DNA of 64,000 nt, from positions 19,644,213-19,708,212 of the forward strand of contig OZ234493.1 in the NCBI GenBank assembly GCA_965153455.1. Direction: 5' to 3'. Positions 1 to 64,000 of this stretch are shown one piece after another. Under the pieces are notes generated by a model, which was not told the origin of the DNA, searched no databases, and saw nothing but the letters and a program-made list of their open reading frames with translations. The DNA comes from Sphagnum compactum. Taxonomy: Eukaryota. A program made the position numbers and the translations under genes. Numbering within the stretch: position 1 is the stretch's first letter; each line of letters opens with the position of its first letter.

Positions 1-900
1 TATTTTAATCATTTTGATTTTAACCATAATTATTTCATTCATTTTTATTTTAGTCATAATTAAATTTTTCATAATTTTTTTTCCTTAAAACATTTATTGA
101 TTACTTAATTCAGCCATATTAACTTTATTAGTGGTCAGTTTAACCAATTTTTTTATTCATGGTTAATTTAACCATTTTTAGTTTAGCCATGCTTAATTTT
201 GCCATGAATATTTTAACCACAATTATTTCATTCATGTTTATATTAGCCATAATTAATTTTTGCATAATTGGTTTTTCCATAAACTATTTATTCAATATGT
301 AATTTAGCAATATTAACTTTATTAGTTGTTAATTTAGTGAATTTATGTATTCATAGTTAGTTTAACCATTTCTAATTTAACAATGTTTAATTTTGCCATA
401 GTTATTTTAATCATTTTTGTTTTAACCATAATTATTTTATTAGTCGTTAGTTTAGCCAAATTTATTTACTCATGGTTAGTTTAACCATTTAAAGTTTAGC
501 CATGTTTTAATTTTTCCATAAATATTTTAACCATTTTGATTTTAACCATAATTTTTTCATTCATATTTATTTTAGCCATAATTAATTTTTTCATAATTTG
601 TTTTGCCATAAAATATTTATTCATTAGTTAGTTTAGCCATATGAACTTTATTAATGTTTAGTTTAACCAAAGTTGTTAACTTGTAGTTAGTTTAACCATT
701 TCTAATTTACTGATGTTGAATTTTGCCATATTTATTTCATTCATGTTTATTTTAGTCATAAATAATTTTTGCATAATTAGTTTTGCCATAAAATATTTAT
801 TCATTAGTTAGTTTAGACATATTAACTTTATAAGTGATTAGTTTGACCAAATTTATCTACTCATTGTTAGTTTAACCATTGTTAATTTTGCCATAAATAT
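1..900. repeat. Degenerate AT-rich tandem repeat (TTAACCAT/TTAGCCAT sub-motifs, higher-order period roughly 180-200 bp)
   Basis: The block AACTTTATTAGT...GTTAGTTTAACCATT recurs near 121, 316, 435, 644 and 824; no ORF. Confidence 0.7.
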
Positions 901-1139
901 TTTAGTTGTGTGAACATGAAAATGTTTCTCCCTCCCAAAAGTTTGTCCCATATTGTTTGTCATCCTTTCCAAATGATGAACAATATAAATAGATGCACCA
1001 TAAGCATCCAAAACATAAGAAATATTTTAAAAAGAAAGGCCACACTTGGGATGAGCCAATTGAAAGGGCTCAACCTTGAAGGCCAAATTCAAAATGAAAT
1101 AGGGTTTTCCTACTTAGGTCGTGTAAGTGGTGTACATTG

Positions 1140-1679
1140 AGCCTAGTACAAGTCATAGCTTATGTTGCCCTAGCCTATTTTAGGCTTTTATGCCTAGTTG
1201 ATAGCTATAGGTTCCTAGGCCTAGGAGTTTAGGTTGTAGGTTCCTAAACATAGGGACCTTAGGAGTAGGTATCTAATTTTAGGTTTAACTTAGGTTGCTT
1301 AGGTTCTATCCATGTGACATAGCTTAATGGCCAATGTTTAAATGTCACGTGGCATAATTTAGGTGGTCAATGTTTAGATGCCATGTGGCTTAACTTGGAT
1401 GGACACTGTTTAAATGCCACATGGCATTTGCCTAGTCAAAATGCTGTTTGACTGGTCAAATAATCATTTGACTATTATATTGACCAGTCAAAAGTACTAG
1501 TCGAAATGACTAGTAAAAAATGCCAACTTAGCCTTGGTTAAAAAATACATGGCCCAGTCACAATGGACGAGTTCAAAACGACTTGTCCAAAATGAATGAG
1601 AGATTTTTTTTACGCCTGTCCAAAATGGGTCTTTTTTTATCAAAATTTCTAATCAAAAAAATTAGGAATTCTAGTAGTG
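1140..1679 (+). mobile_element. Possible right end of a non-autonomous CACTA element
   Basis: Ends in TTCTAGTAGTG (reverse complement CACTACTAGAA) at 1669-1679, preceded by repeated GTCCAAAATG and GTCAAA motifs. No matching left TIR in the window; start coordinate approximate. Confidence 0.45.
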
Positions 1680-1680
1680 A

Positions 1681-1970
1681 ATTTTGTGATGTAGCCAAAG
1701 TTGCAATCATTTAGAAAATAATTAAGCTAAATTTGGCTAAATAATTGTTATGAAGGTAGAAAAAAAAAATCTTTCTATATTCTTGGCTGTAAGAATATGG
1801 AAACCCTTCTAGAAGTGATCATAAGACTTTGGTAATTTGAAATTTTTTAAAAATTAAAATCTGGTGGATTTGGGCCATTTTCTCGATTAAAAAAAAACAT
1901 TTGTATAGGTTGAAATTATATTTTTCAAGTTGAAATTTGAATAAAATTTGCCAATTAAAGAAACATTAGA
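1681..1970. repeat. Copy of a dispersed repeat family (TTTTGTGATGTAGCCA...TTAGCCAAATTTGGCTA)
   Basis: Related copies near 4100-4240, 16440-16705 (reverse), 16930-17260, 17330-17596 (reverse) and 61485-61700. Confidence 0.6.
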
Positions 1971-4427
1971 TGTGACCACAATGCACCTTCACAAACCATG
2001 CCAAGGCCCCACCCAACTTTCCATATTGCTACAAAGCTCCCAATGAGGCAGAGTGCACGTGTCATTTCACAAGTTTTGGACCAACAAAGCAAAAATACAT
2101 CCATCCAGAGTAAATTTCATTACTTTTCACAATTGCCGATGATTTATATACAATATTTTATTGTGTATAAAATCTTAGTTGATATGGATAGATGGTGGAG
2201 ACATCTGTTACACTTTGGAAGGAGCCCTAGTAAGACCCCTTCTCCACAACATGTTTTAAATCTTGTCCTTCAAGCAATACCTCGTCCGCCAAAGCTTGGA
2301 CTCGACTCAAATATGCAAAGAATCTTACGTATCCTTGATCGTGGGACATGTAACTATCACTATAAATCATACTTACCAAGTGTCAAGCATGTAGTGAACC
2401 TTTAAAGGGCACTTGCAAAGCACAAGAAAATTCTTTCGAATGATTTATTTTTAGAATATTTGTTGAACTGGAGGTGAATGCATAGAGACGCATTCTGGAA
2501 GATTTGCTCAGTTGAACATGTCACTCTACCAGTGTTGGCTGGTTATTGAAAAATGACCCGGTTATCAAAAAGGTTATCAATCCAGTTATTGATAACTTAC
2601 CAGTCAATGTTTGAATTTTTTGATAACCAGATGATAACCTACCTGGTCAGGAATATAAAATTATAATAATTGGGAAGATCCTTGACTAACAGTTATTGAA
2701 ATTTCAAAAAATATAATAACTTACCTGAATGTTGAAATTTTCATCCACATAGATTATTATTAGGTAGGTTATTACAGAAAAAACCCTCAAACTTATACTA
2801 CCTGACCAATATCTATCCGGTTATCAGGTGCATAACAGGTGGTTATTACTGAAAAAATCATTGACCAAACTAATAACGGAGGTTTTTTCTTTTTACCATG
2901 AAATTGATAAATGATGGTTTTAACTTTTTTGAAAAAATAATTAGATATTGATAACCTGTATGGTCCCAATTTCTTTTTTAAAAAAACCTACCCGATTGTT
3001 TTCAATCCACATCCTGATTCTTTCCCATATCTCCCACCTGCCATGGATAGGAATGGGAGACTTTGGCACCCTGCCTGGGTACCCCACCAGACTTCTAACT
3101 TCCTCCATCCATCAGTTCACTTCCCTACTGCCTCCATCCATCCATCCATCTACCACACATCCACTTTTCGTTTGCAACCTCTCCACCAGGCATCATCCTG
3201 TAATATGTAATGAAATCAGCCTGGCTAAATGTCATGTAAAGCCCTTGGAGTGGGGTGGTGGTGTGTGGTCCGTCTCCAAGCTCCCTCCAAGCCTCAAGGG
3301 CTTTACCCTACCCTTCCATTTTCATGAAGGATTGATTGTTCCACATGGCTATTGTTTTATTTATTTGTTGGATTTACACCTTTAGCTTTTAGTAGCAACT
3401 AGCTACCATTACCACTCCAAGCCCCAATTAGTCTTGGAAATAACAGCCACAATGATAACCCCCTGGGCCTCGCAATAACAAGAATTCTTTTAAAGCTAAC
3501 TGCATGTGACTACCTAAAAAGTGTGTGCCCTAGCCTTATATGGCATTTGGGGGCAAGGGGGGCGGGGGTGTGGTGAAGCTGCTCCCACTCATGTACCATG
3601 GGACAAACCAGTGTTGGGCTGTTCTTTATTTTTACAAAGAACCTCCAGTTCCAGTTTTAAGAATTAAATTACAACTATCTCAGTTCTGATTCCACACATA
3701 TAAATGGAACCCAGAATTCGTTTCCACGTCCAGTTTTTCACAAAACAATTCTGGTTCTGATTCCAATTCTGAATATCATACCCACCCACTTTTGGTTTGG
3801 TTCTTACTAACCCAGATCACAACCAGTGGTTAACTATTGATTTTTTTCCAGAGACATGTATTTTGGTTCCAGTTCCAAACATAAATAGAACCAGGAACAG
3901 TTCCAGGTCCAGTTCTTTAAAAATAAGTCTGATTCCAGTTTTGGTTGAGAAAATCAGACCCAGTTCCAGTTTGGTTCTGACTGCGAAAGTGGGTATGCGG
4001 CCATTACCGGTAAAACCCCTCATTTATTGGCTCTGCCTCTCAGGGATAGACTCCATAACAATATAGAGTTCATTTGGTCCTAGATTATTATTTTTTCAAT
4101 TTTGTGATGTAGCCATAATGATCATTCATAAGAAGAATGAGCCAAATTTGGCTCTAAAAAATGTGACAGCAAAGGCATTTAAACAATCCTTCTATAATTT
4201 AGCTACCTATTGAAAATTCATATACAAGCTGGTGACTTTTACAAATTTTTAATTTTATTTTCAGAAATTTGCAATCAGATAACATTTGAGGGCAGTTAGG
4301 TCAGATGGTGTTCCTTTATTTGAAGGCTTGGAAACAGAGGAATAGAGCCTAGAGGAAACAAAGAAACCCTTTTTGGCAGTGCCATTCCTGTGTACAAGAT
4401 GGCCTGTGCAGGCGACCAAAATACTAA

Positions 4428-4748
4428 GGGCCACTTTAGATGACAGTCCAAGATTCAAGGTCCAATGAAATAGAGCAATCCTATTGCCTGAGAGCCATAA
4501 ATTGGGACCATAGCCTTTAGATGAGAGTTACAAGACCAAAAAGTGGCCAATCCAGGCTAAACCTACATGGAACCATTTTGGAGAGAAAATCAATTGGTTG
4601 GGACCCAAACGTAAAAGCTAAAAAGGAGAGCTCATGATTTGAAGAACAAAGATGCAAGCTAGGGTCCAAGGCAAGGTCCCCAATTTGCTTCAAATGAGTC
4701 CAAACTGGTTCCTAGGAATTTGGACTCTGGACCCCTCTAAAGTGGGCC
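4428..4748. mobile_element. PIF/Harbinger (Tourist-like) MITE
   Basis: TIRs GGGCCACTTTAGA ... TCTAAAGTGGGCC, preceded by TAA. An inverted full copy lies at 22030-22363 and a partial copy near 31680-31810. Confidence 0.7.
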
Positions 4749-5369
4749 AATCTCTGACAACACCACGACTGCTAGACCGCATTTAGTACCTTGGTTTGAA
4801 ATGACGTTGGCACTCGCTGTGGAAGATTCAACAAAGAATGCCGAATTCTTCACACTAAGTCACCACAGCGCCGGCACCGGCAATAGACTTTCCTTGAGGA
4901 CGCTAGATCGCCACGTGCGTCGTCGGCACTGGCAATTGAGATTTTATTTCTGCCAATCCAAATCTTGCCGTACGTCGGCAGCCGACAGACAAGACAATCG
5001 ATCGATCCTCCTCTCACGGGTTGCTTTGTTTCCTCTGTTTCTCCAACCAATAAAATGAGCTTTCCTTTTGTGTCTCTCTCTGCTTGCAAGAGTGACAGAT
5101 CCAGTGTACTATGAGCGATCCATTGTGACAGATCTGTAGTATGAGTGATCCATTGATTCATGAGAGTGTTACCGTATGAGAGCAACTATGTTGGTATAGT
5201 TAGGGTTAATCTGGTGGGGTGTCTTTGTGATACCTCTTCGCGAAGAGCTGCCGTTTTAGTTCCTGATGCTCTTGAACTGGAGAATCGAGGGTCAATTTGA
5301 GAGGGCTTTTACAGCTTTAGTATTACTCTATTAGTCTAACAGAGCTTTGGGAGTAGCTAGGGTTCAAAG

Positions 5370-6014
5370 ATGGGAGATGGGGGGCGATCACGTTTGTATT
5401 GTCCTGGTTCCCCTGGCGCTAAAATCAGAGAGAAACTGAGACAGTTGAAAGACAAACGAGTTGGTATAGAGCCGGATGCTTGTGTCTATGCCAGACTTGA
5501 ACCGTGTGGTCAGTTGGTCTCAAGTTCAGATTCTCACCAAACCGGAAATCCGGAAATTGTTTCGGAAGTTTTGCCAACTGACGTGCATCGTGATGATGCC
5601 GAGCAGCAAGGTGTCAAGTTTGATCTGGATTACGCTCTCCGACAGCCGCTTTGTGCAACTGATTGGGATATGGAGGAGTACCCTGGCGATCACACTGCGG
5701 GAAACAGACAGCTCAAGTTCACAGGGGTGAGGAAAAAAGCCGGCTCATTCGTAGCAGAGATTCGCGTGTCAAGCAAGAAGAGAATCTGGCTGGGATCGTA
5801 CAAAAAAGCTGAACCAGCTGCTCTAGCACACGATGTCGCCACTTACCTGCGTGCCACCTACTTAAGCGGTACGAACCCTCAATACAACTTCGATAGTTCT
5901 CCATCCTCTTTTCCTCCTTCAAAAGAAATCTCAGATCTGGAAACTGATGAGGAAAAATGGGAACTCATCAAAAAGATTGCAGGAGAGTTTGCAAAAAAAG
6001 TAGGCCGCCGCTAA
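5370..6014 (+). CDS. AP2/ERF (DREB-like) transcription factor, intronless, divergent AP2 domain near the C-terminus
   Basis: 214-aa ORF containing FTGVRKKAGSFVAEIRVSSKKRIWLGSYKKAEPAALAHDVATYLR...YNF, i.e. the AP2 hallmarks GVR, AEIR, WLG, AAxAHD and NF. Confidence 0.85.
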   Translation: MGDGGRSRLYCPGSPGAKIREKLRQLKDKRVGIEPDACVYARLEPCGQLVSSSDSHQTGNPEIVSEVLPTDVHRDDAEQQGVKFDLDYALRQPLCATDWDMEEYPGDHTAGNRQLKFTGVRKKAGSFVAEIRVSSKKRIWLGSYKKAEPAALAHDVATYLRATYLSGTNPQYNFDSSPSSFPPSKEISDLETDEEKWELIKKIAGEFAKKVGRR

Positions 6015-7805
6015 ACCTTCTTCCGGCTCTTCGCTCTGTGGTATCATCTTTCTTCTCATAGATCTATCTCAGTGGCCTCTCTTCACTCTTCACGCCCGGA
6101 TTTCCTATAGACCGGTTCCACATATCCCTTACATCTCTCCTCCGAAACGAGTGGGCAACCCCAAGATGGTCTCGGTGGTGGAGGCCTTCTGCTAAACCCT
6201 AAAAGCCCTGTAGACGCTGCCTCCTTGTGAGCATACACTGTATTCTATATGTACAATATACTCCTCAAAATGGGGCCTCTTCTTCTATACACTGTGTTTT
6301 TTTATCATTAATGATATTCGAAATTGTCAAATTGTTTGGTGTTCTCTCTCTCTCTTTCTCGGTTGCTATCCTGCCATGGTCTAAAGCTTTGGCAGAAATT
6401 CTCTTCAGATACTTTGCACTGGTGGGGGATAGTAGGAGTAGGGCTGGAGAAGGTAAGTAACTGCAATGTGCTTGTGGAAAAATTCTCTTGCTGATGGGGA
6501 AGATCAGTGTGGCTTTCTCTGTTCTTAGAATAGAATTTTATGCCAGGGATGTGGAAATTTAAACTTCTTTAGCTCTTAGGACTTTTGTTGATGAAACGCT
6601 GCAAAACTTTATTATCTATTAAAATTGTCATTTCATGTTTCTTGCATTGCAAATGTCATGGGTATTCAGAATTTGGAGCTTATGCCTTTAAATTGATGAG
6701 CGAGGTTTATAACATAGCAAGATCATTCTATTCTCCTTGATTTCCGAGGATGGCAAATGATTTGGATGTTCTGGAAGAATATATTTGAATCTTGAAAATC
6801 AATTTGTAGTTGAGATTGCATGACACTACCTAGATATGGAAATTTGGTGTAGCACCCAAGGTAATGGCCAAGGAGTGGGAAGTTTTGGAAGCAAGCCTAA
6901 GGTGGAGCTGAGAGGTGCTTCCTTCCAAAACTCCCCCCCTCCAAGCATGTTACTAAGTACAAAATTGACATAATTTTATTAATACAAAATTTCCTGTATA
7001 TACTTGACGGATATCAGGGAAAAAAATGACACAAGGCATTTTGGAAAACGGAATGCCCATGCATGTAGGTGTGTCCCTTTCCAAAATGCCCCACAAAATT
7101 TTACACTCTATAAGCATATCTCCAAATACACTAAGAAAAATCTTGGAAGTTTTATGGATTTTGTAATAGTATGGTTGTGACTTTCATTTAGCAACTAAAT
7201 TTGTGTAAAGGAAATTTGTGGTGGATTGCATTCTTTGGAACTCATTTGGAACTTTGAACATGAAAACACGAAATATGAGCACCCATTTAGTTTACCACTT
7301 TTAGGTGTTTACAAATAGCATACTTGTAGTTACTAATTGCATATAATTAGTTGTTGTAATAGGGGTCACCAGAATAAGGGGCCTAGTGAGGTGGAGCTGA
7401 ACATTACCCCGGTACTAGTAATGTCCTCCCCAAGGCCTTAGCTCACAGAAGAATTGGTCCAAATTTTTTTCCAATTCTCTTTTCAAATTGTTTCCACTGG
7501 GTATTATAGGAACAAAAAACAACTGTGGGCTTTTCAAATACATAATGCCCACATCCTTTCAAACACTTAAAACACTCAGAGAAAATTTGTAGTTTATGTG
7601 GAGGGCACCTTATATCCATCAATTTCCCTCCTACAAATTGCGAGGGATACTGTGCCCAATCCTCAAGGATTCGACTGAAATTATGCCTACTTGTAGGTGT
7701 GAAAACCCTCCACTATTGAGGAGTAGACATAAGAACCCTCCCATCCATACAAATTGTGATCTACATAGGTTTGGTTCATGATAAATTTTGCCTTGTGCTT
7801 TACAA

Positions 7806-7916
7806 AGGGTAAAGCCCTCAGGTTGGGGTCATTCCCAAAATGTGGGGCTGGAGTCGGCTATTGCCCCGTCCTAGGTCCATTATTATGAGAATGCCCCCAC
7901 CCTAGGGCTTTACCCT
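7806..7916. repeat. About 110-bp miniature inverted-repeat element
   Basis: AGGGTAAAGCCCT ... AGGGCTTTACCCT terminal inverted repeat; degenerate relatives near 23926-24026 and 36545-36655. Confidence 0.55.
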
Positions 7917-9156
7917 ACACCTAATCCCTGCAGAGGTGGGCAATTACATTTTTGTAAAGCCCGCAAGCTCTTTACACTAGGTAAGGCACTCTCTAGGTAC
8001 ATTTTAAAAAACAAAAAATGTTAAATAGGCCAAGGGTCTTGAATGCTACCGGTACGAAAGGATTACCCCACATCACCATTACATCATCCTTCCCCTCGCT
8101 CTCTTAACCTTGGCGCCTTCCATTTCCCTTCGTACATAACAAGCTTTTCGTTCATCAACATGAGTTATGCTCGTGTTACCTATTTTGCATAACAGACCAT
8201 CGACATCCCCATCCCCATGGTACTTTTTGCCATGCATGCCATACCACCATGTCCTCTCGCCATCATGACAACGAACCTTTTCGCTTTAGGGCATCATTGT
8301 CGTCCTTCATTTTTGCACATGTTTTGTGCTTTGTATTGCACACCTACGACGTTTCCCTCCATCATTTTTTTACGCGCTTACGCCCATTGTCAAATGCTCT
8401 CACAACAGCTCTAGTTCTTCTCTAATGCCTTCGTCGTTGATCGATTGCATCGATACAATTGCTACAAGAGCTTCTACAACACCCTATCCACTACAACAAT
8501 AGGGGGCTATTTTGCGATCCAAATATCATCGCAAACAACAAAGAAAGAAGTTTTCGAAAGCCCGCTGTTGCGAACCATAATTCCTTGCAAACTCTTAAGC
8601 TCTTGCGATACCATAACATTCGCACCCGTACAATCGCAAGTCCTTCGCAACTCCCGAACTCGATACAATCGCATAACTTTTTCGATTGTAACTGCTTTTA
8701 TACATTGTTTGCGATTAACAATGCATCGGAAACTATCTGCAACAACCCCATCACCGCAACGACTTAGCGAATCGACTCAAAAGTCTATCGGTTTGTGATA
8801 TAAAATCTAACGCAAACTTTTTGGGATTCTCAAAATGCCACTAGAAGTTTGCGAAACCGTAGATTTCGTAAACCTGTTCTGGAATGATTTTACCCGTAAG
8901 AGTGTAACGATGTCTGTGACATGGTATATTTGGTCTTTTGGGTTTTGTAGTGTTGTGAAGAATTATGACTCGCAAATGGTTTTGAGATCCACTGTGTATC
9001 ACAAGAACATGGCACTGTATTCTTATTTTGGAAGCAGGGTTTATATTCATTTGGAGTCACTTTGGGCCGCAAAAAAATAAATCTATATCAAAATTTCAAT
9101 ATTTACAATGTAAAAGGGTTTGCAACCCTTGGGTATCTAACACACTAGCTGTCTAT

Positions 9157-10982
9157 CTAGAAGGGAGACTTCCTTCCCCTCTTGGATTTCTTCCTTGAAT
9201 CCTTCTTCCTAGTGTTCTCTGGTGGAGGGGGAGGCTACTCATCCTCCTCCCTCTCTTCATCGTCCCCCTGCCCCTTCTCCTCCTCCTCCTCCTCCTCCTC
9301 CCTATCCTCTTTATCTCTGCCCCTTGCAGAACCTGCATTTCAACTAGCAAATGAACTGGGTCCACTGCTAGTGCTAGCACTGGGAGTAGTGCTAGCTCTC
9401 TCCTCTTCATCACTGCTACCCTGGGAGCTCTCACTTTCACCCTCAGATGCATGCATTTCAATATGCAAAGGTTAGTCAACACCATAAATGAAAATCTTTA
9501 TTCAAATGAAAACAATCTCAACACAAACAGAAATTGAATCCCAACCAAACCCACTCACCAGTAGTGCATCAACATGTTCAAAAAGATGTTCCTTGCCATG
9601 CTCCTGGCCCATTTTCATTTTTACAGCTGTGATCTTCCTCTTGTACCTCTTGTATTGTCCCCATAATACAACAGGTCAATAAAAACGCATAAAGTATTTA
9701 TTCAAGTCTCTGACCACTTTTGCGAAGCGCAGACCTTCGCATACTGAAACTTGTGAAGCAGTTTGCGAAACAAATCCCATCGTATCTGAAAGCGCCAAAG
9801 CGCCATTTAAATCTTTGCGAAGCTGAAACTATCGCAACTCAAAACGCCAAAACTCCATTTGACCTATCTTTGCGATGCAATACGCATCGCAAAGGTATCG
9901 CAAACTGTCCTATTTGACTTGACAGAAACTCAACAGTAACTTTATTCGAATCTTTGCAGGAAAGAAATGGAGGAGAGGGAGGGTACTTACAAATGCTGCT
10001 TTGAGGCCGGGAATGCCACCTTGGTCTAGCCTGTGGGTGGTGTTTGGAACCAGTTTCACTCGCTCTGCTGCCTTGAGGAACTTCAATGGTGGATCACCAA
10101 CCTCGTCCACGACTGATTGCCATTCAGCAAGCTTCAGCTCCAGTGCCTTCAGGTCACGGTCAGACCTCCCAGACTCTCTGGCCTTCCTGGCCTTGGCTAG
10201 CTGCTCTGTGATCTCCTTCAGCTGCCTTGCTGCTTTCAGCTGCACCTCAGACTGGTAGAAGGCATTCCAGATGTCTTCTGAGAACTGAAGCGGCCTCTGC
10301 AAGTTCCTGTACACATTCAGGTCTCTCAGGTGAGCACGAATCTTCATCCTGTCATGGTATCTTGCTTGAGACATTGAATTGGAGATCTTGTCTGCAATCC
10401 ACTGTGAGTCAAGCTCTCCTCCATTTTGAAATGCTCCCTTGACTTGATTTATCACTCTTTTCTGCTCTGCCTTTGAGAGAGTGCCCCACTCAACTCCTCG
10501 TGCAAAGTTGGTGGAGACAATGTGCCTAATGGTGCTCTTGGCCCCAGTGTATGCCAACTCGGTTAGAATTCCCTCCTCTGCCAATGTTATCAGAGGGAGC
10601 TTCTTCCTCTCCTCCTCCTTCTTCTTCAAGTCGACTTTCTCCTTTCTGATGGCATCCCTCTCATCCTTACTCCTTTTCTTCTTGAGAGTTCTAGGTGAGA
10701 GAGCTCCTGTTGTTGCTCTCTCATCTCTCTTTCTCTTCTTCTCTGCTGCCTTGGCTTCTGCAGCCTTCCTTGCCTCCTCATCTCTTTGTGCTTCCCCTGC
10801 AGTTAGCCCTGCTTGCAATGCTTGACCTAAGATGGCTGTCAAGGATGCCAACCTTCAGGTGTCCTAGTATCGATTGCAGACAGCTCTGAAGCTCTCAAGT
10901 GATCGGCAATCATCTTCCTCAACCTTTCCTCATTGTTGTCACCTCCTCTAAACCCAGAACCCCCTCCACCAGTCCCAGCCAT
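9157..10982 (-). pseudogene. CACTA second gene, TnpA/Transposase_24 (Ptta/En/Spm)-like, three exons, disrupted
   Basis: ATG at 10982 (MAGTGGGGSG...) with a frameshift near 10852 into the 313-aa ORF. Contains RPLQFSEDIWNAFY and TTHRLDQGGI (HRLGxGG-like). GTAAGT donor after AAF (exon ends 9991); exon 2 LWGQYKRYKRK...HVDALL ends at a GTGAGT donor; acidic/Ser-rich exon 3 has two internal stops and ends KSPF* at 9157. Confidence 0.65.
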
Positions 10983-11888
10983 TGCAATCCGCAACCTCCT
11001 CTCTACCGCAAGCTTTCCTTCGACAATTCTCGAGCAAATTTGAGAATGAATTCAAATTCACTTACAAGTCCTTAAGGACTTCTAACAATTCAGGGCTTGC
11101 GATGTAATCCGCATCGCAACTTGCAATATACTATTTCTCGCAAAGGAGTCTGGGTTTCAAAAATGACTAACGGACGCATTTCCGAGGGCCGTGCAATGCT
11201 GTTAGTTTCGCAAAGTAGGGTTGCAAAGTCGGGGGCTTCGCTAATGTAGGAGGAAGTTAAAGGGTTTAGGACTTTGGTTTAAGGAACGTATGCGGATGCG
11301 AAGAGGGATGCGATGGTGGGGGGTTCGCAAGGGGTTCGCAAAATTTTAATTTATTCTGGCTTTAACATTTTGTTATTTTTTTCGCATATGCCAAAGGGTT
11401 TCGGGGGCTGGGGTTTTTGTGACTGTTCTGGGAATTTTTTATTTAGTCTCATGTGTCATGGTTGGTAACAAGTATGTTTCACCATGAAGTTTTGGTAGGG
11501 AATAAGGGTTTACTTCAACTTTTGTTTAATTTAGGCACTGTTGGAGCCCAAGCATCTATAAGGTAAGGTTTTTAATGTTTTATGAACAGATTTCTTTCAA
11601 GGTTTTCACTGGTTCCTTGCTCGATTAAACACCCTATCATTTACTCCCTTTGTATTTGATTTTTTTTACAGTATTTCCCCCTACTTCTAGATTGGTGTTG
11701 GCATTATTTGAGCAACCAGTCCTATAGGCGCTGTTGAGCCCAAATTGGATGCAGGTATGCGTTTCTTTTTGGTTTAAGTAGTCTCAATTTATGAGTAGTC
11801 AAGGGTTTATATTGTTGTATCACCTAGTTTTTGAAAGTCTAATTTGGTCTTTGCCTTACATTTGTGCCTTATTAATGTGACAGATGAT

Positions 11889-13036
11889 ATGTTTTCCTCC
11901 TCCGTTATCTCCACTAGTGACTCATCCTCCTCAAATGAGGGCACATCAGCTCATACGCAGGCAGAAGTGTCTCATTCTCCTCGTGGTCCACCTCGGCAGC
12001 TTTGCCAATGCACCAAGTGTGTTGGTCAGATTTCACAAAAGTCATATGTTTGTGCTCAACACATTCAGCGATTTGGGCGTCATCGTGGTCTTACCCCAGG
12101 AGCTTCTTCATCTCATGTGGTAAGTGTCATTTTACCATTGTCATTTTTCCTTTTTGATACATGTTATTTTTCATGAAATCCTCTCTGAAACTATTTTCAT
12201 TTCCATGGTTTGTTGTGGTTTTTTGAATGTAATAGGGTTCCCGTATGACACCACCACCCTATGTTCTATCACAAGGGGTTTTAACTGCCATAGGAAATGC
12301 ACTTTTGCAAGCATTTGCTGTAGGGATTGGTACCTCTCATGAGGCCAGTAAACCACATCATGAGGCAAGGCCACGTGTGCCCTCCGTTAGACAACGATCC
12401 AAAGCATAACGTCCAAGTGAGGGTCATGCTAGGACTATTGTTGGGGGCAGATGGGGTATGTGTGAGTTCACTGGTAAATGTGCCAATATTATCCAGTCAT
12501 GGAACCCTGCAGTTATTGGGTTACTTGATAGTTTGCCCTATGATGAGGAGGTTGTGGTTTGGGGTAGACGATGGATTGTTAAGACCTCTACACTTGGAGA
12601 GAGGCATGGCTATGGAGTATATGCTTGTGAGGACATCATTGTAGAGGATTCAACTAGTTGTCATAGAGAGGGTCCTACTTTGTTCCCTTATGGTGGGCCT
12701 ATCTATAAGAGAAGACATTGGAACAGGATCCTCACACAACATCCTGAGTGGAAGACCTTTGTTCTTGAGATGGACACCTTTGCTGGTAGCACTAGGAGGC
12801 AAAGTGATGGGAGGGTGATAGATGGAGACCCCATACGTTCTGGAAACATTGCTAGTTTCATCAACAGGACGGTGGGGACTCAGCCTAAGCGTAGGGCTAA
12901 TTGTGAGTGGGTTTTTGTTGGGGGACCTCCTCCAGCACCATATGGCCAGACTTATCATGAGGACCATTGCCTAGTTATAGCTACTAGGACCATCAAATCA
13001 GGAGATGAGTTGTTTACACACTATGAGTGGAATTAG
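11889..13036 (+). pseudogene. Zinc-finger + SET-domain (lysine methyltransferase-like) gene inside the CACTA element; one premature stop
   Basis: Exon 11889-12119 (77 codons, CQCTKC...C..HIQRFG) ends at a GTAAGT donor at 12120. TAG acceptor at 12233-12235; exon 12236-13036 is in frame, with TAA at 12407-12409. SET motifs: VKTSTLGERHGYGVYA, GNIASFINRT, ANCEW, VIATRTIKSGDELFTHY. Confidence 0.8.
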
Positions 13037-13182
13037 GATTCCACCATTTCTGAATTATGTACTTTGTTTAAGACATAACATACCATATCTATATACATGC
13101 ATTTCGGCATTTTTTATTTGTAATGTAATATGCAACTATGTTTGGTATATAGTTAAGATCTTCTGGATTTGGTACTACATAG

Positions 13183-16100
13183 AATATTTGGCCTTCTAAA
13201 GACATGCTACCACGGAGGTTGAGAGCAACATATCGGGAAATGGGCATGCCACACAAATCAGACTCGTCATCAACTCATTCTTCATCAAATGACTTGTCTG
13301 CTCATGATGAAGGTGTCTCTCAACCAGTTCATGAAGCACCACTGCCTGCAAACCAAGAACAAGCGATGGCTGACTTCATGGTTGACTGGTTCGGACTTGA
13401 CAGAGTTGATGGTATGTCTGGCAACCCACATGATGAAGGAGCCAATGCAGATGATCCACGTCGTCAACATACTGCCCAGGGACAACGGCAGTGGCAAGAG
13501 GCAGAGGCACATGCTCGAACACCTATTTTTCAGGGTGCAAGGTTAAACCGTTTAGCAGCCATATTGGGGTTGTTAAACATCCAAGCAAAACACAAGGCAA
13601 GCAATATTATGTTGTCAGACAGTTTTTAGTATTGTCATAGCCTTTTGCTGCCTGAGGAAAATGTTTTGCCAGGATCTTGGAAGGAGGCTAAAAAGATCCT
13701 ATCCTCCATAGGCATGGAATATCAAATTGTCCATGCATGTGTTAATGACTGCATGTTATTTCATGGGAACAATGTCCATTTAACGGAGTGCAGTAGATGT
13801 GAAGAGGCTCGATATGATCGTCACATGCTTACAGGGAAGGTGCCCAGGAAATCAGTAAGGTGGTTTCCCATTATTCCTCGCTTGTTACACATGTATCGAT
13901 GTACAGACTTGCCTGAGTTAATGGTTTGGCATAAGAAGCATCGATCAGAGCCTGGTGTTATGAGGTTACCGGTTGACTCTCCTGCTCACAAGCATGTGGA
14001 GTCAACATGGCCAGAGTTTGAGCGTGACCCTAGGCATGTGAGGTTGGGGTTAGCATCAAATGGTGTTAGTCCACATTCACTTGAAGGAAAGGGACGACCT
14101 ACCTCTGTTTGGCCAGTTGTTGTCATGAATTACAACCTTCCTCCGTGGTTGTCTATGAAAAATGGATTTTTGCTGCTTTCTCTTATTATCCCAAGGCCAA
14201 GTAAGGTGAAAAACCTAGACACCTACTTAGCACTAGTGATCGATGAGCTCAAAACACTGTGGGATGGAGTATGGGCATATGATGGGAGGAAGACCACTAG
14301 AGGAATACCACGTGTATTAAGGTTGAAGGCAATATGCATGTGGACAATGCATGATTATCCTGGTAAGAAATCATGCACATGCCTTTATATAATTTTTTAT
14401 TATTCTGTTTTGTGATTATTTGTTGTTCTAATATTGAGTTCTTCTACAATCAGGGTTTGGTTTTGTAAGTGGGCTGCAAACTCAAGGCTATAAGGCCTGC
14501 TCTACATGTGGCCCAAGTTTGGAGGACATGGCTAAGTACTCAAGCCATTTTCGCAAAATTGTTTACCTTGGCCATACAAAATTTCTTCCACTGGGACATG
14601 ATATGAAATCAGACCCACTTTTATTTTCATCTTTTGACATGCCTTGTGATGATGAGCGTGATATTCCAGAAGCTACCACTTTTGCATATTGGAGGGATGT
14701 GGCCAATAGAATTACTGACCCAAATGATTCTATGGTGTTTGAAGGTAGTTGATTGACAAGGTGGGGTATACTCAACAACTTGCCCTACTGGGGTGAGCTG
14801 AAAATACGTCATCTCTTGGACCCCATGCACATTGAGGGAAATGTGGGAAAGGCTATCATAAAACAGTTCTATGGAGAGAAGGACAGTAACTTTAGGGAGG
14901 CCTGTGAGGATCTTGAGAGGCATCCCGATGTGTGGATTACTGTTGATCCTAACACAGGTATTGAGCAGCGACCATCAGCTCCACTGACACTTACTACACG
15001 GGAAAGAAAAGACTTTCGAAATCGTATAGGAGAGATGCGATTCCCTACAGGTTTAAACTTTGATGGCAAGGGTTGAATTTAGAAGTATTCTGTTGCTTTT
15101 ATTTATATTTAAATCTGTATGCCTTATACTCGAAAAAGAGTTTGAAGTATAGAATGCTATCTATTGGATGTCCAGAATACTTTTGTATAATTTTATGGAT
15201 CCTTGTTGCAGGTTATGGAGCCAATCTTCAAAAAGCTTTTGGTAGGGACAATGACCACAAGTGGCCAAGGTATCTCAAGACACATGACTATCATCGTTTA
15301 CTGCAGCACATATTGCCTGTGGTAATAATAGGCTTAGCCAGTGCAAAAGTACAAGATGTTCTTTGGTCATTGGGAAATCTGTTGAGATGGGTATGCTCAA
15401 AGGAGTTATATGTAGAGGAGATTCCAAGAATGAGGGTAATAGCAGCAGAGGTGGTATGTAAGTTGGAAAAGGCCTTCCCTCCATCATTTTTTGATTAGTG
15501 CATTTACTAGTTCACGTTGTGGATGAGATAGTCATTGCTGGTCCTGTGCATTGTCGATGGATGTATTGGCTTGAAAGATATATGGTAGTATTAAAGGGTT
15601 ATGTCTGTAACCGTACACGAGTGGAAGGAAGCATGGCAACACGACACTTGGCAGCAGAGAACATGTTTTATTGCAGCAACATCTTGGCCACTATAGATCC
15701 ATCATGTCCTCATGTCTGGATGGAGGAAAGAGAAGAGGAGGAAGACCGTTTGACTGGTGCCATCAAAACATGTATGTTATTACCTACAGAGTTAATTCAG
15801 CTGACCGCATTCATGTTGAATAATAGCAATGTCATGGAAGAGTGGAGGAACTTCTATGAGAATGCCAAAAGTATGAGTGGGAGATCAAGGATTTTTCCTA
15901 CGTTTCATAAGTACATGAAAGAGAAGTTGGCTGAAGTGGATCAATTGTTGGCACAAGGAGAAAGTATATCTTGTTTTCCAGAGGTCTTAGATGATGTTCG
16001 CACCATTGTTCATGGACCACTGAGAGTTGTGACAACACGTTCAGCAATGTGGACACAAGGAAGACATTTCAGGTATTTATTTTTTCTATTTCATTAGGCA

Positions 16101-16290
16101 TATTAACTCATCTTCACATTCCAGACAGGTTTTTTAGAATGTTCTAGGATGATTTTTATGGGCATCCATAATAATGTTTCTATTATCATATAGGTTGTTG
16201 ACTCACAATGCCTAACACAATATTAATTTCAGGATTTCCACTTTGGATGAAAAGAGGGGCCGCACCTTTGACTTTGGAGTTCAATTATGA
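13183..16290 (+). pseudogene. CACTA TnpD transposase (Transposase_21/DUF4218-type), multi-exon, disrupted
   Basis: Motifs HACVNDCMLF, RHVRLGLA-x-NG, SVWPV, NLPPW, HDYPG, ACSTC, LPYW...HLLDPMHIEGNV, LKTHDYH, GPVHCRWMYWLERY. GT-AG introns 14363-14453, 15051-15211 and 16073-16232. Stops at 13627 and 14750, frameshift near 15497, truncated after RTFDFGV. Confidence 0.92.
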
Positions 16291-16969
16291 TGGTTTTTAA
16301 CATCTCAACTTCATATTTTCACAAATTTTCATTTCCCAATTTTGAGGATTATTTAATGATGAAACTGACCTCGGGTAAGGTATCTTGAAAATCTGCCACC
16401 CCAACCTTTTTTTACTGGAGTAATCTTGCCAACATGTGAAATTAATTTTTTTTAAATCCAAAAAAAAAGTGAGGTTTTCAATCACCAGAAATGAGGGGAA
16501 AAAAGTAAAAATTGTGAGATTTGACATTTGGTTATCATTGTGCAGCAAAAAAAAATAGAAAAATGATTAAAGATTTGCGCTTTACTTCTGGTTTAAAGCC
16601 TGATTTGGCTAAATCTTCCTAGGAATAATCACCACCTTTTTTTACATCTTCCTACAAAGAATCCCCACTTTGGCTGCAAACAAAAATTCCTTAAAAGAAC
16701 ACTGAGATTCTGGGATTTGGGCTAGTGGAGTCGGACTCAGCAGTCAGGACCATTGTACCATAGTACATGGTCATGGGAGGACTCTGCATGGTACTCAAGA
16801 CGTTAGTTATGATCAGGACAACATGGCAAGATCATGAATTCCATCGTGCACATAATGGAAAGTCGCAACCTTGAAACCATGAGATGACTGAAAGGGAGAG
16901 ATTTGAACCAAATGCTTTCTTCTATTTCCTGATTTTGTGATGTAGCTGAAGTTGTGATCAATCTATAAA

Positions 16970-17179
16970 GGTGCATTCACACTTGATGTTAAGTCAGTGT
17001 TAAATGAAAATCTAGGTGACATCCTAGGTGGCACCCAATGTTAAATGGACGATAGTTTAAATTTAAGCGAATGCTAGCTTAACATAGGATGTTCATGGTA
17101 AGTGGGTGAAGTCCTAAATGACTAGCATGGTGTTAGGCAACTCCACACTAAAGTGCCTAACATCAAGTGTGAATGCACC
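16970..17179. mobile_element. PIF/Harbinger-type MITE nested in a dispersed repeat
   Basis: Perfect 22-bp TIR GGTGCATTCACACTTGATGTTA ... TAACATCAAGTGTGAATGCACC; TAA on the right and TAA(A) on the left. Confidence 0.8.
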
Positions 17180-20100
17180 TAAGATGATTTAGCCCCAAAC
17201 CTGTAAAAGCAAAATATGTAAGTAGATATATTAACCATCCTTCTGTGTTGTTTTGCTACCAACTAAAACTTAATGCTTTATACAGGAAGTAGGATACAGC
17301 TTTTTTGTTTACCGGCGATGTGTTGCCAAAAAGTGAAATTAAAAATTAAAAAAGTCCAAGAATGACTGATTTTGAAGTGAAGGACCCAAAACAAAAAGTA
17401 AATATCGCCAGATTCATATATGTGGTTTTCATTGTGCAGCCAAACATATAGAAGGATGATTAAAGATTTGTACTTTATTTCAGGTTTATAGCCAAATTTG
17501 GCTAAATCTTCCCAGGGATGATCATCAATTTTTTTACATTTTTCAATGAGTGGTGGCCACTTTAGCTATGAACACAAATTTCTGAAAAAAACACTGGTAG
17601 GATATGAACCAGTCATTTTTTTTTCATTTTTTAGGCTGATATGGACTAAGTTTACCAGACCTAACCAGAGTACTGTACCTTGGTAACCTGATCAGCACGT
17701 GGATGCATGATAGAGTTCATCTGGATAGAGGATCACTTTTCATCAACAAATAGAATGATATATAGGCAACTTAATATGAGATAGAAGTCAGAGGATATCC
17801 AATGAGGAAGTGACACGTCAGCAAGACAGCCCATTAAAGGTCGTTATAGTACCATGTGGCATGTACACCTCCTAGTGGCTACAGGTACAGTAGTCCCTGG
17901 TACTTTAGTTAGCAACGGTTCAAACTTCAATAGTCATTGGAGGTCAAGTAGCTAGGGCCAGTAGGGAAAATTCTGTTCTGTATTGGCTTTTAACTGTAGA
18001 AGCCAGAAAAACTGAGTTTAAGTGGCGCAAGAACCAACTACAATATGGGAGGATAATAATGGAAAACATGGCATTAAAAAACGAATGTGGCTTGAATGGA
18101 ACTTTTACCGACAAGACCAAAACCCTCCAGGCTTCCAGTTCCCAATTTATAAGGGCTCAAAATTGGGCCACTGTGAACCAGGACCCACCAGCGAACCGTG
18201 AAGGCTGAATGATAAGTGATCAGGCAACAGTTTTCTGTTGGGTTCCAGTTCCCTAGATAACCCTGGTGGTTACCTCAGTTGCTTTTTTCTTACTACTTGC
18301 CCTACTTTGGGTTGTTAGTAGGTAGTAAAAACAGTCCTTACCTATGTATAAATCATCTACTTACCTAGTAGTTTAACTTTTTTTCTTACTTATCTATCTA
18401 TATATGAGACCTATTTCTGAAGGAATTGGTTACCAAGGTGAAACCAAATATTAACTCAGGTGAGGTTCATCCACAACTGAGTAATAGTGAGCATCCAGTG
18501 GATGGTGCACTGGTGGGTGGTGCTGGTTCTCTGTAGCCTTCAAAAATTGGAGTCTTATTATCCTTGGAACCCAATGGGGCATAGTCCACTTAATTTTGCA
18601 GACTGAAAGGCCAGTGAAGGCCAGTGAAAAATAAAGGTGTACAGGTCAAGATGTAGTTGATGTAGAACAACACATCCAAAACCTTCAAAGGGATGATGAA
18701 AATACCTACTATTAGAAGAATGGAGAAAGAATGGATGCTCAAGTTGAAGCAAAAATATTCTAAAGTATCACATAATAGATAGGCCTGAAGTTTTTCCCTT
18801 TGAAACAATTTTGCCCTTTGAAACTGGCACCCAAAAGCCAGACTCTCGTAAGGAATGGATGATATATGGCTCCTCAGGCCTAAGCCTGGGTATCAACTTT
18901 TATGTGAAGACATTTTTGAAGTTTACTGGTTTTTTATCAACTTTGAATTCCAAATTTCGCCAAATGTTTTATTTGATTTATTTGAATAGAAATGATGTTT
19001 CAAGCAAACAACATCACAAGTTCTTAGTTTCATGTGAAATTGAAGCATATCTAGTATTGAGATATATGGTTGATGGTGGTTCATCAATGTGGTTCCACCT
19101 AATTTAGTTAGCTTCCTTTGGGACAATATCTTCTTTGTCATAACTTTTTGCCAAACTTCTAGATGATCTGCTGTGAGCTGGATTTGTGCTTCTCGGCTAG
19201 TTCCATTATTATCCATTTTTCATCGTAATAGTTATATGACAAGTAAGCTTATGTATGGGATAAGCAGGTCCTTAAGCTCTGGGTTGAAATCTCTTCAAGG
19301 TAGTACCTCCATCTACTTGTTTTTGAATCAGAAACACACTAGTTCTAGCTTATATTTTACATTTGTGTTAATGGTTTGCAAATTTATCATATTGTAATGC
19401 TCTATGATTTGATATGCACAAATGAATGCATATTATGTGACCCAAAAAATTCAGCTTGAAATGGGGAGTACCTTCAATCAAAGACCTCCCATAATATGAG
19501 CACCAGACCTCCTGTAGGCATTGAGCAAGATGAATCGTCTTCCAAACCTAGGTTTTTTTTTGTGCACAATAAAGAGCTCATTGAGCTTGAAGTGGCTTGA
19601 CCTGTCTAGAAGAAAAGCATATGCATGTACATGTTCCCAAGGTGATTGATGATCTAGCATTCTCATAAACAATTTCATCTCCAAGAAAGATCTAATTTCA
19701 ATCAACAAGCTTCCACATGGAGATGCATATTAAACCCTCCAACAAATACTGAGAACCTATACAAGTTGGTCTACATATATGTTTCAAGAGCAGGAGAAGT
19801 GCTTCTCATATTACCTTGGCCACTGATTCTTCTTTTGTGCTCAAGACATTGCAAAGGTTTGAACACCAAAATGATGGGGTGTGTGTTCTTGGTCTTGTAG
19901 ATTGAAGGAGGATTGAACTTTTGAGGCCCCCATCATCATGCCATTACATATTACCTATATTATGTGCCTTGAGCAAAATCAAGTTCAACTTGGTTGAAAT
20001 AAATTTTTCTTGATTCAAATTGAATACATTGCAATCACAATTTTGCTATCAGCATTCACAGCCACATAATTTGCACCCTTTAATCATGCTAGGCCAAGGA

Positions 20101-20642
20101 TGATTGAGCACTGGCATGGTTGTTAGTGTAGACGCTTGGTGTATGCATGAATCCACCTAGTGATGGTTTGTTGTTGTGCAGTTGGTGTTTCAGTGACCCT
20201 TAAGTCTAGTGGGCTATAGACATGCGCTTTTGAAGCTTAACTACGCAACTTTTTTGCTGTCCCTAGCACAAATAGTGTGGTGTGGACAGCACATCTTGTC
20301 AAATTGTCTGAGCCAATCATGTTCAGCTTCTGGCTGCTTCACAATGCAGGCTACGAGAACGTTCTGAGTAGAGAATGTTGGAGGGATCACAGCTGCCACT
20401 CCAATCATGGGGACACTTCTGTCTCACACTCACTCAAAACCCATGAGCTTCCGAAATGAACCACATGCCCTCTTATGCTCCTGGGAACCCATAAAAAAAT
20501 CCTCAAAACACTTCATTTAAAAAAAAATTAAATTCTTTTCTGTTGCAGAAAAAATGTTGTTTGATTACAAAGTAAATTCTGGCAAGTTTTGAATTCAGTT
20601 TGCAACTACAGCTAAAGTTTCAGACACTGCAGGTTAGATCTA

Positions 20643-21138
20643 CTCTGATGTTTTTAGACACATGACAGGAACTGCAAATTAATGTCTGTAACGAGCCCAA
20701 TCACCCAGACAATCTGACTTCAGAATTCCTCTTGAATGAAAGGAAAAGCACTTGACTCTGTGCATCTGCAGGACCTGCGACTGTGTCTCCATTTGAGTAT
20801 TCTAGATTATTCTGACATATTTCTGATGAAGGCATTCCATCGGGGACATTGCAGTCCCAAATAGTGTGTCATGAACTATTTTATTGTTGACCAACTCTGA
20901 CGAGTTTAGACACATGACTGGAACTGCAATTTAATGTCTGATGCAGTGCCCCCAATAGCTCATACAATCTGACATCAGAGTTCCTCTTGAAAGAAAGGAA
21001 AACCAGTTAACTCTGTGCACCTGCAGCACCTACTACCCACTTTGTGTCCAGTTGAGTATTGTAGATTATTCTGACATATTTCTAAGGAATGCCTCTCCAG
21101 AGCGGACACTACAGACTCCAAAAAAAGTGTGTCATGAA
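20643..21138. repeat. About 250-bp diverged tandem duplication
   Basis: CTCTGA..TTTAGACACATGAC.GGAACTGCAA...GTGTGTCATGAA occurs at 20643-20875 and 20895-21138. Confidence 0.8.
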
Positions 21139-22029
21139 TTCAGTTCACTAATTCATTTCTGACCCGTAAGCATTTCTGTACAACAAACAGAAGTGTGCTC
21201 CAGGGTACAGGGATCCTGCTTGTTTTACTCTAATTATAATGTGAACATTCTCCTCTCCAATGGTCAATTTCTTCTCGGCTAGAAAAGAGTACATTGCATG
21301 TGGATGGGGTATGCACTGAGCCAGTTTGCATACGGTATTTCAAGATTGGATGATGCCAAGATGGTAAGGTTCAAAGGTTTGAAAAACGTCAGGAAGGATT
21401 TTTGAACTAGAAATTTGAGTACTTGAAAGATGTGTACTTGAAACTATAAGATATAGAATGTGGCATGGGGATGTATGTATGCTGAATTTGTACTTTTGAC
21501 ATCACAAGCTAAACACCTAGCAGGTTTGACACATGTTTGTCAAATAATTTTCAATTTTCAATTCAATAGGAAGAATATTCTTCCAAAATTATAAAATTTC
21601 CTTCACAAATTCTTTTTATTTTTGTAAAAAAATTTGAAAATTTCTAAAAAGTATACAATTAATGTCAAAGATGCCAAGGTAGTCTTGAACCTAGATCAGA
21701 AATGAGCACCCACAAGGGTAGAAAGAGTCATTCCATATTGGGGCCCTCCCCTCCCCTCTCCTGAAACAAGGGCCATAGTTTCCGCTGCTTTTACGTGGCT
21801 GCTCACAATGATTGACTTATGTGTTGGCATTTAATTGATCCTCTGTATGGAGTTTCTTTTCATATATATGGGTGAGGCTAAGAGAATAGCTCCCACATGC
21901 ACATTATTTTGGATGTGGTGGACATTCACAAGTGCCCACATAATGGGTGTGAAATTTGAATGGATCTACTCTAATGGCTATATTTGGCTCATGACAAAAT
22001 GTTAATTTTAGAATTAGGACACTAATTTA

Positions 22030-22363
22030 GGCCCACTTTAGATGGGTCCAGGGTCCAAATTCCTAGGAACCGGTTTCAGCACATTTGAAGCAAATTCAAT
22101 CCTTGAGTTGGACCCTTCCTTGGACCCTAGCTTACATCTTGGTTGATCATGGGCTCTCCCTTTAGCTTGTTTTCTTGTGTCTGAATCAATTGATTTTGTG
22201 TCTGAACCAAAATGGTGGTGCCATGTAGGTTTAGCCTCGATTTGCCACTTTTTTGGTTTTGGACTTTTATGTAAAGGCCATGGCTTCAATTTACAGCTCT
22301 CATCCAATAGGATTCCTCTATTTCATTGGACCCCGGACCTTGGACCCTCATCTAAAGTGGCCC
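22030..22363. mobile_element. PIF/Harbinger MITE, same family as 4428-4748, inverted
   Basis: GGCCCACTTTAGATG ... CATCTAAAGTGGCCC, preceded by TTA; the internal sequence is the reverse complement of the first copy. Confidence 0.72.
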
Positions 22364-25300
22364 TTTGTCTTACAATGTAAGTTTAGTTTTTTGCACCAGT
22401 CTTTGCTGGCAACATGTCAAGTTTGCATTTTAAAAAGTGACAAGCTGTCCAAAGACATGATCTAGTAATTTTGAACATGTCAAAAGATAAATTTTGCTCA
22501 TGGACAGATATATGAAAAAATAAACATGTATGTCAGCCCTTTTGTGTTCTGTTACTTTTTTTCTTGAAAAAGAAAACCACATGAAATTTTTATGTAAGAA
22601 ACCAAAACCCCCTCCCTAGGTAACCAAAGCTTGAGGTTTTCATGTGAGAAGCCAAAACCCCCCTCAATTGACAGTCAAAGGCTATCAATTTTGATTTTTG
22701 GCGTTCACCTTCTTCAAGAAGGCCTTTTTTGTGTTTTCAATTCTATGATGTAGGAAGTGACCATCATATATAAGACAATTTAGCCCATATCTGCCTATAA
22801 ACAAAAGAAAAAAGTAAAATAATTTATGTTGCTTATCTATTGGAGAAGAGTACAAAATTTGAAGATAGTTTAAAATTTCGTTCTTTTTCAAGTAGAACCC
22901 CTGCCCCCCCCCCCCCCCAAATATTTTTCATCATTTATAAAAACAATTCACCAAATGGAAAAATATTGCATTAAAAAATAAGGCCACTTAAAGATTCCAT
23001 TTAACCTAAGAAATATTTGGAATTGGAGATCATGATTTTGTCTAAAGATATGATAATATTTTGAAGGAATTCAAAAACATTTTGCGTTCACAAATGTCCT
23101 CTGAATTTGGTGGATATCAACAATGGAAATGAATGTCAACTGCAATGTTTAAAATAATATATGATATGGTCTAATTTGCTTTGTTCTTAATACCTTAACA
23201 AAAAATCCAATAAAAATCAATGACCAGAACCATCACAGATAAAACAAAGACAAAGGTAAGAAAAAGGCTAACATATGCATAGCCTGCTGGACCCAAAGAA
23301 GGGAGAAAGCTAGTCCTTCTCACGGTAAGAAGTTATTTCACCCACAACCCCTTTAATGTCATTTGCATGTAAATCATGAAATCTAAAAGTAATAGGAGGT
23401 CTAGAATAAGCATCTCCTTTCAAAGCAATCTTCTTTTCTATAATAGAAGTTAAAGCACATTGCAAAAGAATATTAACACGCTGCTTGAAAAACTGAATAC
23501 AAAAAGATAAAAATAAATGAATTCTCGATCATTTATTGTGAAAAAGACGAGCACACTCCCTTATGAAACGATCCAATCACACCCAAATGCACCATGCAGC
23601 TCCATAACCATTTCATATTAAATAATAAAATAACAAAATATTGATTTTTTTCAAAAATGTCAAGGACAAATTGTTCAAAGTGTTTAAAAATTCAAATTTG
23701 TAAATGTGAAAAACATAATAATTTTTTTCCTATATGACATATGAAGTTAGAACACGCTCAACTTGCAATCACATGAAATTTCAACAACTTTTGTATAAAA
23801 ATGATTTGACAAAAAAATTCATAATATGAAATAACAAAAGTTACAATCTGGAAGCAACACAAAGCTTCAAGCCACCACATCACACTTGGTCATTAATCTT
23901 TGCAATTTCATCATCTTCCAAAAGGTGGTAAAGCCCTAAGAGAATGTCCCCACCCATGGGCTTTAGCTATCGCCTTGTCCTAGGCCCCTTATTTTGAGAA
24001 TGCCCCCATCCTAAGGTTTTACCCTACCTGTCAAACTTCTAAGCTTCAACAGCCTCTAACATGTCATTACCATTACCAAAAAGAAAACCTTTTGTATTTG
24101 CCCTAAAATTAGTACAATTTGACATTTGACTATGGAATGTGATTGCAAGGGTAATAATGGTCACTAAAATATATATGAACTTAAAGTCTAAATAGGAAAA
24201 TGCTTGTACGTTTAATTTTGGATGAAATCAGTGCCAGAGTGATGTGAAAATGGGCCAAGGAAGTATAACATCCATGAAGGCAAATACAGGTTAGGACATA
24301 TTGAAACTTTCATCTTCAAAGGCTTGCACAAACTGTAGGCTATTAACACATGGGCCCACAAGGTGTAACGCAGACACAAAGTTTTTAAGCACTGATATTT
24401 AATGGCCAGTGATACCTACCATATAAATAGTCCTTATATTTGGATATATATCTTTGGATATTCTTCCAAGGCTTGTAGGTCCAAAAAGTATGTGAGGATG
24501 GGAAAAACATCTCCATGTCAAAATTAAAAGTCCCTTCCCCAACCAAAAAACACCCAAGAAAAACATGGTTTGTTTAAAAGATAATTGTTTCATTTTGATG
24601 ATACTAGATTATTATAATTGCTTGGATGTTTAATCCTTAAAGAACAAGACCTATATTGAAGTTAATTCCAAATGAGACAGATGCGAAGAGTATGGTTAAA
24701 ATTGGTACAAGGCTGATATTGCCTCGGCTCAAACGAAGCTGGTATTGCCTCAGCTCAAACGAGGCTGGTATCGCCCATGAGTGAACATGTATCTATCATC
24801 CAACATTTATCAATATTTTCTTCATTTCTTAATCAATTGAGCAATTTTTTGTTTGGTCGGATCCAAAAACTGGAGGGCTACAAATGTTCTTTAAGTGTCC
24901 AAAACAAAGGAGCAATGCAGAAAACGGAGGAAGGGGATGAATGTTAGTTTGCTTCAAATATTTAGAAAAAGAGAACTTGAGACCTCTTTCTGGTTCCAGC
25001 CCCCTCATTATTAGTCCACTATGAGTGATTTAAAGCCTGATGGGTGCACCAACTAGGGCTTTACAAAACTTTTTTGTATTGAAAAGGCAAAGATACAACA
25101 ATCCAAGATTTTAAGCTTGAAATTCTAATCTGTTTCAATTCACCCATAGAGAAGCATTGAACTATCTTACATCTAACACTCCATATTTTCCCTATAAATT
25201 TGAAATTCAGATTATGAAAATCAAAAATGAAAATCAACAGTTATCACATTTGTTAGAACCATGATGTTTAAGAATGTTTGATTTAAAAAAAATTAATATG

Positions 25301-27543
25301 ATACCTTGATTGATTTTCATAAGTTAATTTTTTCAAGTCTTGAGAAGAATTGGAATTGACGGTTCTCATAAAAACAAAGAAAATTGTTCAATACTAGTTT
25401 TAACACGTGTTCAAAAGGATAATGAGTTCTTACACACATATAGATGGATGGTGTGTTCTAACAAATGTAGAGAAGGGAATTGTTTTAGGGCACTTTCTTC
25501 TTACCATTGTTAGATGGGTATCTGTTTTGGTGGGTTAGAATTATTAGTTTTGGTTTCAATAAGTAAAGATTGAACTCCACCTTAGTCGGAGTTTTAAAAT
25601 CAATTTTAGAATGGAACTAGAATCTTTTAAGAACTAAACTTGAATTAAGTTCTGGGTTTATTTATGTGTGGAACCAAAACTATAACCAAAATTGGAATTG
25701 AGTTTTGAAATATTCTTTTTTTGAAAAATAAGATTCGAATGAAAAGTTAACAACCAGTGAACTGTCGCTTTTAGTTCAAGTTATTTGAAACTAGGTTGAC
25801 AATGACAAGGTGCACAACTACGGACATAATCCTTTCACACCATGTCATCTTGACCTTTAATAATCAAGGTTCTTGAAGGCATTGCCTTTTTAACCTTTCG
25901 GATGACATGTCTTGTTGTAACATCCAATGTCATAGGCACAATTTGTTGAAGATACACATAGTCTCTTGGGTTATATTTTTGAATTTGTGGTTGGTACCTT
26001 CCTCCATGAATAGTGGCAAACTACATTGTGTCACAATGTTGAAAAATAACAAGGTTTTCAAAAGCCATTGCATGACTTTTTAAAAAAACTTGTTTGGTGA
26101 TCACATGGATGCATTCACACATCTAGGTCATCCAAATCTAGGATTGTCATTCCTCTTTATAAATAGATGTAGGAAAATTTAATTCTTAACCAAATAAGAA
26201 GAGGTATGGTAAAAAATAAGCAAATGATGTTTGATTACTAAACCAACAAGCCATAACCAAACATGGCAACTAAAGATCCTAATCACCCAAATGTAGTTTC
26301 TGCAACCCATATTTTTGCAAACCTTTTTAAATTATTTGCACAACCTTCTTGCCCAAACCATTTCCCTTTGGATGACTACATGAGGGTGGTTTGATGGTTT
26401 ATCAAGGCTTCTTCATTTTAACTGTTTATAATGATTTTGAAAACACCTTAACCAACTACATGTTTAATGGGAGAACATTTTACAACTTAAAAAGATCATA
26501 ATTATCAACATTATCATAACATAGAGTACTACTGAACATTTATTTATCATTTAATATGAACATCACTATTTTAAAACAAAACCTAAAACTTTCATGACAA
26601 AGGTTATTCATTATAATTGTCTTTTTGTATGTGCAAAATTTTGTAGAAAATTTCTTTTTAATACTAGTATTTCTCAATCCTTTTGTTAAATTATAATCTA
26701 TGTGACAAGTTTTTGCAAATTTAAAATGTACTTTAATCAATTATTGAATTGTTCGAATGTGCACCAATATCATAGCATAATGAGAGTTTATGATGTGATC
26801 CACTTTTAATTCAACATTTCTATCACAAAGATATTTCCCAAATACCTAAAAAATCATTTCAAAAATATGTTGAAATGTGTTGCAATGAAAAGTACAACAC
26901 TATGACTCCTTTTTCTATATTGTACCCTAAAAATGCCCTTTTAACATTGTTTTACATGACCATATAAAATCATATAAACATATTTGTTTTACACTCACAT
27001 TGTTTACATAGCCGCAAAAATCAAAAATTTTAAAATAAAAACTAAGCTAAACAAAGCTAGAAACAAATAAAATAAAATAAAATACAAAATCAAAAAAAGA
27101 AAAACTTTTGAATGAATTTTTTTTTAAAAATATATCTTATTTTCCTAAGATGACACCTTGCGCTCCAAACGCCAGAACTTGCACAGGAGGAAGAAAATAC
27201 ATCACCTCAGCAAGCAAGCAACAGCTCAAGGCGAGGACTAACTTTGACAAGAAATATGCATAGTATGTACAGTGTAATGTATGTAGAGGCCCAATTTTCA
27301 CACGGAGTTAGTATCTACGGTGTAGTGTACAGAAGAGGGCCCAATCTCCATCGCCGAAAGCTCTGCCTCTTGCCAGGGAGGGTTTAGGGTTTGCCTCTTG
27401 CCATGTCCGTCGCACAGGTGCAAGGAAGGTGTGTCCCGACTCCATAAGAAGAGAAAACCGGGCGTGAAGAAGAAGAAGAAGGAAGAGATCCTGAGCGAGA
27501 TCTAGATGAGAGTGAAGAAAGATACAAAGCGAAGAAGCCGAAC

Positions 27544-28194
27544 CTAAAACTGTCGGTTGTTTAGTGGTGTCTTTCTTGTTTGTGCAAACTTTTTGGCAAG
27601 CTTTCTGATGAGTTCAATTTTTTCCTCATCAGAGTTCAGATGTGAGATTTCGTCGAAAGGAGGAAAAGAGGATGGAGAACTGTCGAAGTTGTATGTTGGA
27701 TCCTTAGCGCCAAAGTAAGTGGCACGCAAGAAAGTGGCGACATCATGTGCTAGAGCAGCTGCTTCGGCTGTTTTGAACGATCCCAGCCAAATTCTCTCGT
27801 TGCGTTTTGTCACGCGGATCTCTGCTGTGAATGAGCCGTTGCGATATCTCACCCCTATGCTGCCCACCCTTAGATCTCCCGCAGTGAGTTCGGGGAACTC
27901 CTCCAGAAAATCGAGATCGACACAAAACGGTTGTCGAAGACCATAATCCAGATCAAACTGGACAACTTGCTCCACAGAAGTAATTGGCAAAACGTCAGAG
28001 ACAATTTCAGGATTCCCGGTTGCTTGAGAACCTGAACTTGAGGCCGCGAACTGATGACACGGAACTTGTCGAGAAAGAACACAACGATCCGGTCCTCTAC
28101 CAACTCTGTTGTCTTTGGCCTGTTTCAATTTCTCTTTGCGTTTAGTCTGCGAGCAACCAGAACCCTTCCAATTTGCTTCCCCCCCATCCACCAT
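27544..28194 (-). CDS. AP2/ERF (DREB-like) transcription factor, paralogue of 5370-6014
   Basis: SIGVRYRNGSFTAEIRVTKRNERIWLGSFKTAEAAALAHDVATFLR...YNFDSSPSSFPP. The ATG at 28194 (TTCAAAG-ATG context) aligns with the paralogue's start. Shared N-terminal motifs TGNPEIVS.VLP and FDLDY.LRQP.C. Confidence 0.85.
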   Translation of the reverse strand: MVDGGEANWKGSGCSQTKRKEKLKQAKDNRVGRGPDRCVLSRQVPCHQFAASSSGSQATGNPEIVSDVLPITSVEQVVQFDLDYGLRQPFCVDLDFLEEFPELTAGDLRVGSIGVRYRNGSFTAEIRVTKRNERIWLGSFKTAEAAALAHDVATFLRATYFGAKDPTYNFDSSPSSFPPFDEISHLNSDEEKIELIRKLAKKFAQTRKTPLNNRQF

Positions 28195-28702
28195 CTTTGA
28201 AATGCTATAACCCAACAACTATGGACCAGACGGAGCTAGAAAAGCCGTAAAATAAAGCCCGATCAAATTGACCCTCGAATATCGACCACTTCAAGAATAC
28301 AGGAGCAAGAAAAAAAATTCACGAAAGGGCTCTTTCTTTCTGCAATGGATTGTTGTCTATTTGTTGTCCTCCACACACCCCTTCCCCAACTCTTTGGAAA
28401 AAAAGACGGCTCTTCGCTAAGCTTTGAAGTGCACGGTGCCCCGAATTCTGACATGCACCTCAACAGTTGGAGCTCTTTATATGTACAGTGAGGGCACCGT
28501 GGGTCTCTCTCGTGAATCAAGAGTTGCTCATACTAGCCTACTTACACAGAGAAGAGGTTGAACATAACTTGTCGGCAATGGGGCCCATGAACCCATTGAA
28601 AGGGAAGAAACATGGGCCAACATTGCCGATTGCCTAACAAGTGATGTTAGACTGCCGACATTCAGATTTTCTTAGTATATTTGGAGATACTCTTACAAAG
28701 AG

Positions 28703-29348
28703 TATTATGGCCGCTGGGCTTTCCAGTTTCGAAAAGCCCAGAGGCCATTTTTTTGGTCCTGTGATACCCAGCCTGTTATGGCTGCTGCTGGGCTTTCCAT
28801 TTTCGTAAAGCCCAGAGGCCATTTTTTTGGTCCTGTGATACCCAACCTATTATGGCTGCTGCTGGGCTTTCGATTTTCGTAAAGCCCAGAGGCCATTTTT
28901 TTTGTCCTGTGATACCCAGCCTATTATAGCTGCTGCTGGGCTTTCCATTTTCGTAAAGCCCAGAGGCCTTTTTTTTTGTCCTGTGATACCCAGCCTATTA
29001 TGGCTGCTGCTGGGCTTTCCATTTTCGTAAAGCCCAGGGGCCTTTTTTTTTTGTCCTGTGATACCCAGCCTATTATGGCTGCTGCTGGGCTTTCCATTTT
29101 CGTAAAGCCCAGGGGCCTTTTTTTTTGTCCTGTGACAACCAGCCTATAATGGCTGCTGGGCTTTCGATTTTGGTAAAGTCCATTTTTTGTCCTGTGATAC
29201 CCAGCCTATTATGGCTGCTGGGCTTTCCATTTTCGTAAAGCCAAGAGGCCATGTTCTTTTCCTGTGATACCCCAGCCTATTATGGTTGTTGGGCTTTCGC
29301 TTTTGGTAAAGCCTAGAGGCCATTTTTTTTTTTCCTGTGATACCAAGC
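28703..29348. repeat. Minisatellite, 9 units of about 74 bp, each with an internal inverted repeat
   Basis: Unit TATTATGGCTGCTGCTGGGCTTTCCATTTTCGTAAAGCCCAGAGGCC(T)nGTCCTGTGATACCCAGCC starts at 28703, 28774, 28848, 28922, 28996, 29071, 29145, 29207 and 29278. Confidence 0.95.
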
Positions 29349-29524
29349 AGGTATGATGAGGAAAGAAAAGAAAGAAAGCCACAATCGAATGTACTCATTT
29401 TTGGCCTTTTGTTTTATGCACATGAAAAAGGACTATTCCATTGCATGTTCCCTGATCCGGTCCTCTACCAAAACTGTATTTCCTCTGTGTGCAAATTTGA
29501 CTATAAAATTAGATATGATAGTAA

Positions 29525-29824
29525 GGCCCGCTTTACACTAGGAGTCAAGGCTAAAATAGAAAATATATTTTCAATCTGCCCCGAACTAGTAATAAATGCT
29601 GAACTTTTTGGCCATGGATTAGTCATGAGGATGAAAAAAGGATACCATTGATTGAATTTGGGAAGCCAATTTGCAACCCTCGGGGCCAATGTTCCAGCAT
29701 TTATTAATATCCTGACATCAATGTTCTAGCATTTATTAATAACTTGGGGCCAAACAACAAGCCAAAAAATGCTCAAAGTTGGCCCCAAGTTTTTTGGGCC
29801 CTCACTCCTAGTGTAAAGCGGGCC
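29525..29824. mobile_element. 300-bp PIF/Harbinger (Tourist-like) MITE
   Basis: Perfect 21-bp TIR GGCCCGCTTTACACTAGGAGT ... ACTCCTAGTGTAAAGCGGGCC with TAA TSD at 29522-29524 and 29825-29827. Confidence 0.9.
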
Positions 29825-31878
29825 TAAGAACATGTGAGCATCTGTCTATGCCTTTGGCTCTCGATAGGAAACAATTATAGAAAGCTGGTGATTTTTATCC
29901 AAAAACAATTCTGAAAAGCTGGTGATATTTATCCAAAAACAATTCTGACTCGGATGATTGAAAACTCCAAAAAAAAGACTCCTTTTTTGCATTGAAAATG
30001 AAGTATACGGGTTGTCAGCAATCAATGTTACTTCTTGAACAAAAAAACCAATGGTAGTGAAAGCATCTGTCTCGCCCTTCGACGCGCCGCGCCCCCCTCC
30101 CCCCTGCGGCGCGAACCTTCCACCTCTGCCCCCTACCACTTCTAGATAGTATAGGCTTCTATTCACACTGCAAATATATTGCATGACGTCATCGTGAGTG
30201 TTGGGCGGTGCCGCGGTTGTTTGATTTTAAACATTTCCAGAAACTGACAACCAGAGGTTAGAACTTAGAACAAAAGCAATCCCACGAGGCGATAAACAAC
30301 CCCCTAAACGAGCTCTGTTCGACGTTGGTTTCGCTTGTCTTTTTGCACACCTTTTCCGACCTTGCACAGTTCTGCAAGAAACCATTCAACCCGGTTTTCA
30401 GTGATCTGCAGTTCTTCAAAAGAAAAGTTCTCTGCTATTTTCTTCATTCTGGGCACATGTCTTGAATTGCAGGCCGGGTGCTGAATCCAGGACCTTCCGT
30501 GCAGGAGATGTAGCACTAACCATTGGCAACACCATCAGTCACTGCAGGAGCAGTTTTATTTTTTAGATTTACTGCAGACACACCGTCACAAAGGGCAAAA
30601 ATTCAAAACCCTGCGGCACAACAACGCAGTTCTCCGGAGGGCTGCACTGTCAGGCCCAGCCCCAGACAGAGCTCGTTAGGGTGTGTTTAGCGCCTCGCAA
30701 GAATCCCCTGCTTCTGAGTTGTGGCCGTCATTTAGCTTCAAGTTTTGTGTAAAGCAAAGAATTCATGGGTTGCTTGTGGCAAAAGTCATGTGGCAGTTCT
30801 ATTGTGTGGTAACAAGTAGTGTGTAATTGTTCTTGGGGAGATCTTTGGGATCTATTGTTCACCTCACTCCTGTGGGATTGTTTCCTTTTCAGAAAAATTG
30901 AAGTAAAATGGTGAGTTTTTTTTTCCCGAAATTATATTTCAAACTGTAAAGTCACATTTTTCCTAGTTTTAAGCAAATAAACATTTAAAAAACTTGGGAA
31001 ATTTTGCCACATAAAATCAATGTTCCTATGTTCTACCTCCACAAATTCAATGTGGATTCACATGTAACACCAAGTTGTCCAGTTGCAGGTGCTTCTGGAA
31101 ACCCACAGTTACAATTTCAACAAACTTTCTTTCTTTCATGGAACCTTTGCTGATGGTATGATCCAAACTCCCAATTTTTCTAAATTTCTACACCAAAGAC
31201 AATCCAACTTTGGTCCAATTCACTATCCAGATCCTTTGCCACAAAGCACTCTACCTCTGAACCTATAATGTGTAGATAGCAGTACTATACAATCACTTAA
31301 AAGAGGCCATGTGCTTTATAAATGTACAAACAACTAGTTTAAGGGCAGCTTCAACACGCGTTTGTAAATTAATTAATTAATTTTGAAGATTCTATGTTGA
31401 AAAAAAGAATATTATTAAACATTTTAAAAGATTCTTTATTGTCCTTCACAAAATTTTGCACTTTAGATTTTTTTGAGTGAAAATTTCAACATTTCTTCAA
31501 ATAACACAGTCAGTGTAGAAGCTGCTAAGGTTTTATGGTACCAACTACCATTTCCAAATAGTACAACCTCCTGAGTCCTTACATAGTTAGGACCCAATAA
31601 ATTGTATTTTGCTCTTAACCATTTTATTTATTCCTTCTCAAACAGGAAGCACCAAACTTCTAAGCAGAATGCCCAATTCTTTTGGTTGGATCCAATTGAT
31701 TTTCCCTCCAAAATGGTGCCAAGTAGCTTTAGCCTCCATTACCACTTTTTGGTCTTGGAACCTCATCTAAAGGCCATGGGTTCAATTTATAGCTCTCATC
31801 CAAGAGAAGCCTTCAGCTAGAACCAGAATCAGGTCCAAAAACCAGTTATCTAGATTCTGATTATGTTTTCAAATTAAT

Positions 31879-31882
<4 letters not shown>

Positions 31883-31914
<32 letters not shown>
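31883..31914. repeat. (TTA)n microsatellite
   Basis: About 10 perfect TTA units. Confidence 0.9.
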
Positions 31915-32494
31915 GGGGTTAGAGATGTTGTTAGCTTGAGAAAAAAACCAAGGTTCTGAATGGGTGTGGGCATCAGGCAGGTGGTCACATTTTATTGCTG
32001 ATACAATGCTTGTAAACAGAAAAACAATTCAATTTTGGGCTATGCATAGGTCCTAGAACACAACTCACCTAAGACTTTTATTTTAAAGAACCACGAATCA
32101 GGGGTCTTGAAATATGAAGAAGGGGTTCCAGAACTAAACCAGAGGTTCTTTCAAACTTAAACGAAGGTTGGAACCAGGACCAAAGGGCTTACTAGAATTG
32201 ATGCCATGGTTAAGTGTAAGTAGGCGTGTTGTGCACGTATGGATCCATTTAATATTTGTTCCTATTTCATCATACACAAAAGTTGGAACAAGGTATTTTT
32301 TCTGTTTGCCATTGCCCATGTGTGTAATTTTTCATCTGCGTCACACCAAATTTTCATCCCAACATTTCATCCAATGCAGATTCCATGGCCTTGATTCTTG
32401 GAAGGGAACATATACCCAGAAATAGCACATTGCAGAAAGAAATTCTTTCTTTGAGGGGGAAGGAAGGTGAACATGCAAACCTGTGACAAATGTA

Positions 32495-32700
32495 CATGTG
32501 CAGCTAATTGAACTCGTGCATAATTGCACACTAAATACGTTTCCAATACCTACAGCAGCTCCCGCTAAAGCAATGGTAGCTGCTCCTGCTCCAATGTTAA
32601 TCTAAGCTACTCTATTGCTGGCGCAGCTTGGCTTCCGAACCGTACGTGAGCCTACGACCTCATACGGCTCTTTTCATCATTTTTGTATCTCTGCGAGTTC
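32495..32700 (-). pseudogene. atp9: NUMT: mitochondrial atp9 exon 2 with flanking group II intron ends
   Basis: 32595 to 32530 encodes IGAGAATIALAGAAVGIGNVFS (66 nt). Upstream is a group II domain V (GAGCCGTATGA...CACGTACGGTTC, 32670-32637) and a TTAAC intron end; downstream a GTGCA intron start. Outer limits approximate. Confidence 0.88.
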
Positions 32701-35059
32701 TGGCTATGTAAAAGACAATGTTTATGCAACAATTGAAAGTTTGCTTAAGTGTCCTGCACACAGAATGTGTTGGACATGACACTAGTAAGTCTGATGGGTG
32801 ATACTAGTAACTTCTTACCAACATGCATGGCAACATGACATTCTACCAATTGTGCACAATGCATGACATACCTTAAGCATTCAATTATTAAAATGACGGG
32901 AATGTGAGTGAATGTTTGAACATTTTGTCCTTGATACCAGGAAATTTGTGTCCTCTGGGATCCGTCCAGAGGATGATTCTCTTGTGGCAATTTTGGTCGG
33001 TTTTACTTTTCACACCATCTGCTTGAAGACTGTTCATCCCCATACTGCCTTAAATGCAGGCAGTACGAAAGATACCTTTAGGTCTATTATTACTCAACTT
33101 TTAAGCTTTAGTTGTTGTTGAGAATTTCAACTTTTTGTGTTTTCATTATTTCTTTATTGAATTGTTTTTACTAGACCTATACATCGGCATTTATTTATTT
33201 TTTGTGGCAAATCAAATAATGGGGCTACAACTTGTAAGTTGGAAATAAATAAATAAATCGTCGAAAGTTAGGGCTTTTAATTGCAATGTTGTTATAGCGT
33301 GCCACCTCTATCCACAACAACATATTTTGGGTTTTGCAACTAAGCTTTGTGACTACATCCTAGTCAAGAAGGACATATGTAACTAGTCATTCACGAGTTG
33401 CTAAATCCATGTTGTTTCATCCATTTAATCGCAAAGGACATTTAGTCGCAAGGTCCAATCATTTTATCGACTAGGATTTTTTAATTTTGGCTTAATATTG
33501 AAATTTCATGTCATTAATGACCTTGGTATGACATATAAAGTGCATGTCATCTCAACTTAGTTGTTTTATTTGACTAAATGTTACAAAAGACGCTTTGATG
33601 GATGAAAATTTATAAACACATCATGATTCATTGCACATGACCAATAGTCAACCTAGTTTAACTTAGCTAGGCTATCTACTAATGTTAAGCAACCTAAGCT
33701 ACCTAACTTAAGCCAAATGGCTTAGGTATCATAAAATGAGGACTTGAACCCCTCATCTTCACATTGGGGTTCAAGTCCTCATCCATTCCACTATCACATT
33801 TTTTTATATCAATTATATTTAACACAAAGTTATAAAGTTCAAAATTTTTAGCCTTGAATTAACCTTGGCCGGCCTAGGTTGACCTAGGTCAACCTACCTA
33901 CTACCTACCAACCTAACCTAAAGACCTAGACCTCCTTAGGTTGACTTAGGATGAATTAGTTTGTCAACCTATACTACTTACTAGAACCTAAACATTTTTA
34001 GGCTAAAAAAAAAACTTACGATAATTATGTCACTTTTAGTCGCATCTAATTACACAAACTTGAGGTGGTTACAAACTTGATAAAAATCTTATAATGAGGC
34101 TATAGATAGGTTGACCTGGCAAAAAACTTAAAACTAAGAACCTAGGCAAGCCTACCTAAGTTAACCTATTAATAAGGAAAGGTTATTTCGATCCTCCTTG
34201 CTACCTTGGCTTTCTTGTTTCACCTATCATCATTTGACATTTCCTTGCTTAAGTCTTTGAGCTTTTTATTCACCTAAATATTTTGACAATCCCTGAGGGC
34301 ATTAATTCGTCATTAACTTTCCTCCCCATATCTTTAAAGGTGTTGACTTCATATCATTGTTTTACATCACTATAGGTACATTCCAATGTAATTGGGCCCT
34401 TGATGTCTCCACAATTGTTTTTTGAAATTTTTGCCCACATAGACAATGATGATCACCTTTCCAACACCATTTATTGGCAAATCACAACCTTTTGCCCACC
34501 TCGGTTCAAGTGTGTTTTTCCCTTTTCAAAAAACTTATGGATAAATAATTTCACACATACATGACCCCATCTTGGGTTACATCACAAATTTTGCAAAGCT
34601 CGCTCATTCATAGGTTTGTACATTTTATGCACGAATATCATGTGTTGAAAATACGTTTGACACATGAATAAATGTGTTGACGGATGAAGTACAAACCTAT
34701 GAATGAATGAATGTCACACAGATTACACATCTTCCAATAAATCCCATGTGTCAAACATGTTTTCAATCCACAATATTAATGCTTGAAACATACGAATTAT
34801 GAATGAACGAATTTTGCATGATTTCCATTACTAAATTGTAAGATGCTAAGTTTGTGATGTAGGAACATTGAAACATACCTTTTCCAACATTCTTTTGAAA
34901 AAATGTTCAAGCTTCATCGAGAACTTTGTCTCCATATGTGTTACAACTTAGGAATAGGAGCATGGCTCACAGCTTGACTAATCATCCTTATATTTCCACT
35001 ACAAATAGCAATATTTTCCACTACACTTCAAATTCAATTAAAGTTTCCCCATCTATTAC

Positions 35060-36350
35060 TAGCAAGCTTTCCTCATTGCATGTGCTCACACCCCATTGAT
35101 GTATTATGCATCCGTTTGTTGAAATGTATATTGCATCATAATGTAACATAAATGGACCCATGATGTAATATGGGATGTTGTTGCATTCATTGCTTAAGAA
35201 GTTGGTTTCCAATTGGTACATGAACAACTTCACACATGTTTTTTCCATTTGTGCAACCTATTTTCAATGTTGACATAGTCTTCTCCAAAGACAAGGTTCA
35301 CACCTTCACTAACATTCTCATCATGGATCTAACAAACCTTGACCATCTACCTTTGACAACGTTGACATTAGGATTGACAACTTCCCAAAGAGGTCATTTC
35401 CATTTTATTAGAAAAAATGTGCAAAACAATACAAGGTGCAACTTATTGAAAAATCATAAATTATAAATGTAAATAAGGTGATGATAATTCATTTTGATAA
35501 TTTTTTGAAAATATAGTTAGAATATATCTAAAATATGCTCAAAATATGCCATATTTTTCCTCAGGTGCTTCCCTAAGGACAATTTTAAAAACATCTTAAA
35601 CAAAATAAAGAAATTAGAAACACCAACACCCAAAAAACTAATTCATAGCTTTAACAATCAAATTTTTTGGTTGTTTGCACAAAGGTGTCTCCACACCAAC
35701 ATAAACTTCACCCACCCTCTTAAATGAGTGATTATCTTGAAATATTCTTAGAATATCCCCATTTGTAAATTTAAAAAATCATTAAAATTTTCTTATGACC
35801 TAAAAAGATATTGCATTATAATTTTATGTAAAGATATGTTCAAAGAATCTTGCCCAAAATGTCGCATTTCAAAAATCTCCCCAAAAATAAAAATTTACAT
35901 AACATTTTTAAAGCATTAGTTATAGTGGTTAATGAGTGTTTTTGAATAGTTTATCCTTACTAAATTCATTCCAAATCAAACCACATGTCTTCGTAATATA
36001 TTACAAACATTGTCATGTAAACACATTAAAACTTGCAACATTAGTACAATTTTTGATGCTAAGAAATGAAAACCAAAACAAAGGTTACATTTGTTGTGAT
36101 ACATGTTATTGTGATTACATGCACAAACAAGTTAATGGTTTTCTTCAAGCTTGTGTTGATAATATGTGAAGGATGAGAGGTCCAAAGGGTCCACCCTTTT
36201 TAGTCCTAACTATACCTTCTTTAAACAATGTTTTAGTTACATTACAAAAGATGCAAGCCACTTACATCTTACGTTGTGCCATGGTGGTGGGGTTGACCAC
36301 ATCTTACCTCCCATCACTTGTTGACCCCCCCCCCCCCCCCCCCATTCAAC
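35060..36350 (+). mobile_element. Highly decayed fragments of a non-LTR retrotransposon C-terminus (zinc knuckle + REL endonuclease type)
   Basis: Fragments CMCSHPID, VDIVFSKDKVHTFTNILIMD, HKQVNGFLQAC, GPKGPP and LQKMQATYILR resemble the copy at 37500-38120; many stops and insertions. Confidence 0.45.
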
Positions 36351-37499
36351 TTACTCATAGTTGTAAGTATATGAATAAATATGTCCTAAATGGGTATTGA
36401 GGCTAATTAAAATTGTTTGTGTTATTGTTTTATTCTTGGTTTTTTTTTTTTAATTTTTTTTTAATAAATTTACTTTCTACTTCCTTTGAATATGTGGTTT
36501 CTTTGAAATACATTTTGGGCAATTTTACATCAATATTCAAAGGTTAATAAACCCATGGGCAAAAGACATTTGCAAAAGTGGGGTTGGACTTGATTACCAC
36601 CTCAATGCCTTAAGCCCTTTATTTTCAAAATATGCCCATCCTTAGGTTTTACCTAGTGTTGGCCTATTATACAAGGTTTTGACAAATATGTACTAAGGTT
36701 TTGGCAAATATTTATGAAGGTATAACCTACTATGTAAAACTTGAAGTCATTAATATCATTTTTCGAAATACATATGAAATACCCTTGTTATTGGTTAGCC
36801 TCTACCAATGTTATAAATATATTTTACCATATCCAAAGTTGCCTTCTTGAAGGGAGTCCTATTCACATCGCATGTGTAACAAAAATGTATGTTTTTTTAT
36901 ATGTATATTGTTTTCATAAAAGTTTCACAAGTTAAGTCTTAGGCTTTGTGTGTTGTGTTCAATGAATGTTGATGACAACATAAGAGTTCTATGAAGATTT
37001 GCAAATCACTATCACATGCATTTTTCAACGAAACAATTTTTTTAACGTTGATTTTTTTACAACTTTGATTTTCTATTTCAATAGTGGTGTTCTTTCAACT
37101 AGACTTCAAATGTAGCCAACAAAGCACAAAGGTTTGTGAGATTAAAACTACCAAACATGATTCTCATTCTTTTTTTTAGATAATGTTAAATTTGTTATCA
37201 TTTGAAACACCCCTAAGAATTGATTTTTTCTCAATGTAAATACTTATATCAAGATGCATATCTCATACAAGCTAATATGATGATGAAAACCTACCAAATG
37301 TTAATGAAAAAAAACACCCTTGACAAAGGGGGAGAGAAAGGAACAAGATGGGTGGACCCAATTCCAAGCAAAAATAAAAAACCACTAATCAAGGTGGACC
37401 ACAAAGGGAACATGAACAAAACAAATATTCAAACCCCCCAGACGCAACAAACATATCAGATAAAGAGAAGGGTAAAACACCTAAAATAACATTTAGCCA

Positions 37500-38120
37500 A
37501 GAAGATTCCTCACTTACAATAACAATGTGCTTTAAAATAAAAGCTGCTTGTGTTCACAATAACATCATTGACACCTTTTGCTTGTAAAATGAATGCAAAA
37601 CCAAAAGACGAACGCCTCTAAAGCCCTTCGTGCTCCATGCCATGTTAGCACATTGATGAAAAACGTCGTCCACCTATTGATGCAAACACCCAAGGACCTC
37701 TATGGCTAGAGGGAAATATTGGTTTGTTAGGTATTGATCACGATAAAAGTCATCCTTAACCTAAGCTACAATTGTAATGACAACCCCATTAAAAAGAATT
37801 ACTCGTGAAATGAAATGTGTTCAAGTGAGTTCAATGATGACAATGTTAAACAACATCCAAATGCCATCCATTGAAATCACAATGTCAACTCGCCAACACG
37901 TAGATTGAAAAATAAGCGGCGGAAAAAATGGGTTTGAGTTCACGTAAAATGTGAAATCTTGCATCCTTATGATTCTTGCATTCCTTGAAATAGACACAAA
38001 GGCATCTTGCACAACATGGTGGGAAGCTCTCATTTTCAAACCATGGACACAACGAAGAAGGTGCATCCCCATAGGGTCCAAAGGTTGACCACAAATGTAA
38101 TGTGACAAACCAATGATTAA
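37500..38120 (-). mobile_element. Decayed non-LTR retrotransposon fragment (CCHC knuckle + REL endonuclease type)
   Basis: CGQPLDPMGMHLLRCVHG...HHVVQDAF, RVDIVISMDG and GCLHQ*VDDVFHQCANMAWSTKG across shifted frames. Confidence 0.55.
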
Positions 38121-41100
38121 CAATATGAGCTTATTGTTTAATCATATTCATACCCAAGAACCTCCCAAAATAAGTATTCAAAGCTATATGATATATCCAT
38201 TTCAAGAACATTTGAATACTCATATTCATATCAAATTGAAAAAAATTAAATACATGTATGTACTTAACTAATAAGTTGATATGCACATACCCACTAAACA
38301 ATGGTCTTACATGTGACTCAAAGCATAGCCAAATCCAAGTGAGTCCTATTTGGAAACAATATTATGTTATGGCCATCTTGTTCATTTTTACACTTGTTAA
38401 TGCCAAATCAAATGATCAATTGGGATGCCCTTAATTTTGGGGGTTGTTGTTTTGCTTGCAACTGTTGAGCACATGGTTTTGACATTACTACTAAATGTGG
38501 GTGTTGTTCATTAGTCCCCATTCACTAGACTAGTGAATTCACTACTTCCCACTAATCCTCGTTCACTACAACTAATGAATTCACTAAAAATCCAGTGAAA
38601 TCACTTGGTGTATAGGGACACATTTTGTTGTAATGTGATGTCATGGCAACAAATCTGTTATGTTGGAAAGAAATAAACAACCAACATTTTGTATAATTTG
38701 ATTGGAAACCCTAACCCCCAACTCTTTTACCATTCACAACTTTCTAGCTTTGTGTTCCATTTTGGCCACATATGAAGAGTTAATAATACAAGACCTTGCA
38801 AGTTGGCGACCCAAAAGTATGTCATTGGCTTATTAAACCACAAGATTCCACAAAACATTGGAACTACAATTCAAAGAACTATGTATCCATCTTGACATTA
38901 TGATAATTTATCTTGAATATGAAACAAGTTGAAAACATTAGGAATCAAGAATCAAGATGCATTTATGATCACATTGGGAATCGTCTCTAACATATGTAAA
39001 CCATGTTTGTACAACAACAAGCTTGTTCAAAAAAAAACAAGTCATGAAAGAACTTTGCAAGTGAGTCATGGTTGGTAAGTTAACTTAGTAGAAGGGGTTG
39101 TCATTATTGATTTCGAAGCATTGCATATCACATTTCAACATAAAATTGCTTTAAAAGAAAAAGTTTAGTTTGACCTTATTTATTTCGACCACCCATTTCA
39201 CTATGGAACATGAAAAGTGAATGATTTCATTATGCCATTTCACTTGAAATGAATTAAGTCATCATATCCTTACACCATTTCACTTTCAATGAAACTTCGA
39301 TCATTCATGTCCAGTAGCAGTTTTTTTTAGAAGAAATTCAAAGTCAATAAGTGGCTAAAACCATGAAGAAAGAATGTGTGATATGGCTATTTGAACCATT
39401 GTTTTAAGAAAAAAATTGGCTACTATATTTTTATGGTTACTTACTTGATTACCATATTTTTTTCAAAGTTCAAAAAATTGGCGATTGTACAATTTTTTTA
39501 TATAGCAAATATGGCTATTCAAAACATTTGAAAAGTCTGCATTTTAATAATTATTGGACTAAAAAGGTTGCACACTACATTTGAGTGCATGTTGCATAAT
39601 GCAGTGACAAATTACAGTAATGAATTTCAAACTTTTATTCCAACTTTTAAACTTTGCAAGTTCAAAGTAATCTAAATTTTGTGCACATTGCATAATTGAG
39701 CAAGCCATTACTTGGGGAGTTGAACCCAAGTCTCAAAAGAGACTTTGCTTAATGCAAAGCAATGTTTTTACACCCACAACCCAACATAGCCCCCAACCAT
39801 AATATAAAGAACAAAATGGAAATACAACCAGATACAAAGTTCAAACATAAACCCCAAGCCATGTTCCTTGTTCCATGTCACATGATGCACTCCTTACTAA
39901 CCAAAAAAATTGTAATGATTCAAGGAATATAAGGATTCAAGAAGACATGACATCCAAATAAAACTCATGAGTTTCAAAAGAGGAAAAAAAAACAGATTCA
40001 TTATAAATGTGCATTCTACACTATGGATAATGTAAAGGATCCCCACAAATAGGGAATAGGAAAATAAAACCTAAGTTCTATCAATTGTAAAAAAAATATG
40101 CTTTTAAGAAACAACATAATATCGAGCTTTCATGCTCCCCCACAAGTTGATGGCCTCTTCAAACAGAAATTCCCAAGTGTGTAAAACCTTTGTGTATAAA
40201 ATCGAGTGCATAAATCCAAATGGCAAATCAAGCGGCTTTGTAATTCTTTTTTTATGAACACCACTACTGGAAAAATAACATTCGTCTTTCACATATGGGT
40301 CCAAATTCTTTAAGGAGTACCAAAATAATGTCACATTGTCACCCTTTTTATACTCCTCTATATGGTCCTATTTGATCATGTAAAGACACAAAATGGATGA
40401 AATTGATGGAATTTGGAGTTGTAATGGTCTAAAATATGGTATTTATAAAAATATTTGACACAAAACTCATTATATTGATGGGAAGGTAAAAGCATACTAA
40501 GCCCCCCCCCCCCCAATTGTAATCACACGTATAATCTTTTTGCAATTAATTTTTTTGGTATTGTATGGACATCACATCTTGGATGTTTTTGTTTGTTTTA
40601 AGTACATTTGATTAGCTTTAAACTTCATCTATTCAATTATTTTGGAAAACTCAACAAACATTGAAGAATTTGAACATTTGGAGTATATTCATGACAAAAT
40701 GAATATATCACAGAGTTTGAAAATTTGAATATATACTTCAAAACTAAGGTTATGGATGGAATTTTTGGGTGAATTTTTTTATGGTCTATGATATTGATGT
40801 ACATCAATTAAATCTAGGAAAATTTAGAAATTAAAATTTTTTGGATGAAATTCCATTCAAAAAATGTGTTTTTTGCAATTGTTTAGTAATGAATGCATAT
40901 TGATATCTTATTTTTAGGATAAAACCACTACCATATAAAAAATGAGAAGATTTTATAGATGGGCATTGCATTATTTTTTCAATTTTCTTTTGTTTGGTAA
41001 CGTTTCATGATTCATAAACATGAGGCCCTATGGCCACTGAAAAACTGTAAGTTATATATTATGTGTACATTGATTTTATCCAATCCTCACCATCTAACCA

Positions 41101-41379
41101 TTGGATCAAAATTAATTTTGACTCAAAATGAACTTTGAGTTCAAAAATGTTGTTGTGCAAATTCTAAAGTTCTTAAATTGTATTTAGGATAACCAAAGGA
41201 TGCCATCAAGATTTTAACTTACTACATATTATAATACTTATTATACATCACCTTTTTTGAACAAAATTGACTAACCCTTAATGTGCTTTCAAACAAGAAT
41301 CAAAATATAGGACAAAAAAAGACTCCATTAAGGACTAGGTCCTTTTTATTCTTAGTGGTACACTTTAAAGAATTTGGAC

Positions 41380-44300
41380 CCAGACCCTAAGATTAGAATA
41401 CAAGTTATTTCGGCTAGCTTAATAAACTTTGATCACTTTAGTTTGAGGATGGTAGAAGAGCTAATCTAGCCTATGATTGGGTCATAGTGTTGAGATCATA
41501 AACCTCTTTCAAGACTAATTCATTGTTTGTGGCCATTATCAATTTACAAAAAGAATATTGTGAATCCAAAAGATGACCATCAAAGAAAAGTTTCACCCAC
41601 ACTCCATCTTTTCCAACCTTGCAAGTGCTACAATAAGCAACCTTAATAACAATCAAACATCGGTGAAAATCATCACCAACATTATCAAAGTTTTGAGCCC
41701 AAAAAAATTGGTAAATCACACCCAATGCTAATATCCATCCATGGTTTGGAAATCTGCCATATAGTTCATCTGTTAAAACCTTGCCAAGATTTTCACATGA
41801 CCCATCACCAAAAGGACGTATGGCTTTAACCATGTTTCAAAAAACCTATTGTAAAATAATGTTGGTTGACAACAAATTCACAACTAACAAACTTGATAAC
41901 AAGACAATCAAGTTCCTTACCATTTAGATTTATGCACCAACTCATTAGTAGATTTTATTGAGTGATTCAAAAACATTCAATTCATAAAAAATTAGGTCAT
42001 CAAACTTAGTGTATGGATCAAAATAGAGTCAATAAAACTCAAGTTAACATAGGTTCACCGTATCATGAAGTCACACACAAAAACATCATGGGACTAGGCT
42101 AATTTGATTAGGGCATGCACAAAACTTAGGAGTGGGAGAGTCGCATGTAACCCTAGAATTAATTCCAAGTCATAAAAAAATTCAAGTTCTAAGTGGCAAT
42201 GCTATTTTTTGGAGCATTAGCATACATATTTGTAATTAAAGGTTTGTATTGTTCCATACCTTGTTGCACAAGAGATAATATACTAATCCATTTGGTCTTC
42301 ACATTCTGGAGCAACTTGTTTCCTTTTTCCATGAACACTTCACATAGTTTCTAAAATTCAAGGTATTTTTTAGGTGAGTGAGAGGAAAATGTAGACATAG
42401 CTTGAAGCAAAGCTTCTAATTGAACCACCAACTAAGTTTTGAAAGCACCAACAAAACCAAGTTTGTTCAATGAGCAAAACAATGCACTCCCATAAAAAAT
42501 GCAACCATTATTTCTTTCATCTAAATAGTCACACACCAATTCTTGAACCCTGGAAAACATTGCTGCCATTTGTTCCAATGGAAATGAATTTACATCCTAA
42601 TATTTCAACACTCACATTAGCAAGAGTTTCCAAATCTCTAAACATAAACTGAAAAACATTATCAATTATTCCCTGCAGTTCAACCATTCCCACACAAACC
42701 AGAAGAAGGATCCACTTCCAAGCTTGAACAACATAAATGTGAAGAGAGATACATGATGCATTATTTATAGTTGTCACTTCATCCGCATTCATAGATAGGA
42801 AATCAACAACATTGATAACATTACGAGTGGATTGTAGTAATAAATCATTCATTGATTCAACAATACCCCAACCTGAAGAATTAATCCAATGTTTTTTAGG
42901 TGTGTGTTTGACTATCGCAACCCTAGCCTTTGGCTTGTGACCAAGGCAAGGGGGTTGTGAGGTTGCGGGCCTAGTAGTAGACCCGGGAGGCACATCACAT
43001 GCTCCCGGGAGTGCAAGGAGTGCAAAGAGTCCAGAGAGTGTGAGGGAGTGAACCCTCACACTCCCAAGTGAACTCCCACGTTGGGAGTTGGTGAGAGTTG
43101 GAGTCCCGGAGGGACTCCCGAAACTTCAGAGAGCGTTTTGAGGGGTCAAAACGCCATGGCTTGTTTCGCTCTTTATATCAATGGAAAGCTCTTGAAGTGT
43201 AGATGTCCAAAATGGGCTCGCATTGCTCATTTGGATATCTGAAACACAAGTTATGGCCAAAAGAAGGCCCGGGAGTCGAATTCCCGGGAGTCGTCCAGTT
43301 TTGACTCCCGACCACTAAAAGTCGGGAATCGACCCGATTTACTTAGCTGCAGGGGGCGTGCCACATATCGTTGGAAAGCTCTCGACGAGAGCTACAACTT
43401 TGCTTCAGACCGCATTGCAATCTAAGGTCTGCTCGCAAAGTTATGGGGCTTCAAAGTCCCGGGAGTCCCACTTGGCGCGATTTCGAAAAATAGCCATTTG
43501 GATGTAGCCTCCGTGGAGAGCTGCAGAGTATACTATAAGGGGGAAGGTGCTGGCTTCCCCAAGGGGAAGGTGATGGCTTCCCCAAGGGAGCAAGGTGCTG
43601 ACTTACTCCCAAGTCCGGGCCGTGGTGAGTGAGTCCAAGTGCCCGTGGCTTGTCCTAACACCCAAGGGTGTTCCCGAATGTGATAAAGGGGGAAGGTGGT
43701 GGCTTCCCCAAGTCCGGGCCCAGGTGAATCAAGTGAGTCTAAGGTTGCCCGTGGCTCTTCCTAGCACCCAAGGTGCTTCAACTATGCACTAACCACTTCA
43801 TGAGGGTTTCGTGTAAGGCCGTGTGAGTGAGTAAGCTTGTCAACTCTTCCTAGTCCCATCCCGGAGCTCCAACACACCCCTTTACCCCTCAAGTGTTGTG
43901 AGCTAGGGAACGGCTCCAAGTTCCAACTCCTTCCGCATTGCCGCATACTTGGACCCTCAAGTGGGTCTACGAGGAACTTGGGAGCGCGTCATTGACCTTA
44001 AGCACAATGAATAGATCCTTCAATCCTTCAAAGTCGCTCATTGCCTGACCTCTAGACAATAAATGAAACACTACAAGAAACCACACAATTTGTTTTTCCT
44101 TATCTTGGGGAACTGCTACAACAATAAAATCCAAAATTAAAAGATGATTTGCAATATTATAGGTTTTTTCATTTTGAGCATGTTAGTTTTTAGGATTGAA
44201 ATAAAAAGAACCAACTTCCACACCATGATTAAGAACTTTGGTTTTGAGCCTACTTGCATGCTTGAACAACCTATTAAGTTTAGGAACCAACAACCTTTCC

Positions 44301-44380
44301 TTCCCTTCTATTTTCAAGCAAATAGAATTGGAACCTATTGACTTTACTTTCTTTTCCTTCAACCAAAGACTTATCTACTT
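41380..44380 (-). mobile_element. hAT-like (ZNF862/DUF4371-type) transposase fossil interrupted by a solo LTR
   Basis: Reads KIEGKERLLVPKLNRLFKH...HAQNE...FHLLSRG...LKV, then the LTR, then KHTPKKHW...NADEVTT...GTNGSNVFQG...RFP...ALGVIY...KLAEI, with many stops and frameshifts. Confidence 0.7.
42913..43991. mobile_element. Solo LTR (1079 bp) of an LTR retrotransposon
   Basis: Starts TATCGCAACC (probably a decayed TG), ends GCGCGTCA. Perfect 5-bp TSD TTGAC at 42908-42912 and 43992-43996. GC-richer than the flanks, with internal AAGGGGAAGGTG repeats. The hAT reading frame resumes across it. Confidence 0.85.
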
Positions 44381-47300
44381 AACAATTTGGGTCCATCCTT
44401 TCTGAACTTATTAGAATTCCAACATGTTTGTTGAAAAGAATATGGATTGCCATGTCAGCATTGATGACACTTTGTTGCCAAATGACATGCCATGTCATCA
44501 TCACATGGAAGACTAAGTTGTTATTAATCGCAAAGGACAACAATATTTTCAACTAACTAATAAATGAAATTAATTCATCAAATCAATGACATGAATCATG
44601 ATGTGAAGTTAGTGTCACAAGTCATGAAGTGTTGTGACTACTAGTCAACCTCATTGCCATGTGGCATGCCACATCAACATCACACGACCATAAATAGTTA
44701 TTATTCACCAAAAGTTGCAAGAATGAATGGAATTTTGTTATTACCTAATTTTGGATGATTAAAAATACATTAAAAATGCATTTTTGATATTTTGATATTT
44801 TTGTAAAAACCATCAAGTTGTGATATTGACTACAATCACAAAACAATAATGCCATGTGGCACCACAATGTCTTTTATGACTATGAAGTCATTAACATGAA
44901 CTTGTAGTTACAATTATAGTAAAAAAAGACAATAGTCATTTTATTAACCAATTGTAAAACCCAAAATGTGTTGTTGTGATCAAATTCCATCAACCTACAA
45001 TCCTAATCTTTTCACCACATGGCTTTCCTTTGTAGTACCCTGTCACCATCACTACACCTTTATTGAGGCATATCACCATTGTTACACCATTGTTGCAACT
45101 AAAGTCACCATTATGATTCTTCTAAGTTATTTTAGGGTTGCAACTTGCTTTAAGCTTGTTGTGGCTAGTCTTTATTGTTGTACATCAAAGGTCTTAAAAA
45201 AATTTATGCATATTTTGAAATCCAAAGTACTCATGTTTGGGGGTTGTAATGAGTTATGTTTAAAGGTTGTGGGAGAAAGGAGGTGGGTTATGGCAAGTTG
45301 TTCAATGGACGTGGATCACTTAACGTTCAATATAATAATCAAGTTGGAGTTGAGCAAATTCGGAGCTCCAAAGTCCAAACTTCAAAGTGTTTTTTGTTTT
45401 CTCTTTTTTGAGTGTTTGCTTGTTCATCTTTTTTTAATTTCTTGTTTCCAAGTTCCACCATGTCTCCTCTTGTGATTTTGAAGAACTTCAAATTCAAACC
45501 CATTTTCCTTCTCACTACAAATGTTGAGATTGTTGATGTAGAAATGTTTGATCTAGAACCTCTTATCGTAATGTTTGCTTTAAAACCAATTGTCGTAAAA
45601 TTTGCTTCATAACCTCTTATTGTAACATCTACTTCAAAACCTTTCATTATAACGTCTACTTCAAAGCCTACTTCATAACTTGTTCATCAAGTTTGTCATA
45701 CCTCAACAATAAATTTAAAAAACAAGATTGTGAAGGTAATAAACAATTCCAAGATAGATGAGCATAGTGTCTTCCTTACGCAAAGTCCATAGTAGATGAT
45801 AGAGGTGACACCATAAGTTTTTGTGTGTCTTGAATTTATGGTGCCAACATTTGTCATGGCATGCCATATTGTTTTGTGTGCCATGACATTTTTGAAGTCA
45901 TGAATTCACATGCATGTGTATGTGTACAAAATAATCTATTGTTGATTGTAATTATGATTATAACATTAATAGACATTTTGAAAAAGGTGATATATAACTC
46001 CTTGACTTTTTATTACTTAACACACTAGCTAACGTTAACATAACTATTAAATTAACCTATGTATGTAGATTATTTAATACAAACCTGCTTCGTGATATAA
46101 ACTACCTTGTAAATTACTTAACTAGACATAATAAAGTTATTACGTTTAGTATGTTTAAATATACTTAGAATATGTTAAACTTTTGTTTTGTTTCATTTCC
46201 AATTCATTTTCAACCAAGTTTGGATCATTTATTGTTTAACAATTTGATCCTTCACAACTTTAGGATTAGTTTTTATAATCTTTTAATTTGCTCCATATCA
46301 ACCAACAACATTTCACCAAGTGTTCAACCATGTCCAATGATCAATGGTCCTATCCACACAAAGGTTGGAAAATATCACGTTCATTGTTGGTTCGACAACA
46401 AGCTTGCATATCAAACCTTGTGAAACCAAGGATCCTCCGAAGTTTAGAGGCATAGGGTGATGGTGCACTACCATGTCCCATTATCACTTCAATGCCATTA
46501 ATTTCTTATGACATTTTGTTGCAATTGATGTTGGTTGGCTCTAGATTTTTTATTGGACTTTTATTCAAATTCAAGTTGAATTCTAAAAATTAGATTTGAC
46601 AGGCCTATGTAGGAGAAGAGCCAACATAAAATTAGACAAGGAATACCTTATTGTAACACCTAAAATTAAACCTAATTGTTAAGGGGGTAGGATGAGTATG
46701 TGATTTTGGATGAACAAGGTAGTTAGGAAAGGGACTAATAAGGGAACTTTGTAAGTTTGAATTTTGAATTCTTGTTGTTTAGATCATGATGATGTGACTT
46801 GGGATAGTTCAAAAGGGGAGAGTTTTGAAGAACAAGGGAGAGAAAGGAAGAGATGAGACACGAAGTTTTAAAGAAGAATAAGAAGAGCTGGAGGTACTTG
46901 CAGTAAAAAACCATAGACTTTGTTTTGATATAGCACATATTTTAAGTTTTTGGATTTTTTCAACAAAACATGGGATTATGTTATAATTTGGATTCATGTT
47001 TTCAGTAATACAAAGAAACACAAATTTCTATAGTGAATTCTATGTTCATATTTTATGTTGAATTTTTTGTAGTGTCAAATTATGATGAAATGAATTGTAA
47101 TCTTGTTTCTAAAATTTTTACAATGTATTTTGAAGTGTAGATTCTGCTTATATGTAATAACCATGAATATGATGTTGGAATGAATGGTATTGTTAAATTT
47201 GTTGAGACTTAAAATAGAAATAATGACATATGCATGTGAAATGCAAATATGTTATTACAATAGTGTGAAATATTTTACAAAAATTTAAATTTCACTTCTA

Positions 47301-48264
47301 CCACTAACTTGGGAAAAACCAAGGTCCATTAGACCCATTTCAGACCCGACATGAAGGCCTTATGAACCTTTTATGTAGGGCATGGGTTTTAATTTTAAAT
47401 AAGGCTAAAGTAAGGTCGAAATGTAATTATTAATTGTTTTTTTTACACTTCACAGCCTTTTCCTTGGGGCACCTTTGAAGCTTTCCTCATTAAATGGTTG
47501 GGCATTGTGCATGGGAAAAAAATGGGGTATTTGTTGGTAACTTTTTGAGTTTTCTCATTACAATTTTGGACAATGCATATGGGATAAAACTTGGTGTTAT
47601 TTGCCATCAGGCCAAAAGTGATGATTGTTTTTTGAAGTTTATGGCTTTTGAATCTTTGGGGGTCGGGGATGTTTCCTCATTCCTTAACCTTTTGAACAAT
47701 TTAAATGGTGCCAAATGCACATTGTAATGTTCTACACTTTGTCTTTAGACTCCTAAATTGTTTTTTCAATGATGGGCCAATTAAAAAGGCTCATTGCAAA
47801 AGACAAAATTCTTTGTGTCCACGCCCCCTCCCCCCTTTAACTACTTAAAATGAATCACACAATACACATTATATTCTCATAATATTGTTTTTGGAGGCAT
47901 GTTAAGGAATACTTTAAGAACCCATTGGGAAGTTAAAGGAACTTGATGAAACATTGTGAGAATCATTTGGGAACTTGGTGGGAACTTCAAATTTCAAAAA
48001 ATCTAAAATTGCTTAAAAATCAGCTTTGAAATCATCCCCAAGAATAAGCCAAAACTAGCTATTGGTTTTTATACAAGTTGAACTTTTTATATCCAAAATC
48101 ATTGGTTAAGAAATATTGAACTAGTCCCCTAGCAACTGATGGGTTTTAATTTTTGAAAATATTCTCTAGACTTGGAACCAAAAGATCTTCCATTCAAATA
48201 AAACTTTAGATTTGAACTGAATGGTTCCTGTAAAAACTAAGAACCAAGCAACATTTGTTACATC

Positions 48265-49061
48265 CAGTGTTGGGCAATTCCCATATTTGGGTGAGAATTA
48301 ATGCTTCTAGTTTTTTCATAAAGTTATAAGAACCAACTCAATTTGTTTTTTTGAGTTTGATGAGAACTGTTGAAGATATCAATATTTTATTTTAAATATT
48401 CAGCCAGTTCTCAAATTATCAATTTTCCCACATGTTAGAATAGTCGATTATCTCCAATGATTATTCAAAACTAGTTACTAAATTTATTCTAGTCAAACAA
48501 TGAGGTGTGCAATGTGCATCCAAGGAATGTGCACTCAAAATATTCTCCAATTTAATACCATATTTGTCCCATATTCTTTGCCCGAAAGTATGAGCATGTA
48601 TTGTATATAGATGGACTAAAGGGAAGCCCTTCTCAAATCACTATGTTGTTGGTACATAATGAGTTGAATCAACATGTCGAGAGCATTAAAAACAATGTCA
48701 ATCAATGTGACCCCTTAAAATGAAAACATTGAGCTTTGGGATGCTTCAAGATTATGATGACCGATAAATAAAAGCAGTTCATATTACCTATCCCTGGAGT
48801 AGATAGCCCCTTAATCCTAGACCTCTAAAATTGAGAATTGTTTTTGAGTTTTTTAAAAATCTTGGTCGGTTCTCATATTTTTATAATTTTTAATTTATAG
48901 CATGCTTCTTAAGTGGTGGTGCTCCTTGAAGTGATAATCAAAGGGACAGGAGTCATCCCGGGTATCGCCGGTATATACTTGACCGGTTCTTCCCAAAACA
49001 AAAGAACCAAATGATACCCAACCTGCTTCTGGACACCCTGTTCTATACCCGCCCAACACTG
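48265..49061. mobile_element. Possible non-autonomous hAT-type element
   Basis: TIR CAGTGTTGGGC ... GCCCAACACTG. The flanking 8-mers GTTACATC and GGTGCAAC match at only 5 of 8 positions. Similar CCAGTGTTGG starts near 2529 and 3608. Confidence 0.4.
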
Positions 49062-50981
49062 GGTGCAACTCTCCAACAAGCCACAGTCGCCGACTTCTTG
49101 GAGCATTAGACTTTATTTATTTATTATACTAGACTTTTTGTTTCCTTTCTTCCTAATCCACCACAAAATTTACTTCAACTAACCTAGCTATAAATAGCAG
49201 CTACTTGGCGCTTTTGAAGGGTGATGGCAGCAGCTGCTTGTGGACCTGCACAGCTGCTGTTGATGAAACCCTGCCGACCATGGAATTAACCAAAGCACGC
49301 CAAAAAAAAAAGAAAAAGGGAATGAATTGGAAGGACCCACGTCCAAGAAAGGCAAATGAACTACCCAAGAGGGCGAACCACAATGGCAACGTCAAGTTTC
49401 ATCTGCAATCCTCACTCAAGTATCCTAGTTGTGCTTGTTTGTCTTCTTGTGCCACCCATTAGGTACTTAGGACACCATAATGTGAAAATATAGATAGTCA
49501 TGATGCACACCAAAATCAGGGGGTAACCGACCACCACCTTTGGTAATTCGAAACAAGTTACACAATCTCCTAACAAAAGTTAAGGGCGCTATTCCACTAA
49601 AGGCCAGGCCACCTACCCACTTTTCAGTGGGACTTAGCCAAATGTGATGAAGGTATTCTTTTTGGGGTGAATACCAGGCATTTTGACCCATTATTTCCAC
49701 ATCATATGCCATTGATCTGATGGTACCTCCTCCACTTCCTAAAATATAAGTGTCAACTTAAAAGATAAGTTACAATTAAATGGTCTTTTTCATAAAGTGA
49801 GTACTTTAAATAAATAAAATAGTGACCAGTTTTGGGGTCTTAATTTAGTAATTTAGTTGGGTTTTCTGTATGAGGGATCCGTGGCAGTCGGTCACAATTA
49901 AGGAACACCATTCATGACCAAAACTGAAATATAACACAACTGGTGAAATTGTCTTAGTGTCTCACATGGTGAAAGTTCCATAATATGAATGATCACAAGG
50001 AATCATCTCCCCCCCCCCCTCGCCCCTCCCAAAATTGTGAGGTCCAAAAACAGGTTAACGTTGCAAATTTTAAGAAAAAACATAAATCTATATATATAAT
50101 ATCGGTGGTTTTGTCCTTGGGTGGTCGTCCTTTAGGGGTCGAAGTGCAGTGACGACTTGAGGTGACGAAACCCAGTTTTGGTCCCCCTTTTTGTTTTCTG
50201 TGGACTGGAGTTATCCAGAAAGTCACCCTGTCTTTGGGCCTGCTTCCACTCCCTATCCCCTCTTTCAGTGGTATCCGCAAAGAAGGGAAATTCACAATGG
50301 CAAAGTTTTGCGTAGGTCCCGAGGAGGAGAAGAGAGGTGGGATGGGGCATTCTTGCAATGAAATGAGGGGCCCGACATGAGGCGGTGATGGCTAAGTGGC
50401 ATGGGACCCTTGAGTATGCTCGCTCATGCCTTTCACCTAGCATAAAGAATTGGATAAGTTTTCTTAAATAGATTACAGGTTACAAAACCATGTTCAAAGC
50501 ATCATCATTTCGTCAATCTCTTCACACGTTTTTTTCTCTTTTAAAAAAAATTATAAATATAAATAAATAAATAAATATATATATATATATCGAGAAACAA
50601 ATGGAAAACTCCATTGCAAAAATAAAACCATTACATCTCCATAAAAAAAGGACCGCTTTGCATTGGTAGCCAGAGTTTTTAAACAGTAGAAATCTGGGCC
50701 AGAAAAAAAAAAAAGCACTGCTTCACAACAGTTTTTTTGTTTTTTTTTTTCCAATTCCCTGATGGAGCCAGAGTGGTGAGAGAAACAAGACGCCATTGGG
50801 TACTGTGACTTGCAGATAAGGGATTTGAAAATGATGAGCATGCCTCTTCCTCTATATTTGGGACAGTTGATTGGCATGCACCTCTCCATGCATCCCGCGT
50901 GTCCTCTGTCCACACTACACACAAATGCAGGCCCATGTGGGCGTCGTAAGTTGAGTGGCCAGGAGTTTTTAAGGACTGTCT

Positions 50982-51149
50982 CGTGGTGGATATCGTGCCG
51001 AAGGAGCTCCTGGAGCTGGGGGATATGGTGTCGAAGGAGGTACTGGAGCCGGGGGTTATGGTGCTGGAGGAGGTCCTGGAGCCGGGGGTTATGAAGGTTT
51101 CATCCGGAAAGTGAAGAGCATGATAGGTGGTCACCACAGAGACTACTAG
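50982..51149 (+). pseudogene. Gly-rich dehydrin/LEA-like C-terminal fragment
   Basis: RGGYRAEGAPGAGGYGVEGGTGAGGYGAGGGPGAGGYEGFIRKVKSMIGGHHRDY*: 36-bp GAGGY repeats plus a K-segment-like ending; no N-terminus. Confidence 0.45.
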
Positions 51150-51938
51150 ATCCACTTCGTATGAAATTCCAAGCAAAATGCACCAAGTGATGTTTCTTAC
51201 ACATTTTGGTTCACAACAAATGTATTTTGCAGAATTTTTTTTGTTGTTTGTTGTCAATTTTGTTATAAAATCTTTACTTTTGCTTTTTTGGGGATACTAT
51301 GCTTTTGTTTCAATAATTTTTTGCACTTGGGAATATATGGAATATATAATGTAAGAAATATATCCCATATCCTAAAGTGCTGAGTTAGTGTTTTTGTGAT
51401 GCTATCTGAAGGTGCTCTTTGATTTGGAATTTTTTCTTGCAGGCTGAAAGTTACAAGGACCAGGAGCTCTTTGGATTCCCAACAGCAAAAATGGGGCGAA
51501 TTTGTTTTGCACCAGTGTATATTAATGTTTAGAATATTTTGTAAACAGGTATTTAGTGGTCTTTTTTGGGGAACAATTTCCTTCCTAATGTATATTAATG
51601 AGGAGAATTTTTTTTTTCCGTTCACAAAAGATAAGATTAGTTCTCGCTGAACCACCCTAAACCCTAATAATACTTCATTACCCAAAAGCATAGGGAAATT
51701 TTAGGACAAATTGTGAGATTCGGCTTCTTTGTAGGATATATTTTTTCAATACTAATAAACCTTCAACTTAAAAGACTATGATTTTTGGTCATGAGTTTTA
51801 TATGATTTATTGCTCCCACATGTTTCAAAGCGTTACTGCTGGTGCAACATCATAATAACATGTTGTCATCAATTATTCATGCTCTATTTTGACTTATTGG
51901 TTTTTCTTTTTTTTTCTTCTTGCGAAATTGTTTTTCAG

Positions 51939-52127
51939 AACCAGATACAATTGGTGGGAACCAACTATGGTGGCATGGTGGCATTTCGGATGGTAGAGAT
52001 GTATCCAAATTTTGTGAAGAAAGTGGTGATTTCCAACTCAGGGGTGGGTTTCATGTCGACTAGCTTGGACGAGCTTCTTGCCAGGAGCAATCTATCCAGC
52101 ATATCGAAGGTCATGTCAAGGGAATGA
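51939..52127 (+). pseudogene. Isolated alpha/beta-hydrolase exon
   Basis: After a polypyrimidine/CAG acceptor: NQIQLVGTNYGGMVAFRMVEMYPNFVKKVVISNSGV, a GxSYGG nucleophile-elbow context with Ser replaced by Asn. No other intact exons recognised. Confidence 0.65.
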
Positions 52128-52681
52128 AGGTCTTCCTTGCAAATGTGACATACAAAGCAATGTGATAGTTGCCTGCCTATCAAGAGAAATCTGTTTTACG
52201 AAAGTTGTGCAAACATGGCCATGTCACATAATTAGTGATCAGGAAGAACGTCCACGTCTTCAACCCAATGCCGATGCTCTCTAATTCCAGTGACGATGTG
52301 ATGTGAGCTCATTGCAGCCAAGGTGCATTGAAGAAATTTCTAGAATTGCAAATTGGAAAGCACTTCTGATGGAAGGAATATTGCTGTAAATTTAGCCAGT
52401 TTGACACTGTTTCTACAATTCTATCTTCGTTGTTGTCCAGGCAGAATTCCAAAGCGTTGTTGCTGCTGCAACATCATAATATTTCGACTTATTGGTTTTT
52501 TTTTTTTTTTCCTCTGGCAAAATTAGGCCCCGACAGGAATGGAGGCCCTGAGGATTATGATTTCTGGAGTTCTGACATCTGGAAAGGGGACGCAATGTGA
52601 GCTCATTGCAGACAACTTTGCTTTGAACAGACCTCTTCACCTATCTCCCCCCCCTTCAACACAACAACTCTCATTAAACCA

Positions 52682-55600
52682 ATGAACGAAGAGGAAGAGG
52701 AGGCCCCTTTGGAGGACCCGCGCATCCATCGAAATCGTCTTGCTCGGGAGAGGCACGCTGCTCGATCTGAGAAGCAACGTGCGGTAGATGCCAACCGACG
52801 GGCAACTCATAGAGCTGCGCGTAGTGATGCGCAAATTGCTGCGGATACCAGCCGACGAAAAACTCAGAGAGTTGTGCGTAGTGATGTGCAAATTGCAGCA
52901 GATGCCAGCAAGCGCAGCGATGCCCAGATTACGGCGGATGCCAACCGACGGGCAGTAAAGAGAACTACACACAACAATGCGCAAAATGTTATGAATGCCA
53001 GCTGGCGGGTAGTTCAGAGAACTGCGTGCAACGATGTGCAAATTGCTTTAGAAAATGTTGGGCGTGTTAACGCCCGGACACTTTTGCATTCTGATAGGCA
53101 ACATGAAATGCATAACACAGATCCTCAGGCTCACCAGGGCCAGCGTGAGCAATTGCCGGAAGAGCGTCGCCAAGAAATTCAAAACATTGATTGTCAAGCA
53201 CGTAGTGCCCAGCGTGAACTAGATCGCGCAAACCAAGGTGGGAATCAAATGATACCTTTGGCGCGCCATGAATTTGATGGCAGCCATCGTGGTCTTCGCC
53301 ACACTTTAGGTGAAATGACCACTGTGTGTGGCAAGTGCGACGCCCTACACTTTTTGGAAGAGCGTGCTGCATCAAGTTCGTGCGCCAATCCGCAATTTAC
53401 ACTGTGTTGCGCGCAAGGTAAAGTGACGCTACCCCCGTTGGCACCCCCACCAGAGCCACTCAGGCGGCTCCTTACAGGTAAAGAAATGGATGCGAAAGAC
53501 TTTCGTCAGCACATCCGCTCTTACAACACTGCGTTAGCCTTCACGTCTGTGGGGGCCAACCTGGATACCAGTGTTGCCCAACCTGGCAATTATACTTACC
53601 GTCTTTGCGGTGAGCTTTACCACAGGATGGGGAGTCTACTTCCTCAACCTGGCGAGGCGCGAAAATTCGCCCAACTATACATCAGCGATCCGCATGCCGA
53701 GCTCGATGGCCGGATGGGCAATTTTGGTGGCTTGAATAGGGACACCATGCAGTCATTGCAAACGATGTTACATGCATGCAACCCCTATGCCATCATCTAC
53801 CAAACGGCCGCGGAACGGCTCCAAGGCGGGGCTATTGAGCTAAGTCTTCGTTTGGTGAACGATCGCCGCACTAATTTGCAATGTTATAATGCGCCAACTG
53901 TTGACGAAGTTGGCGCATTGATGGTTGGGGGCGATGTGGATGAAGTAGACGCACGCGACATTGTTCTGCGTTCGACTAATGGCTATTTTCAGCGCGTTTC
54001 TCCCCTGCACAGTGCATACGCACCACTACACTACGTGCTTCTCTTCCCAGATGGACGCAACGGATGGCATGACGGCATCCCATTGAATGGATTTCAATGG
54101 GATGGTTCCTTGTTCATCCAGGATGACGAGAATACAATAGGTGGTAAACGCGGTTCTGCGCGCGTCACCATGCTTCAATATTATGCATACATGCTACAGC
54201 ATCGCGTCAACCAGGAATGGATTCTACGAGCCGGAAGGCTTTTGCAACAATTCATTGTTGACGCGTATGCATGTACTGAACAGAACCGCTTGAAGTTTAT
54301 TCGCGAGAACCAACGACAGTTGCGTTGCGACTTGTACAATGGTCTCCAAGATGCATTGAATGCTGGCGACGTTCTCGGGAACGACGTCGGGCAAAAGATG
54401 ATTCTCCCGTCGTCATTCCAGGGTGGTGAGCGCGCCATGGGCCAATTGTACCAAGATGCCATGGCCAGGGTCCGCAAATTTGGTAAGCCGGACCTTTTTG
54501 TCACATTTACCTGTAATCCTAAATGGAAAGAGATTACAGATGCGCTTCTCCTGGGGCAGATTGCCAAGGATCGCCCAGAGTTAGTAACTCGCGTTTTCAA
54601 TTTGAAACTTGACACCCTTTTGAGGGACATCAAAGACGGTGTTCTTGGCAATGTGATTGCTAAAATTTGGGTCATCGAGTTTCAAAAGAGAGGCTTGCCC
54701 CACGCACACATTTTGCTCATTTTAGATGAAGCGTCAAAATTGCGCACCACCGAGGACTTCGATTCGATGGTATCAGCCGAGATTCCGGATTCGATACGCC
54801 ATCCTGAGGCATACGAGACGGTCACTTCGTGCATGGTGCATGGGCCATGTGGTCCAGATTTTCTCAACGCACAATGCATGGAGCAGGGAAAATGCAAGAA
54901 AAGGTACCCACGTTCCTTTAGTGAAGAAACGCGCTGTGATGTTGACGGGTACCCGGAGTACCGGCGGCGTCAAACCCGCATTTTTGTAGATCCAAAGACG
55001 CAGCGCGTGGTGGATAACCGGTGGATTGTCCCGTATAATCTTCACTTGGCAACCAAGTACCATGCGCACATCAACGTGGAGATATGTTCGTCCATATCTG
55101 CCGTCAAGTACATGTACAAGTATGTGTACAAGGGACCTGACCGTGCTATTGCCGTTGTCGAAAGGCAGGCGAATAGGCATGGCCAGGAGAACAATGCGCA
55201 GGTGGTTGTTGCTAATGGTGAGGGGCAAAACCACGATGAAATTAAAGCATACCTTGAAGGACGTTATGTCTCTGCTTCCGAGGCATCGTGGCGTCTTTTC
55301 TCTTTTAGAATGCATGAAGGGACACCGTCTATCACACGCCTTGCCGTGCACGAGCCTGGAATGCATCAGGTCATGTACAATGAAAGTGCCAGTATTTTTG
55401 AAACTATTCATAGCGAGCAAAACCAGAAAACAACGCTCACCGAATACTTCCAAGCCAATATTGATTACCCCTTGGCAAGAAAAGTCACGTACATGGATTT
55501 TCCTTCTGTGTTTACATGGACCAATGGGACGAAAAAATGGACCATCCGGCAGAGAGGGTGCTGTGTCGGGCGCCTTTATTTCGTTAGTCCTTCCGCTGGC

Positions 55601-57516
55601 GAACGCTATTTCTTGCGTACATTGTTAACGAAGGTCAAAGGTGCTATTTCTTTTGAAGTTCTTCGCACAATTAACGGTGTTGTCCATGACACATTCAAAT
55701 CAACGTGCATTGCACTTGGTTTGTATGACTCGGATGACGAGTGGAATGCCTGTTTAGGAGAAGCAGTTGTCATGCAAACAGGTGCGCAATTGCGATCTCT
55801 GTTTGTGACCATCTTGGCCTTTGGCGTTCCAGGTGAGCCGCGCATGCTCTGGGACAAGTACAAGGAGCACATTTGCGATGACTGCAAGGTAGCATTACAA
55901 CGTCGCGGTATAATGGAACCGTCCATTGAGCAAATTGAGAGTTGGGCATTACATTCCTTACGGGATACGCTTGCCAAATTTAACAAAACTCTCGAGGATT
56001 TTGGCCTTCCTACCCCCTCTGTTGCCTTTCATCGATTAGAGACCAATCGCCTGCTTGAGGTGGAGCGCGACTACAATGTTGAAGTCTTGCAAGTCAAGGT
56101 GTCTACGGCCATTGAGAGCCTCAATAATGGGCAGCGTGCAGCCTATGATGGCGTAATCAATGCATATGCTGCCCATCACGCTAAAGTCATCTTTATCGAT
56201 GGCCCCGGTGGAACGGGTAAAACCTACATCGAAAACTTGATTTTGAACGCTGTGCGTTCGTGTGGCGATATTGCACTTGTTGTCGCCTCTTCAGGCATTG
56301 CTGCACTTCTGCTCTCTGGAGGGCAAACGGCCCATTCGTACCTGAAGATCCCGATCGCACTCGACTGTACGTCCTTATGTTATATTCGTAAACAAGATGA
56401 TTTAGCGGCGCTAATCCGTCAAACGAAACTCATCCTTTGGGATGAAGCTCCTATGACTAATGAGCTCGTTTTTGAAGCGGTGGATCGAACTTTGCGTGAC
56501 CTTACAGACAGGAATGAACCCTTTGGCGGCATTGTTTTCGTCATGTCAGGGGACTTTCGCCAAGTCCTTCCGGTCATTCCCCGGGGATCCCATGCAGACA
56601 TTGTCTCTGCATCGATCAAGAACTCCTACCTATGGGAATCTGTTGAGGTATTCCGTCTTTCGAAAAATATGCGAGCCGATGATGCCATTGCTATTCACCC
56701 CGATCTTGGGAATCGCACTTTTGCAGACTGGCTTCTTTGTCTTGGCAACAACGAGTTAGAAACCATCGATGAGGACTACATCAAATGTCCAGACATGATG
56801 AAACTCCCTCCTGCGGACACACGAGCCATGGCTGTGGCCATCTACCCTCAACTACACAAGGGCCAGGTCACAAACGAGTATTTGCGTGAGCGCGCGATTT
56901 TGGCTCCTCGCAACAAGGAGGTTTCGCTAATAAATGTGATGGTTTTAAGCTACCTTCCAGGCGCACAAGTTGACTTCCTTAGTGCGGATTTCGCAGAGGA
57001 CTTGGAAGTGGCGAACACATACCCTTCCGAATTCCTCAACACTTTGGAAGTCAGTGGCATGCCTTCACACAAGCTGTCGTTCAAGATTGGCGCACCAGTG
57101 ATGCTGTTGCGCAATCTTGACCCCTTGGCTGGGCTATGCAATGGACGCGCCTGATTATTCGACGCTTCACGATGCGAGTCGTTGAGGCTGAGATCATCAC
57201 AGGCAAAGGGGCTGGTAATGTGGCCTTTATCCCGCGCATTAAGTTCATTTCCGATAACAGCGGTTTGCCATTTACATTTGCAAGGAAGCAATTTCCTTTG
57301 CGGCTAGCCTATGCGATGACTATTAATAAGTCTCAAGGGCAGACCCTCTCTCATGTTGGCCTTCATCTCGCAGATGACGTTTTTTCGCATGGCCAACTTT
57401 ATGTTGCCTTTTCACGTGCCAAGGCACCAGCGAACATCAAAGTTCTATTGCCAGACACAATGCATGGCCGGATTGGCCTTATGCGCAATGTTGTGTACGA
57501 AGAAGCCCTCCTTTGA
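52682..57516 (+). CDS. Helitron RepHel (HUH Rep + PIF1 helicase), intronless, single 1-bp frameshift near 57144
   Basis: Zn motif CGKC...CC; Rep motifs PDLFVTFTCNP, EFQKRGLPHAH and KYMYKYVYKG; helicase motifs GPGGTGKT, DEAPM, GDFRQVLPV, NMRA and LAPRN. GLCNG|TRL is split by the frameshift, followed by QFPLRLAYAMTINKSQGQTL and HGQLYVAFSR. Confidence 0.95.
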
Positions 57517-59330
57517 AGCTGCATGCATCTCTTAAATGGCTCCGCGAGAAGCTACATTCATGATGTGTAGCTGTTAGAAATAGAATTTGTTTTTGAAATA
57601 AATACGGTTTAAAAAAACCGGGGGACTTCACAGTGTCTGAAGAAAAACATTAAGAAAAAATAATGAAAAAAACCCCTACTTGAAAAAGAATGAGGTGTGT
57701 CTTCTTTCTCCAAACTTCAAACTTGCATCCAAATAAACAAAAATACAAAAGTGAAAAAGAAACATTTTATTTTTGTTATACAAAATAATAATTAAAACAT
57801 CCGTCCCATCATCCCTCCCCTCATCCGTCTCGATGACGGCCACCGGTGCTAGCCTTTCCCCGGCGTTTAACACTGCCGCTGCATTTACGGCCATAATAAA
57901 AACAAAAAACACATATGAATAAAAAAATAAAAAAGATAAAAGTTTTTAAAAAAAACTAAAACATGAACCAAGTTTAAAGAAAGAAGGGACTTCACCGTGT
58001 CTGAAGGTCACGGGTACCCACTACAAATCCTTCTAGCTCCCAGAAAAGCCTTGGGTGGGCACCTAATAGCAATTTAATTCAGTTTCCATGGCCACAAGGC
58101 ATTTCACTCCTTCAAAATGGTCCATTCTGTGAAGCTGAAGGCCCCATGCGAGATTTTGCTGGACTCCACAGAGGGGTGTAACCCCAAGGTAAGTGGGTAA
58201 CTGAAGCACCTAGGTGACATCCGAGGTGGCACACACCTCTGCATCCGTCCCGATGACGGCCACCGGTGCTAAAGATAAAAGTTGATGACGGGATGGATTT
58301 TGGGGAAGCTTTTTTTCTTTTAGCTACTGTTCGTCCCAATTAATGGGATGGATGAAATGTCTGTCCGGCTGGATGATCACAAAATAATAATAAAAATAAA
58401 AAATAAAAAAGTTAAAAGTTTCTAAAAAAAACTAAAACACAAACCAAGTTTAAAGAAACGGGGGGACTTCACAGTGGCCGAAGGTCACGGGCACCCACTA
58501 ATATTCTTGGGTGGTCGTCCTTTCCATCCATCCGTTCCGTCATCCGTCCATCCAAGTTCCTCATCTCGAAAGAAGAAGATGATGAAAGGGGAGGAGGACG
58601 ACAACTCATGGCGATCATGTGATCCTGTTAGCACTGCGAAATTGTGGGTAAGAAAATCCCTGTGGACCAATCAGGAGCGTATTCCAGCGACACCCCTATC
58701 CGCCTGCCATAAAATGCAATATTCTATTCCGGAACGGCGGTCACACCGTCGTCGTCGTCGTCGTCACGAGTAACGCCAACGAGAAGGCGCAAACGTTTTG
58801 GCCGGAATTCTCCTCATTGCTGTGCTGATGGTGTTGCTGCTTCGAACTGCGGCGGGCGTTCCGTTGAAGGTATCTCGAAGCTATCGTGGGGTTTTATTCT
58901 TGCGAAAGAATGTGAGTATGGCTACTTGCAGGCAATTCTGCACTATGGAGTGGGTTTTTTATGGAGTTCCTTTCAGGATGCTCCCAGGCGTTCTGTTTTT
59001 CTGCTGCAGTTTTTCCTCTGTGATGTATGTATGTGGTCAAGAGGTGATGATCGAAGCAAGGGGATTGATTGCAAGCTTGCTCGATCGATGAAAGTGGAGA
59101 ATATTTTGCAGTGGAGTATATGAAACTGCAGGAGGAGAAAAACGATGCAGAGCTGAAGAAACAACACAACTTTCTCTCTCCTCTACCGCGGTATTATGTC
59201 TTTTTGTCCATAAAAGCTTTCGATGCGCTCCCGTATCCTACTGCCAAATCTATTACAGGGGTTTTATTGTCCAAAACTCCCAGTCTATCATTTTCTGAAA
59301 CTCAGATGTATGATTCATATGTCTATACAG

Positions 59331-60269
59331 GTTTCAAGAACTAAAACGGTCAAAGGAAGTTGAGGTAGCAAGCTGGGTCCAGCGCATGGCAACAATGAAC
59401 ATGGCACATGAGCGTGCTCTTCAGGTACCCAGGATAGGTCACTCATTATGTGCTGTGCTATTTAATTTGCATAGCAAGATTGGAAATTCTCAAATATGTT
59501 TAGTCGCTGACATTGAGTGCAACAGGAGCTTATAGAGGCCTATGAAGTAAAGCTAGAGGACCAGGAGGTGGTAATTAAGAACCTGTACACAGATAAGGAG
59601 CAGCTCCACCTTGATTTTGCAGAGGTTAGGAAGCAGCAGGAGGATGATACTGACACTGAGATTGAACAGCAGAAAGCTGAGTAAGTTAATGTTCTTTGTG
59701 GTGTCATTTCCATTCATACCTTAACTTGCTGTATCTGCAGTTATGACAGGGTGTTCACAAGATGAGCAGTATGTGAGCAGTCTTGTGTTCACTGATTATT
59801 CACTGCAATGTATGTGAAGAGATGATAGTGAATGCTGGGTATGGGATTGGAGGCTATATACAGGTATGAGAAACTGCTTGACCAAGCCAATAGCACAGTC
59901 CGTCAAGTTATGGGGGAAAATGGCATTTTAAAAAGAAATTCCTTGAATTCCAGCGGGACCTTGATATGGCTCAAGATGATTTGAAGGAGATGAGTGACCA
60001 AAAGAAGGAGCTGTATGACATCAGTAGCTGCTGTGAACTTGACATTCGGTATGAGCCTGCTTTGCTTTGTTTTTTGGCACATGGGGCCTAGCACAGCACT
60101 GACTCAAAATGAAGGCACTATGCAGTCACATTTATGTTCGTATTCTGATTGCCCTGATTTGACATTTGTTTCATGATGATTCAGAACATTGCAGAAAGAT
60201 ATGTATGACAGAGAGGACACAATTGATGAGAAGGATCTGCGGATTTATGATCTCAAACGAATAAATCAG
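59331..60269 (+). pseudogene. CFAP57: Four-exon fragment of cilia- and flagella-associated protein 57 (WDR65) coiled-coil region
   Basis: Phase-compatible GT-AG exons 59331-59424, 59526-59680, 59864-60048 and 60185-60269 give ...ELIEAYEVKL...FAEVRKQQEDDTDTEIE..YEKLL...GENGILK/KF...DREDTIDEKDLRIYDLKRINQ. This resembles recalled CFAP57 sequence ([38 protein letters not shown]). Frameshift near 59932. Confidence 0.75.
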
Positions 60270-60284
60270 GTATAGAATTTCTGG

Positions 60285-60592
60285 ATATGGATCTGCTCCT
60301 TGCCATGTAGTTCCTTGCTTGAATGCCCATAATGCTGCTACGTCATTGTCGTCGACCACAGATGCAGCTGCTGCAGTAACAACCATGACAACTTAAAGGT
60401 GGTTTCTTCTTCAGCTGGATGGCCTACAAGAAACAGTAGCAGCAGTAGGATCAGCAACAGCAGCTTGATGAAGCTCCATGATCTCTGAGCCATCAACTGT
60501 CCAGGAAGCTGAGCAAAAGCAACAGTAACAACAAACTGGGTGGTGGTTCTTCTTCTTCCAATGCTGATCATGAGCTGCTTCATCAAGCTCAT
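60285..60592 (-). pseudogene. 5' fragment of an LRR receptor-like protein (hydrophobic leader + LRRNT-like motif)
   Basis: LLLLILLLLLFLVG, a frameshift, then VVDDNDVAALWAFKQGTTWQGADP (DxxALxxFK...WxGxDP); truncated immediately afterwards. Confidence 0.5.
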
Positions 60593-62425
60593 GGAGCTAG
60601 AGAAGATTGATACCCATCACTCTGAGCTGCTTTTGAAGCTTCTGAAGCTTCTTCTTCCTCTGACCATGAAGCTGAAAACTTAGACTCAAAGCTGAAGTTC
60701 TCTCACCATAAATCTTGGTCCCATGAAGCTGAAAGCTTAGACTCAAAGCCTAGACTTTTCTCTTAGTAACTCCTTATCTTCTTGAGCAGGAACCGATGAA
60801 AACATTCTCCATAGCTGGCAATGTAACAGTGCTCAAAGGAAGTTCAGCTTTTGAACTCTAGACTTGCTTGAGCTTCATGTTCTCATGATGAAACCTAAGC
60901 AGCCTTGGAAAAGATCCATGGAAAAGCACAAGACATGGGAATGGACATATTTTAATGCCCTCATCAGCAAGTCTTCTTACTTTTGGGGGACTTCACAGTG
61001 TCCGAAGGTCACGGGTACTTATATAATATTTTAGGTTTTGTCCTGTTGTGGTTGGCGGTCGTCCTTTCCATCCATCCATCCCGTCGTTCATCCCGTCATC
61101 CATTCGTCCCTCCATCCATCCAAGGCAAAGAGTGGGGGGGAGGGCGCGGGCCCTTCTTAAATTGCAAAACTCCACTGTTTCGCGGAATTGCCCATTCTGC
61201 CCTATTTATAGCACAATAGGTATCCATCCTGTTATGAAGGGGTATTGGCCCATAATAAAAATTTCAGGCAGGCACTGAGGAAGGCTTGTTATGCAATCAA
61301 TGCAGCCAATTTTGTCCTTTTTTGGGTTTTGGGGAGAGGGGGAAAGGGAGAAATTTTTTCTTTTTTCTATTGGGGGTGGGGGTCCCATCATCCATCCATG
61401 GAATGGAGGAGACAATCATGTGGCAATTGATCTCATAGTAAGGAGGTAGTTGTCAGGAGGGACCGACCCCAGGTCGTCCCTAGCAGTGTTGTTTTTTATT
61501 TTATTTTTCTAAGATTTTTTGTTTGTAACCACAGTGGGGATCTTCCATAGAAAAATGTGGCGACCTTCCTCAAGAAGATTGTGCCAAAACTGGCTATAAA
61601 GCCGGATATGAAGTAAACAACTGTAATCGTGCTTCTATATCTTTGACTACACACTCAAAACCAACCAAATATATTTGATAATTTTGTCTTTTTTTGCTCC
61701 CCCCCCCCCCCCCCCCACTCACTTTTGGGGGACTTCACAGTGTCCGAAGGTCACGGGTACCCACTAGTATATAAATAATATAGTGAGAAAAACACTAAAA
61801 TAATAGAATCTCCAAATTTTCATTTAAATTTTTTTGCCATAGAAAGAAACATCGTTTCTCATTCAAAAGAGACATTTAAATTACACTCTATAACAATGAT
61901 CATGGTATGAGATGCATGGTGTCTCAAGGACTTCATTGCATTCCTAGGTGGAATAGGTCGATTCTGTAGTTCGTTAAAAAAGGCTCCCCTGTAGTCTAAT
62001 TCCAAGGCCGAATCAGCACTTCCTGTTGATTCTGCAGCACTACCAATTCTGACATACACCCCTACAGAGACTCCTACCTGAAACCTTACGGAATGAGGCC
62101 ACAATGTGGCCAATGCCAAGCTCGTACTCATTAGGCTTGTTGTGCTTTGTAAACATACCTCCAAATACATTAAGAAAAATATGGGAGGTTTTTATGGTAA
62201 ATGAAATCCACTAACTAGGTTATTTTTGACCATATTGACCCTTTAAACTGGACATCCAAAAGGTGCAGCGTTTGGGTTAGTTGAGCAAGATTGAAGAGTG
62301 TGGGCCTATGGCCTTCCATGGAAATGTATGCCAGCCCAGACTACTCAACCGTATGTATATAGAGGAGCAAGTCGTGCTTATCTTTGTGTGCTGCTTCTCT
62401 CTTTGCTCCTTCCTAGTTGGTTTCC

Positions 62426-63267
62426 TGACACACTAGCTACTTCTCAACTTCCACCCCTTCAGGACACACCTCCAATCACCATGGCCAACCTATTGCAGGC
62501 AGTCGATGCATTAGGTTTTGTGACACACTAGCTATTTCACAACTTCCACCCCTTCAGGACACACCTCCAATCACCATGGCCAACCTATTGCTGGCAGTCG
62601 ATGCATTAGGTTACGTGACACACTAACTACTTCCCAACTTCCACCCCTTCAGGACACACCTCCAATCACAATGGCCAACCTATTGCAAGCAGTCGATGCA
62701 TTAGGTTTCGTGACACACTAGCTACTTCCCAACTTCCACCCCTTCAGAACACACCTCCAATCACCATGGCCAACCTATTGCAGGCAGTCGATGCATTAGG
62801 TTTAGTGACACACTAGCTACTTCCCAACTTCCACCCCTTCAGGACCCACCTCCAATCACCATGGCCAACCTATTGCAGGCAGTCGATGCATTAGGTTTTG
62901 TGACACACTAGCTACTTCCCAACTTCCACCCCTTCAGGACCCACCTCCAATCACCATGGCCAACCTATTGCAGGCAGTCGATGCATTAGGTTTTGTGACA
63001 CACTAGCTACTTCCCAACTTCCACCCCTTCAGGACACACCTCCAATCACCATGGCCAACCTATTGCAGGCAGTCGATGCATTAGGTTTCGTGACACACTA
63101 GCTACTTCCCAACTTCCACCCCTTCAGGACCCACCTCCAATCACCATGCCCAACCTATTGCAGGCAGTCGATGCATTAGGTTTTGTGACACACTAGCTAT
63201 TTCCCAACTTTCACCCCTTCAGGACCCACCTCCAATCACCATGGCCAACCTATTGCAGGCAGTCGAT
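62426..63267. repeat. Homogeneous tandem array, about 8.9 units of 95 bp
   Basis: TGACACACTAGCTACTTCCCAACTTCCACCCCTTCAGGACACACCTCCAATCACCATGGCCAACCTATTGCAGGCAGTCGATGCATTAGGTTTTG starts at 62426, 62521, 62616, 62711, 62806, 62901, 62996, 63091 and 63186. Confidence 0.97.
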
Positions 63268-64000
63268 TTTTTCACATCTAGTTTGAGCTAACTTGATGTC
63301 ATGTAAATTCTTCCTTTTTCCTTATTCCTTGGTACATTTTTCAATTCTAGAGTGTGTTTACAAATAAAGTTTTGCAGGGTTGCACCAAATAAAAGTGAGA
63401 CAGTGTGAATGGAGAAAATGTAGCTGGAGATCAAGAAAAAAGGGACATAAATATGTACACAGAAGTTGTAATAATTATGGTGAAATTCCAAAAAGTAATG
63501 AACATAAACTGGACAGAAACTTAAAATAGTAGAACTTAGATTAATCGACTTTACCTTTCAACCGTCTCTTGGGACCAGGTGTTTTTTTAATAAAAAAATT
63601 CCAAATTTTTTGATATTAACATTTGGTGAATGTTTCCAGAAATTAGCAAATTTACTTGAATTTACTCAAAACTTAAATTTTTTGTGATAAAAAACAGAAA
63701 ATTTTGTCCAAAGAAAATTACTGCTTAGGAAGTTTGGATCACTGGTTTTTTTTTTATCCTTTTCTTTTTTTTCAATTCTCTGATTTTTCAAAATTGAAAA
63801 AAATTGGTAAACATGAATTTTCCGAAATAAATCTCAATAAAAAAATTTAAAAAGAAAAAAAATTTTGGTATAAAAGAATTCACTGCTTTAGACTTCTGTA
63901 ATGCTAAAATTGCAAAAATGCTCTCCAAAATGTGCCTGTGGGATAGTGACAAGTAAATAAATAAATAAGGGAAAATCACACTGCAAGGGAACAAGAGAAG

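Follow-up and report, generated by a model that had tools for sequence, protein, structure and literature searches.

The zinc-finger exon at 11889-12119 of a 64,000-nucleotide stretch of the Sphagnum compactum genome (contig OZ234493.1; the whole stretch is called the window) is followed by two acceptors in the same frame, one opening a SET exon and the other a TnpD transposase, and the question is whether one finger is spliced to two different proteins. In maize En/Spm, as the cited accounts describe it, TnpA and TnpD arise from one transcription unit by alternative splicing (PMC2613891, PMC13547354). For the Sphagnum family to which the window copy belongs, we consider it probable that a single finger exon is spliced to TnpD or, more rarely, to a SET exon lying inside the first coding intron of the transposase, the two products having the finger in common.

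Identity and decay of the window copy

The window copy is a decayed, 3'-truncated member of a Sphagnum CACTA/EnSpm DNA transposon family. A CACTA-start terminus stands at 8489, the exact onset of homology to the related loci L016 and L009, and a CACTA terminus is also present at the own boundary of each of these loci. The transposase is of the Tnp2/TnpD type, with Pfam matches to Transposase_21 (PF02992, E = 6.2 × 10−37 and 1.5 × 10−7) and DUF4218 (PF13960, E = 4.3 × 10−20). The copy ends abruptly at 16284, where 45 reads and the loci L016, L002 and L014 run on with sequence absent from the window, and the 3' terminus is missing both from the window and from the compared part of L016. Because the copy is without its 3' end, a script for paired CACTA termini returned no credible pair; a generic terminal inverted repeat pattern gave one irrelevant match. 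Pfam returned no Transposase_24 or other TnpA-like match in the scanned ORFs, the missing 3' part being viewed only via L016.

Exons were delimited with RNA from four runs, X24 (poly(A) raw reads) and the metatranscriptomes X8, X1 and X3. The features of the plus strand are:

8489 to 8506, plus strand: 5' terminal inverted repeat, starting with CACTACAACAA
9500 to 10328, plus strand: upstream leader exon, with its end set at 10328 and its start merely the edge of the stretch compared with RNA
11490 to 11562, plus strand: non-coding leader exon A (joints 10327>11488 and, in 13 X24 reads, 11560>11670; GT..AG)
11672 to 11754, plus strand: leader exon B (joints 11560>11670 and, in 6 reads, 11754>11889)
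11884 to 12119, plus strand: shared first coding exon (ATG at 11889, 77 codons; RNA joints)
12120 to 12235, plus strand: proximal intron of 116 nt (joint 12118>12235), which an X3 contig (11915-12222) enters unspliced
12236 to 13036, plus strand: SET exon, the alternative terminal coding exon (Pfam PF00856), broken by a TAA
13037 to 13182, plus strand: spacer, the probable SET 3' UTR and the end of the 1063-nt TnpD intron
13183 to 14362, plus strand: TnpD exon following the finger exon (joint 12118>13182; Transposase_21, E = 6.2 × 10−37), broken by a stop
14454 to 15050, plus strand: TnpD exon (Transposase_21; joints 14361>14453 in 21 reads and 15047>15209 in 22 reads)
15212 to 16072, plus strand: TnpD exon with DUF4218 (Pfam, RNA joints)
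16233 to 16284, plus strand: start of the next TnpD exon (joint 16065>16226, 24 reads), cut off at 16284

The window copy itself is a pseudogene, which the original prediction had overlooked. Its SET exon contains an in-frame TAA at 12407-12409, where intact relatives encode Gln, and its TnpD frame is interrupted by a stop codon at 13627-13629 and, farther downstream, by another stop and a frameshift; at 15496 it also lacks four bases that 33 of 47 reads have. In the family consensus none of the three exons is interrupted, and the SET stretch is intact over 267 codons; the SET exon is present in all six metagenome loci that span finger to TnpD.

One donor and two acceptors in family RNA

The RNA reads come from sister copies that are 90-99% alike to the window, and since most of them (766 of 1,229) are only 90-95% alike, the evidence concerns the family and not the window copy. 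From 11372 to 13243 the stranded signal is for plus-strand RNA only. The finger frame at 11889-12119 is open over 77 codons and ends at a phase-0 donor (GTAAGT at 12120) that, as originally predicted, is in frame both with the SET acceptor at 12234-12235 (exon from 12236) and with a CATAG acceptor at 13178-13182, which opens the frame NIWPSKD... into TnpD. Such geometry alone is weak, because by our arithmetic the seven codons upstream of the ATG at 13204 would be expected to be open about 70% of the time. Likewise, 26 of 28 related loci retain the CATAG acceptor, a count that carries little weight given a neutral divergence of about 6% among copies that are 92-95% identical. The prediction rises above chance because, for both junctions, RNA joints with GT..AG introns fall precisely on the bases that were predicted.

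The distal junction 12119^13183 (joint 12118>13182) was found in 14 X24 reads (1+13) at 12 start places, the shorter side measuring 71 letters. A further seven X24 reads have the final letters of the finger exon in their loose ends at 13182, and one X8 contig has the same junction. The proximal junction 12119^12236 (joint 12118>12235) was found in one X24 read (69 letters on the shorter side) and in one X8 contig. In X8 the assembly forks: one contig stops at 12119 and two others open with an identical 29-nt overhang, the pattern expected from alternative splicing. One of these, covering 12235-12851, carries the overhang from the finger exon into the SET exon, and both forms were assembled at equal contig depth (13.4 each); the 29-letter sides of the X8 joints lie just under the caution limit of 30. 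All introns are GT..AG. One donor is thus joined in RNA to two acceptors, both in frame, as in a unit of the En/Spm type. Neither junction was found in X1 and X3, two of the four runs, which showed only unspliced contigs, possibly derived from DNA or pre-mRNA.

In X24, strand-specific RNA covers the SET exon at a depth of about 15; depth is about 2 from the SET stop to 13182 and 20-54 over TnpD. The low depth just upstream of 13183, compared with that over TnpD, indicates that TnpD transcripts are not mainly started near 13204, the start that would have spoken against a spliced origin. Judged from binned depths, the 116-nt intron appears to be often retained, and about two thirds of the SET-exon depth in X24 (an estimated 10 or so of 15) comes from RNA that keeps it; in such RNA the finger frame stops early.

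Upstream of the finger exon, the original prediction had placed two small exons of a shared 5' UTR at 11535-11562 and 11691-11754. Their 3' ends, 11562 and 11754, agree with the RNA joints, and their 5' ends had to be moved to 11490 and 11672. One X8 contig skips leader exon B, its loose end at 11562 leading straight into the finger exon. An extra leader exon, ending at 10328, was found beyond these two; its joint (10326/7>11488) is present in three X24 reads and in one contig each of X1 and X8, with GT..AG in X8.

From these data we propose that the element would be transcribed as a single unit, in which two or three short leader exons precede the finger exon at 11884-12119. Use of the distal acceptor at 13183, with removal of the 1063-nt intron, would yield the full finger-TnpD transposase as the main product, and use of the proximal acceptor at 12236, with removal of 116 nt, would yield a predicted finger-SET protein of 343 residues. 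The finger-SET RNA would end shortly past the SET stop, so that each acceptor would go together with a 3' end of its own.

The finger, the SET module and alternative readings

The product of the finger exon consists of an acidic Ser/Asp-rich leader followed by a Cys3-His finger, C-x-C-x2-C-x13-H-x4-G. The same spacing is found at the N-termini of the PF13963 TnpD proteins P0072, P0073, P0076 and P0078, and P0070, the closest long relative, starts with it as well. Comparison of the finger exon with canonical TnpD N-termini by hhalign gave a probability of 90-92% (p = 7 × 10−7 to 1.6 × 10−6) and a score of 36.6, against 15.9 for a reversed template and a maximum of 19.9 for 100 column shuffles. 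Pfam searches with the finger exon at E up to 0.1 or 10 gave nothing meaningful, and PF13963, the transposase-associated finger, was not matched even at E up to 10. A finger profile searched against 1.84 billion representatives gave 24 matches at E up to 0.001, no long TnpD among them; these were short single-exon calls (38-212 residues) except for one low-complexity match of 1,230 residues. No protein in these 1.84 billion representatives joins the finger directly to TnpD. The residues encoded by 13183-13626 include no Cys at all, in agreement with the earlier statement that the TnpD exon has no finger of its own, and the alignment with PF13963-type fingers supports the proposal that the finger is shared with the transposase. 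Judged by this homology, the finger exon is most likely the first coding exon of the transposase itself, the counterpart of the canonical TnpD N-terminal finger, which would place the SET exon in the first coding intron. We also considered whether the Ser-rich start of the finger exon is a duplicate of the Ser-rich start of TnpD exon 1, and rejected this as not significant, because shuffling gave scores at least as high in 52 of 1,000 protein and 10 of 500 DNA trials.

The SET ORF of the window matches PF00856 with 30.6 bits (E = 4.9 × 10−7), above the cut-off of 22.4; the match of the intact protein P0010 is marginal (22.9 bits vs. the same cut-off), and the nearest Atlas clusters of the SET exon product are SET. 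The cofactor and catalytic motifs of SET domains are GxG, NH and ELxxxY. By eye, G-Y-G and E-L-F-T-H-Y are present in the SET proteins, and the Asn of the NH motif is kept, with S, N or R in place of His. Comparison with solved structures, by single sequence and by profile, gave only chance matches (E above 0.6), and an AlphaFold2 model of P0010 built on a 12-row alignment was unusable (mean pLDDT 30.8). The exact finger-SET junction recurs in gene models of 343 residues that form a cluster of 360 members from S. jensenii, S. troendelagicum, S. balticum, S. compactum and S. fallax; with a shorter S. tenellum model that has the same junction, such models occur in at least six Sphagnum species. 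The junction is also present in the liverwort Calypogeia fissa, whose protein is 55% identical over 242 residues and well conserved in the SET core; for the divergent protein P0017, intron read-through suggests a similar arrangement.

One could instead regard the SET exon as carried cargo, the finger splice to it as low-level noise and the 343-residue models as by-products of the annotation pipeline, so that only finger-TnpD would matter. CACTA elements reportedly capture host exons (Zabala and Vodkin are said to have described this in 2007), only one of the 15 donor junction reads in X24, and none in X1 or X3, goes to SET, and the SET motifs are partly degenerate; shared SET variants within the family (14 synonymous, 48 non-synonymous and 3 stop) follow a pattern that looks neutral and is uninformative. 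However, a liverwort family with no more than 55% identity has kept both the in-frame junction and the SET exon, which argues against passive cargo, as do the similar arrangement that P0017 seems to have, the 267 intact codons of the family consensus and the equal depth of the two X8 forms; the fall in depth from about 15 to about 2 after the SET stop is the pattern of a defined RNA 3' end and not that of random signal from an intron. We consider this reading unlikely. The earlier claim of an integrated design rather than cargo is strengthened by the liverwort junction and weakened by the rarity of the SET junction in X24 and by the purely unspliced contigs of X1 and X3; the claim is still an inference.

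The SET module might also act mainly as a stand-alone protein of 263 residues, started at the ATG at 12245 on RNA that retains the intron or is initiated internally, with the finger fusion as a minor by-product. Met81, at the start of the SET exon, is invariant across the Sphagnum and Calypogeia proteins, SET-only models of 263 residues occur in S. jensenii and on metagenome contigs, and the depth arithmetic given above suggests that the 116-nt intron is retained in the larger part of the SET-exon RNA of X24. Yet no cluster of molecule starts was found near 12120-12245, RNA from the common promoter would have its finger frame read first, with the SET ATG downstream, many of the 263-residue calls come from gene callers unable to splice, and Gly78 and Ser79, which precede Met81, are nearly invariant too; we regard this possibility as quite improbable. 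Least credible of all is an independent transcription and translation of TnpD from about 13204, with the finger exon confined to an upstream finger-SET gene of two exons: prokaryote-style calls on short contigs, such as P0019-P0021, start at the ATG at 13204, and no annotated protein joins finger to TnpD, but the 14 reads, seven loose ends and one contig that join 12119 to 13183, the depth of about 2 just before 13183, the recurrence of W-P-S upstream of the 13204-encoded Met in P0022 (a relative with 63% identity) and the lack, in TnpD exon 1, of the finger of canonical TnpDs, which the finger exon supplies, leave such a start largely refuted for X24.

Returning to a finger exon spliced to either TnpD or SET, a finger-SET protein may be made and maintained by selection. 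The shared finger would then give both proteins the same target, be it DNA or a protein partner of the transposase; the SET module may act at or near the chromatin of its own element or the transposition complex, and the choice of isoform could be regulated. More tentatively, and less probably than not, the finger may be a reused targeting module, a switch of acceptor and poly(A) site deciding whether the DDE transposase or a methyltransferase of the SET type is brought to their common target, an arrangement kept across mosses and a liverwort. If so, this bryophyte CACTA lineage would possess a self-targeted chromatin writer, either anti-silencing or self-limiting, and the arrangement would have been kept in mosses and the liverwort since before their split, or have passed by horizontal transfer between bog neighbours.

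Known systems, and an antisense frame

Both transposon-borne SET genes and alternative splicing of CACTA elements are already known, and the Sphagnum arrangement is a variant of both. In the literature searched, neither a SET exon in a bryophyte CACTA element nor a finger exon shared by SET and TnpD is described; Repbase Reports and supplements may hold one. En/Spm, as far as the cited accounts go, belongs to the same superfamily and likewise produces two proteins, one of them of the Tnp2 type, by alternative splicing from a single promoter with 5' exon(s) in common, but there TnpD is encoded within intron 1 of tnpA, and TnpA is the other product (PMC2613891). In the Sphagnum element, in contrast, the transposase shares its unit with a SET module encoded within its first coding intron; the exon common to both encodes 77 residues, the finger among them, and the scanned ORFs contain no TnpA-like gene.

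Chromatin enzymes are rarely carried by transposons. SET domains are described as accessory functions in HarbingerS and MuDR elements of Phytophthora, in Helitron captures and in the Plavaka gene PAG2 (DNA methylase and SET) of the red alga Bostrychia, Plavaka being placed in the EnSpm/CACTA superfamily (PMC12730594, bioRxiv 10.1101/2025.02.11.637652). These, too, are DNA transposons with a SET-domain accessory function; their hosts are oomycetes and red algae, and the available portions of these sources present the SET genes as accessory genes and mention no exon shared with the transposase. VANC of VANDAL elements is, according to the same sources, an anti-silencing accessory protein encoded by the transposon and thought to act on the chromatin of its own element (PMC12730594, bioRxiv 10.1101/2025.02.11.637652); it resembles the Sphagnum SET protein in this supposed action on the chromatin state of its own element and differs in being a separate gene without a SET domain, and for the Sphagnum protein a role in chromatin is likewise only presumed. 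Primate SETMAR, in the available account, also has a SET module and transposase-derived parts joined by splicing in one gene, but it is a domesticated host gene with SET and transposase in the same protein (PMC9062482). In the Sphagnum family, which is mobile, one finger is joined either to SET or to the body of the transposase, and not to both. The P element encodes, by intron retention, a repressor that keeps the N-terminal finger of the transposase on a second protein, a regulator sharing the target of the transposase. Alternative RNA processing thus has a similar outcome there, but no enzymatic domain is added, and superfamily and host are different.

How transposon-borne chromatin enzymes find the chromatin of their own element is an open question, and the answer may lie in gene structure, with the SET module attached by alternative splicing to the 77-residue finger of the transposase. 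Sphagnum, with good genomes and many expressed copies, makes the binding target of the little-studied 'transposase-associated' finger testable, and equally whether histones at the copies of a transposon are marked by the SET protein that it encodes and whether isoform choice tunes transposition. For annotation, several hundred 'SET domain-containing protein' models in Sphagnum are transposon genes, and the true start of the CACTA transposase in Sphagnum genomes would be an unannotated upstream exon.

A further open frame lies antisense to the leader:

9910 to 10854, minus strand: open frame of 314 codons

The frame has no Pfam family and no usable Atlas match. It is mostly open in three of three related loci, with 1-4 stops in each, and minus-strand RNA covers it at a depth of 3-13 in X24.

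Boundaries and reading frames of the window copy

Comparison of the window to 32 related loci from peat metagenomes (91-95% nucleotide identity) shows that homology starts at 8489, where the sequence CACTACAACAA is alike in the window and in two of the loci (L016 and L009), and ends abruptly at 16284, where three loci (L016, L002 and L014) and 45 RNA reads run on into sequence absent from the window. Given the common terminus at the one side and the abrupt end at the other, the window copy is a 5′-complete, 3′-truncated CACTA/EnSpm element (8489-16284), and no 3′ terminus was found in the window. Two diverged open frames, 5361-6014 (+) and 27544-28218 (-), with an AP2/ERF DNA-binding look by eye, form an inverted repeat (I1, 225 nt, 83% complementary) that flanks the region and was rejected as transposon ends.

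Exons considered here
11884-12119 (+), finger exon, ATG at 11889, 77 codons
12236-13036 (+), SET exon
13183 onward (+), exon 1 of TnpD, the transposase

The original observation that one donor is in frame with two acceptors is borne out by the reading frames. The open frame 11889-12119 terminates at the GTAAGT donor, and its 77-residue product has 95-99% identical annotated counterparts in several Sphagnum species, which places this plant-like DNA in or very near the peat mosses; the SET exon is in frame from AG 12234-12235 (Pfam PF00856, E = 4.9e-7, 30.6 bits), and the frame from AG 13181-13182 encodes a Tnp2-type transposase (Transposase_21, E = 6.2e-37; DUF4218, E = 4.3e-20). The window copy itself is a dead pseudogene: its SET exon is interrupted by TAA at 12407-12409, where intact relatives have Gln, and its TnpD by a stop at 13627-13629, a second stop downstream and a frameshift.

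Other features of the window
9910-10854 (-), 314-codon open frame antisense to the leader of the element
52601-57516 (+), 1517-codon open frame, followed by a 131-codon frame
28636-29311, tandem array, units of about 74 nt
62324-63383, tandem array, 95-nt units, 9 registered copies

The antisense frame has no Pfam or Atlas match, is mostly open in all three related loci compared (1-4 stops each) and is covered by minus-strand RNA at depth 3-13 (run X24); it may be a further element gene, perhaps a TnpA substitute. By eye, the 52601-57516 frame looks like a Helitron helicase (Rep and PIF1-like helicase).

Splice junctions and isoform proportions in RNA

RNA from four public runs was placed on window positions 9500-16500 at a likeness of at least 90%. 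The 1,229 reads from X24, a stranded poly(A) library of raw reads, resemble the window at 90-95% (766 reads), 95-99% (449) or at least 99% (14), and the RNA therefore derives from sister copies and not from the window copy. Across 11372-13243, X24 contains plus-strand RNA only.

X24 joints, all GT..AG
10326/7>11488 (upstream exon): 3 reads
11560>11670: 13 reads
11754>11889: 6 reads
12118>12235 (12119^12236): 1 read
12118>13182 (12119^13183): 14 reads with 12 starts, plus 7 loose-end reads with the last finger-exon letters
Three downstream TnpD introns: 21-24 reads each

In the metatranscriptome contigs of X8, one contig terminates at 12119, and an identical 29-letter overhang opens two others, one of SET (12235-12851) and one of TnpD (13182-14363), at a depth of 13.4 each, which is the fork left by alternative splicing in an assembly graph. 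Neither junction was found in the X1 and X3 contigs, which are unspliced across 12119/12120 and 13182/13183. Splice contexts in the window are canonical at all sites. Both predicted junctions are thus present in sister-copy RNA (X24 and X8), and, for the family, the RNA data support alternative splicing from a shared exon.

X24 depths
Finger exon: about 36
116-nt intron: about 10
SET exon: 14-16
SET stop to 13182: about 2
TnpD: 20-54

From these values, by arithmetic on binned depths rather than direct read counts, most finger exons in X24 are joined to TnpD, about 1/4-1/3 continue unspliced into the SET exon, and splicing to SET is infrequent. RNA with the SET exon terminates shortly past the SET stop. 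In X8, the spliced finger-SET and finger-TnpD forms look equal in depth.

One X8 contig skips leader exon B (11672-11754), joining 11562 straight to the finger exon. ATGs at 11749 and 11884 precede the finger-exon ATG at 11889 and are not in its frame; the stretch 11884-11888 has 5 letters in the window vs. 3 in X24 reads, where an extra ATG would be in frame. A 404-residue Sphagnum jensenii model (P0012) uses an internal donor and acceptor to link the finger and the greater part of SET to an interior stretch of TnpD exon 1, a joint not found among the RNA joints listed. Differences between X24 reads and the window (9500-16500) are mainly C>T (163 places) and G>A (180), vs. 10-70 for other classes, as methyl-CpG decay produces in copies that are silenced.

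The finger exon as probable transposase N-terminus

As had been proposed, the TnpD exon has no finger of its own, with zero Cys in 13183-13626. Four canonical angiosperm TnpDs with PF13963 (P0072, P0073, P0076 and P0078) start with C-x-C-x2-C-x13-H-x4-G, the spacing of the Sphagnum exon, as does the closest long relative (P0070, 1135 residues, 45% identity to the window core). In a profile-profile alignment, 17 finger exons matched these five N-termini over 32 columns free of gaps (probability 90-92%, P = 7e-7 to 1.6e-6), with a score of 36.6 vs. 15.9 for the reversed template and a mean of 10.3 (sd 2.5, maximum 19.9) for 100 column shuffles; Pfam returned no PF13963 match in the finger exon. 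Searched against 1.84 billion representatives, the finger profile retrieved 24 proteins (E ≤ 0.001), all short single-exon calls except one 1230-residue low-complexity match. Distant matches (e.g., P0056-P0059) keep the finger and mostly terminate a few residues past a conserved Gly/Ala-Ser-Ser-Ser, endings that point to a conserved exon end. Taken together, the similarity to TnpD N-termini and the dominance of 12119^13183 indicate that the finger exon is most probably the first coding exon of TnpD and, therefore, that the SET exon occupies the first coding intron of the transposase, the location originally suggested.

A Sphagnum balticum gene model (P0027, 1720 residues) that encodes WRKY (PF03106) and PF15628 domains also has a segment matching part of TnpD exon 1 at 84% identity; either a chimeric annotation or exonisation of a transposon fragment may explain it.

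Production of TnpA and TnpD from one CACTA transcription unit by alternative splicing is classical for En/Spm (PMC2613891) and is described in some Arabidopsis EN/SPM families (PMC13547354); SET genes are reported on the transposons HarbingerS and MuDR of Phytophthora and on Helitrons, and the red algal Plavaka accessory gene PAG2 has a SET domain (PMC12730594; bioRxiv 10.1101/2025.02.11.637652), and SETMAR unites SET and a mariner transposase within one host protein. The literature searched, with supplements and Repbase Reports outside its scope, contained no report of a CACTA transposase that has a SET exon in its first coding intron and shares its finger exon with it, or of a SET-bearing CACTA in bryophytes.

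The SET isoform across copies and species

The exact finger-SET junction recurs in 343-residue gene models (a cluster of 360 members from five Sphagnum species), in a shorter model from a sixth Sphagnum species and in two Calypogeia fissa (liverwort) models. One of these liverwort models aligns to the Sphagnum protein with 55% identity across 242 residues, and conservation is good in the finger and in the first half of SET. In the liverwort models P0015 and P0016, with which P0049 was grouped as Calypogeia fissa and alike, the finger is 76-81% identical to the Sphagnum exon and joins SET at the same junction, so that the arrangement either has been retained for a very long time or has passed horizontally from one bog bryophyte to another.

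The SET exon is present in all 6 loci spanning finger to TnpD, and the majority sequence of family copies is open across it; it is intact in 2 of 10 loci, and the finger exon in 1 of 6. Variation within the family looks neutral. The expected conservation of both acceptors was found in most copies (proximal, 9 of 11 loci; distal, 26 of 28), as was that of the donor (7 of 8), and these counts are about those expected after 5-8% of neutral divergence.

The His of the usual NH motif is not kept, and the intact protein matches the SET profile marginally. The structure model of the finger-SET protein was unusable, and no sequence match was found among solved structures. A finger-targeted SET protein is plausible. 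A finger-less SET protein would be possible as well, since an invariant Met81 stands where the SET exon starts and SET-only models of 263 residues exist.
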